Positions 1 to 64,000 of a stretch of 64,000 nt of DNA are shown here, one piece after another. The notes beneath the pieces were generated by a model. The model saw nothing but the letters and a program-made list of their open reading frames with translations. It made no database searches and had not been told where the DNA came from. Each line of letters begins with the position of its first letter. Within the stretch, counting starts at the first letter, position 1. Location: assembly GCA_951406725.2 (NCBI GenBank), contig OX597823.1:60388001-60452000 (forward strand). The letters run 5' to 3'. The DNA comes from Octopus vulgaris. Lineage: Eukaryota. A program made the translations under genes and the position numbers.

Positions 1-555
1 TAAATTTAAATAATAGTTGTGCATATATTTGAACCATTTTCTATTTTTAATTCTTGTAGTCATAGTTTGTAGTAGCATTATGTATATAAGTTAGCATAAA
101 GTTTTTTTAATATATATTACTTAATTAGAATAAGATTTGACTTAGATGTTTATTAAATAAACAAATAAATAAATAATTTAATTTAATGTATATTGATTAA
201 ATTATAATATTTTAGTTTTCACTTAATGTATATTTTGTATCTTATATATATATACATTTATTTTGGTTTAAATATTTTATTTTAATTACTTGTATTTGAA
301 TTTTCTAGTAATGATATATTATCATTTGTTATTTTTATCTTATATAAGTTAAAATTTATTTTCATAGATATAATAAATATTTATATCTATTTATTCCAGA
401 ATATATTTGTTAAGATATTTTGTGTTTGTATTTTATGATATATTACTGTATTTTGATCGATTTTTATTGTAAATTTACGTATTTTTATATATATTTTTTC
501 TTACAAGTTTATATACATATATTTATTTATTTGATTATTTTATTGTTTTTATCTT

Positions 556-638
556 AGACCTGAAGAGTGACTATATTTAAATTGAATTGATTTTACTGTT
601 ATCAGTTTGAAAATATAGCCACGAAACACGTGTAGTCT
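556..638 (+). ncRNA. Minimal type I hammerhead ribozyme (canonical core) in an AT-rich PLE-like terminal repeat
   Basis: AGAC|CTGAAGA|GTGACTATATTT...AAATATAGCCAC|GAAA|CACGTG|TA|GTCT. Stem I is AGAC/GTCT, stem II is long, stem III is palindromic. Predicted cleavage after A634. Confidence 0.85.
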
Positions 639-884
639 TTTTACTAATTACATACTTTTTATTTATTTTGTACTTTACTTAATTATTGGTGTATGTTTTA
701 TCGTATACTTAATTTTTTCTATATGGTATAATTTAATTATATCATTGTTATTTCATTGTTGAATTGGTAAAATGTGATTCTTCTCTAATTTATATACATA
801 TATTATATATTGTGAAATTTGATTTAGTATTACTAAATTGAATTTTTCCCTTATAGAATAAGTTTGGAATATATTCCCTAATAT

Positions 885-903
885 TATTATTATTATTTTT
901 ATG

Positions 904-956
<53 letters not shown>
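885..956. repeat. (TTA)n/(TA)n microsatellite
   Basis: Direct reading. Confidence 0.95.
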
Positions 957-961
<5 letters not shown>

Positions 962-1116
962 TTCACAAGTCAGAAAATATGTACTCATATATCTATCAGC
1001 AATTTCACACTGGGTGTTAAATAATAGCACAGTTAAATAATACTGCATGCTCTTCAGAGCTGGCAGATATGGAAAACATATTGTGCCATAACAGAAATAT
1101 ATTATTGCATACTTTA

Positions 1117-1117
<1 letters not shown>

Positions 1118-1165
<48 letters not shown>
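1118..1165. repeat. (TG)n microsatellite
   Basis: Direct reading. Confidence 0.95.
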
Positions 1166-1167
<2 letters not shown>

Positions 1168-2271
1168 TAGACAAACTAAAGAAAAGAGCTTTCAACACAG
1201 TAGGATTTGCGAGGGACAAAATGAATACTAGTAGCCTTAGTAAACTAATTTGAGCTCTAAAAGATAGTAACAAAGTATATTCCATTTGCTGAGAAATAAC
1301 TAGTAAGGCAAAACCTTATAGAATAAGCAATAATAGATGTGAATTTTGTGTGGAAGAAATATACCAAATTTTCACTTCTAAATTTACTCTTATGTACACA
1401 AGAGAGGGACAGGCTCAAAGATGTCCACACTTGAAAAAATATACATTTATACAATTTGAATAAACACAGCTTACCATCTATGGTTACAATTATGATTATA
1501 ATAATAAATGATATTTATACTAATAATACTACTAATAATAATAATGATATCATTTATTTGCCACTAAGGTGAAGGATGAGGAGGGCAATACAAAGGCAAA
1601 CATAATATGTGGGGGGCTTACATATAATGAAATGATAGGGGTAAAATGTAAGTATACAAGGTATACAATGAAAAGGAAGGGACATACACATAGTATACAA
1701 AGGTTAAAAAAAATAATACCAATAATAATATTAATTGAGGGTATAAACCAAAAATAAGAAAAAATACCTCTGAATAAATAATGTACTCCATACAACAACA
1801 TGTAAGCAAAACTGCTAAAATTAATTGAAATCTGAATAAACATTTTTAAAAGTACACTTCAACTGTAATAACAGTAGATGTGATTATAAGACCAGAATTC
1901 CATCAAATATAAATGGTAACACTATTACCTTCAGCTGAATACCAATGCAGCACACTTGTTTGAATCAGTTCACTTTGAAATCATTGTGAGTGGTAGACCC
2001 TTGATGTTGGCTAATTAGTTAAATCGGAAGAGAGAGACAGAGACAGAGACAGATAGACACACAGAAAGAAAACAAAAAAATGAACAAAGAAGCAATGAAA
2101 CAAAGCGAGAAATTTATGTTCTGATTTTAAATGCCACCTGGATCAATTTCTCTTTAATGCCTTCAGGGTCGATAAAATAAGTACCAGTTGAGTATTGGGT
2201 CAATATAATCCACTTGTCTAAAATTGCTGGCCTAGTGTCAAAATTTGAAACCATTATCATTATCATTATTA

Positions 2272-2356
<85 letters not shown>

Positions 2357-2357
2357 A

Positions 2358-2570
2358 ACAGTGAGCTGGCTGAATTGTTAGCACGCCAGGCAAAATTCTT
2401 AGCAGCATTTCATCTGTCTTTACATTCTGAGTTCAAATTCCGCTGAGGTCAACTTTCCTTTTCATCCTTTCAGTGTCGATAAATTAAGTACCAGTTGCAT
2501 ACTGGGGTCGATCTAGTCAACTGGCCCCCTCCTCAAAAATTTCAGGCCTTGTGCCTAGAATAGAAAACAT
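2358..2570 (+). mobile_element. SINE family B (tRNA-like head, GCCTTTCATCCTTTCGGGGTCGATAAA core resembling the Meta-type SINE domain)
   Basis: About 20 dispersed copies, e.g. 2110, 3358, 7580-8200(-), 11505(-), 12478, 13615(-), 15712, 17322, 20070, 23595(-), 24612(-), 32920-33645(-), 34180, 42360(-), 52560-53230. B-box-like GAGTTCAAATTCC. Confidence 0.85.
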
Positions 2571-2590
2571 TGTTACTATTATTATTATTA

Positions 2591-3245
2591 AGTTTTTTCC
2601 TTCTTTCTTCAAATTTTCTTCCGTTTCTCACCGAGTGTTTTCCATACACCTAGGACAGAGAAGCTCATTGCATGCATTCCCAGATTACACACGCAAATTC
2701 ACAGATAAAATATGTATTTAAAAATTAATAAATAAATAAATTCATGGATGGATGTTGTTTTCACAGCGATAATGCTCTTTTCAGTACATGAGCCGTTCTA
2801 GTAAATACGATTTTTTGCAATTCATGTAGGGATGTAGGCCTGGAATCATTTTCAAATAGGTTTCAGTACCTTTTTTTATCATTCCTAGAGATCCTACAAT
2901 CACTGGTACTGTAGTCGCCTTGAGATGCCACATTTTTTCAATTTCTATTAGCAGGTCTTTATATTTACTAATCTTGTCAAATTCTTTCGCTGCTATATTG
3001 TGATCGCAAGGAATACTTATGTCAATTAATAAACACTTCTTTTTTGTCTGATCTTTTATAATAATATCCGGTTTATTAGCTTTTATAGTCTTGTCGGTCT
3101 ATACGGGGAAGTCCCATAGAACTGACACATTTTCTCCCTCAGTCACGGCTTCAGGATGGTGTTTATACCATTTGTCAATGGTTTTGATTTTATAATACCG
3201 ACATATTGTCCAATGTAAATACTGGCCGACTCTGTCATATCTTGC
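2591..3245 (-). mobile_element. R4/Dong-clade LINE 3' fragment (restriction-like endonuclease, RLE) flanked by (TAA)n
   Basis: Minus strand gives ...YDRVGQYLHW...WDFP...NKPDII...LIDISIPCD...KYKDLLIEIEKMWHLK. Homologous to the copies at 24072 and 32142. Confidence 0.85.
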
Positions 3246-3249
3246 TTTA

Positions 3250-3329
<80 letters not shown>

Positions 3330-4914
3330 ATATCATTATCATTATTATTATTATTTTTATTCTGAGTTCAAATTCTGTCACGGTCTTCATCTTTCCTCCT
3401 TTCAAGGTAGATGAAATAAGTACCAGTTGAGCACTGGGGATCTACATTATCGACTATCCCCCAACCCCAAAATTTCAGGCTTTGTGCCTGCAGTAGAAAG
3501 GATTATCATCATCATCATCATCATCATTACGATCATCATCATCATTACGATCATCATAATCATCGTTGGATTTGTCAAAATGATTTCAGCATAGGAAAAA
3601 CATATTAGCTCTTTACATTCTGAGTTCAATTCCTACCAGCTACATTATCTTTCATCATTTTCACGTTCCAGAAGCTAAAGTACCAGTCAAATACTGAGGT
3701 CGATGACAGCATTCTGCGAAAATCAGAAACTGTCATCATCATCATCATTATCATCATCATCATCATTGTCATCACTACTTGAGTCTTGAGAGTCGTGAAT
3801 TGAGAGACTTAGTAAAGTGTTGGACAATATTCACTGCAGAACTTAACATAAAAATCTCTTGTATAACAAGCCTCCTTGTATTATATGCATCTTCAAATTC
3901 ACTTAAAATATCATGTATAACAACAGGCAATGCTGCACAGCTGCTACATGAGTAGATAATCTACCATAATCCAATATATTAGTTTTTAATATTTCATTCT
4001 ATAAGTTGATAGAAATAAGTTTGTATTCAATAAAGAAATAATAATCTGAAAAATAATCAATCAAACATTATTACATCTTTTTTTTTTCCTTAATAAAAGT
4101 GGGTAGGTAAAAAAATAAAAATTGTTGTCTAATTCCATGTGTTATTCATACCCAAATTTTACTCTTGATTTCTGGTTTAAAAAACTGGGCAGATTATAAA
4201 TTGAGCCGTACAATAGTTATGTTGCTTTAAAATGTTCTGGATTCATATCCTGCCAAGAACGGATTTGCCTTTTATATTTTGAGTCAATTGACTTCATACC
4301 CACTCCACCGAAAAATATGTGGTTTTTGTACAAAGTTTATAAATCGTTGTTATTACATGTTACTATTGTAGTCTGATATGTATTGATTGGTTTTCTGGTT
4401 TTATTTTATTTATAATCTTTTGTTCCGACAACTCAGGCTGCACTCTAGTTTATTGTCATTTGAACACAACGAGATTCGAATTAATTGAATATTGGTCTTA
4501 TAAGTGACTACAATATCGTAAAAATTCGTTGGGGGGAGACATTTTGGAATAGGACAATATTTATTTCTCCCGTTATATTGCAAGTAATAATTTATAAATT
4601 CAAACTAAAGTAGAAATAACAATAATTATTGATTACTTTTTTTTAATATGAAAATCTGGCCAATTTTGCGAGAGACTGAATCGATTAAATTGATCTGAGT
4701 ATATTTCAAGAGAGGAGGGAAATTCAGTGAAGAGTGGGGGCACCCTTGTGTGTTAAAATGCAATTTTGACCATGTGGGAACTGAACTTAGATTGACAAAG
4801 AAAGAAATTAAAATGCATTTAGTCAGAAGTAAAACACCACAGATGAAGAAAATGAATGATGGTCTGTGTTTGCCAAAAACATCCTTTCAATAAAAGAAAT
4901 ATTATTATTTGCAT

Positions 4915-5312
4915 CAGGAGTGGCTGTGTGGTAAGTAGCTTGCTAACCAACCACATGGTTCCAGATTCAGTCCCACTGTGTGGCATCTTGGGCAAGTGTC
5001 TTCTGCTATAGCCCCGGGCCAACCAATGCCTTGTGAGTGGATTTGGTAGACGGAAACTGAAAGAAGCCTGTCGTATATATGTATATATATATAAGTGTGT
5101 GTGTATATGTTTGTCCCCCTAGCATTGCTTGACAACCGATGCTGGTGTGTTTACGTCCCCGTCACTTAGCGGTTCGGCAAAAGAGACCGATAGAATAAGT
5201 ACTGGGCTTACAAAGAATAAGTCCCGGGGTCGATTTGCTCGACTAAAGGCGGTGCTCCAGCATGGCCGCAGTCAAATGACTGAAACAAGTAAAAGAGTAA
5301 AGAGTAAAAGAG
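4915..5312 (+). mobile_element. SINE family A, full length (tRNA-like head, CORE-like CTTGGGCAAGTG, internal (TA/TG)n, AAAGAGTA tail)
   Basis: Near-identical copies at 12821-13260(-), 20454-20855, 41325-41722, 43668-44042(-), 46447-46830, 58760-59210, plus many partial copies. Confidence 0.9.
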
Positions 5313-5329
5313 TATATACTACGTAATAT

Positions 5330-5900
5330 ATTCAGGAAGGTACAGTTTCAAAATACATTAGTTGCTGTAGTATATGCCACAGGAAAAACGCTTCTTTTTG
5401 CAATAACAAAACATTCAACACACTTGGTTCGTTGGTACATGGGATTCTGGAACATCAGTGTTTTGACATGTCATGTCTTGTCAGCCAGTAGCATCTGCAC
5501 TTTTGAGCTTATATCATGCTGCTGGCTTCGCTTATACTTTCTGTGAACAAATTATTTGTTGATCATTACCAATCAATAAAAAAATATTATTTGCACTGTG
5601 TACAGTGAGATCTGAAATGATTATCTGCATTTTTATTCTCAATATGTCCAGTCAGGTTAGAACACAAAATATGCTGGTCATTGTATTGTAGTGTACATCT
5701 TAAGAGGAAAAACTTCTCCCTTTTACATTGACAGAGTGCTCACCAGTATCCCGGTCAATGAGCTGAATGTGTTGAAACCAATGTCCTGGCCAGCGAGAGG
5801 AATATATTGAAAACACTGTCATCATAAAAGGAAGAAGTTTTTCTTCTATGATGTGCACTACATTGGCATTTTTTGGCATCCAAACCTGCCTGGATGTATT
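5330..5900 (-). pseudogene. Highly degraded piggyBac-like transposase remnant
   Basis: Frameshifted minus-strand pieces IEEKLLPF...FQYIP...GF.TF.LIDRDTG and LDI...NA.II, plus a Cys-rich tail (KCVEC...YYxxxCxxxLxLPE). These resemble the piggyBac motifs IDEQLLPFxGR...QYIPxKPxKYGIK...DxxTGY. Confidence 0.55.
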
Positions 5901-7089
5901 AAGAATAAATATAACATAAACAGCTATACAATAAAGTTCCCCAAATAGAATTAAATTGTGTTTTGTAAATAGAAGAGAATTATATTGCTTAAGACTATAT
6001 TTATATATTTCTATATAGTTTGGGACTAAATTTCTTCACTGATGTTAAGTTATGTTCAAACTTTAAAGCTTCTATGTGCTCATTTGCAAAAACTTGCACC
6101 CTATCATCTTAAATAAAGAAAAGGTACATTAAATAATCTAGTCCTACATACTTCTAAAGCTAATATGGTGATGGTCGTTGTTGGAATAAATTTATTCATA
6201 GATTTCCTCATTCAGAATTTAATTTGAGCCAAACAATAATAAAAACAAAAACACATAAACAATGCCAAAACTATTAAGAAAGGCTAAATATAGCAGCTAA
6301 AAACTTCCTCATTAACCCTTTGTTAATCACCTGGCCTTTCCGAACATGGTTAGTCACATGGGGTATTTACACACCCCAATAGAAAAATGTTTGTAGTTTT
6401 AGCATTATGTAAAATATACTCATTCTGTTGGTTCAGGATATATCTTCACTCACTGCTGAGAAGTTTGAAACCCTTGTCACTGACTGATATTAATATAAAA
6501 TAATACAATAATTTATAAAATTACAGAAAAACTAAAAAATCTTAGATTCAGATCACATTTATTTTTGAACTCAAAACCTTCATGTTGAAATTAAAAGTGG
6601 TTAGCTACTTTCTTAATCAGTGGGCCATCATTTCATGTTAATTCAGGAATAAAGCACCTGCCGGTGACTGGAGGTTAAACCAGTTGAAACATCGTGTAGA
6701 TATAAATATTGGTATGAAATTTTAGCACAAGGCCAGCAAGTTCAGGGGAGCAGGAGAAGTAAAAATGGGATTGAAAGTGAGTTACCTCAACTGTTCATGA
6801 CTTTGAGGTGTTTTAACACTGGGTCTCCGAGAGTGTATACACCCCACCATGCTATTGCAACCACCTGGAAATACATGAAGCATATAGCATATACATTAAG
6901 CATATGTAGTTAATAATAATTATTCATTTTACAATTGTAACTACTGCTTACATCAGTGGATTATGCATACATTAACGAAGACATGGGCAATCTTTTTTTT
7001 TTCCTTTAGTTGCAGCAAGCTTCATGAGATATCATAAATAACACCTCACTATTAAAAAAACAATTTAGCCTACATCTATATCTAATCCA

Positions 7090-7560
7090 GTACATCACAT
7101 CAAATCATGAAAATAAACTGTCTATAGTACAAACACATCATATTTTTATATTAAGTAAATCATGAAAATATACAAGAGTCAGATTATTACATAACTAGAT
7201 TTAACACTGTGGATAGTAAACGTACATCATATATTGCATTAGCTAAATCATAAAACTACTTTAGAGCCAGACCTCAAGATTATATAACTAAATTTAACAC
7301 TCTGTATCATATATTACATTTACTAATCATAAAAATATATTAGAGTTACACCTAAATATTATGTTACTAAGTTTAACAAACACCGAATGTAATACAAAGT
7401 ACACTATATATTTATATTAAGTAAATCATAAAAATGTACCAGCGTCAGACTTAAAGATTATATTTAATAAACAGCATTTGTAATTATAATGCACACCTTG
7501 TATTACATTAAGTAAATCATAAAAGTATATAACAGACAATCCTAAAAATTATTTTAATAA
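7090..7560. repeat. Degenerate minisatellite, unit about 80-97 bp, 5-6 copies
   Basis: Anchor AAGTAAATCAT(G/A)AAAA, or a variant, recurs near 7102, 7153, 7244, 7324, 7419 and 7510. Confidence 0.75.
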
Positions 7561-9659
7561 ATCATTACATTTGAATGATATTGGTTTCAAATTTTGGCAC
7601 AAGGTCAGGAATTTTAAGAGAGGGAGATAAGTTGGTTACATCAATCCCAGTATTCAACTGGTTTTTATTTTATCGACCTTGAAAGAATGAAATGCAAAGT
7701 TGATATCGGCGGAATTTGAACTCAGAACATAAAGACAGACGAATTGCCTCTAAGCATTTTGCCCAGCATGCTAACAATTCTGCCAGTTTGCTCCCTTACA
7801 TTTGCATAATGTTGCTTTCTACTATATGCACAAGGCCTGAAACTTGTGGGGAGGGGGTAACCCGCTCACATCAACCCCAGTACTTGACTGGTATTTAATT
7901 TATCAACCCCAAAAGGATGAAAAGCAAAACTGACCTTGACAGAATTTGAACTCAGAACATAAAGACATGAAATACCTCTAAGCATTTTACCCGGCATGCT
8001 AACGATACCACCAGCTCACCATCTTATATTTATATAATTATGACATTACATATTTTTTCCTCAATTTGGCACAAGGCAAGTAATTTTGAGGGAAGTCAGT
8101 TACATCAACCCCAGTAGGCAACTGGTACTTATTTTATCAAACCTCAAAGGGGTGAAAGGCCAAGTCAATCTCAGTGGCATTTGAACTCAGAACACAAACA
8201 ACATTACGTATGCCATGCAAAATATAATAAAGAGCCAGAGGAGAAACTTTATCACCCTGCCTGTCAAACTTCTTCCTGTGGTACTTTATTAGAGCTGGAT
8301 GAAATCAACTGTCAAATGCTAATTGTCTCGGCTATGGGCACATCATGGTGTCATTGACAGGATATGAAAAAAAAAACAGAAAATTTCTCAGCTGGTTATC
8401 CAGTACTCTTATTTTATCAGTCACCCAGACTCGGAAAACAAAAAAAAAAAAAAAAAAATTGCCATTTCCACCGCTGAAATTTTGTTATATTTTGTATTTC
8501 AGAAAACACGCAGGGAAATCCAATTTTCCAACCTCCCCTTTTCCCTCCACCACCACACAACTGTACTGTTGTTCTTTTCTTTTCATGTACATTATGGCTC
8601 TTTCTTTCTTTTTTTTTTTCGGTGAGAGGAGGGGAATCCCTTCATGAGATTGTTTGGTAGGGGAGGAAAAAAATGAATAGAATAAATTTTACAAGAAAAT
8701 TATATTTATAAAAAAAAAAGAAATAGAAAGAAAAGGTTAGAAGGGGGTTACTATTTTGGGGTGCTGTGATTTTTTTTTTCCTTTCTTTTTGTCTTCTTTC
8801 CTTTTAACTAGAAAACTATCAAAACAAATGTATCATTACTTTGCGTGTCTATTCATTGTTTCGCCGTCATCTTTAGAAGTTTTGTCATATCACTGATATC
8901 ATAACACGAAACTTTTGTCAGATTCATTCATACATTCGTGATGAGGATTTCTATTTGTTTGTTCATTTGTTTGTTTGTTTGATGTTTTCTATAGTGAAAG
9001 TGATGAAACAAAACAATAGACTAAACACTAACAACGACAACAACAACAACAACAACAAGGCGTAAACTGCTTCGTGAAGAGAAAGAAGATAAAAAAATAA
9101 TAATCTTGCTCATTTATTATCCGGATATTAAATGAGCAGAATAAATATTCTGTTTTATTTCATTAATGGAAATATTTTCATCTTGTTTTCTTTTTGACTA
9201 AGCACAGGGCTTTGGGGTTTTTTTTATATTTTTTGTTTCTTTTTTAATGGGATTATATGACATTTATGCCTTTCCTAAGTGGCCTGAATAGATCTGAAAT
9301 GATTCTAGTTATGGATTGAAGCTGCATAGTGGTTTCAGTATACTAGAAGCTTATATTTTGCTCTGTGGTGCTTAGCATAATAATACAAAAACTACCAAGA
9401 CACACAGAAGTTCCATATTGTATAACTGTTCTTATTTCTGTTTTGAAGCATAAATTTGCATAAATAGTATTCCAGCAGGTGACAAGTTCATTATAAATTG
9501 ACTCGTCATAAACTTTGGTTCCTTTAATTCCTAATGAACCATAGGTGAAGACTAATTATTACACCATGTAACACACTTTTTGTCCTTGGGTAGCAACTGT
9601 TATTTCCTATTTGCTTAACCCTAGAAAGTATGGAAAATGACTAATAGTTCCTTCAAATT

Positions 9660-9835
9660 ATGCTTATTCAAACCCCAAAGAATCTCTCTTAACACATGGC
9701 TATGATGCTCCTCCACTACTTCTGCTCATGATCAGATATGCACATATCGTCAGCCACTAAGGGACATGCTCAAATGGTTAAGGTCAAGCAACTGACAAGC
9801 AAACCTGTGGTATTGAGCTGAATATTTGCTATAAT
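9660..9835. mobile_element. Partial copy of dispersed non-coding repeat D
   Basis: Matches 31696-32117, 33736-34078 and 48338-48882. Confidence 0.8.
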
Positions 9836-10403
9836 GATATTTCTGCTTCAGCAACTCAATGCTGGATCCGTCAGAAACGTAATGGAAAATAGGTGTTTCA
9901 AAACATTACTGTGCATGTCACAAAACAAAGTTTGAAGGGAATAGTAGTCATTTCCTTTGATGTCTAGATAGAAGCAAATAGGCAATAACATTAATTGCCC
10001 AAAGACAAAAAAAAAAAAGAAGAAAAGTTTTGTTTCACAGTGTTTTGGATTAAATATTTTTACATAAATACGCATAAATTTATAGATTTTTATGACATTG
10101 CTTCATTATAATGAAGACTTTGATCACATCATAAGTGTTATTCCATAGTTAAGGTTCTTTAAAACATAATAAATGAATTTGCTTCATTACATTAATACTT
10201 AATTATGTCTTCAAGTTCATCCCATAGTTAAGATTGCTAAAAACCTAACACTCAAACACTTATGACAAAGAGGATGTTATTAATAAAAGTAAAATTAGTT
10301 AATCTGATGAGGAGAATTTAAGAAACTCAGAGCCCATGCTCCCAAGCCCTAAGAAGTATAAATCCCACTAAAGGTTGGAGGAATTGGACTCAATCTTTAT
10401 TAC

Positions 10404-10451
<48 letters not shown>

Positions 10452-10492
10452 TATCATCATCGTCATCATCATCATCATCATTATCATCATCG

Positions 10493-10537
<45 letters not shown>
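10404..10537. repeat. (CAT)n microsatellite, probably an RTE-type tail
   Basis: Direct reading; adjoins RTE-like sequence. Confidence 0.9.
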
Positions 10538-10539
10538 CT

Positions 10540-11000
10540 TACCAGTTTGACAGGAGCTGACCAGCTGAAGGGCTGTTCAGGCTCCCTGTCTGTTTTGGCA
10601 TGGTTTCTATGGTTGGGTGCTTTTGCGCAGCACCAGCATGGGTCCTTTTTATGTGGCACCAAGACTTTCGAGCCTGCAAGATTAGGAATGCCCAGCTCCG
10701 GAGAGGGTTGCAGAGAATGAGCCTGTATGCAAGGGCAACCATGATTTTACATAGCTTGATGTGTCTTTTCAAGCTCAGCAAACTGCCAGGAGTCTCAGTT
10801 CCCTGTCATCCCTTCTGTGAGTCCCAACGTCTGTAGATCCTTTCTCACTACTTTGTCGCATGTCTTCCTGGATCTACTCTTCTCATATGTTCTCTTCACA
10901 ATTAAGAGATCAGCACCTCTTGATGCAACTATCTTCATTAATACACATTACATAACAATACCAATACAGTCTTCTCTCTTGCACACTACATCTGATGCTT
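10540..11000 (-). mobile_element. Degraded RTE LINE 3' fragment
   Basis: Similar to 45540-45730 (ctctcttgcacactacat; reverse complement of the KTWDEVV region). Confidence 0.55.
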
Positions 11001-11289
11001 CATACTGGCTTCATTTCTTTCAAGTCTTTACGTACGTATCCCATTTCTATAAATATAGACAACAAAATCCTTACAATTTTTGTACCGGCTCTGTACCTGG
11101 CTGTTTATATGTAGCATAAAAGCAAACTAATAGCATCTTTTAACTCTTTTGATACCAACCCATCTGATACAACCACAGGTTTAATCATATAAACTTCCCA
11201 TTTTTAAGTTATCAAAATTAAAACTTCTCATGAAATTTCTTGTAGGTTTTAGTTCCAAACACTTGCTATGCTCCATTGCATGGGTAATG

Positions 11290-11510
11290 TCAGTGTGTGC
11301 ATGCACAACAGAGTGTAAATGATTTTAGAAGAAAACTGGGTATAAGAAGCATCAGAATCAGATGCTGTGTGCAAGAGAGAAGACTGCACTGGTTTTGTCA
11401 AGTGATGTGTATGGATGAAGACAGCTGCATAAAGAAGTGCTGAGCTCTAACTGTAGAAGGTACTTGTAGAAGGGGTAAACTCAAGAAGATGTGGGACAAA
11501 GTAGTGGAGG
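11290..11510 (+). mobile_element. Degraded RTE LINE ORF2 C-terminal fragment
   Basis: VQERRL.W...MDEDSCIKKC...VEGTCRRGK..KMWDKVV, homologous to 62130-62330. Confidence 0.75.
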
Positions 11511-12820
11511 AGGGGCTAGATCAATTAAATCGACCCCAGTGCTCAACTAGTAAAAGGATGAAAGGCGAAGTTGACCTCAGCAGCATTTGGAGCCAGAATG
11601 TAAAGATAAACAAATATCGCTAAACATTCTACTCAGTGTGATAGCAATTCTGCCAGCTTCTCCTTAACACTAATATCACAATACCCCCCCTCTCTCTCTC
11701 ATATGTGTATGTATGTCTGTATGTATGTCCCTTCCAAGCTTTCTCAACTGAGTAGAATATGCTTTGCTGAAGAGATCATGCAAGCCTGAAACACTGGCTG
11801 CTGTCATCAGTTGACTTTAAAACAAGAACTATTCCCACATGCATCACAAATTGGCTAAAACTTCAGTCAGTTGATTATATTGGAATTATTTTCTTTGCTT
11901 GTTGCTTTTAGATTTTAAATACTTCTCGAATGTTTTTTATCAGTTCATTGTATGAACAATATCAGTTAATCAAAGTTTGTCAACTCACTATATTACATAT
12001 ATTTGACCCTACCATATATGATAAAATATATATACTAGTCAATCGATTATTCCTTCCCTCAAAATGTGTGGTCTTGCGCCAATATTAGAAATCAATAGTA
12101 TAATATTTTTTTTTAAGACTAAGCAGGAAAAAGTGCTAAAATGAAGCAAGGCATTGAATAGTGCTAATATTATTCCTACAGAGTAAAAAAGACCAGTAAT
12201 AACAGCTTAAATTATATATTTTAAAATGCATCTAAGAATCTATAAATAATTATTAGTTTCTTATAGATTCACATAGATTCTTAAAATACCAATTAATCTG
12301 AAGAGAAAATGAAAAACTTGCTTCAAAATTAGATATTTTTCTTGTGTTTTTTTTTACAATTCGGTAATGTTTTGTTAATAACATGAATCTCAGCTTAACA
12401 TTCGGTGAGTTATAATTCTAAATCATGCCCTGGATCTTGCTAATATGTTCTCAGTTCCATTACTACTGAAGTTGTGAGGTAGCAAGCTGGCAGAATCTTT
12501 AGCATTCCAGGCAAAATGCTTAGAGGGGTTTCATCTGCTTTTTTATTCTGAGTTCAAATTCTGCCACGGTTGACTTAACCTTTCATCCTTTCAGGGTCAA
12601 TAAAATAAGCTGAGCACTGGGATTGATGTAATTGACTTATGCTCTCCCCTGAAACTGCTGGCCTTGTGCCAAAATTTAAAACCAGTCTTACTGAAGTCAA
12701 CTTTTCCATTCAGTTTTCTGGGAGGAGGAAAGGGCAATAAAATAAAGTACCAGTCAAATACTGGGGTCAATTTAATGAACTATACCCTCACCCAAAATTA
12801 CCAAAATAGTAAAATATGGG

Positions 12821-13034
12821 TACTCTTTACTCTTTTACTTGTTTCAGTCATTTGACTGCGTCCGTGCTGGAGCACCACCTTTAGTCGAACAAATCGACCC
12901 CAGAACTTATTCTTTGTAAGCCTAGTACTTATTTATATCGGTTTCTTTTGCCAAGCCGCTAAGTTATGGGGGATGTAAACACACCAGCATTGGTTGTCAA
13001 GTGATGTTGGGGGGACAAACACAGACACACAAAC

Positions 13035-13109
<75 letters not shown>

Positions 13110-13260
13110 GCTTCTTTCAGTTTCCGTCTACCAAATCCACTCACAAGGCTTTGGTTGGCCTGAGGCTATAGTAGGAGACACTTGCCCAAGGTGTCATGCA
13201 GAGAGACTGAACCCAGAACCATGTGGTTGGTAAGCAAGCTACTTACCACACAGCCACTCC
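12821..13260 (-). mobile_element. SINE family A, full length
   Basis: Reverse complement of 4915-5312. Confidence 0.9.
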
Positions 13261-13614
13261 AGTGAATGAACAGAAAAAGAAGAGTAATTGATTAATTAAG
13301 AGTATCAGATTAATGAAGAGCACTAATTCTGCCCAAGATCTCTTACACCTCTCCTACAATCAATCATATAATCAAAATCTCAATGATCATGCATGATTAA
13401 TTAAAAGAAAAATATAGATAAATAAGCTTTACATTTGACAGAGTAATCTGAATGTTAACAGGTTCAGTCTCACTGGGTTTGTTTTTTGCACTTCATCCCT
13501 CCAAGGTCAATTATTTAGTTGAGATAATGATCAGGAGCCTTTAACAACCATCTCTCCAAATCCAGAAACTTGTTTCAGTTCATTCAGTTTTATGTCCATT
13601 TTTCCAAGACAAGA

Positions 13615-13855
13615 CTTATTTCTTATTTCTTTATTGCCCACAAAAGGCTAAACATAGAGGGGACAAACAAGGACAGACAAAGAGATTAAGTCGATTACAT
13701 TGACCCCAGTGCGTAACTGGTACTTAATTTATCGACCCCAAAAGGATGAAAGGCAAAGTCGACCTCGGTGGAATTTGAACTCAGAACGTAACGGCAGACG
13801 AAATACTGCTAAGCATTTCGCCTGGCATGCTAACGATTCTGACAGCTCACCGCCT
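13615..13855 (-). mobile_element. SINE family B, well-preserved copy
   Basis: Reverse complement of 17322-17555. Confidence 0.85.
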
Positions 13856-14130
13856 TTTTTCCAAGACAGGATTGATGAGCTAGATTTTTCTACTGCTGGA
13901 TGATCTTCCTATTTCCAGCCTTCACTTCTTTTCCATGTAAGGTATGTTTCATTGCACTTGTCCTCATCCATTGAAAACTAAAACTACAGAACTCTTTGCT
14001 TACCAGAGATTGTAAATAAAGTCATCCATTTTCACTCAGATGGTGTTAATGATGACATATTGAACAACATACAAACACACATACACACAGGTAGTCAAAC
14101 ATACACACATATACGTTTTCATCAAGCAGT

Positions 14131-14355
14131 TCATCATCATCATCATAGTTTAACGTCCGCTTTCCATGCTAGCATGGGTTGGACGATTTTGACTCAGGGC
14201 TGGCAAACCAGATGGCTGCACCAGGCTCCAATCTTGATCTGGCAGAGTTTCAACAGTTGGATACCCTTCCTAACGCTAACCACTCTGAGAGTGTAGTGGG
14301 TGCTTTTTACGTGCCACCGGCACGGGGGCCAGTCAGCTGGTATTGGCAACGACCT
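14131..14355 (-). mobile_element. RTE LINE 3' UTR fragment with (GAT)n tail
   Basis: Same 3' end as 44895 and 54278; other copies at 25760, 28640(+), 35750(+), 50625(+). Confidence 0.85.
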
Positions 14356-14521
14356 CTCACAAAATATTTGTCAGCCGAAAGTTACTGTAGAAAGCCCTTG
14401 CTCAAGATGTCACACACTGGGACTAAACCTAGTGATCTTGTGGTTGCAAAGCAACCTTCATAACCACACAACTATGCTTGCAAGCATAAAACAATATTTC
14501 ATTATGCAGTGCCTGCAGAAA

Positions 14522-14852
14522 GGAGGCGCAATGGCCCAGTGGTTAGGGCAGCGGACTCGCGGTCATAGGATCGCGGTTTCGATTCCCAGACCAGGCGTTG
14601 TGAGTGTTTATTGAGCGAAAACACCTAAAAGCTCCACAAGGCTCCGGCAGGGGATGGTGGTGATCCCTACTGTACTCTTTCATCACAACTTTCTCTCACT
14701 CTTACTTCCTGTTTCTGTTGTACCTGTATTTCAAGGGGCCGGCCTTGTCACTCTCTGTGTCACACTGAATATCCCCGAGAACTACGTTAAGGGTGCACGT
14801 GTCTGTGGAGTGCTCAGCCACTTACACGTTAATTTCACGAGCAGGCTGTTCC
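14522..14852 (+). mobile_element. tRNA-derived SINE (family C) with 11-bp target-site duplication (TSD)
   Basis: A box TGGCCCAGTGG, B box GGTTTCGATTCCC; TSD GCCTGCAGAAA at 14511-14521 and 14853-14863. Confidence 0.85.
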
Positions 14853-14863
14853 GCCTGCAGAAA

Positions 14864-15030
14864 TGAGTCAGCTGCATGTATTGAGTGCTACAGATGCTGG
14901 ATCAGTTGTGTCATGGGCTTTCATACAATTCACCTCTAACAATGGGATACGATCTCTCAACACTTCATCTTGTAGGTTAACACTATTCTCTTGGGTAGTG
15001 CAAACTCCACTCGGTGCACCATGGTGTCGA
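14864..15030 (-). pseudogene. Possible mariner transposase N-terminal remnant, interrupted by SINE C
   Basis: Minus strand RHHGAPSGVCTTQENSVNLQDEVLRDR...ISAGTA resembles mariner GRPxxxxTxENxxxVxxxVxxDR...ISxGT. Confidence 0.35.
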
Positions 15031-15589
15031 GTCATCAAAAGAAACGTATTTGAGTTAGTGATATTAGTTAAAGGGAAATCTGTTTTTATTTTTTTTTTTT
15101 TTTTTTATAATTATCTTCTTTTTTTTTTTTTACAATCTTGACAACTACAAAGAATTTTCTATCTGCAAAATTTCTTTGCAGTTGTCTACATTAAAATAAT
15201 TTGATTTAATAGGAAAAGAAAAAAAAAAATTAAGTTTCAGTCAATAAAATAATTTGCTATGTCTGAAATGTTGGAACAGTAAATTTCAAAGGTAACTTTA
15301 ATTTAATATTGGGAAATATTATTGCTGTTGTTCTGGAGACGGCGGGCACCAGATAACAGTGAGACACAATATGGAGACAGAGAAGAACAACAAAAACAAG
15401 ACAAAAAGAAAATACAAAAAAAATCATGAAATTGCTAAAAAAAAAATTTTGGAAAAAAAAAGTATAAAGCAGCTAAGTTGTAAAGATTTTAACAAGTTTT
15501 CTATTGAAGCAAAGCGATTAAATGGTTAAGGTTCTGGTCAATCAATTCATAGATCAAGGTTTCAAATCTACAGTAGGATGTAGTTGAAT

Positions 15590-15689
15590 TGCTATTCTAT
15601 ATTTTTGAGATGAGGAATTATATACATTATTTACAATGGACGGAGAGACGTCCTCATTTTGCTTGTTGTTAACAATAAACAAGATGGAG
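15590..15689 (-). mobile_element. PLE-like terminal-repeat fragment ending in a snap-back hairpin
   Basis: Homologous to 49963-50047; hairpin CTCATTTTGCTTGTTGTT/AACAATAAACAAGATGGAG. Confidence 0.6.
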
Positions 15690-15921
15690 ACACCTAACCA
15701 CCCATTGTAAATAAGGTGGCGAGCTGGCAGAAATGTTAGCATGCTGGGCAAAGTACTTAGCACTATTTTGTCTGTCTTTACGTTCTGAGTTCAAATTCCC
15801 ACGAGGTCGACTTTGCATGGTGACTGTTAGTCTTCCATTAACAACCTTGCTCAAATTTGTGCCTCCAAGGGGAACTTTCTGGGTGCAATTCCATGGTCAT
15901 TCATGACTAAAGAGGTCTTTG

Positions 15922-16061
<140 letters not shown>

Positions 16062-16158
16062 TATTAATTAGAGACAAAACCACTATTATGCAAATCAAAC
16101 AAAGAAAGACTTAAGACAATACATAAAAAAATTTATATAAATTAAATATAATTAAAAT

Positions 16159-16212
16159 AACCACTACGATCGTTTCGTGTCAGCACTTCTATGAGACATT
16201 CTTCAGGTGGTT
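16159..16212 (-). ncRNA. Minimal type I hammerhead ribozyme
   Basis: Minus strand AACCAC|CTGAAGA|ATGTC...GACAC|GAAA|CGATCG|TA|GTGGTT. 6-bp stem I; A-C mismatch at the first stem II pair. Confidence 0.8.
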
Positions 16213-16388
16213 TCAAAACCTAAAATATAATCAATATTTTTAAGATATAAATAATCTATATAATCTAAATAAAAATTTACATATATATATATGTACATTC
16301 TGTTGTGTCTGGGGAGAGTCATTTTCTTTTTGTGCCTTATAATGTTACACACTCACCGGTAAAATTTCCACTTATTATTTTTATTTTC

Positions 16389-16424
16389 CTAAAATTTTCG
16401 TTGCATCTTGCAACTTTTCAATAG
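16389..16424 (-). ncRNA. Minimal hammerhead ribozyme, U3-A8 core variant
   Basis: Minus strand CTA|TTGAAAA|GTTGCA AGA TGCAAC|GAAA|AT|TT|TAG. Perfect 6-bp stem II, 3-bp stem I. Confidence 0.65.
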
Positions 16425-16960
16425 TCTTGACTCTGTCCATTATTTACACTGCGTTCCCTTTTGTTTGTTTGTGTGCATGTGTGCGGGTCAGTGTGCATGT
16501 GTGTGCCTATACATGCATGCATGTATATATGTATGTATGAGTGTGTTTGCATGTCTATGTATATATGTGTATGTATGCATATGTGTATCTGTATGTATGT
16601 GTGTGCATCTGTATGTACGTATCCTGCATATTTATGTGCTTGCATGTCCGTGTTTGTGTATTTTCTATATGTGTGCGTGAGCATGTGTTTGTATATGTAT
16701 GCAACTCTGTCTCCTTGTGTGTGTGTGTGTGTATGTCTGTCTGTGTGTGTGTGTGTGTTATGCAAATATGTAACATGTTTGTATGTATGGATGTGCATCT
16801 TTATATGTGTGGATCCGTGTTTCCATATGTGTCTGTTCTTGTAACATATGTACCTATCCATCTGTATGTTGATGTGATAATTTTCATATCTATATGCTTA
16901 CATACAGAAAAAAAGTATGTATGTGTGTGAGTTTGAGTGTGTGTGTATGCACCTTTTTTT

Positions 16961-17310
16961 CAGGAAGTCTCATCCTCGGAACTTTCCGGGAAGTCTGATC
17001 CTCGGAACATTCCATGAAGTCTCTCATCCTCAGAACTTTCCAGGAATCCCTAGGAATTTTCTAGGAAATCTCATCCTTGGAATTTTCCAGTAAATCCTCG
17101 GATTTTTCTAGGAAATCTCATTATCCGAATTTTCCAGGAAGTTTCAACCTCGGAACTTTCCAGGAAGTCGCTCTTCCTCGGAACTTTCCAGGAAGTCCCC
17201 GGAATTTTCCGGGACCTCTCATCTTCAGAACTTTCCGGGAATCCTTGGAACTTTTCAGGAATTCCTCAGTATTTTCCAGGAAGTCTCATCCTTGGAACTT
17301 TCCAGGAAAT
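16961..17310 (+). repeat. Tandem array, unit about 20-28 bp (CTCATCCTCGGAACTTTCCAGGAAGT); left arm of an inverted repeat
   Basis: More than 12 degenerate units; 17078-17205 is the reverse complement of 19217-19343. Confidence 0.85.
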
Positions 17311-17321
17311 CGTCCCTCTGT

Positions 17322-17555
17322 AAGGCGGTGAGCTGGCAGAAACGTTAGCACGCCGAGTGAAATGCGTAGCCGTATTTCGTCTGCCATTACGTTCTGAGTT
17401 CAAATTCCGCCGAGGTCGACTTTGCCTTTCATCCTTTCGGGGTCGATTAAATAAGTACCAGTTACACACTGGGGTCGATACAATCGACTTAATCCGTTTG
17501 TCTGTCCTTGTTTGTCCTCTCCGTGTTTAGCCCCTTGTGGGTAGTAAAGAAATAA
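17322..17555 (+). mobile_element. SINE family B, well-preserved copy
   Basis: ggcggtgagctggcagaaacgttagc...gagttcaaattccgccgaggtcgac. Confidence 0.85.
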
Positions 17556-17559
17556 ATAT

Positions 17560-18225
17560 CGTTAAGAGTTCATCCAATGAGTTTTTGGAGGGATTTTTTA
17601 ATATTTCAGTCGTCTCTTTTATATTCCTTTTAATTTAGATTTTTTTGCAGTAACAGGTTGACCCTTACCGTATAAGGAGTTCTCCAACTTTTCCTGTGAT
17701 ACCAAGATTTCTTAAATTATGACAGATGATTCCATAATCAGTCTTGTCAAACGCCTTAACAATATCAAGGTATTAACAGTCAACGATCTTTTCCTTTAAG
17801 AGATTATTAGAGGTAGTGTTATGATGCTGTAAGAATTGTGACAGGCAACTTCGTTCAGTCCGAAACCTATACCGAGTGTCAGCTAAGTTGTTTTCCTCCA
17901 GGTATGTTAATACTTTTTGTCTTTGGACAAGGCATTGGATAATTTTAGATGTGTAAGACGTGAGAGAAACAGGTCTGTAATTTTTAGCTTCAGCACTGCT
18001 ACCTCCTTTGTACCTATATAGGTATTATTATAGCTTCTTTCAATAGTCTCGGGAATATGGCGGTATCTGGCGACTTTTGAAATAGTACATTTAATGATTT
18101 CATGAGGCGGTTTTTGCACGTTTTTTAGCAATATAACTGGAATACTATCTGGTACAGATGCTGAGTTTGAGTCTAAATCATTAATAGCCGCAAGTATATC
18201 AACTTCCATGATATTAATTTTAAGT
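17560..18225 (-). pseudogene. CR1/L2/Jockey-group LINE reverse transcriptase (RT) fragment
   Basis: Minus strand NSASVPDSIPVILLK, RYRFRTERSCLSQFL and YLDIVKAFDKTDYGII, with frameshifts. Confidence 0.8.
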
Positions 18226-18925
18226 TGTGGGATCAAAGAATTCGCTTGGATTATGCATGGGGCTGCGATACGGATTATGCACGGGGCTGCGATACGGACA
18301 GGGAATGCGGCCTTCCGCCTGTTGAAACGAAAGTGTCGGGGATAGAGTTTGCGATCATGCTCACGAAGACCTCTATCCGGCACAGGGGTGAAAATCTCCG
18401 CAAATGGTAGGTTTACATGTCCGTTGAAGATGTTGAAAGCCGGATGAGATCTCCCTGCGTTCTCCATCGTTCGAGTGAAGGCAATGCCAGCCGTTCGAGA
18501 TGTTCCTCTTACGCAAGCTTAGACAAGCCCGCGCCCATTTGGGTGACCAAGTGCTGAACCCGTTCCAGATGCTGAATGTCTTTCTGGAGATATGGGTTTG
18601 AGGTATGGATGCAATATTCGAGGATGGGTCGAACTAGAGTGACGCATACAGGCCGAAAGACGCCCATTGGAAGGTTGGCAAAGGATGAGGAAAAGATTCC
18701 TTCTGGCTTTGTTTGAAGTCACCAATGGATGAATCTCGAATGCTCGAAGTTTGCGCATGAGAAGTTGGTGATTAATGAAGTCAAACGCCTTTGTGAAGTC
18801 CAAAAATACCACGCCCACCAAGTCTTTTTCATCCATGGTCCTTGTAATCCATACTTCAAGAAGGAGAAGATTTGTTAGGCAAGATCTTCAGGGTAGAAAT
18901 CCATGCTGCGAGTAGGATATATCTT
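18226..18925 (-). pseudogene. Second, internally deleted CR1-like ORF2 fragment
   Basis: VVFLDFTKAFDFINHQLLMRKL joined to C-terminal LREHDRKLYPRHFRFNRRKAAF; 24-bp tandem duplication near 18250-18297. Confidence 0.8.
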
Positions 18926-18959
18926 TGTACCATAAACAGATAATTGTATAATGCTTTGG

Positions 18960-19190
18960 TTGGCAATAGCTGTGGGAATGACCTGAACATGTGAATAAAG
19001 ACAAAGTCGAGTATGTTATTTTCCCCTAATTGGACAGGTAATGATTTGTTGTATGGGAAAGTCTTTTGTTGTATTGAGGAAAGCGTTCATATCTCTCCAA
19101 TTCAGTTGGTTGCTTAGTTCCAGGCTGGATATAATCCTCGGACCAGCTAAGAATAGTAAAATTAAAGACCCCTGTGAAAAGCATATTAAC
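18960..19190 (-). pseudogene. LINE AP-endonuclease C-terminal remnant
   Basis: QQIITCPIRG/NNILDFVFI matches the QxxxxPTRGxNILDLVF motif. Confidence 0.6.
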
Positions 19191-19343
19191 CTGCCGAGGA
19201 TGAGAGACTTAATGTGAAGTTCGGAGGACTTCCTGGAAAGTTCCAAGGATAACACTTCCTGGAAAGTTCCGAGGATAAGATTTCCTGGAAAATTCGAATA
19301 ATGAGATTTCCTAGAAAAATCCGAGGACTTACTGGAAAATTCC
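19190..19343 (-). repeat. Right arm of the inverted tandem-repeat array
   Basis: Reverse complement of 17078-17230. Confidence 0.85.
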
Positions 19344-19830
19344 AGCTAGGGTTAGACTTATGAGCGCAAAAAAAGCACCTCTGAAGTGATCTTCATAGTT
19401 AACCGCATCAGGATGATGGTAGGTAATGCTTTTAATATCATTTCTTTTTAATATAGATTAGTCTGAGATTGTTGAATATATTTATTCCCAAATTAGGTAA
19501 TTTCGGGGCTGGTCTGCAATCATTTATAGTTAAATGTTTCCTTTCAAAATCTTTTTTTTCATTTTTTTCATTTTTTTTATTAAACTGGACTAGTATTTCG
19601 AATGAGCAATAAATATCAAAGCATTTAACAATGAGCATTAAATATCAAAGATAAAAATAAATCATTTTGTTCCCTTGTCAAACTTAGCAGTTTGGCAAAA
19701 CAGACTGATAGAATCAGTGCTAGACTTACAAAGAATAAGTCTTGGGGGTTGATTTGCTCGACTAAAGGCGGTACTTCAGCATGGCCACAGTCACATGACT
19801 GAAACAAGTAAAAGAGTAAAGAGTAATATA

Positions 19831-20060
19831 CAGTGTTGGCCAAAAGTCACCTGACAGTAAATGAAAACCATTTAATTCCAAGATATAATTATGTTTAACA
19901 ACTGAATGAATTTGATAAAAGCATCTAAATATGAAACATGAAAATTGTTCAAACTGAACTCCTTCTTGAGTGACAGATTTTTCCATTCAAGTCAATACAG
20001 AATTACAGATAGTATTTATGGAATTTTAATTTACTGTTGGGTAACTTTTGGCCAACCCTG
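19831..20060. mobile_element. Tc1/mariner-type MITE
   Basis: Terminal inverted repeats (TIRs) CAGTGTTGGCCAAAAGTCACCTGACAGTAAAT / CAGGGTTGGCCAAAAGTTACCCAACAGTAAAT; TA on both flanks. Confidence 0.85.
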
Positions 20061-20453
20061 TATGTAATGAAGACAGCAAGCTGGTAGAATCACCACCATG
20101 TCAGACAAAATGCTTAGCAGCATTTCTTCTGACTTTATGTTTTGAGGTGGAACATAACCAGGGTTGAATTTGCCTGTCATTCTTTCAGAGCCAATAAAAC
20201 AGACACCAGTTGAGCACTGGAGTTGTTGAAATAGACTTGCCCACCTTTTCTGAATTTGCTAGCCTTGTGCCAAAATTTGAAACCAATATTTGCAATGCTT
20301 TAAAAAAAATAATTTGCCCACTTACCTGAGTTCTTTTAGCTTCTGAAATCATGATATTAGTGATTAGGACACCTGGGATTATTATAAGAGTTCCACATGT
20401 CTGAAGTTGGTAACAGGAAACTATACTTGTGTATTCATCTGAAGATAATCTTG

Positions 20454-20855
20454 CAGGAGTGGCTGTGTGGTAAGTAGCTTGCTTACGAACCACATGGTTC
20501 CAGGTTAAGTCCAACTGTGTGGCACCTTGGGCAAGTGTCTTCTACTATAGCCTTGGGCCAACCAAAGCCTTGTGAGTGGATTTGGTAGACGGAAACTGAA
20601 AGAAGCCTATCGTATATATATGTATATGTATGTATGTGTATATGTTTATGTCTCTGTATTTGTCCCCCCAATATCACTTGACAACCGATGGTGGTGTGTT
20701 TACATCCCTGTAACTTAGCGGTTCAGCAAAAGAGACCAATAGAATAAGTACTAGGCTTCGAAAGAATAAGTCCTGGGGTCAATTTGCTTGACTAACAGCG
20801 GTGCTCCAGCATGGCCACAGTCAAATGATTGAAACAAGTAAAAGGGTAAAAGTGT
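20454..20855 (+). mobile_element. SINE family A, full length
   Basis: Matches 4915-5312. Confidence 0.9.
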
Positions 20856-21179
20856 ATATACAGAACTTTCAAAATTGACCACATTGAGCTATTTTTAGGA
20901 AATGTTTAGATCAGGTGTTCATAATTTGGGGCGTGCTTAATTTCTGTGGAATATGGGAACCCCTAGTTCTATCAATTGTGTCATTTCTAAAAGTAAATTC
21001 TAAAACCCTTGGGGTTTTCTTACCTGTTCTGTACCTGGTTATCTATATCTTTTATCATTTATCTTTCATTTGTTCCAGTCATAAGACTGCAGTCATGCTG
21101 AGGCACCACCTTGAAGAATTTTTAGTCAAATGAATTGAACTCAGTACTTCTTTTTTTAAACCTGGTACTTATTCTATCC

Positions 21180-21289
21180 TGCAATGGACTGGTGTCCCGT
21201 CCAGCTGGAGGGAACGCATACACCATAGAAACTGGGAAACTGGGCCTATGAGCCTGGCTAGGCTTGAAAAGGGAGCATAAAGAAAACAA
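21180..21289 (+). mobile_element. 5'-truncated SINE-like insert with 14-bp TSD, inside another SINE
   Basis: TACTTATTCTATCC at 21166-21179 and 21290-21303. Confidence 0.7.
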
Positions 21290-21589
21290 TACTTATTCTA
21301 TCCAGTTCTTTTGCTGAACTTCTATGTTATTGGGATGTAAACAAACCATCACCAATTGTCAAGATAAAACCAAATAATTTAATATTTTTTGAAACCATGC
21401 TAGCACCTAAGACTGACTATCAAGATGTTTTCAGCAATCTGGTAAAGGGACTGGTGGGGGCATATATTGGGCAACTTTGGGTGGTTGAGGGTTTAAGAAA
21501 GGTTAAGTTGACCTCAGCGAGCTTTGAGCATTTGAATTCAAGGACAAAGTCAAATGCTTCAATGAATTTATCTCAGCAATTATATAAGC

Positions 21590-22030
21590 AGAGGCATGGC
21601 TCTATGTGTTTAAGTAGTTTGCTTCTGAACCACATGGCTTTGGGTTCAGTTCCACTGTATGGTACCTTGTCTTTTACTATAGACCTGAGCCAACCAAACT
21701 TTCTGATTGGATCTGGCTGTCAGAAACCAAAACAAATCTGGTAATATATATGCATAGATTTGTGCATGAGTGTGTGTTTCTGTTTGTGTGTGTGTGTGTG
21801 TGTGTGTTAACATCACATGATAATTGTAAAACATGTGTCACCATTATATAAGAAATGTCATTCATTTCTAATCTTCCAGGAAAATATGTCTGATCATGGG
21901 GAAGTATTAAATACCTTGGAAACAAGAGAATGTTAGCAACAGGAAGAGCATTCAACTGTAGAAAATCTTACCTCAATGAATTCCACCTGACTCATACAAG
22001 CACAGAAAAGTGGACATTAAATTATTGATG
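21590..22030 (+). mobile_element. SINE with family-A-like head and RTE-like tail
   Basis: Head resembles 4915; the 3' end ggaagagcattcaactgtagaaa...gtggacattaaa(GAT)n resembles the RTE 3' end. Confidence 0.65.
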
Positions 22031-22031
22031 A

Positions 22032-22065
<34 letters not shown>

Positions 22066-22111
22066 GGTAGTGATGATGATAATGATGACGATGATGATGA
22101 TAATGATGATA

Positions 22112-22142
<31 letters not shown>

Positions 22143-22156
22143 CGATGATGTTGACA

Positions 22157-22193
<37 letters not shown>

Positions 22194-22223
22194 CAATGAT
22201 GATGACAACGATGATGATGATGA
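22026..22223. repeat. (GAT)n/(GGT)n microsatellite
   Basis: Direct reading. Confidence 0.95.
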
Positions 22224-23907
22224 TTACAGTAGTTCATATAGTTATACTCTTGGAGCCTCAACAAGGTTGCTCAAACAGCTAGAAAAATCAGCCACATCTT
22301 TCCCAAATCACACCACATCATATGAAAATAAAATGAAGGACACACTAATATTAATGTATTCCTAGATACACCTCACCCGACCAAAGGAAAAAAGAAAATA
22401 CGTAGAATGTATATGGAATGGTTACTGCTTGAATATCTTTGATCATTGGTCTGCTTCATTAGGGTTGACCCGAAGCTGAACAACAAACAACAACAAAAAC
22501 CACATGAGATTTTACGCATAATAATCAAGAGAGAAGGTGTTTTTTTGTTTGTTTTCTTTTTTTTACAAACCTGTTTACTCTTCATTTGATAGACTGAGGC
22601 CTGTAGGAGTAGAGTTTAGTTAACCTTGTAATTCCGTCACACAAAGTACATAACAAACATGCATGTGCAACTGATTATAATATATTTTAAAGTGTTTGGG
22701 GCAATATTTTTTTAGTTTCATTTTCATCTTAATTAGAAAGTCTTCATGTTACTATTTTGTCTGTGTACAGCACTGTTGCAAAATAAATAAAAACAAAAAG
22801 ATGAAATAAAATAAAATAAAATGGAATTATGTCTGTAGCTATAGGCTACCATATAAATTTGGATATTCTAGAAAAATAATTATGATACTTCTATATTTTC
22901 AATTTTTGAGAAAATATGAAAAATTGTTATTTCTATTTTCAAATTCCATTCGAATTACAAAAAAAATTTTTCTTATGAACAGAAATGAGAAATTCAAGTA
23001 CTTTCCATATTTCAAAAAACAAAAATGCAAAAACAACAAAAAGACAGGAAAAAATCCTTAGTTATTCTGATTTGAAATTTCCAGATTGATAAAAACTGAA
23101 AAATGTTCTTAAATCTTAATTTCTGTTATTAAACTTTGAATATGAATTGAAATTAAGTATTTTAAAAAATATTTTCTTAATATAATGATTGGAAGCAGTG
23201 AGTAATGCATTTGAATACTTTTAAAATAGCATTATTTTTACCTAAAAAAAAAAAAAGACTTTTATCAAAAGGCAGTTGGAATGAAAATGCAGAAAATATA
23301 ATAGAAAGGAAAAAAGATTTAGAAATAAAAGAAAATTTCTGTAATTAAACTATCAACAGAATTCTGCTGTGAGCATATTGCATCGATGTTTTTTAATGCA
23401 GCCCAGAGAGCAGTCAAAAATATGCACTCAGTTGATTTTTCATTTTAGTGGAATATTATTTATGCCATACATATTTCAACTCTGAGATTTGTAAGTTTCT
23501 TAATGGGCATATCAGCTGATTTCAGAATGCTAGCAACCGTTCTCGTTTTTTCAGCTAACATGAGGTAGCCAATAATTAGTTTACTTCTGAAATATTGACT
23601 TTAAATTTTGGCACAAGGCCAGTAATTTCAGGGGATGGGGCTAAGTCAATTACATCCACCCCAGCATTCAACTGTTACTTATTTCATGGAGTCTAAAAGA
23701 ATGAAAGGCAAAGTCAAACTCAGTGGAATTTCAACTCAGAACGTAAAGACAGATGAAATGCCGAGAAGCATTTTGCTCCACATGCAAATGATTCTGCCAG
23801 CTCTGTCACTACTTTTGGAATATTGGCAGACAGTCTGTCAACCACTTCCATGATTTTTAACTAATTTTCATGCATTGCTCTCTCACTTGATAATAATAGT
23901 AGTAGTA

Positions 23908-23995
<88 letters not shown>

Positions 23996-24020
23996 TGATG
24001 ATGATGATGATGATGATGAT

Positions 24021-24071
<51 letters not shown>

Positions 24072-24551
24072 CAGATATCATTGTAAAAGATCAGACAAAA
24101 AGGATGTGTTTATTAATTGACATGAGTATTCCCTGTGATCTCAATATAGCGGCGAAAGAATATGACAAGTTTAGTAAATATAAAGACCTGCTAATGGAAA
24201 TTGAAAAAATGTGGCATCTCAAGGCGACTACAGTACCAGTGATTGCAGGATCTCTAGGAATGATAAAAAAAGGCAATGAAACCTATTTGAAAATGATTCC
24301 AGGATTACCATCCCTACAGGAAGTGCAAAAAATCGTATTAACTGGAACGGCTCATGTACTGAGAAGAGCACTATCGCTGTGAAAATAACTTCCATCCATG
24401 AATTTATTTATTTATTAATTTTTAAATACATATTTTATCTGTGAATTTGCGCATGTAATCTGGGAATGCATACAATGAGCTTCTCTGCCCTAGATGTATG
24501 GAAAACACTTGGCAAGAAACGGAAGAAAATTTGAAGACAGAAGGAAAAAAC
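24072..24551 (+). mobile_element. R4/Dong-clade LINE 3' fragment in (TAA)n
   Basis: ORF 24104-24382 CLLIDMSIPCD...KYKDLLMEIEKMW...PVIAGSLG; (AAT)n on both sides. Confidence 0.85.
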
Positions 24552-24769
24552 ATAATAATAATAATAATTAATTAAATAATTAATTATTTGACATGAGTAT
24601 TCCTTGTGATCACTGACTCCAGTACTTAACTGGTGCTTAATTTATCAACCCTGAAGTCGACCTCAGTAGAATTTGAACTCAGAATGTAGTAACTGGCGAA
24701 ATATCGCTAAGCATTTCATCAAGCATACTAACAATTCTGCCAGCTAACCACCTTTATAATAATAATAAC

Positions 24770-25345
24770 TAGATATTATACAACACACACAAATAAAAGA
24801 GAAGATAAGAAAGGAATACTATAGATGAGTTAGGTTAATACTGAAAACAGAACTCAATGCAAAAAACAAGGTAATAGGTATCAACACTTTAGCTGTCCCA
24901 GTTATAAGTTACATCTACAATATTCTTAACTGTACTCTAAATGAACTAATTAAAATATACAAGAAAGCAAGAAAAATAAGGACAAGATTTAGAATGCTCC
25001 ACCCAAAATCTGACATAGAAAGGTTATATATACAATATATCAAAGGCAATAGAGGTCTTATGCAGGTAGAAAACTATTACAAAATAACCACAATAGGATT
25101 ACAGAAATAATTACTTCAAAAGAAAAACTAGTACAAATAACCACAAAACTCGAATAAAACAGAATGCTGTTTTCTGTCTTTAAGGAAGCTGATAAATACA
25201 AAAAGGAAGTCATAGTACCTAACAACTATGAAGATAAAGAAGAAACAACAAAAGCTGTAAAACTAAACTGGAACAGCAATGTATTATAATAAAATGGGGG
25301 CAAGAAAAGCCGCTATGTGGCAAATATTGGATTAAGCTAAACAAA
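24770..25345 (+). pseudogene. R4/Dong-clade RT/thumb remnant
   Basis: IRKEYYR*VRLILKTELNAKNKVIGINTLAVPVISY...LHPKSDIERLY...GNRGLMQVE. Confidence 0.75.
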
Positions 25346-25434
25346 AAAGAGATAACAATTGCAGCGTGGAAGGTGTTTATAAGCCATTTAAGAAACACAA
25401 AAACTGTTAGATTCACTTCAACATTTAAATTTAA

Positions 25435-25485
25435 TTTGTCAAAATATTTTCGTCACTTTGAGACCGAGACCTGTTCACTGACAAA
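25435..25485 (-). ncRNA. Minimal hammerhead ribozyme, G3-C8 core variant
   Basis: Minus strand TTTGTCA|GTGAACA|G|GTCTC...GTGAC|GAAA|ATAT|TT|TGACAAA. Perfect 7-bp stem I, compensated core, palindromic stem III. Confidence 0.7.
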
Positions 25486-25758
25486 ACGCCATGCTGCATC
25501 TCTGCATCTCTGTGATGCATTTCTCGTGAATGGAGGTTCATGAGGCGGTTGTGATCTGTAAACAGTTTTGAGTAAAAACTGGGAAATGACATACGAACAC
25601 ACAGTGAATATGTGCACATTGGATTCATGAAACAAAAGAGAAGAATAAAAACGCAATGGTCTGCATGTCACGTCTGACAACACTATCATGCAGCTTTGCT
25701 GCAATTTCCTTGTTGCAAATATGAACTCAAGACCAATGAACTATTTAGCTAAATTCAC

Positions 25759-25759
<1 letters not shown>

Positions 25760-25815
<56 letters not shown>

Positions 25816-26170
25816 GTTTAACGTCCGTTTTCCGTGCTAGCATAGGTTGGACGGTTCGACCAGGGTCTGGGAAACCAGGCTCCAGTCTGATCTGGCAGTG
25901 TTTCTACAGCTGGATGCCCTTCCTAATGCCAACCACTCCATGAGTGTAGTGGGTGCTTTTTACATGCCACCGGCACAGGTGCCGGAGAAGGCTGGCAGCG
26001 GCCACGATTGGTCGGTACTTTTTACATGCCACCAGCATAGGTGCCAGGGGAGGCTGGCAGCATCCACGATCAGTTGGTGGTTTTCACATGCCACTGGCAC
26101 AGAAGCCAGTCAAGATGGCGCTGGCATCTGCCACATTCAGATGGTGCATTTACATCCCACTGGCACAGGA
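25760..26170 (-). mobile_element. RTE LINE 3' UTR with internal tandem motif and (GAT)n tail
   Basis: Repeated GGTGCTTTTTACATGCCACCGGCAC; homologous to 44895-45340. Confidence 0.85.
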
Positions 26171-26383
26171 GAAATAAATTATGAATGAAAAAATTAAACA
26201 ATTCGAAACAAAAATCCTTCAAATATGTAATAAGAAAACAACTTTAACAAAATATGCATTTTTGTTAGAGTACATGTCCTATGCAAATTTGCAAACTAAC
26301 AACAAGTTTCTGACTTAAAGTCTCATGACTGAAGAGAAGACACAAGAGTCCATGAGATATCTCTAAAATTTTTAGCATACATC

Positions 26384-26679
26384 GTGTGTGTGTGTGTGCG
26401 TGCTTGTCTATGTGTGTGCATGTGTATGTGTATAAGTATGTATACATATATATATATGTATAAATGTATATATATAAGGTATATATATATACACACACAT
26501 GTATATATTTATATCTATATATGTATCTATATATATATGTACGTATGTATATGCATGTATGTATATATATATATGTGTGTGTGTATATGTGTATATATAT
26601 GTATATATGTGGGTGTATATATATATATATATATATATGCATATACATATAGATATATATATGTATATACATACATATA

Positions 26680-26736
<57 letters not shown>

Positions 26737-26740
26737 ATAT
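26384..26740. repeat. Compound (TG)/(TA) microsatellite
   Basis: Direct reading. Confidence 0.9.
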
Positions 26741-28982
26741 AAGAGAAAGATCTTGAGGGAATACATCAATGTATGATAGAGAAAGCACCTGATCACCGGA
26801 ATAAGACTGTTTTAAATAGCAAAATACTTTCTCTTACTTCATCTGCTTGATGGCACTATATCTAAGCTTGTTCCCAATAACACTTTGAAGATATATTTGT
26901 CTTATATTTCTCATAAACAACACATTAGTTCTTCTCTGTCCACATGTGTATTGACTGCTGTAATGTAATCCATTTCCATCTCTCTCTCACTCTCTCTCTC
27001 TCTCTCTCTCTCTCATCTTTCTCTCTCTTTCTCTGTTCTATATCTTGTTTCTCTTTTTTCTCTTTCCATGCACAACACCATATACTTTATAAAATCCATT
27101 TACTACTGTTTTTCTTTGTTTTTGTTTTTCTTTTGTTGTTGTTTTTTCTTCCACCTTCTTTCTCTGTTGCTGCATACTTCATACTTATGAATTAACTGAT
27201 TACAAAAGATTGCTAGTTGGAAATGATAAGATCACAGAAAAATCAAGTCATTCAACTGAGCATGTTTACAAGATTGGTATCCAATGATTGCTCTTATACC
27301 AGAGTTTATTTTTGGTAAATGTTATGTTTAGAATGAATCTTAGAATATTGGTGACAGAACAAGATGAAAAACCTATTAAGCAATAGGAATATTTACTTTG
27401 ATGGTTACACTTCTGATAAGGAAATAAGTATAGAATTGGACATTGAGAAAGTAGTGTTTAGAAAATCAAGCTTCACTGTTTTAGGAAGCAAAATTAGGCA
27501 AACTATCTTTAAGAGATATTTGACAAAAAAATAATACCTTGATTGAATAAATGATAGACAAGTCTTTTATCTGTGTTTTGGCACTGAGACCATTTCTATG
27601 CTTAAAGGGCTTGGCTTTGATTCAAACAATTACCAATTGGTATTAAACAGTGTTATTTATTCATTCAGGTGTCTTGTGTGTGTTTTATATTTATATATAT
27701 TATTTTTTTTGTTTTTGTGTTTTTTGTAATGATATCAAAATAAGCTGACCCTATAAAAGTTATTATTCAAACAGATTTATTATATTGCATATGTGTACAG
27801 AAAAATCTCTTTGAGAATTGATGGTAGGAAAAAATAATTATTTCTTTTTTTTTTCTATATCAACATCTCCATCTTCTCCCTCATCTTTATCATCCTTATC
27901 ATCATCATCATCCTCGTCCTCATCACCATTTTCCATTTACACATGCATATAGTTATACATACAGTAATTACTCAAATTCAAAATGGCTGAAGACTAGCAT
28001 TTTGCTTGAAACTCAGAGTACCAACAAATTTGGATAAGACAGTCGTGAACCATACATGTAACTCCCAATAAATGTATTGAGTGCCCTTCTTTTGTATCTG
28101 CTGAATAGCAGGCAGACATCTACCTGAATAGCAGAAATGGGGTGTTTAATCATTGCCCACATAAAAGAAAGTACATCCTATCATACCTGTGCACCCCACC
28201 ATGACTGCAACCACTGGTCCCCTGCCTCAGACCTGTATCAACGACCTTCCACCTATCACTCAGGCCTGGCAAAAAGAGTTTCATTAAGACAAACACCAAT
28301 GCACCCATGTACACATACGCATACCCCTAAGGTGGACACCCCACAAAATAGGTCTCCACCACCCATAACACATACCACTGCACACAAATTGTACCTCCAT
28401 ACATGCACAGACCCAACTCACACACACACACATTACACAGTGCATGCTAGCATAAAATACCCCACAACTGAAAGTGCCCATGCGATGCCACATAAAAGTC
28501 CCCATGCAGTGTTACATAAAACGCCCATGCAGTGCCTCATAAAAGTGTTCATGCAGTGCCACATAAAAATTCCCATGCAGTGCCATGTAAAAGCTGCCAT
28601 GTGGTGCCATATAAAAGTGCCTGTTAGGTGCCCCATATAAGACCCAGCACACTCTGTAAAGTGGTTAGCATTAGCAAGAGTGTCTAGCCATAGAAACCAT
28701 GCCATATCACTCTGGATCCTGGTGCAGCTCTCCTAGCTTGCCAGCTCTGGTCACACTGTACAACCCACGCCAGCATAGACAACAGACATTAAAGGATGAG
28801 GATGATGATGATGATATGTGTGTGTGTGTGTGTATACACAACAGGTTTCTTTCAGTTTCTATGAACCAAATCCAGTCACAAGGTTCTAGTCATCTGCGGG
28901 CTATAGTAGAAGACACTTGCTCAAGGGGTACCCTGCAGCAGAAATGAACCCAGAACTAGGTAGTTTTGGAAATAAACTTCTT

Positions 28983-30380
28983 TATTTCATTACATTTGCC
29001 ATAAAGGCATAATATAGATGGAAGCTTTGCAGGCTGGACACAGACACAATGATGATGATGGAATGAAAGAAGAGATGGTGGGTGGGGGAAGCAGCCAACG
29101 CCCACCAATTGTTACTTCCCGATAACATTGTTCTTCTTTAAAAACACAAATGAGGTGTTGAACCTCTCACAACAGTAATAAATTGAAGTGCTGAGCCTCT
29201 TACCAATCAAAAAAAGAGTTCAGCAAATATATTCAACTTGTGGCACTAAGCCTCTTACCAAAATCACCAACTTCAAATCGAGGCACTAAGACTTCTTACT
29301 CTACCTCCCCGATTAAGGTTCTTGCTGCCTGTAGGCAAGCCTGCAGTCACAGGCTGGGATCTCATTAGAGATAATTGTATTCATCCTTGGTAAAAGAATT
29401 TATCACCGTGTAGAAATAATTTTCCGCCATGACCTCCACAGCCACCTGTGGAGGCCAATCCAGGCTTTAAATGCAGGTCAGGACCGTCTGTTCCCGACCT
29501 TTAAGATTCCTCACAAAGTTCTCTACTGCCCCTCCCTTAAGAAAGATCACAAAGTCATCATTTATTATACTGGGAGGGCCACAGTTTCCTCCATCGGGGG
29601 CACAATTCCCACCGACGAGGTTTCGGGACATGCTGGCAGTGCACTACTAACTGCACAGTCCCATTCTGTTTCTTCTTTTTTCTCATCTTTGATACAGGAG
29701 GGGGTGGTTCCTCTGCTTTAACCAGAAGATCATTCCCCTTTCTTTTTGGGGAGGTCTATACCTCCTCAACTACCTCCATCTCTCCCTCCGGAGGAGGAGG
29801 GGGACTCTTCCACAACCAACTGTTCCAGGACCCTACTCTGGTCCAGTGGACAGTTCTTTTTAATGTGGCCTGGTTCCAGGCACAGATAACACTTGGGGAT
29901 GGGGCGTCCCTTAAGTATTACCAGGTGCCTGCAACTGACCATTTTCAAGAAATCTGGAAAGACCAGATTCTTGGCTGATTGGGTCTACAGGGTCAAAACA
30001 GCTTTGGCCCCAACCCAATCATCCACCGGCAAAATTTTAACATTAAACAGCTTGGATCCACTGCCACCCAGACCCCAGCAGATAGTGTCCTCTATTCACT
30101 AAGGTTCAACACTTGGTGGCAACCTGCAGACCCAAGCTCTTGTTAACTTCTTCCCACAATACGTGGGAAGAAACAAAATTTCTTTGCCCTCTAAGGGCTG
30201 GCTTGCAAATTTACGAGCCTCCTCAGGGGTGTCAAATAACAACCACACCACTGCATATTTGACCTTGGAGATGAATTTAATAGTTGGCAAATACTCTGCT
30301 AACTCTTTTTCAATTTGAATTTTTTTAAACAGGGCGATGGTGTCGAGCGACTTTGAGTAAGTCCTTAACACCACTGTCCT
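28983..30380 (-). mobile_element. LINE ORF1 (gag-like) retroposed insert with no recognisable ORF2, inserted in a SINE head
   Basis: RRM-like VVWLLFDTPEEARKFASQPL, zinc knuckle CYLCLEPGHIKKNC, AATAAA at the 3' end, CTTCTT duplication at 28977-28982 and 30381-30386 splitting a SINE. Confidence 0.7.
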
Positions 30381-31632
30381 CTTCTTACCACACAGCCACG
30401 CCTACACCTGAATTTATCTTTTGATAAAATTTGAACAGGTAATAGTGATCTCTATGGAAATGGAGAATAAGCAAGCATTTAAAATGCAATCCAACTATTG
30501 TTGTTTTGCCTATATAGTATAGAAATTTAATTTTTCATCGGTTCTTTTCTTAGTTTAGCAAATAAAAAAAGAAATAAATAAAAAAGAAAACACTTTTGTT
30601 TGTTTTTTTGTTTAACGTTTTAACTTAATCATAAAAATATGTTACTATGGAATAAAAATTGTCAATTTGATAAATTATGGGATTTGATTTTGTTTCAAAA
30701 AGATCTGTACAAAATTAAGTTATTAGTTGAAATATTTGCAGCAATTTCTAGCATGATTTTATAATGTTGTGAATAGATGTAGATGTTGAAGGCAGAAATT
30801 TTGGAGGGCAATAGTTTAAACAGGTGTTTTTTGCACAATAGAAAATAATAAATAAAAATAAATGAATACATAAGCAGTTCAAAAGTTAAATTATTTACAA
30901 GAAATTCGTTTTATGTATTTTGAAAGTGACATAAAAGTATTATTTAGTGTTTTGTTTGTTTTTTATTTCTTGTTTTGTTTGTTTTGTTGGTGTTTTTTTT
31001 TCTGTAGAGTTCGTAGAGTTTTATTTTTATTTTTCATTTTTATTTTAAGAAGAAAAAGACTCCAACCTGACTTTTAGAGAAGATAACACTCACAGAACAA
31101 AAAAAAAGGGGGGAAAACAAAACAAAAAGATTGATTTGGGAACAAAGAGAGGAATTCTATTTTGGTTGGGAAAAGTCAATGCTGTTGTAGTTGTAAAGAA
31201 GCAAAAGAGGAGAATTCTTTCTTTTTTTTCTGTTTTCTTTTATTCCTTTCAGTCATTGAACTGCAGCCATGCTGTAGCTCTCCATTGAAATAAATAGTAG
31301 TTCCTAAGTGGAGAAACAGAGAAACAAACCCTAACTGCCATTTTGAGAGCATGGAATACTAAATTCAGTCACCTAGAGAAGCAAAAAGGAAGAGAATGAA
31401 ACTCAAGACCTAGGAAGGTCGAAATTACCATCCATATAAATTTTGTATGGTTTTTCACATAACTTCATTTCATTTTGAAAATGACCAATCTGGTGTGTTT
31501 ATTTAATGGCCTATCAATATATACAGTGAGTTTCTTTGCCCTGGTTTCAGAAAGACTTTTGACAAGAAATGGAAACAAAATTGAAAGAAGAAAAATTAAT
31601 AGTAATAATAATAATTGAAAGAAGAAAAATTA

Positions 31633-31663
<31 letters not shown>

Positions 31664-31665
31664 TG

Positions 31666-31695
<30 letters not shown>

Positions 31696-31697
<2 letters not shown>

Positions 31698-32117
31698 TGG
31701 AAGTGTTATCATGTACATTGTTTTGTCTTGGTATAAAAGATGGGCTACAGCAAATATTCTGCTCAATACCACAGATTTGCTTGTCAGTTGTTTGACCTTA
31801 ACCAGTTGAGCATGTCCCTTAGTGGCTGACGATATGTGCATCTCTGATCATGAGCAGAAGTAGTGGGGGAGCATCATAGCCATGTGTTGAGAAGGATTCT
31901 TTGGGGTTTGAATAATTCACCTCTGGAAACATGGGTGTTTCGTTCAACGTCCTTAAACAACCCTTATTCAGGGACCTTTTGAGCGGGATGGGTTACTCAA
32001 TCTGAAGAAAATTCTAACTGGGCTCCACCTGCAAGGTCATGTGCTGTTTATCTTGATATGAGATCCGTATATTTTACCCCAGTGTCACTTTGATGGCATG
32101 CTCTGCTCGCTCACTCA
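31696..32117. mobile_element. Non-coding repeat D embedded in (TAA)n
   Basis: Reverse complement of 33736-34078 and 48338-48882. Confidence 0.85.
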
Positions 32118-32141
32118 ATAATAATAATAATAATAATAATA

Positions 32142-32893
32142 ATGATAAAAAATGGAGCAGACCCAAAATGCCGATTCTGCAATGACATGATTGAAACAGT
32201 GGACCACCTAATCTCCGGATGTAAAGTCTTAGCACCAGTGGAGTATAAATTAAGACATGACAGAGTTGGCCAATATCTACACTGGCTAATAAGTCGGCAT
32301 TACAATATCAAAACTGCCAACAAGTGGTATAATCACCACCCTGAAGCTGTAACTGAAGGAGAAAATGTAACCATTCTGTGGGACTTTCCAGAACAAACAG
32401 ACCAAACCATCAAAGCCAATAAACCAGATATTGTTGTGAAAGACAAAAACAATAAAGTTTGCTTATTGATCGACATGAGCATCCCCTGTGATCATAATAT
32501 CTCAGCGAAACAGTTTGACAAGCTCAGAAAATATAAAGACCTACTCATTGAAATTGAGAAAATGTGGCATCTCAAGGCAGTTACAATACCAGTGATCGTA
32601 GGAGCACTAGGAATGATCAAGAAGGGAACCGAAAATTATATGAGAATGATCCCTGGCTTACCATCCCTGCAAGAAGTGCAAAAGATTGTCTTAACTGGTA
32701 CATCACACGTATTGAGAAGAGCATTGTCGCTGTGAGAGCTGTTACTGCCCATGTATTTTAATTTAACCTTGATTGAACGAACTATTGAGTTTGGTTTAAT
32801 GGCCTACCAATGTATACTATAAGTTTCTTTGCCCGAGGAGTCGGGAAGACGCTCGGCAAGAAATGGAAGCAAATTTGAAAGAAGAAGAAAAAA
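32142..32893 (+). mobile_element. R4/Dong-clade LINE 3' fragment (CCHC knuckle, RHD motif, PD...D RLE) in (TAA)n
   Basis: ORF 32142-32735 CRFC...ETVDHLISGC...RHDRVG...ILWDF...NKPDIVV...LIDMSIP...KYKDL; (AAT)n flanks. Confidence 0.9.
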
Positions 32894-33060
32894 TAAATAA
32901 TAAATAATAATAATAATAATAATGGCTTCGAATTTTAGCACAAGGCCAGGAAGTTTGGGGGAGGAGGTAAGTTGATTACATCAAACTGTGTTCAATTGAT
33001 TCTTACTTTATTGACCCCAAAATGATGAAAAGCAAAGTCAACCTTGACATAATGATGTTG

Positions 33061-33127
<67 letters not shown>

Positions 33128-33400
33128 TGATGATGATCATGATGATCATGATCATGATGATAATAATAATAATAAAAACAATAATAATCCTTTCTACAAA
33201 AAGCACACGGCCTGAAATTTGTGGGGGAGGCACTAGTTGATTACATCACCCCCAGTGTTTCACTTGTACTTAATTTATTGACCTCAAAAGGATGAAAAGC
33301 ACAGTTGACCTCAGCAGAATTTGAACTCAGAATGAAAAGGTGGACAAAATGCTGCTAAGCATTTTGCCCAGCATTCTAACAATTTTGCCAGCTCGCCAAC

Positions 33401-33432
<32 letters not shown>

Positions 33433-33643
33433 CCTTTCTGTTATAGGCACAAAACCTGAAATTTGAGGAAGGGGGATAGTCGATTACATTGAGCCCAGTG
33501 TTTCACTGGTACTTAATTTATTGATTCCAAAACGTTGAAAGACAAAGTCGGCCTCGGCAGAATTTGAACTCAGAATGTAGTGACAGACAAAATACTGCTA
33601 AGCATTTTGCCTGGTGTGCTAACAATTCTGCCAGCTTGCCACC

Positions 33644-33690
<47 letters not shown>

Positions 33691-33704
33691 TATTATTATT
33701 ATCA

Positions 33705-33735
<31 letters not shown>

Positions 33736-33736
<1 letters not shown>

Positions 33737-34078
33737 GAGTGAGAGAGCAGTTCATGCCATCAAAGTGACACTTGAAAAAACCACCTATGTTTCCAGAGGT
33801 GAATTATTCAAACCCCAAAGAATCCCTCTCAACACATGGCTATGATGCTCCCCCACTACTTCTGCTCGTGATCAGAGATGCACATATCATCAGCCACTAA
33901 GGGACATGCTCAACTGGATAGGGTCAAATAACTGAAAAGCAAATCTGTGGTATTGAGCAGAATATTTGCTGTAGCCCATTTTTTATACCAAGACAAAACA
34001 ATGTACATGATAACACTTCCAATCAGTTAAGATCAAAAGCCATGAGAGCCACTGCCTGGTACTGCATCAGGGCATTTA
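33736..34078. mobile_element. Non-coding repeat D embedded in (TTA)n
   Basis: Shares both termini with 48338-48882; internal deletion. Confidence 0.85.
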
Positions 34079-35524
34079 TTATTATTATTATTATTATTAT
34101 CATCATTATTATTATCATCATCATTATTAGTATTATCATTATTATTATTATCATTATTATTATTATTATCAATGTGTTGGAAAGGCGGTGAACTGTCAGA
34201 ATCGTTAGCACTGTGGACAAAATGATTAGCAGTATTTTGCTCGTCGCTATGTTTTGAGCTCGAATTCCACTGAAGTCAACTTTGCCTTTCATCCTTTCAA
34301 GGTTGATAAATTAAATACCAGTTGAGTACTGGGGTCGATGTATTCAACAATCCCCCTTCCCCAAATTTCAGGTTTTGTGCCTATAGTTGAAATGATTATT
34401 AACGTGCTGGGTACAAGCTTCATCTAGAAGTGCTGTGGTTATTGATTAACCCCAAGTCATAATTAATTAGGATCTCTGTTGGAAAAAAAATTTCCAGCTT
34501 TGTCCATACAGAATAGTATTTTGTAGAGAAGTCGGACAAGATTCCATTGAGTCTTTCCTTTTTAAAGACTGTAGGGTATAATTTGTTTGGAGATTTGGTT
34601 GTTATTGTTAGCAGGTCAAGTAATCCCATACAGGTACCCTTGTTGGTTTGTGTATTTCTGTATGTGTAATGTGGGCATGTGTGAGTGTGTGTGTGTGTGA
34701 GTGCGTGCGTGTAGATGTGAGCCTGTGTTTGACCATGTTTTTGTGTTAAGAGTGTATGCAGGTGCATGTGTGTGTGTGTGTGTCAATTACTGGAGGTGTT
34801 CCAGACCTAAATGTTTCATGATAAAATCAATTACCAGTGGAATCTCTGCACATATCGTTACCATTTATTATTATGAAGAGCACTTACGTGACCTGAGTGT
34901 TTGGCCAGTCAGGGTCAGTTATCGGTCAGTCGTTTGGTGAGAAAAGGAAGAAAGAAAGAAAGAAGGAAAGAGTGACAGACAGAGGGGGAGAGATAGAGAT
35001 GGGAGTGGGCAGAAAAGGAAAAGGAAACTGATTCAGAAATGGTTTGTAAGAGGAAAAGGAAAATACAATCTTTACCTTAGTGAAATTTAACATGGAACTG
35101 ACCAACAACTCATAAACCTCTTTAATAAGTGGAGGCAGGAAATCATTTCGTAAATTTCGTAAATATCAGAGCCAGTGTCACAAAAATAAATACTAGCTCA
35201 AAAATGCAAAAGATATAATTCGTTCTGAAATAATTGACCGAAATCTGACCTTCTTTTCTCAGAGATTATTACAAGTCACATGTGTAGCCTCCATAAAAAC
35301 AAGCTGTAGTAACATTATGTTTAGCCAGCGAAATGGTGATTGCATCTAGCATGACACATTTTAAGCAGTTTTGTATGTGTTGTCTATGTATGTGTAAGTT
35401 TGGCTGTTACTTGTAAGTGTAAAGTCGATCTGTTACTACACACTCTTGCTGATGAACCCACAGTAAGAAGACCAAACACACACACACATATAGACACAAA
35501 TGTATGTGCACAAACACAGACACA

Positions 35525-35561
<37 letters not shown>

Positions 35562-36404
35562 ACATTCACACACAGATATAGGTATAATGTGATGGTGTAT
35601 GTTTTGCAACATATTTAGTGAATAACTAGATGATAACACCACACTTTCAAATAACTGAACATTTTAAATATTCACACCTCTTAGCACAATGTCCCAGTAC
35701 AGGCTAATATGTAAGAGAAATGAAAAAGACACAGGAACCTTCGCATTATCAAGGCACTGGTTGGCGTTAGGAAGGGCATCAAGCTGTAGAAACACTGCCA
35801 GATCAGACTGGAGCCTGGTGCAGCCTCCTGGCTTCCCAGACCCCGGTCGAACCATCCAACCCATGCTAGCACGGAAAACGGACGTTAAACGATGATGATG
35901 ATGATGATGATGACTTTATTAGAAAACAGAAACCAACTTTGAAATGCAGAGGTGAGTTGGATTCATAGGATAAAAATTCTTCCCAAATCATATAGACTCT
36001 TAAGGCTGGTTTCCTGATTTCCATGGCATATACATTCCCCACTTGGATGGAATATTGGTCTCTTGCAGGATCATGCATTTTTGCCAGATGAGTAGACAGA
36101 AGCAACATGAAATGAAGTGTTTTGCTCAAGAATATAATGCATTATCCAGTCCAGGAATTGAAACCACAATCTTATGATCATGAGTTCAACACCCTAACCA
36201 CTAAGCCACGTGCTTCCACAGTTGGATACATGAAAATTCATATTTAGTTTCTCTGAGTAGTAAAAGTGTGGTCTCATGTTTGTAGTTCATTTAACTAAAA
36301 TTTCTGCAAGGCAGTGTCCCAGCATGGCTGCAGTCCAATGACTGAAACAAGTAAAAATATGAAAGATATGGATACAGGAGACTCTATCACAGCATTAAGG
36401 ATTC

Positions 36405-36446
<42 letters not shown>

Positions 36447-37019
36447 CATACATGTGTGTGTGTAAATATGATGAGCTTCTTTCAGTTTTCATCTATTAGA
36501 TCTACTCAAGGCTTTGCTCAGCTTGGGACTATAGTAAAAAGACACTTGCCTGAAGATGACTCTGCTATGGGACTGAACCCGAAATCATGTTACTGAGAAG
36601 CAAACTTCTTACCACTCAGCCACGCATCTATTGCGCATAAATATTTATATATCATACATAATTAAATAATAAACGAGTAATTCAGAGAGCTTCTTACAAT
36701 GAGAAGGAATCACAAATGATTTATCATTCTTTATATATTCTGAGCAAATCATTCATCTACAGAGAAAAAGCAACAACAAATTGCTACAAACCAGAGTTCA
36801 CTGGTTTGTAATAATTCTTTGCTGCTTTTCCTGTGTAGAGATTGGTGATTCACCTGAAATATATAAGGAATTAATAAATCATTAATTCTCTCTTTGCACT
36901 GTAAGAAGCTCTCCGTTTTATTTCTTTATTGTTTTCTGATATCATAATGCTTTAAGAGAACCGCTATACATTTCTCATTCCTTCTATATGTTTGTATGCA
37001 TTTGTGCATGTATGTATAC

Positions 37020-37053
<34 letters not shown>

Positions 37054-37209
37054 ATATATATATGTCCCACCCATGCTAGCATGAAAGGAAGATGTTAAAT
37101 GATGATGACGATGATGATATCATGATCATGATCATGATTATGTAGATATATGTGTGTGTGTGTGTATTATATAATATAATATAATATAATATTATATTAT
37201 ATTATATAT

Positions 37210-37510
37210 ATTAGTTTTAGCTAAATGCTTTGGTCATGCTGGGGCACTACCATTTTGCTACACTACTGTTACTGAGAGCATCATCTAATATGTGGCATTT
37301 GGTGAATAAGTGAGTTTGATGTCACTACCCTCAATTGCACCTCTTGTCATGAGGTAGGTTCATCTGGAACTTTCGACAGGAAGAGGTCTAGTTTTGATTT
37401 GAAAACACCTACATCCACTTTGTATAGATCCCTCTGGCTCTTTGGGAGAATATTAAAAAGCTGTGGGCTCCTGAAACCCAGGCTGTTGCAGTAACTGGTC
37501 CTGAAGTGCA
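37210..37510 (-). mobile_element. CR1/L2-like LINE 3' end
   Basis: Minus strand YCNSLGFRSPQLFNILPKS...FKSKLDLFLSKVPDEP followed by a 3' tail. Confidence 0.75.
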
Positions 37511-37583
37511 AAACTTTAAAATGGCAAATAATTTAACTTTTATTATTATCATCGTAATCATCATCATCATCATCATCATCACC

Positions 37584-37614
<31 letters not shown>

Positions 37615-39039
37615 CTGTCACCATCATCATTATTATTATTATTATTATTATTATTAATATTATTATTATTGTTGTTGTTATTATTCAGTAAAATACAACA
37701 CAGTCAAGTACTGAGGTTGATGTAAATTACCAAATTCTCTCCCACTAAAAGTGCAAACCTTGTGCCAAAATTGGTAGCAATTATTATTATTTTTGGTACC
37801 ATTGTTATTTTAATCTATGAAGCCTTACCATTTATTGAATGACCGCTTAGTTCTTATGTCTTGATAAGATGTCAGTCTTTTGCAGAATTGAACTCCATAA
37901 CTCCATATTGTTAGCCAACACATAAGTTAAAGCATTTTTACAATGCTATTTCTATCACTATGTAACTAACAGCAGTAAATAATACTATTAAACAGTATCT
38001 AGGTGGCCTTAGCCATTCACAATGAAAGGTCTTGACCAAGAACATATTGGTGAATGTATGCAAAGTGCTAAACTCTCGCACTTTTATTTTGTTATTCTAT
38101 CAATTTCATCATACAACTTCACTCACAACATAATGGCAATGCCAAAGAATATAATTTGATTAAAAATAAACAAAATGAAATCTTGGGAAAGTAAATTACT
38201 TTACCAGAAGCAAATGTTTTTTTTTTACCCTTCAGCAAAGTTATTTAGTTTTGTATGAATTGACTAATCACGTTGAGAGGGTGAAATTGTCTTTTTATTA
38301 AGAAAAATAAATTAAAATAAACAGGTACGAAATTACTTGTAAAGACTTTTGTTGTCAAAACTTTTGTAGCAAGGAATAATGTTCTACTGGTCTATTTTGG
38401 ACTTTATTCCATCAATAACTCAAAACGAATTGAAAACTGGACAGTTGAAGAGAGGTGTTAAATAGCATTGGGGTGCTGGTGTGCTTTTAAAGAGCAGAAG
38501 ATGTGGGGAAAAAAAAAAATTTTGAATGTTGGTAATTGCAGTTTTGTGTCCTTGAAAAGAAAAGTGATTCAATTTGTCGTTATGAGATCTTTTCCACTGT
38601 TGAAATATATCTAATTTATAACCTGGTCTGATCTGTGACAGATATTACTTACATACATATGCACTCACACACACTCATGCATACAGACACACACATACAC
38701 ATACACACACACATACACATACACACACACATGCACATGCATACATGCACACAAACATTTGTGTGTGTGTGTATCGTCACCACCATTTAATATCCACTTT
38801 TCTGTCCTTGTAAAAGTCAGACAGAATTTGTTAAGGCAGATTTTCTATGATCAGATTCCTTCCTTGTTGCCAACTCTCACCTGTTTCCAAGTAAGGTAAT
38901 ATTTCCCCAAAGCCAGACATGTTTACACAGAAGATTGGAAATGATGGTGACACCTTGTTTGTGACAATCACATGAAACTGAGGTAAGGAGACAGTAATAC
39001 ACCCCAACACATACACACACACATACACACATACCTATA

Positions 39040-39290
39040 TTTTGTTGTATCTTGAGGGTGTCTGTATGCCAATATCAAACACACACACACACACACTGGC
39101 TCAATATCACATCTTTATTATAAGTCAATTGGTTAGTTATTTAACCAACTAATTAACCGATTGCTTGCGTAATCACTGGATTTATCAATAACCAATCAAC
39201 TGACTAATAATAAAGAAGTAATATGAAAACCAGGGTGTGCTTTAATTAGTAGCATTCTGCTTTTCCTGAGCTACAACAAAATTTGTGTGA
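39040..39290. repeat. Imperfect inverted repeat, about 250 bp
   Basis: tttgttgtatc...ctttattataagtcaattggttagttat pairs with ataaccaatcaactgactaataataaag...ctacaacaaa. Confidence 0.55.
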
Positions 39291-39882
39291 AATACACAAA
39301 TTCATGTCAAGAATCTGGCAGACCAAGTGCAAAAAGCCACATGGTTCTGGGTTCAGTCCCACTGCATGGCACCTTGGGCAAGTGTCTTCTTCTATAGCCT
39401 TGGGCCAACCAAAGCCTTGTGAATGGATCTGGTAGATGAAACTGAAAGAAGCCCATCATATATATATGTATACATTTATGTGTACGTGTGTGTATGTATG
39501 TGCGTGTATATGTTTGTGTGTCTGTGTTTGTTCCCCCACTATTGCTTGATAATCAATGCTGGTGTGTTTATGTCACCGTAGCTAAGTGGTTCAGCAAAAG
39601 AGACAGGTAGAATAAGTACTAAGCTTACAAAGAATAAGTCTTAGGGTCAATTTCTTTGACTAACTCCCTTTAAGGTGGTGCTCCAGTATAGCCTCAGTTA
39701 AATGACACAGAGAGAAAGAAAGAGAAAGAGAGGCATAGTTGTTTGGTAAGAGGTTCAGTCCCACTGCATGGTACCTTGGGCAAGTTTCTCCTCTATAGCC
39801 CAAGACAGACCAAAGCCTTGTGAATGGATTTGCTTCATAGAAACTGAAAGAAGCTCTTCATGTATATATATATGTATAGCTA

Positions 39883-39965
<83 letters not shown>

Positions 39966-39982
39966 TTATCTATCTATCTGTG

Positions 39983-40045
<63 letters not shown>
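39883..40045. repeat. (TATC)n microsatellite
   Basis: Direct reading. Confidence 0.95.
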
Positions 40046-40046
<1 letters not shown>

Positions 40047-41070
40047 CATCCAGGACGACTTTCGGGCCAGGGCCCATGGACAACTTCCAGAGATCCCTGG
40101 CCTGGCAGTGTTACCGAGAAGCGCTACCCGTTCGGGATAAGTTCTACAGACACGGCTCGAGAAACACGGGGCCGACCTGCCCAAGATGCGGTCAGAGCGA
40201 CGAAACTGTTCTGCACGCACTCGTGCAGTGTCCAACAATTTCCGACCTGTGGGCTTGTGTCGAACAACTGCTGACACGTGTGGAACGAGTCGGTTTATCA
40301 GCTGAGTCTATCGTCAATATTGTCACGCCTCCTTCCTTCAAACGGGAAGGAAGAGCTATTTTCATCATCCTTGTGGCTATGGCGAAAGAATGTATCTGGT
40401 GGACGCGTCTGAAAGGATTGGAGACAAACACTTTCCTCTCTGGTCAATCTCTCATCAACTTCTTCAAGTACCACTTGAAAAGGAAAGTGAGAGTAGAGAG
40501 GCAAGTTCTGTCTAGCGAATGTTTTAAAAAAAGATGGGTGAATGTAGCAAGGATGGCACGTATGAATGACGAAGCCATCTTGAGCATAATCCTATGAACC
40601 CAGAAATTGAAAACAGAGGGTTACCCACTTGCAAACAAATGTGGTAACATATAACAATATTGACCAAGGTTACCGTGGTCTTTTTCGTAGGCTTTTCTTC
40701 CCACGGATAAACCTTACTTGCTTTCTCCTTTACACCATATATCATAACACTGTGATACACGATCCCTATTGATCGTTCTTTTTTTTTTTTTTCCTCTTCC
40801 CCTTTTTTTTCCCCTTTTTCTTCTTTTTTCATTTCTCTTTTCTTTTGTTCCTTTTCCCTTTCTTTTTTTTTTATTTTATTCTTTTTATTCTTTATTCTAT
40901 TTATTTTTTTTCATTTTTTATTTTTTTTTGTTCTTTCCTTCCCTTTTACGATCCCTCTTGATCGAAAACCTACGCCACCCCCTTTTTTCATCCCCCAAAA
41001 GAAAAGCTCTACCTTGTAACTTGTCCCATCTGTGTGCAGCCCTGTGTGGCCAATAAAGAAACTTATCTAT
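40046..41070 (+). mobile_element. Tx1/L1-clade LINE 3' fragment (ORF2 zinc-binding C-terminus and 3' UTR) in (TATC)n
   Basis: [14 protein letters not shown]...CPRCGQSDETVLHALVQC...W, open to 40597; T-rich UTR; AATAAA followed by TATCTAT. Confidence 0.8.
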
Positions 41071-41087
41071 GCAAATTCAGCCAGTAT

Positions 41088-41142
<55 letters not shown>

Positions 41143-41324
41143 ACTTTGCCTTCAGTTTCAATGTATGAGGATCTGAACTAGTCCGGGAAATTTTTGATAA
41201 CACCTAAGATGTTTGTATATGTATGTATTTATGTATGCATGAATGTATGTATGTATATTTGTGTATGTATGTACGTATGTACATACATACATACGCGTGT
41301 ATGTATGTTTGTACATACATAGGT

Positions 41325-41722
41325 GTAGGAGTGGCTGTGTGGTAAGTAGCTTGCTTACGAACCACATGGTTCCGGGTTCAGTCACACTGCGTGGCACCTT
41401 GGTCAAGTGTCTTCTACTATAGCCTCGGGCCGACCAAAGCCTTGTGAGTGGATTTGGTAGACGGAAACTGAAAGAAGCCCGTCGTATATATGTATATATA
41501 TGTGTGTGTGTGTTTGTATGTCTATGTTTGTCCCCCCCAACATCGCTTGACAACCGATGCTGGTGTGTTTACGTCCCCGTAACTTAGCAGTTCAGCAAAA
41601 GAGACCGATAGAATAAATACTAGGCTTACAAACAATAAGTCCTGGAGTCAATTTGCTCGACTAAAGGCAGTGCTCCAGCATGACCACAATCACATGACTG
41701 AAACAAGTAAAAGAGTAAAGAG
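41325..41722 (+). mobile_element. SINE family A, full length
   Basis: Matches 4915-5312. Confidence 0.9.
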
Positions 41723-42764
41723 TATACATATGTACATATGTATGTATGCATGTATAAATAGATATGTATGTATTTATGTATGTATGTATGTATGTATGTA
41801 TACTAATAGAGTTGATCTTAAGCAGCATGACAAGAGGTACCAGAAGCACAGTCATTCATATGACATTACAGCCATCATGGTTATTAGCTTCTTAATGTTA
41901 TTTCTATTGTCCCATATAGATATTTCGTCTTATTGCCGAGTAAAAGAACTCTGAGTGCCATCTTTTCAATAACATAAGCAGATTATCGTCAATATATTTA
42001 ACTGACAGAGAAAAATAAGATTTAGCTCAGATCATGCAAACAATTTAGATATATTTACTTAGAATAATATACTGTGATATACTAGAGAAATGAAATGATT
42101 TTTCAGATGTCTGATACCAATTTATATATTTTACTTTCATTTGTGCCAATGATAGCTTTTTATAACTTTGTTAATGCAATACAATCTATTTAGATGAAGT
42201 GCAGCAAGTACTATAGAGCAGTAGGTAAGCTCCTAGCAAGCTAACTGTTACTGTCAAAGTTTCAGTCTTCAGTTGGATCCATCTTGTTTCAATTAGTTAA
42301 TTAATAACCTTGACAAAGATTAAGGAGCAGCTATGTGAACACTGAGCTAGCTAGAAATGTTGGTTTCTAATTTTAATATGTCAGCAAGTTCAGAGGGTGG
42401 GGTTAGTTGATTACTTTGACCGCAGTGTTCAGTTGGTACTTATTTTATCGACCCCAAAAGGATGAAATGCAAAGTCGACCTTGGCATTTGAACTCAGAGC
42501 GTAAAGATGAATGAAATGCTGCTAAGCATTTTGCCTGGTGTGTTAATGGTTCTGCCAGCTAGCTGCCTTAGTACTGGCTAGAAATATCAACTGAGTCTTT
42601 TTCAAATCACACCCTATTTTAGTAAAAAGGGATGGACATTTTAGATAATGTGCCATAATTTCTGATATACAAGTGTCTTGGGCAAGTGTCTTATTCTATA
42701 GCCTCGGGTCGACCAAAGCCTTGTGAGTGGATTTGGTAGTAGACAGAAACTGAAAGAAGCCCAT

Positions 42765-42795
<31 letters not shown>

Positions 42796-43546
42796 ATGTA
42801 TGTTATTGTGTGTCTGTGTTTGTCCCTCCAACATTGCTTGACAACTGATGCTGGTGTGTTTACATCCCCATCACTTAGTGGCTTGGCAAGAGAGACCAAC
42901 AGAATAAGTACTAAGCTTTCAAAGAATAAGTCCTGGGGTCGATATTCAAGTCAACATAGTTTATAGTGTAAACATGTAGTAAAAACATTTAGACACCATT
43001 ACTATTTTTTCAATTTCTGCTGCATTTCACATGAAATTCTTGGTCCTCCAAAGTTGTCTTGGTGTATATGCCAACCACCATACCCCATTTTGTTCCACTA
43101 TCTCCATCAAATTAATGTTGTCTGTGTAGGTGCACAGTGAGCTTCACATCAAGTATCGAAGTAAATTGCAGACCAATATGAGGATGAAGAGTTTTGCCCA
43201 AGAACACAATACACCACCCAGTGTAGTAACTGAAATTATGATTTCACAATCATGAGTGTATCACCTTTATCACCAGGCCATATGCCTTCTTTTGTAGAAT
43301 TTATATCGTGCTGAGATCAACTCTCTACCTTTCATCTTTCTGGGAGCTGATAAAATAAAATCCCTAGCAAGTATTGAAAGTGAATTTTATCAATTTCCTC
43401 CCTTCTACAAAAATTTACTCCATACACCTGTATAAGAAATCAATGCAGTTTTTAAAAAAAACACTAAAGTTTCACAAAAACATTTTGAATGCCCTATTTA
43501 TACCATTGAGAGCTTTTGTCATTGCTAAAGACTTGTTTGTATAAAC

Positions 43547-44175
43547 CAATGGTTCCCAAACCTTTTTGGGCTGCTGCCCGCTTGACACTCAAGCTACAAT
43601 TCTAGTACCCCCTACTCACTCAGCACCACAAATGTAGATCATTTTCTGCAGCAAATTCAAAACAACAGTACTCTTTTACTCTTTTACTTGTCTCAGTCAT
43701 TTGACTGTGGCCATGCTGGAGCATTGCTGTTAGTCAAGCAAATCGATCCCAGGACTTATTCTTTCGAAGCCTAGTACTTATTCTGTCGGTCTCTTTGGCC
43801 AAACCACTAAGTTACAGGGACATAAACACACCAGCATCAGTTGTCAAGTGATGTTGGGGGGACAAGCACAGACACACACACATACGATGGGCTTCTTTCA
43901 GTTTCCATCTACGAAATCCACTCACAAGGTTTTGGTCGGCTCGAGGCTATAGTAGAAGACACTTGCTCAAGGTGCAACACAGTGGGACTGAACCCGGAAC
44001 CATGTTGTTCGTAAGCAAGCTACTTACCGCACAGCCACTCCTACAAATAAAATTTAACCTAATTAACCCATCACCCCCTTTTGGCCAGCCTTTTATTGTC
44101 CCACTTTTTTTCAATGCCTCTCTTGATCTTTCTGCTGCCCACAGGGGGGCAGTATGCTCTCTTTGGGAACCACTG
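43547..44175. mobile_element. hAT-type MITE carrying a nested SINE A (43668-44042)
   Basis: TIRs CAATGGTTCCCAAA / CAGTGGTTCCCAAA; 8-bp TSD GTATAAAC / GTATAAAA. Confidence 0.75.
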
Positions 44176-44894
44176 GTATAAAACCTTATAAACAAGATTG
44201 GTCTATGCTCTATCAATAAAAAATGATATCTTTTGACTGATTTTTTTACAATTTATCATAATGAAATTTTAATGTCTTTTAAAGGTGATCACTTTTTATT
44301 TGGATATCATAAGACTGTTTACTCATTGAATATAAACTAGACTCTGAGACTGGCAGTTTTTGTGTTATTGCCATAATTTCTATCATTTTCTTCATGATCA
44401 CATCTTTAGTGTGCCAGCCGTGTTGTAGAAGTGTTAAAAGTTCACATAACCATCAGTTGTGCTCTATGTTTCTAGCAGTAAACACACTTAATTCTTAATA
44501 GTCTCTGTTATCTACCTGCAAAATAGGAATCATGCTGTCTACATCAAGGGAATTGCATAAATAGTTCATTAGCTTGTTGTACTCAGTTCAAATTATGCTT
44601 AGGAAAAGTTCAGTAAAGCATCTAGATCATTAGATGACCACTGCCAACAATGAAGCCTCTGTATGGTTACTCAATTTCCTAGAAATAGCAATGAAATTTT
44701 CATTAAACTACAACCTATTGTCTTCAGCTATAACACATTGGATAATGTAGTGTATGGCACACTATTCTGAAAAAAGATGAGGTAATCTTAGAATGCTTGT
44801 TGGACTCAGGATCATAGTTTCAATTCCTAGACAGAGAAATGTGTTGTGGTCTTAAGCAAAAGACTTCATGATGACAATGATGATATATATATAT

Positions 44895-46055
44895 ATCATC
44901 ATCATCATCATCATCATTGTTTAACGTTCGCTTTCCATGCTAGCATGGGTTGGACGATTTGACTGAGGTCTGGCGAACCAGATGGCCGCACCAGGCTCCA
45001 ATCTTGATCTGGCAGAGTTTCTACAGCTGGATGCCCTTCCTAACACAAACCACTCCAAGAGTGTATTGGGTGCTTTTACGTGCCACCGGCACGAGGGCCA
45101 GTCAGGCAGTACTGGCAACAGCCATGCTCAAATGGTGTTTTTTATGTGCCACCTGCAAAGGAGCCAGTCCAGCAGCACTGGCAATGACCTCGCTCAAATG
45201 TTTTTTCACGTGCCAGTCAGGTGATGCTGGTAATGATCACACTCAAATGGTGCTTTTTATGTGCCACCGGCACAGAAGCCAGTTAGCTGCTCTAGTAACA
45301 ATCACACTCGGATGGTACTCTTAGCCCTCCACTAGCACAGATGCCAGTCATCGAATTTGATTTTGATTTCACTTGCCTCAGCAGGTCTTCGCAAGCAGAG
45401 TTTAGTGTCCAATGAAGAAAAGGTACACATAAGTGGGCTGGTTACACCCCTGGCATAAGCCTTGAGGTTATGGTCCCATTTGGCTTGCCAGGTCTTCTCA
45501 AGTACAGCATATTTCCAAAAGTCTCAGTCACTAGTCATTGCCTCAGTGAGGCCTAATGTTCGAAGGTTGTGCTTCACCACTTCATCTCAGGTTTTCCTGG
45601 GTCTACCTCTTCCACAGGTTCCCTCAACCACTAGGGTGTGGCACTTTTTCACACAGCTATCCTCATCCATTCTCGCCACATGACCATACCAGCGCAGTCA
45701 TCTCTCTTGCACACTACATTTGATGCTTCTTAGGTCCAACTTTTCTCTCAAGGTACTCACACTCTGTCAAGTATGCATACTGACACTACACATCCATCAG
45801 ATCATACTGGCTTCTTTCCCTGCGAGCTTACACATGTCCTCAGCAGTCACGGCCCATGTTTCACTGCCATGTAGCATGACTGTTCGTACACATGCATTAT
45901 ACAGTCTACCTTTTACTCTGAGCGAGAGGCCCTTTGTCACCAGCAGAGGTAAGAGCTCACTGAACTTTGCCCAGGATATTCTTATTCTAGCAGGTATACT
46001 TTCAGTGCACCCTCCCCTGCTGCTGACTTGGTCACCTAGGTAACAGAAGCTATCA
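44895..46055 (-). mobile_element. RTE-clade LINE, 5'-truncated (ORF2 C-terminus, 3' UTR, (GAT)n tail)
   Basis: Reverse complement is homologous to 61888-62540; upstream FCYLGDQVS motif. Confidence 0.9.
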
Positions 46056-46064
46056 ATATATATA

Positions 46065-46400
46065 GGGTAAAGGGCAGTGAGTAAAGACTGCTTTCAGTCA
46101 TGAATGACCATGGGATTGCACCGAGAAGACACAAGTCCAGGCAAGGTTGCTTATGGAAGATCAGTAGTCATCCATGCATAGCAGCCTCCCCTCTCCACAC
46201 TACCAATGTAATCCAAGAGAAAGGGAAAGGCCAATACAGTTTGGCACCTGTGACATCGCAACTCATTTCTACAGCTGAGTGAACGGGAGCAACTTGAAAT
46301 AAAGTGTCATGGTCCAGAATACAACACACATCTCTGTCTGAGAATCAAACTCCCTACCTCATGATTGTGAGCCCAATGCTCTGACCACTGAACCATATGT
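46065..46400 (-). mobile_element. tRNA-derived SINE of a different family
   Basis: tRNA-like head at 46330-46400 (minus strand); related copies near 36000-36220 and 43080-43270. Confidence 0.6.
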
Positions 46401-46446
46401 GATCACGCACACACACATGTATATACATGTGTGTGTATATATATAT

Positions 46447-46578
46447 AGGCGCAGGAGTGCCTGTGTGGTAAGTTGCTTGCTTACAAACCACATGGTTCCA
46501 GGTTCAGTCCCACTGCATGGCACCTTGGGCAAATGTATTCTACTTATAGCCTCAACTGAAAGAAGCCTGTCGTTTATA

Positions 46579-46617
<39 letters not shown>

Positions 46618-46830
46618 TTGTGTGTCTGTGCTTGTCCCTCCAACATCACTTGACAACCTATGCTGGTGTGTTTACATCCTCGTAACTTAGCAGTTCAGCA
46701 AAAGAAACTGATACAATAAGTACTAGGCTTACAAAGAATAAGTCCTGGGGTCGATTTGCTCGACTAAAGGTGGTGCTCCAGCATGGCCACATTCAAATGA
46801 CTGAAACAAGTAAAAGAATAAAAAAAATTA
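46447..46830 (+). mobile_element. SINE family A with internal deletion
   Basis: Matches 4915-5312. Confidence 0.85.
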
Positions 46831-48083
46831 AAGAATATATATACTTATATGGGCATATATTTGATGTGATGTATGTGTGTATGTATGTTTGTGTGTGTAC
46901 GTATGAGTGTTTGTGTGTGTCTTTGTGTATGTGTGTGTATGTGTGTATACATTAGAAAGGAGTGGTAAGCATATTTTTATATGTATTTTATTAATTACCA
47001 TGTGTTTTCCTGTAATTATCCATAACCAGATGAGTCATTTTCATCATCACATAATTCAAACATAATAATTTTAGAATGATGATTAATTGCAACCAATTTC
47101 GATTATTAAGCAATTTTTATAGGAACCTATTTAATTTAAGTTAATGATTTAACTCTAGTTAACAAGTTAAATGGTGTGGTTCTTTTTTGCGGGTGGGGGG
47201 TGTTTTTTCTTTAGTATATTTTGGATAATTGAATTTATTAAATAATTGATTAAGATATGGTTTGGTAATTTTAACGACTTTGGAGGAAATTATAGTAATT
47301 AAGGTTAAGGATACTGTTTAGGTGGAAGGGGAAATAAACTGATCTGGTTTGTAATAGAAGTGATGTGGGTTATAATTATTGATATGAGCTAATTGATTTT
47401 TCAGCTAGCAATTTGGCACTTTATTGACTCAGAAAGCTGTGACTGATGATGACAACATCAAACATAGAACAAACAGAGAAAACATCATAAAAATAAAAAC
47501 ACCCCTAAAACCCTAAAACAAAAAAAAAATGTGTGACAATTCATTCACCAAGTGCAGGAATCAGATTTACATCTGTTAATAAAATTTAATGAAGTGCTAG
47601 TATTTGAACTAAAGAGATGAGCATTCATATCCTATTTGTTACCGTGGCATGGTTGAGTGGCTAAGAAATTAGCTTCTCAATCATAAAGTCTCTGGTTCAA
47701 TCCCACTGTAAGGTGAGTGTCTTTTAATATTGCTTTGATAAACTCACTTAACCATTTAGCATGCAGATTATTCTGCCAAATATAATGCTTAGTTATTCAA
47801 TTTTTTTTTTGTGTTAATTATGCATTATCTCATTGCTGTGAGATTTTGATTTTGTGATTGGCTTACATGTTTATTGTTGCTTATGCAAAAGGTGAGCCAC
47901 ATGATCCCACAGTGGATCACACAAAATGCTTTAATGAGTTTCCGTGACATTTGTACAATTAGGAACAAAATTAAATGCTGTATGGATGTTGATCTTGAGC
48001 ACTTGATAATCATGCCCTTTATTATATACATACATATATACATACACACAGAGAAATTATTATTATCATTATTATTATTATCA

Positions 48084-48156
<73 letters not shown>

Positions 48157-48289
48157 CATTCAGTAGTTTTATTTTTATAGCATGCTTTCACTTTACTACC
48201 GAGTGCATCGCTGTGTGCCTTGGGTATGTGCTGTGATTTGTTGTGATGCTCTGATGGTTGCTGTATTGAAAGTGTTTTGCATATTATTA

Positions 48290-48337
<48 letters not shown>

Positions 48338-48339
<2 letters not shown>

Positions 48340-48878
48340 GAGTGAGAGAGCAGTGCATGCCATCAAAGTGACCCTTGGGCATAAATATACAAAGCCCAAT
48401 ATACTCATCATGACTACCAGCCTGATAAGAGTACACCAGGCACATGCATCACAACCATATGTGCCTGACATGGTGATCTCATCAACAGAAACAATGCATG
48501 ACCTTGCAGATGGGGCCCAGTTAGTATTTTCTTCTGCTAAGTAGCCCAGCCTGCTCAAAAAGTCCCTGAATAAGAGTTGTTTAAGGTTGATGAACAAACT
48601 ATCCATGCCTCCAGAGAGGAATTATTCATACCCCCAAAGAATTCTTCTCAACATGTGGCTATGATGCTCCCCCACTACTCCTGCCAATGATCGGAGATGC
48701 ACATATTGTCAGCCAACAAGGAATACACTCAACTGGTTAAGGTCAAACAATTGTGATATTGAGCAGAATATTTGCTATAGCCCATCTTTTATACCAAGAC
48801 AAAACATGCACATGATAACAATTCCAATCAGTTAAGCTCAGAACCCATGAGAGCCAGTGGCTGATACTGCATCAGAGC

Positions 48879-48882
<4 letters not shown>
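48338..48882. mobile_element. Longest copy of non-coding repeat D, in (TTA)n
   Basis: Termini GAGTGAGAGAGCAG... and ...TACTGCATCAGRGCATTTA abut (TTA)n. Confidence 0.85.
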
Positions 48883-48929
<47 letters not shown>

Positions 48930-48935
48930 CATTAT

Positions 48936-49004
<69 letters not shown>

Positions 49005-49006
<2 letters not shown>

Positions 49007-49228
49007 TTTAGTAGTTTTATTTTTATAGCATGCTTTCACTTCACTACCAAGTGCAGCTCTGTGTGCCTTGGGTATGTGCTGTGGTTTGCTGTGATGCTCT
49101 TATGGTTACTGTATTGAAAGTGTTTTGCATAGGATGTGTGCAGTGCCCAGTAGTGCAATTTTCTTTATGTTATATATATTTGTAAATCCTGGTGTTTTTG
49201 TTATGTATTTGTCTGAATGTTTTTTTAG
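49005..49228 (-). mobile_element. 3' end of a second R4/Dong-like family; shorter copy at 48160-48282
   Basis: Minus strand KHSDKYITKTPGFTNIYNIKKIALLGTAHILCKTLSIQ*, compare QKIVLTGTAHVLRRALSL. Confidence 0.7.
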
Positions 49229-49252
49229 CTAGCTATTTGGCACTTTATTGAC

Positions 49253-49346
<94 letters not shown>

Positions 49347-49962
49347 TATTATTATTGTTATTATTATCATTATCATTATTATTATTATTACTATTTATTG
49401 ATTGATGTATTTATTATTATTTCAATGATTATTGTCTAAAACAGTTTGATTCAACCCCATGTGAAAATATCAAAGGCTCATTTAATTGAATAGAGATGAT
49501 ACTGCATTGTGTCCATTCATTTAACTGAGCCTGATGAGCAAAGTACTTTATGAGGCCAATGACGCATTAAGTCACATGGAGTTGAATCAAACTGCTTTAA
49601 ATAGTAACTTCTATTAAATATGTTGAGTGCCACTTTCTTTCATCTGTCCACTCACTTGTATACACACACACACACACACACTCACACACAAATAAAACTG
49701 CCTGAGCTAGCTATGCAAGATGTACATACATGTATCCATGTAAATAGAGAGAAAACAAAGACAGAAAAATATGCATGTATAAATATATAGATATTTATAT
49801 ATTAATTAGGCAAAATTACACAGTACAAAGGCACAAAAAATTAAGGGAAGCAAATATGGCGTTACAGGCCCGACAGCTGTTTCTGGGGGCTCTGAATTAC
49901 TTCATAATGTTGGCAGATGTAGTTAACAAAAAGTTAAAGGTATGCAGCTAGTTGTGGAAGTA

Positions 49963-50118
49963 CAGTTCTATATTTAAGAGATGAGGAATTATGTACATTA
50001 TTTACATTTGACGAATATTCGCTCTCATCTTTATTCGTCTTCAACACAATATTTCGGCTGATATATCCTCCAGCCTTCATCAGGTGTCATGGGGAATTTC
50101 CTGCAAATGTAAATAATG
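49963..50118 (-). mobile_element. 156-bp PLE-like insert containing an HHR and a short inverted segment, with 14-bp TSD
   Basis: TSD TAG(T/C)TGTGGAAGTA at 49949-49962 and 50119-50132; 50104-50120 is the reverse complement of 49994-50010. Confidence 0.7.
50043..50088 (-). ncRNA. Minimal hammerhead ribozyme (extra A after the core)
   Basis: Minus strand GACAC|CTGATGA|A|GGCTG...CAGCC|GAAA|TA|TT|GTGTT. Confidence 0.7.
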
Positions 50119-50307
50119 TAGCTGTGGAAGTATATAAACATTAAGAAGATCCAGCCTCTGTCTTCAAGGTGGAGAAATAGGAGTATGTATGTATGTATGT
50201 ATGTATGTATGTATGTATGTATGTATGTATGTATGTATGTATGTATGTATGTATGTATGTATGTATGTGTGTGTGTGTATATATATATATGTATGTATAT
50301 ATATATA

Positions 50308-50353
<46 letters not shown>

Positions 50354-50577
50354 CTTATACGTGTACAATGAGAATTACTTCATCCGGTGTGTCCTTCTCT
50401 TCTAAAATATTAGGGGTTGATTTCAAAGAAATTTGGCTTCTACTTCTAAGTTGAGAGACTAGCCAGAAGTTCTCTTTTTGGCATCAAATAGACATATTTA
50501 TACACTTACATATATGATGCATGTATGTATATATACATATATATGTGTGTGTGTGTGTGTGTGTGTATGTATATGTA

Positions 50578-50631
<54 letters not shown>

Positions 50632-50821
50632 ATTAGAAAGGGCATCCAGCTGTAGAAACACTGCCAGATCAGATTGGGGCCTGGTGTAGCCTCCAGGCTT
50701 CCCGGACCCCACTCAAACCTGCCAACCCTGTGCCAGCATGAAAAACGGACGTTAAACGACGAAGATGATGATATATATATATATACCTATATATATGTAC
50801 ATATATATATATATATATATA

Positions 50822-50896
<75 letters not shown>

Positions 50897-51490
50897 TATA
50901 CATATATATATAAGCATATATATATATGCATACAAATAATTTAGGTTAACATAGAGATCAATAAGTATTGATCAGAAAGAATTTTGATAAGGTATAAAAG
51001 CAAATGAAAAGTGTTTCCCATAAAGACATTGGTTTGAAATTATTTCTCATTAACAATAATTAGATTCTAGGTTATGAAAGTCGAGTCAGTGAAAAAGTTA
51101 TCAGTTTTGATATTGATGAACATCAGTAATGCATATGCTGATGTGATTGTAAAAGTCGTTTAGCTGGCAAATTTACATGTTAATCTGATATTTCCAGGTG
51201 AATAAAGTTTAAAGTTCAATGCTACACATCTGAATAATCTCTGCTGGTCAAGATATCTTAAAATATTTACCTCTGAAACATTGTCTTAAGCCACAGAGTT
51301 GGCATTTTGACCACGACTAATATTCTAATTTCTGTCGATGACAATTGTATTAATTAATTGAACTTTTCTTGACAGAGCAGAGATGGTAAATGATAAGAGT
51401 CCTTTTCCAACCTTTTAAGTCTCCAAAATGATGATGATAATAATAATGATGATAATGATGATGATAATAATAATGACAATAATAATAATG

Positions 51491-51548
<58 letters not shown>

Positions 51549-51659
51549 TGGTGATGATGATAATGATAATCAGAGAAAGGATTATTTCTTGAATTTAGTT
51601 TAAAATGATATGAAAATAATATAGACTGATTTATTGCCTACATGTTAAGTCAGTGTTAA

Positions 51660-51870
51660 CAGCAGAAAGATTTGGATTTAGCAAGAGTGATTAGAGAATT
51701 ATGGGAGTGTTGGAGCAAATGTAGTGCCAAAGATGTTATTGATGTGCAGTGTGCATAAATCAACGGACCGAGATGCAATGGACAGTGTAACATTGGGTGA
51801 CAGCGATATAACAGCAAAACTATAAAAATAAATTGGCAAAAGAATGCTGCTAGCGAAATATATAACATAA
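51660..51870 (+). pseudogene. Possible old RLE-type LINE C-terminal remnant
   Basis: DLARVIRELWE...VVP/VIDVQCA resembles KYxDLAxEIxxLW...VPVVIGALG. Confidence 0.35.
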
Positions 51871-51972
51871 CAATTGTGAGATTATAATCATTATTGATAT
51901 AGGAATACCAATATAAACATATTAATTACATAGATTAAGAAGTCATATAGAGTAGAAGTAGTAGTAGTAATG

Positions 51973-52048
<76 letters not shown>

Positions 52049-52085
52049 CAACAACAACAACAACAACAACAGTAATAATAATAAC

Positions 52086-52119
<34 letters not shown>

Positions 52120-53595
52120 GTGATGACGGTAATATTATAGATGCATAAATACTTGCTACACTGATGTGATTAAAATGAATATTAAGATATAACGAATGTC
52201 ATCAACAGGTATTAATGAGTTAGATGGAGTGATTTAAGAGATATAGATGTAGGTTTCTTGTAAGCATCACAAAGTTTAGATAATACATATAATATTGTCG
52301 GCATAATCACTAAATATTTACACGGATGCTGTTGGGTTGTTTATTTAGTGGATTTATATTTACACTGTGGCAGTTAGATAGTTGATATTGCATTGTATTT
52401 TAGTTCAATTTCTACAGAGAATGACATTGTATTTGTTGTACATATATTCTGGAGTTGATTAAATTGCCAGTAATGGCCTTTCTTTATAGATTTTTTAGCC
52501 TTCGATCGATGTAAAAAGACAGCAAAAAAAAATTTCCCCTTCAATATTTATTACCTTTTTAAAGTGGTGAACAGGCAGAAATGTTAGCATGCTAGTTGAA
52601 ATGCTTTGCGGTATTTTGTCTGGCAGAAACGTTAGCACGCCGGGCGTAATGCTTTGCGGTATTTAGTCTGCCGCTACATTCAGAGATCAAATTCCGCTGA
52701 GGTTGACTTTGCCTTTCATCCTTTTGGGGTCGATTAAGTAAGTACCAGTTATGCACTGGGGTCGATATAATCGACTTAATCCGTTTGTCTGTCCTTGTTT
52801 GTCCCCTCTGTGTTTAGCCCCTGTGGGTAATAAAGAAATAGGTATTTCGTCTGTTTTTGTGTTTAGAGTTCAAATTCCACCAAGGTCGACTTTGCTTTTC
52901 ATCCTTTCAGGGTTGATGGATGAAGTATCAGTTGCATACTGGGGTCGATCTAATCGATTAGCCCCCTCCCCCAAAATTTTGCACTTTGAGCCTAGAGTAT
53001 TAAAGAATATTTATTACCTTTTTCCCAAAGCAGCAATATAGCAGTATCATTAGTATGCCAGGCACATTGCTTAGTAGCATTTCATCCATCTGCTTGTTCT
53101 GATTTCGACTACCAAGGTTGACTTTGCTTTCATCCTTTTGGGGTCTATAAATGCATACCAAGGTTGATGTAAATGACTTAGCCCCTCCTTCGAAATTGCT
53201 GGCCTTGCACCAAAATTTGAAACAAATATTTCCTTTTATTCTTTTACTTGTTTCAGTCATTTGACTGCGGCCATGCTGGGGCATAGCCTTGAAAAATTTA
53301 GTCAAATGTATCAACCCTAGTACTTCTTTTCTTTCTTTTTAAGAGCCTGGTACTTATTCTATTAGTCTCTTTCACCAAACAGCTCAGCTACAGGGACATA
53401 AACACACCAACACTAGTTGTTGAGTGGTGATGGAAAGACAAACACAGACACAAAAATACACACACATAGAAAGAGGGAGAAAGAAAGCGCGAGAGTGAGA
53501 GAGTGGAACAGAAAGAGAAAGAAGAGGGGAGAGAGTGGATGAGAGAGAGAACATGACAGAGACAGACAGATAGATAGGTAGATAGACAGGCAGAG

Positions 53596-53835
<240 letters not shown>

Positions 53836-54277
53836 AAATAGGTTTACAGAGGAAAAGAGAGAGAGAGAGAATTGATGTATAAACATCAAAGAATAAATCA
53901 TCGTAATTAAGAGCTCAATTAATTGCAGGTCGTTAAACTCCAGCAGATTATTACATTGCATTAAATCCAAGTGGAACTGACTTGCATGTACATACATAAT
54001 CAGCAAAACCAATCTTTAAGAGCAATACACTTAGCATAACTAGCAATGGTTTTCTGATTAACATAACATAGCATTCCTGATGATTTGAGTAAATACGGCT
54101 TTTAAATAAATTTAATTTCATTTTAAATGAATTAATTATGTATCACACTTAAGTAATTACACATTTGGTGATGTTTATCTTAATGAAACAGCTGTTGAGC
54201 ACAAAGTATGAATTATATGTGAAATTTATGCTTTTTTTGTTTGATGCTCTATGCATGTATCTATATATATATATATA

Positions 54278-54975
54278 TCATCATCATCATCATCATCATC
54301 ATCGTTTAGCATCCGTTTTCCATGCTAGCATGGGTTCGACGATTCAACTGGGGTCTGGGAAGCCTGAAGGCTGCACCAGGCCCAGTCTGATCTAGCAATG
54401 TTTCTATGGCTGGATGCCCTTCCTAATGCCAACCACTCCGTGAGTGTAGTGGGTGCTTTTTACGTACCACCGGCACAGGTACCAGACGAAGCTGGCAAAC
54501 AGTCCACGATCGGATGGGCAATGGCTATGAACGGATGGTGCTTTTTACGTGCCACCGGCACGAGGCCAGTCGGGGCGGCACTGGCAACGACCACGTTCAG
54601 ATGGTTCTCTTACATGCCTCCGGCACTGGTATCTCAGCTGCAATTTCCATTGATCGATTTTGATTTTGATTTTGATTTTCACTGCCTCAACAGGTCTTCA
54701 CAAGTAGAGTTTTGTGTCTCAAGAAGGAAAGGTATGCACAAGTGGACTGGCTACATCCCATGTAGAGGCAATGGGTTATGGTCTCACTTGTCCTGCCGGG
54801 TCTTCTCACGCACAGCAAACTTCCAGAGTTTTCGGTCTCTAGTCATTTCCTCAGTGAGACCTAAAGTTCGAAGGTCGTGCTTCACCACCTCGTCCCAGGT
54901 TTTCCTGGGTCTGCCTTTTCCACAGGTTCCCTCAACCTTTAGGGTGTGGCACTTTTTCACACAACTATCTTCATG
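54278..54975 (-). mobile_element. RTE LINE 3' fragment
   Basis: Homologous to 62240-62540 and 44895-45660. Confidence 0.9.
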
Positions 54976-55206
54976 CTAATACAATAGCATTAATAGGATA
55001 AACTATCCATATAATGCAGAAAAATCATTACTATTGTATTAACATTATCATGTGTTTGAGAATAAATTATTTCTGTATCTTTATATCTCAATGTAAATAC
55101 ATCTCAACATCTCAATGCTTCTAAAGCAAACTTTGTTTACTTTCATTGTAAATTGAATAAATAAATATGTTTGTGTGTGTGAAGACCATGTATGTATGTA
55201 TGTATG

Positions 55207-55255
<49 letters not shown>

Positions 55256-55318
55256 TGTTTGCATGTATATGAGTGTGTGTGTATGAATATATATTATATA
55301 TATATATATCTATATATA

Positions 55319-55368
<50 letters not shown>

Positions 55369-55448
55369 AAAAAAATATATAGCATGGCCACAGCTCGTGA
55401 GCTGAAACTAGATAAAATAAAAATAAAATAAAATAAAATAAAAAAATA

Positions 55449-56473
55449 TCTATATACATAAATGGCTATTTCTGTCTGTTTTTGGCTGTGTGTGTATTTG
55501 TGAATTTGTTACTTTAAATCCTCCAAGACTACCCAACCAATCTTGATGAAACTTGACATGTGTGGGGGGCTTATGCCCATGCAGTCAAACACTTGGAATT
55601 TCAAAAAATTGATAATTCATAACCAGCATCGATTTTTCAAAAATCAGTAGGACATTTCAATGCAAATTCTCATATGAATGTTATTTTCTGCCATAACTTT
55701 CAACGTTTTCAACTAATTTTCTTGAAATGTTATACACAGATGGAATATGGACTGAAGATGGGTTAAGGCAAATAAATTTTTACCTAGGCTGCTCAAGCGA
55801 AGCGTAAGAGGATTTTTGATTAACTGATTAACGAAATTCAGCCTAAATTGTTGTGGGTTAAAATGTTCATCAATTATGTATTTTCTTAACACCTGCACTT
55901 AAAATTGTCAGGTCTAACCATTGCAATCGATATTTGATTCTCACGATCAGTGGAACTATACCCATGAAACAGAGTCATCAAATTAAGTGCATGTGCACTT
56001 AAAATTTTCTCTCAGGTTGCAAGAGAATTGGTCCCAAAATGACAAAAAGCGTCGTTTTTGTATGCTTTTTTCTCCTCCTCATTGCATCTTACGACTCTTA
56101 TGACCACCACGTTGCCATCTCAGCACTCCAGCTATTTTTGTAAGCATAAAATCTCTATTCTCTAAATGATTTTTTTGTTTACTTTTCAAACAGTTATGCT
56201 TATTTTTTTATCATAGTAGATCTTTACAATTCCCTTCTTGGTGTTTCCATTGAATATATAATTGCAAACAAATTTCCACTCATCTGATGGAACGATAGTC
56301 ATTTTCTGATTCCACATGTATTTATTTGTAATATTGTTTCATGAATGAATTTGCTTACACCTTCTATTACCTGTGTTATGTCTTGATTTCATTTTTTGTC
56401 TGAGAAAAATTAGGCATTGTAATGGGTACTGGGAATATCCCCGCTCCTGGGTATTACCGGGTACCTCAGCAAG
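55449..56473 (+). mobile_element. Putative non-autonomous Helitron-like element
   Basis: A|TCTATATACATAAA 5' end; subterminal hairpin CCTGGGTATTACCGGG followed by CAAG|T (canonical is CTAG); no TSD seen. Confidence 0.5.
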
Positions 56474-56520
56474 TATATTATATATATATATATATATATA
56501 TACCCATATATATATATATA

Positions 56521-56774
56521 TAAATTAGAGAGAAACAGCTATTATATAATTCAAACAATGATAAATATAAATCATACCATATAGAAAAAATAAAATATAT
56601 AAAACATTTACCTAGATCACAATAAAGTACATAATAATAATAAAAAACAGTATATAATTAATAAATAGACTATGTATATTTCTTGACTATATCTTCAATT
56701 CAAATACAATTAAATTTAAATTTAATCAATCCAAAAACAATTCAATTTAAAAGTATAATAGTGGTTTTTCTCTA

Positions 56775-56779
<5 letters not shown>
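56521..56779. mobile_element. Element with imperfect TIRs in (TA)n, related to the PLE-like repeat at 570-790
   Basis: TAAATTAGAGAGAAACAGCTATTATA / reverse complement TAAATTAGAGAAAAACCACTATTATA; decayed HHR 3' half ATATAGTCAA GAAA TATACA TA GTCT on the minus strand. Confidence 0.6.
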
Positions 56780-56866
<87 letters not shown>

Positions 56867-57160
56867 GTATGTATATATATCTTAGGATGCTTCCCTTTCA
56901 TAGTTGAATATATATGTATATATACAGGCACAGGTATGACAGTGTGGTAAGAAGCTTATTTCCCAACCACATGGTTCCAAGTTTGGTCCCACTATGTGGT
57001 ACCATGGGCAAGTGTCTTCTACTATAGCCTCAGACTGATCAAAGCCTTGTGAGTGGATTTTGTAGATGGAAACTGAAAGAAGCCCATCGTAACCATAAGT
57101 AAATTATTGGCAATTTTTTTCCTCCATCTTCCTTTTCTATTGGACTTTCTTTTGTCTCCT

Positions 57161-57195
57161 GTTTCCGAAGAAGAGGTTTGCTCAAAATGTAAAAC
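57161..57195 (+). ncRNA. Decayed hammerhead-like motif in an insert that splits a SINE A
   Basis: GTTT|CCGAAGA|A|GAG...CTC|AAAA|TG|TA|AAAC; two core substitutions. Confidence 0.4.
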
Positions 57196-57216
57196 TACCT
57201 TTTGCCATTTACTATA

Positions 57217-57262
<46 letters not shown>

Positions 57263-57437
57263 TGTATGTATGTATATGTTTGTGTGTCTGTGTTTGCCTG
57301 CCTACCATTGCTTTACCACCAACGTTGGTGTGTTTATGTCCCCATAACTTAGCAGTTTGGCAAAAGAGACCAATAGAAAAAGTACTAGGCTTACAAAGAA
57401 TAAGTCCTGAGATCGATTCATTCAATTAAAAGCAATG

Positions 57438-57484
<47 letters not shown>

Positions 57485-57736
57485 CTGAAGGATTAAAATC
57501 AATCAAAGGACATACTAAGTATGTCTACCTGCTAGAAATAACAGTCAAAACTCTTATTTAAATAGCCAAAATAAACTATAAAAATCAACTATAAAAATCC
57601 ACTGAAGGTAAATCGGGTTAAGAGAATCTCCCAATGTCCATTTAAGTATTTGGACTCACGTGGACCGGTTTTCTGCACTGGCAAAACTAGCCTTAGCTTC
57701 CTTAGCATGCATATATAAAAAAAAGAAAGAAAAAAA

Positions 57737-57784
<48 letters not shown>

Positions 57785-58523
57785 AAACAAATAAACAAAC
57801 AGCCACATAAGTGTAAACATGAGGAAGGACAGACTTTTCAAAATTGAAAGTAGAGTGTTGTAATTTATTGAAGCTTGAAATTCTATAAATCATTGCTCAT
57901 AGTTTCTTGTTGTCAATCATCAGACAATTATAAAAGCTAAAAAGGATATTTGATATGTAATGAGCTAAAAGTAAAATGTTTGAACTTCACATGGACTACA
58001 CCCAGTTGGTTGACAAAGAATAATAAAGTTAACAATGAAACTGTTGTTTGAAATTACATGTTTGACACACAACACAGAGTGAATTAACGATAAGCAATAT
58101 AGTAAGCATAGGAAGGAACACCAATGTGCAAATACATAAAGGCGACACTTTGTAATATTGGTTGATAGATAAAACGCAATATGCAGCCTGAACCAATATT
58201 TCCAAGCATAAAAGTGCACACGCACACACATACATGTATGCATAGGTATGCATGGTAAAAAAAAAAAAAGATTTATTGACAATTGTGTGTGTGGAAACTA
58301 ATACATGTGTAAGGAAATTAATTTGTAGTGATGAAATGTCTTTCATAGCAAAGATAAAAAAAAAAAAACTTAGTGTATTATCCTTAGAATTAACCACTTC
58401 ACTCAACTGATTGGAGATACATAATTACAAAGCAGGTACTTCAAAGAATGGCTACAGCAGCCAAGCAATTCTGATCATATATACAATAATTTCATTATTA
58501 TTATTATTATTTTTAATATTTAT

Positions 58524-58919
58524 TTAACCCTTTAACATTCAGATTACTCTGTCAAATATAATTTTTTTTTATTCAAATTGTTTTCAATTGATCATGCACT
58601 ATCTTATAGCTTTGAGGTTTCAATGATGTGATTGTTTATTTTTAGAATGTTATTGTAGCTTAGGTGTGAGAGGTTAGAGATGGCTAGTTTGAATGCAAAA
58701 CATGTAGAATATTTGAGCTGAATTTGTCTGGTTTAACCTTTTAGCATCCAAATTACTCTAGGAGTGGCTGTGTGGTAAGTAGCTTGCTTACAAACCACAT
58801 GGTTCCGGATTCAGTCCCACTGTGTGGCACCATGGGCAAGTGTCTTCTACTATAGCCTCGGGCCAACCAAAACCACATGAGTGGATTTAGTAAGCGGAAA
58901 CTGAAAGAAGCCTGCCATA

Positions 58920-58974
<55 letters not shown>

Positions 58975-59410
58975 ATATATATGTATGTGTGCGTATATGT
59001 TTGTGTGTCTGTGTTTGTCCCCCCAACATCGCTTGACAACCAATGCTGGTGTGTTTACATCCCTGTAACTTAGCAGTTCGGCAAAAGGTACCAATAGAAT
59101 AAGTATTAGGCTTCCAAAGAATAAGTCCTGGGATCGCTTTGCTCGACTAAAGGTGGTGCTGCAGCATGGCCACAGTCAAATGGCTGAAACAAGTAAAAGA
59201 GTAAAAGGGTATCATATATAATGCTTATTTAATCACATTGTTTTGAATATATCAAACATCATCATGTAGCTTTGAGATTTCATTGTTGTTATTGTTTACT
59301 TTTAGAATGACATTGTAGGGTAAGTGTAAGAGGCTGAATCTGGCCAATTTGAACATAAAACAAGTAGAATATTTGTGCCAGATATGGTCAGTTTAAAAGC
59401 TAGAGTTAAA
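58524..59410. mobile_element. Two adjacent TTAA-flanked (piggyBac-like) MITE copies, the second containing SINE A (58760-59210)
   Basis: TTAACCCTTTARCATTCAGATTACTCT start is repeated at 58732; related pieces at 13400-13465(-) and 47748. Confidence 0.55.
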
Positions 59411-60404
59411 CTGTGGTCATATTCAAATAACACAGGAATTTATGGGCAAAGACAAACTGCTAAAAGCAGACTTCATGCACTTTGTGTAACTGCCATCTGA
59501 CAAAGAAACATTTCAAACAACATTTTGTACTGTTAAATAATATTTCATAAAAATTGTTTTCATAAAATATAATTATTCATAAAATCTCTAAAGATATTTT
59601 AAAAAAAGGCAAGTTTCAGAATAAGTACTTCCACCATAGTTTTATTTCAATTAATTTTGTTTATTTATTCATTTATTTATTTCAATTCTTTTACGGATTT
59701 CTATGTTTTTGAAAACAACTTTAATTACTTTAAACAAATAATGGTGTTAAAGGAAAAGAAATGTTTTTCAAAAATTCACAAATAGTCGAAAAGAGTAGCT
59801 TTAAACAAAATTAAACCAAGAGAAATATATTCCTATATTATGATTTTTTTTTACCCCATCAGACACAATACTTTTCTCAAAAGGCCCACACTTGGCCTTT
59901 CAGAAGGCCACATGCAGTCTTAAAGCTGTTGGTTTTCCAATTTTGTTTGAAAGGAATTATATTCATGGCTCAAGAAGGATTGTACACAGAGCTTTTAAGT
60001 TAGAAATCTAGGAGAAATTATATAGTGAACTGAGAATTGAGTGCATTAAGTCAATTTAGATCGGCATAGGTGATTGATGTATTAAGAAGTAAATTTAAAT
60101 ATCTGATGTATGTATAAAGTAAACCTGTTCAGAGAAACATAAACCATTACAATACATTTTTATTAGGCACCCTGTATTTTTAGCAGTTCGGCAATAAGGT
60201 ACCAATAGAATATTTTAGGCTCTCATTAGAGTTTATGCTTTATGCTTTTAGTGTTATATTGAAGCAGCTTGGCTATGAGAGGAAGAAAGAAATCTAAACT
60301 ATTTATGCTATAACTGGATCACATAGGTGTTTTCATAAATACTTTTGAAAGAAAAGCCATTATTAACGTTTACATGTAGGCATGTCATTGAGTTTGTAAG
60401 TGCA

Positions 60405-60518
60405 TATGTGTAAGGGAGTGTATGTGTGTATATGAGAGTGTGAATGTGTATGTGATTGTATGTGTATGTATGTGGGTGTATGGGTGTGCATTAGTGTAAT
60501 TGAATGTGCTTGTGTAAG

Positions 60519-60549
<31 letters not shown>

Positions 60550-60618
60550 GTATGTGTGCGTATATATATATGTATATATATATATATACATATATACATA
60601 TACATATATATATACATG

Positions 60619-60652
<34 letters not shown>

Positions 60653-60655
60653 CAT

Positions 60656-60702
<47 letters not shown>

Positions 60703-60868
60703 TATACATATATGTACACACACACATATACATGCATTTGTATGTGTTTGTGTATGAGCAACCCACATTTTCACACTTATATATATATACATACTTATAT
60801 ATGTGTATATATATATATGTATATGTGTGTATATAATATGTGTGTATGTGTGTATATGTTTATATATG

Positions 60869-60925
<57 letters not shown>

Positions 60926-60980
60926 ACACACACTTATGCACTCACACATGCACATATATATATATATATACACACACACC
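60405..60980. repeat. Compound (TG)/(TA)/(CA) microsatellite
   Basis: Direct reading. Confidence 0.9.
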
Positions 60981-61705
60981 ACGCACAAATATGCAAGCAC
61001 GTATAGTTAGGAGTTAATGCAAGTTACAAATGCCTATTACATCTTATAAATTAAAGTATAAATAGCTAAATCTCAGTATTTACAGGATTATTTGTATCTA
61101 TTCTTGTAATGCCCTCATTCTTGGACTAGCTAATCTACTATAAATTCTCTGTTTATTTACTGCACAAGAGTCCTTGCTACACATGCACTGAGTACAAAAT
61201 ATCAGACTAAGCACTCTTCAAAATAAGATTTCTCTGTTTCCTTCTCTAATAGACTTTTGAGTTCAACTCCAGTACATTCGTTGTATTGATTTTTAGGATG
61301 TACTTTAATAATAGATCAAATATGTTCCTATCTCATACTTAGTAATATCATTTAATAGGATAAATTATCAAATAGTATTGCAAATGTATTTCTATTAATC
61401 TTACATTTTGGATGTTGAATCCATGAAACTTAAATCTTGTCATGTTATGTTAAGAGATGTGTGAAAAAGCTCAAATTGAATGGAACGTTAGTGAATTTGG
61501 CTAAGGCTAAGGTGCTAAATAATAACCATGGTTTCCTGGCGGTTTTATAGTAACAAGAACTAGTCTTGTTCTATGTGTTAGAAAATCACAGGAAGAAATT
61601 AAAACAAATGTTATTCCAAGCTACCACCTAAATATATATATATAAGGTGATGCTCCAGTATGGCCACAGTCAAATGACTGAAACAAGTAGAAGAATAAAA
61701 GAATA

Positions 61706-61759
<54 letters not shown>

Positions 61760-61887
61760 GTATATATATATAATATATATGTATATATATATAATATATA
61801 TGTATATATATATAATATGTATGTATATATATATATAATATGTATGTATATATATATAATATATATGTATATATATATAATATATAT

Positions 61888-62698
61888 GTGGGTGTGCTGA
61901 AAGTGTAACTGCTAGAGTAAGAATAGCTTGGGCAAAGTTCAGAGAGCTCTTACCTCTGCTGGTGACAAAAGGCCTCTCGCACAGAGTGAAAGGCAGACTG
62001 TATGATGCGTGTGTACGAACAGCCATGCTACATGGCAGTGAAACATGGGCCGTGACTGCTGAGGATATGCGTAAGCTCGCTAGAAATGAAGCCAGTATGC
62101 TCCGATGGATGTGTAATGCCGGTACTCACACTCGGCAGAGTGTAAGTACCTTGAGAGAAAAGCTGGACCTAAGAAGCATCAGTTGTGGTGTGCAAGAGAG
62201 ACGTTTGCGCTGGTATGGTCATGTGGCGAGAATGGATGAAGATAGTTGTGTGAAAAAGTGCCACACCCTAGCGGTTGAGGGAACCTGTGGAAGAGGCAGA
62301 CCCAGGAAAACCTGGGACGAGGTGGTGAAGCACGACCTTCGAACTTTAGGTCTCACTGAGGAAATGACTAGAGACCGAGACCTCTGGAAGTGTGCTGTGC
62401 GCGAGAAGACCCGGCAGGACAAGTGAGTCCATAACCCATGGCCTTCTACATGGGATGGAGCCGGCCTACGTATGCATACCTTCCCTTCTTGGGACACAAA
62501 ACTCTACTTGTGAAGACGTGTTGAGGCAAGTGAGGATCAGATAATATATATGTATATATATATATAATATATGTATATATATATAATATCTGGCACCAGT
62601 GCGGGTGGCACGTAAAAAGCACCCACTACACTCACGGAGTGGTTGGCATTAGGAAGGGCATCCAGCCGTAGAAACACTGCCAGATTTGACTGGGCCTG
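61888..62698 (+). mobile_element. RTE-clade LINE ORF2 C-terminus and 3' UTR, well preserved
   Basis: ORF 61962-62426 KGRLYDACVRTAMLHGSETW...RRLRWYGHVARM...RGRPRKTW. Confidence 0.9.
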
Positions 62699-62752
62699 AT
62701 ATGAATAAATGAAAGAATGGAGTCGAACGAAGATATTAACAAAATTCCTTTA

Positions 62753-62834
62753 CTCTCGACACATGTTTCAAAGACAGCATGTTTTCATTCCAAAGGAATA
62801 AAGGGTGCATTATGCAATCTTCTCATCAGGAAAG
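62753..62834 (-). ncRNA. Minimal type I hammerhead ribozyme in the PLE pseudo-LTR
   Basis: Minus strand CTTTC|CTGATGA|GAAGA...TCTTT|GAAA|CATGTG|TC|GAGAG; the inverted copy has TCTTC GAAA CATGTG TC GAGAG. Confidence 0.85.
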
Positions 62835-63113
62835 AAAGGGACCCTCTCTCGACAACAAGACAAACAAAAATTTCGATGATTGCCTACATGGTAAACAAAG
62901 TGATAATGAGTGTTTTTTTAAAAAAACCGTTAGAAGAATTGACGTCAAAAATAGATAGTAGGAAGAGAAGGGATAAAGTAATAATAGGTAGGGAACAAGT
63001 GGAGAGGGAAGAGTACATTGATTGAAAGAATGTTCGAAGGCTTAGGAAAGAATTTCTCTATAGAAGTGGGGTGGACGTAAAGCTAATTGTTCAAACCACA
63101 GTGACTATCGTTA

Positions 63114-63660
63114 TCATTTATATTTATATGAGTAGAAAGTGTGTTTCTGCCAGTGTTTACATTTGTATGATTTTTCTATGAGTGTGTTTACTAGGGGAAC
63201 CTTAGAGAAAAGAATATGGAAGAGTTCAGAGTTACAAATGTTACAAAATCTCCTGCCCTTATCAAAAGGAAAGGATACAGACAGTATGAACCAATCTAAC
63301 TTGAAAATTATATTGTTGTCTTTAAGACGCCAAACTAATTTACTTAGCCCTGTACTATGTCGTTTTTTACTATCCCTAAATGCTGAGTAGTGGTTTGAAA
63401 TTCTCTTGGATAACTGGGAAGTGGACGCTCCTATATAGAAGAAGACATCGGTACCGGAAGAAATTCTACGCTGGTAAATAGAATTCTTAATCTTAAAATT
63501 ACTACACAAAAATTTAATTCTGTTGGGGTTGTCCTCCGAGATCGAAACGAAGTTTTTATTGTTATGATTGTTGTTACTATTATTATTAGCGCTAACAACT
63601 ACACTATTTCTATTATTATTACTATTATTAATGGTATTACAACCAGTAATACCACCCTTT
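63114..63660 (-). CDS. GIY-YIG endonuclease domain of a PLE (truncated ORF)
   Basis: NSIYQ...FYIGASTSQLSKRISNH...STGLSKLVW...CNICNSE...N...CKH; open frame. The annotated start at 63695 falls inside the inverted repeat. Confidence 0.85.
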
Positions 63661-64000
63661 ATAATGCACCCTTTATTCCTTTGGAATGAAAACATGCTGT
63701 CTTCGAAACATGTGTCGAGAGTAAAGGAATTTTGTTAACATCTTCGTTCAACTCCATTCTTTCATTTATTCATATACAACACAAAAATTTCTACACATGA
63801 ACCCGGAGTTTCTACCCTTGACAGGTCGCTTCAACCGTGTTTCTGACGTGAATTTGCTACCCAGGTTTCGGTTAAACGAATTTTCCATGCTGACGATAAA
63901 CATAGGATAATTCATTCACCTACTTATATATAATATATATATATGTTGTATTTCAGGATGGTCGTTTCTTTCTTGCCAAATAAACACATGCACTATATAT

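Follow-up and report, generated by a model that had tools for sequence, protein, structure and literature searches.

The segment at positions 25435-25485 of the 64-kb stretch of Octopus DNA analysed here (the window) raises the question of whether a hammerhead motif can exist in nature with its 3-8 tertiary core pair inverted, that is, with G3-C8 in place of the canonical C3-G8, and what such a motif would do for the repeat that carries it. To judge by the sequence, the answer to the first part is yes: the inversion is genuine and natural, and it has become fixed in the hammerhead motif carried by a Penelope-like element (PLE). The second part is addressed below through the parent element, its sister lineages and the 5' ends of its copies.

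Architecture of the hammerhead motif

The hammerhead motif was confirmed as real and lies on the minus strand (25485-25435), with the following features:

25435..25485, minus strand: minimal type-I hammerhead with a G3-C8 core pair; taken alone, the motif is predicted to fold with stems I and II
25479..25485, minus strand: stem I, 5' arm
25472..25478, minus strand: core strand G3 U4 G5 A6 A7 C8 A9 (G3 at 25478, C8 at 25473)
25471, minus strand: extra G between A9 and G10.1, found in 213/222 copies and invariant in a 15-row alignment of three lineages
25452..25470, minus strand: stem-loop II, pairing 25470-25466 with 25456-25452 (one U.U)
25442..25451, minus strand: GAAA (25451-25448), AUAU (25447-25444), U16.1 (25443) and U17 (25442), forming the palindromic stem III A15.1-AUAU-U16.1
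between 25442 and 25441, minus strand: predicted cut, placed by hammerhead numbering
25435..25441, minus strand: stem I, 3' arm, of which the commonest variant retains a U.G wobble (27/222 copies)

The original prediction had described a GUGAACA core inverting the C3-G8 pair, a perfect 7-bp stem I, a stem II with four of five pairs, GAAA, a palindromic AUAU and a UU site, and all of them are present: the core reads GUGAACA on the minus strand at 25478-25472, the arms of stem I form 7/7 Watson-Crick pairs with each other (25479-25485 with 25441-25435), stem II has 4/5 pairs with a U.U mismatch attributable to decay of the window copy, and the UU site consists of U16.1 and U17. The extra purine ahead of stem II, likened there to that of a second motif at 50043, is G25471 here and A in the other motif. 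That motif is likewise real, with a C3-G8 core at 50083; it is a canonical minimal C3-G8 hammerhead (window positions 50043-50090, minus strand) and belongs to an unrelated repeat family.

A relaxed descriptor returned two matches within the window, and a stricter one 77 distinct matches in 734 kb of window and loci, 68 of them G3-C8, the loci having been chosen for the G3-C8 family; the stricter descriptor gave no match in three block-shuffled copies. Hammerheads are absent among the 150 of 174 matches listed in the Rfam scan, and the literal CUGANGA core of minimal hammerheads is replaced by GUGAACA in the window copy.

Fixation of the inverted pair

The copy in the window, 147 bp long and decayed, belongs to a large repeat family, termed here lineage A. 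The extent of 25358-25600 first proposed for it has to be corrected to 25356-25502, and the sequencing-run contigs that align here fall away outside about 25354-25503. Its parts are:

25356..25502, minus strand: 147-bp copy of the PLE pseudo-LTR/5' leader, lacking the optional tail of about 60 nt; its match to the family starts with the G ahead of AGATG and stops at the terminal CAATTG
25501..25502, minus strand: likely RNA 5' end, an untemplated and presumably cap-derived G followed by AGATG
25504-25511: 8-nt duplication beside the likely RNA 5' end
25356..25387, minus strand: likely start codon (25387-25385) and first ten ORF codons, assigned by the frame of the tandem copy L165 and by alignment with a sister ORF

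In the L165 tandem copy the same ATG opens a frame that continues into the RT region, and the alignment of this lineage A frame with a sister ORF begins at residue 6.

A pattern leaving positions 3, 7 and 8 and the extra base free yielded at least 7,869 matches to the family in the 2.8-Gb genome, and its reversed control yielded none; that the genome is an octopus one is shown by its 100% match to a protein labelled Octopus vulgaris. The first 100 matches listed comprise 95 G3-C8, three U3-C8, one C3-C8, one G3-G8 and no C3-G8 cores, and G8 occurs in 266 matches (3.4% of copies). In the 16 loci selected by ORF or upstream match (L094-L109), all 25 cores are G3-C8, so that the expectation of G3 and C8 being fixed in the family is borne out. 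No variant at or above 3% is listed at 25469-25486, which spans the core and the 5' arm of stem I, in the contigs of any of four sequencing runs, among them those with other organism labels (organisms B, C and D). In a sample of 222 copies, enriched for G8 copies, the exact core is found in 182, GAAA in 201, and the A-AUAU-U segment followed by U (the stem III palindrome plus U17) in 213; the commonest form of stem II is a perfect 5 bp (108/222), and loop II varies between subfamilies. A subfamily with covarying stem I was looked for among the copies and none was found, and a search for repeats combining C3-G8 with this stem III gave six matches, mostly chance or chimeric, one of which led to a sister lineage (B).

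Two individual loci deserve mention. A lineage A copy at L196:1495-1550 carries C3-G8, with a core and 5' stem II arm that resemble lineage B, and would have arisen either by double mutation or by template switching between families. At L169:5630-6960 there is a tandem array of at least eight G3-C8 pseudo-LTR units with a period of 166-192 bp.

The parent Penelope-like element

The parent of the G3-C8 family is a young PLE, of which the repeats are the pseudo-LTR/5' leader. Read upstream, longer copies pass through about 1 kb of untranslated sequence and then an ORF with a terminal GIY-YIG. In young copies the frame stays open for up to 1025 aa and encodes DKSG, YVDD and a C-x3-C-x2-C linker. 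Pfam recognised the C-terminal GIY-YIG of the 1025-aa frame (1.8e-5) and returned no RT domain match for it. The linked PLE ORF that the original prediction suggested looking for is thus there, as a single ORF combining PLE-type RT motifs with a C-terminal GIY-YIG, which is the arrangement of EN+ PLEs. The hammerhead lies within the pseudo-LTRs, sense to the ORF, and the ATG opening the frame is about 55-56 nt downstream of the motif and its cut site; a second motif follows about 1 kb past the stop, the two motifs being separated by 4.3-5.0 kb in tandem copies. Since the upstream pseudo-LTR continues via the tail into the ORF (L104 and L165), the two 3' ends of the family reach about 30 and 90 nt into the ORF, and 3' pseudo-LTRs are followed by a tail made of ORF-start sequence.

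Further hallmarks of EN+ PLEs are partial tandems, an inverted 5'-truncated partner (32/90 loci), the optional tail (69/127 ends) and insertion at TA targets (a TA run at 59/127 ends). As described in the available text of Craig et al. (2021, PMC8557442), PLEs share all of these, including (TA)n targets, with a tail of 30-40 nt as opposed to about 60 nt in octopus, and the Neptune and Nematis EN+ PLEs combine the RT and C-terminal GIY-YIG with a CX2-5CxxC linker. Such a linker lies ahead of the endonuclease in both lineage A and its sister lineage C and points to the Neptune or Nematis clade; the rows of the protein tree described below include no reference labelled by clade. Non-LTR retrozymes are non-coding tandem repeats without an ORF; the unit here leads a coding element and, although tandem arrays exist (L169), most copies are dispersed. 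Loci L091 and L092, considered as whole tandem elements, proved to be local duplications.

Sister lineages and covariation of the 3-8 pair

Sister lineages with C3-G8 were indeed found. Lineage B, from the same genome, surfaced through the search for G8 copies and has 113 matches; among the first 100 listed, 89 are C3-G8 and none is G3-C8. Lineage C carries a homologous hammerhead with C3-G8 and C at position 9, and shares its ORF-start sequence with lineage B. It is very young, with 1312-aa frames and most of the copies listed 98-99% alike; its hammerhead at L229-L235 (e.g. L229:7292-7347, minus strand) has C9 and a bulged stem I. Aligned from the start of the frame, the ORF products of lineages A and C share 55% identity over 815 aa, and a FastTree of 38 proteins, in which these two stand beside 36 of 120 homologs, places them as sisters (SH 100).

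In a hand-picked 15-row alignment of the three lineages, the 3-8 pair is CG in eight rows and GC in seven, and is never unpaired; pair 4 of stem II also changes on both sides (A-U versus G-C), and G10.1-C11.1 is G-C in 15/15 rows. Pairing is kept in 95% of the cells of this alignment, as against 17-50% in slid controls, with just three stem I pairs counted, the stem I register being shifted in B and C. As two related lineages of the same genome carry C3-G8, the 3-8 pair is, on these alignments, one that has changed on both sides in nature, through what the rows indicate to be a single evolutionary event and not seven. C3-G8 would presumably be the ancestral state, given its prevalence in PLEs. 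Lineages that have diverged by about 45% in protein all retain U4, G5, A6, G12, A13, A14 and G10.1-C11.1, as well as Watson-Crick pairing between positions 3 and 8. The presence of C9 in the very young lineage C suggests nonetheless that the clade tolerates core changes.

The single event and the core drift in lineage C are what neutral drift would predict, with two independent substitutions in a founder copy restoring the pair of a dead motif by chance, but this is highly improbable, as the remaining core and the two stems stay intact and covary, in contrast to a loop II that varies from one subfamily to another, and the inverted state is common to several subfamilies and to runs with other organism labels.

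5' ends of copies and the fate of the cut site

The 5' ends were tallied in 69 copies chosen without regard to hammerhead features. In 30 of them the end lies 55-62 nt ahead of the cut (-62 to -55), five extend further upstream and 26 are scattered from -52 to -7. Starts at the cut itself are not enriched, with 1/69 at 0/+1, in a locus pair picked for that very feature. Truncations at U17 are likewise scarce. Of 102 matches lacking U17, 30 were inspected and 14 proved true truncations, four of 18 rows initially taken as truncated having been reclassed by eye (three point mutants and one duplication); this puts such truncations at roughly 50 copies, or at most about 1% of the family, similar to the 0.8% background per position.

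The upstream boundary has a distinctive composition. Reverse transcriptases can copy the cap as an untemplated G, and a G precedes AGATG in 28/42 copies, whereas long copies carry C or T there; one copy (L151) begins with G and AGATG and continues into the body of the element. We infer that the extra G is a copied cap, and that the RNA is capped and starts about 60 nt before the cut. A reading of the sharp 5' boundary as a 3' splice site is not favoured, as the short copies share one G and no longer exon. Just 5' of AGATG, in L061-L090, sequence resembling a branch point, a pyrimidine tract and an AG coincides with the inferred RNA start, and this splice-site-like upstream sequence has 478 exact matches.

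Folding and likely activity

The predicted fold of the first 110 nt of the young subfamily contains stems I and II, and the window copy with its flanks gives a different predicted fold. Folding energy by itself does not exceed chance (z -0.01; z-scores not significant). Predicted folds also pair G3 with U17, lengthening stem I into the core. This G3.U17 pair is modelled as a competitor related to the 3-17 pairing trap of hammerheads (discussed in PMC3884650), with U17 avoiding a Watson-Crick G3-C17 pair. In the young subfamily copy at L104:5221-5330, stem I is predicted to be longer, the first bases of the RNA pairing with the sequence just before the ATG, and ribozyme folding could in this manner be linked to translation.

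The original prediction held that a compensated swap at positions 3 and 8 can stay active. Published rescue supports it in part: according to the review PMC8495972, G8C lowers the rate 100,000-fold, a loss that C3G makes good in part, and an engineered C3G/G8C swap partly restores a PLE hammerhead, that of the anole Poseidon element PAc (Frangieh et al. 2024, PMC11167929), so that activity is retained only partially in both sources. Activity is abolished when position 3 or position 8 changes alone, which is the likely reason for the double change having been kept. Activity of the G3-C8 motif that is weak, or assisted by protein or by a second copy, is somewhat more probable than not.

Proposed mechanism and alternatives

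A simple cutting role is disfavoured by the 5' ends lying about 60 nt upstream, by the G3.U17 pairing and by C9 in the sister lineage. With somewhat better than even confidence, we postulate that this PLE hammerhead with a natural G3-C8 pair is a weak conditional self-cutter needing a second copy or the element protein. The RNA would start about 60 nt before the cut site and be capped; priming at TA-rich DNA would let the RT begin at either of two sites within the start of the ORF, the optional tail being the stretch that separates them, and reverse transcription would proceed through the uncut hammerhead back to the cap, leaving thousands of 150-250 bp copies, that of the window included. Cutting would be a minor or late event, occurring via the palindromic stem III and dispensable for making short copies. 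This outline resembles that of PAc, for which the available text of PMC11167929 describes cleavage that requires protein, RT start at two sites inside the ORF and uncut RNA as the main template.

The element might instead be hammerhead-shaped and catalytically silent, its fold kept as a protein-binding, packaging or translation signal whose shape the swap preserves. The absence of a peak at the cut site, the competing G3.U17 pair and the C9 of an active sister lineage would all fit, as would the reports that hammerhead mutants have no effect on in vitro insertion (PMC11167929) and that Naiads thrive without canonical hammerheads (PMC8557442). What makes us regard it as rather unlikely is that core residues and a Watson-Crick 3-8 pair persist across the diverged lineages, and that the engineered swap cuts (PMC11167929).

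There is also a stronger form of the active reading, in which the octopus PLE clade holds a working natural G3-C8 hammerhead and has rewired its core twice (G3-C8, and C9 in another lineage) because the element protein folds the ribozyme, which would then act as a protein-gated switch between capped linear RNA, giving short copies, and cut or circular RNA, giving long copies; we advance it only tentatively. That the motif is a fully active dimeric ribozyme, releasing and circularising unit-length RNA as the template for long or tandem copies, along the lines of the model put forward in PMC4209133, seems improbable. Each tandem transcript carries two motifs, stem III is a perfect palindrome and a circle could explain the tail of ORF-start sequence after 3' pseudo-LTRs; however, tandem transcripts or template switching produce the same junction, short copies start at the cap-like end and not at the cut, and PLE minimal hammerheads are slow even as dimers (PMC4209133).

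Relation to known hammerheads

Apart from its 3-8 pair, the motif resembles the minimal hammerheads of metazoan PLEs in the available text of Cervera and de la Peña (2014, PMC4209133): it is type I, with an extra base after A9, G10.1-C11.1, GAAA and a palindromic short stem III, an NUH site and a pseudo-LTR location, and it occurs mostly as single truncated copies. It differs in a stem III insert of 4 nt and in carrying G3-C8, which is the state of none of the 56 representatives given there (53 C3-G8, 3 U3-A8). Natural U3-A8 hammerheads (Perreault et al. 2011, PMC3088659), also reported in PMC4209133, are similar in having the tertiary pair changed on both sides, but U3-A8 is a transition pair and the octopus G3-C8 a purine/pyrimidine inversion requiring two transversions. 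The PAc element (PMC11167929) has the same base pair as a laboratory double mutant of a Poseidon element, as opposed to the natural and fixed pair of octopus; the two elements share a tail of ORF-start sequence lying between two RT start sites, AT-rich targets and, as proposed here for octopus, uncut RNA as the main template. The octopus motif precedes the ATG and belongs to an element that has a Cys linker.

The original prediction regarded a natural G3-C8 form as unusual. In the literature searched, to which the Lunse 2017 survey does not belong, G3-C8 was found in engineered forms and not in natural ones, and the available portions of PMC7229834, PMC10085705 and PMC6765202 add nothing on the 3-8 pair; the claim is therefore upheld within that literature and tempered by the natural occurrence of U3-A8 and by the main survey lying outside it. 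The inverted pair joins the natural states of the tertiary pair between positions 3 and 8 of the hammerhead, the C3-G8 sister lineages of this very genome serving as internal controls, and descriptors that fix CUGANGA overlook a family of this size. Three related natural cores are now at hand (C3-G8/A9, C3-G8/C9 and G3-C8/A9), of which two belong to young elements whose open frames are long, and they provide a ready test set for the role of PLE hammerheads, which is in question because most inserted copies would come from uncut RNA.

Neighbouring features in the window

The PLE copy adjoins a decayed, non-LTR retrotransposon ORF-like fragment (24829-25340, plus strand), and similar fragments lie at 24071-24379 and 32094-32732. 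Pfam gave no confident match for these three fragments, which we take to be R4/Dong-like. An open frame at 63117-63734 on the minus strand matches GIY-YIG weakly (Pfam E 0.047) and is possibly another PLE fragment.
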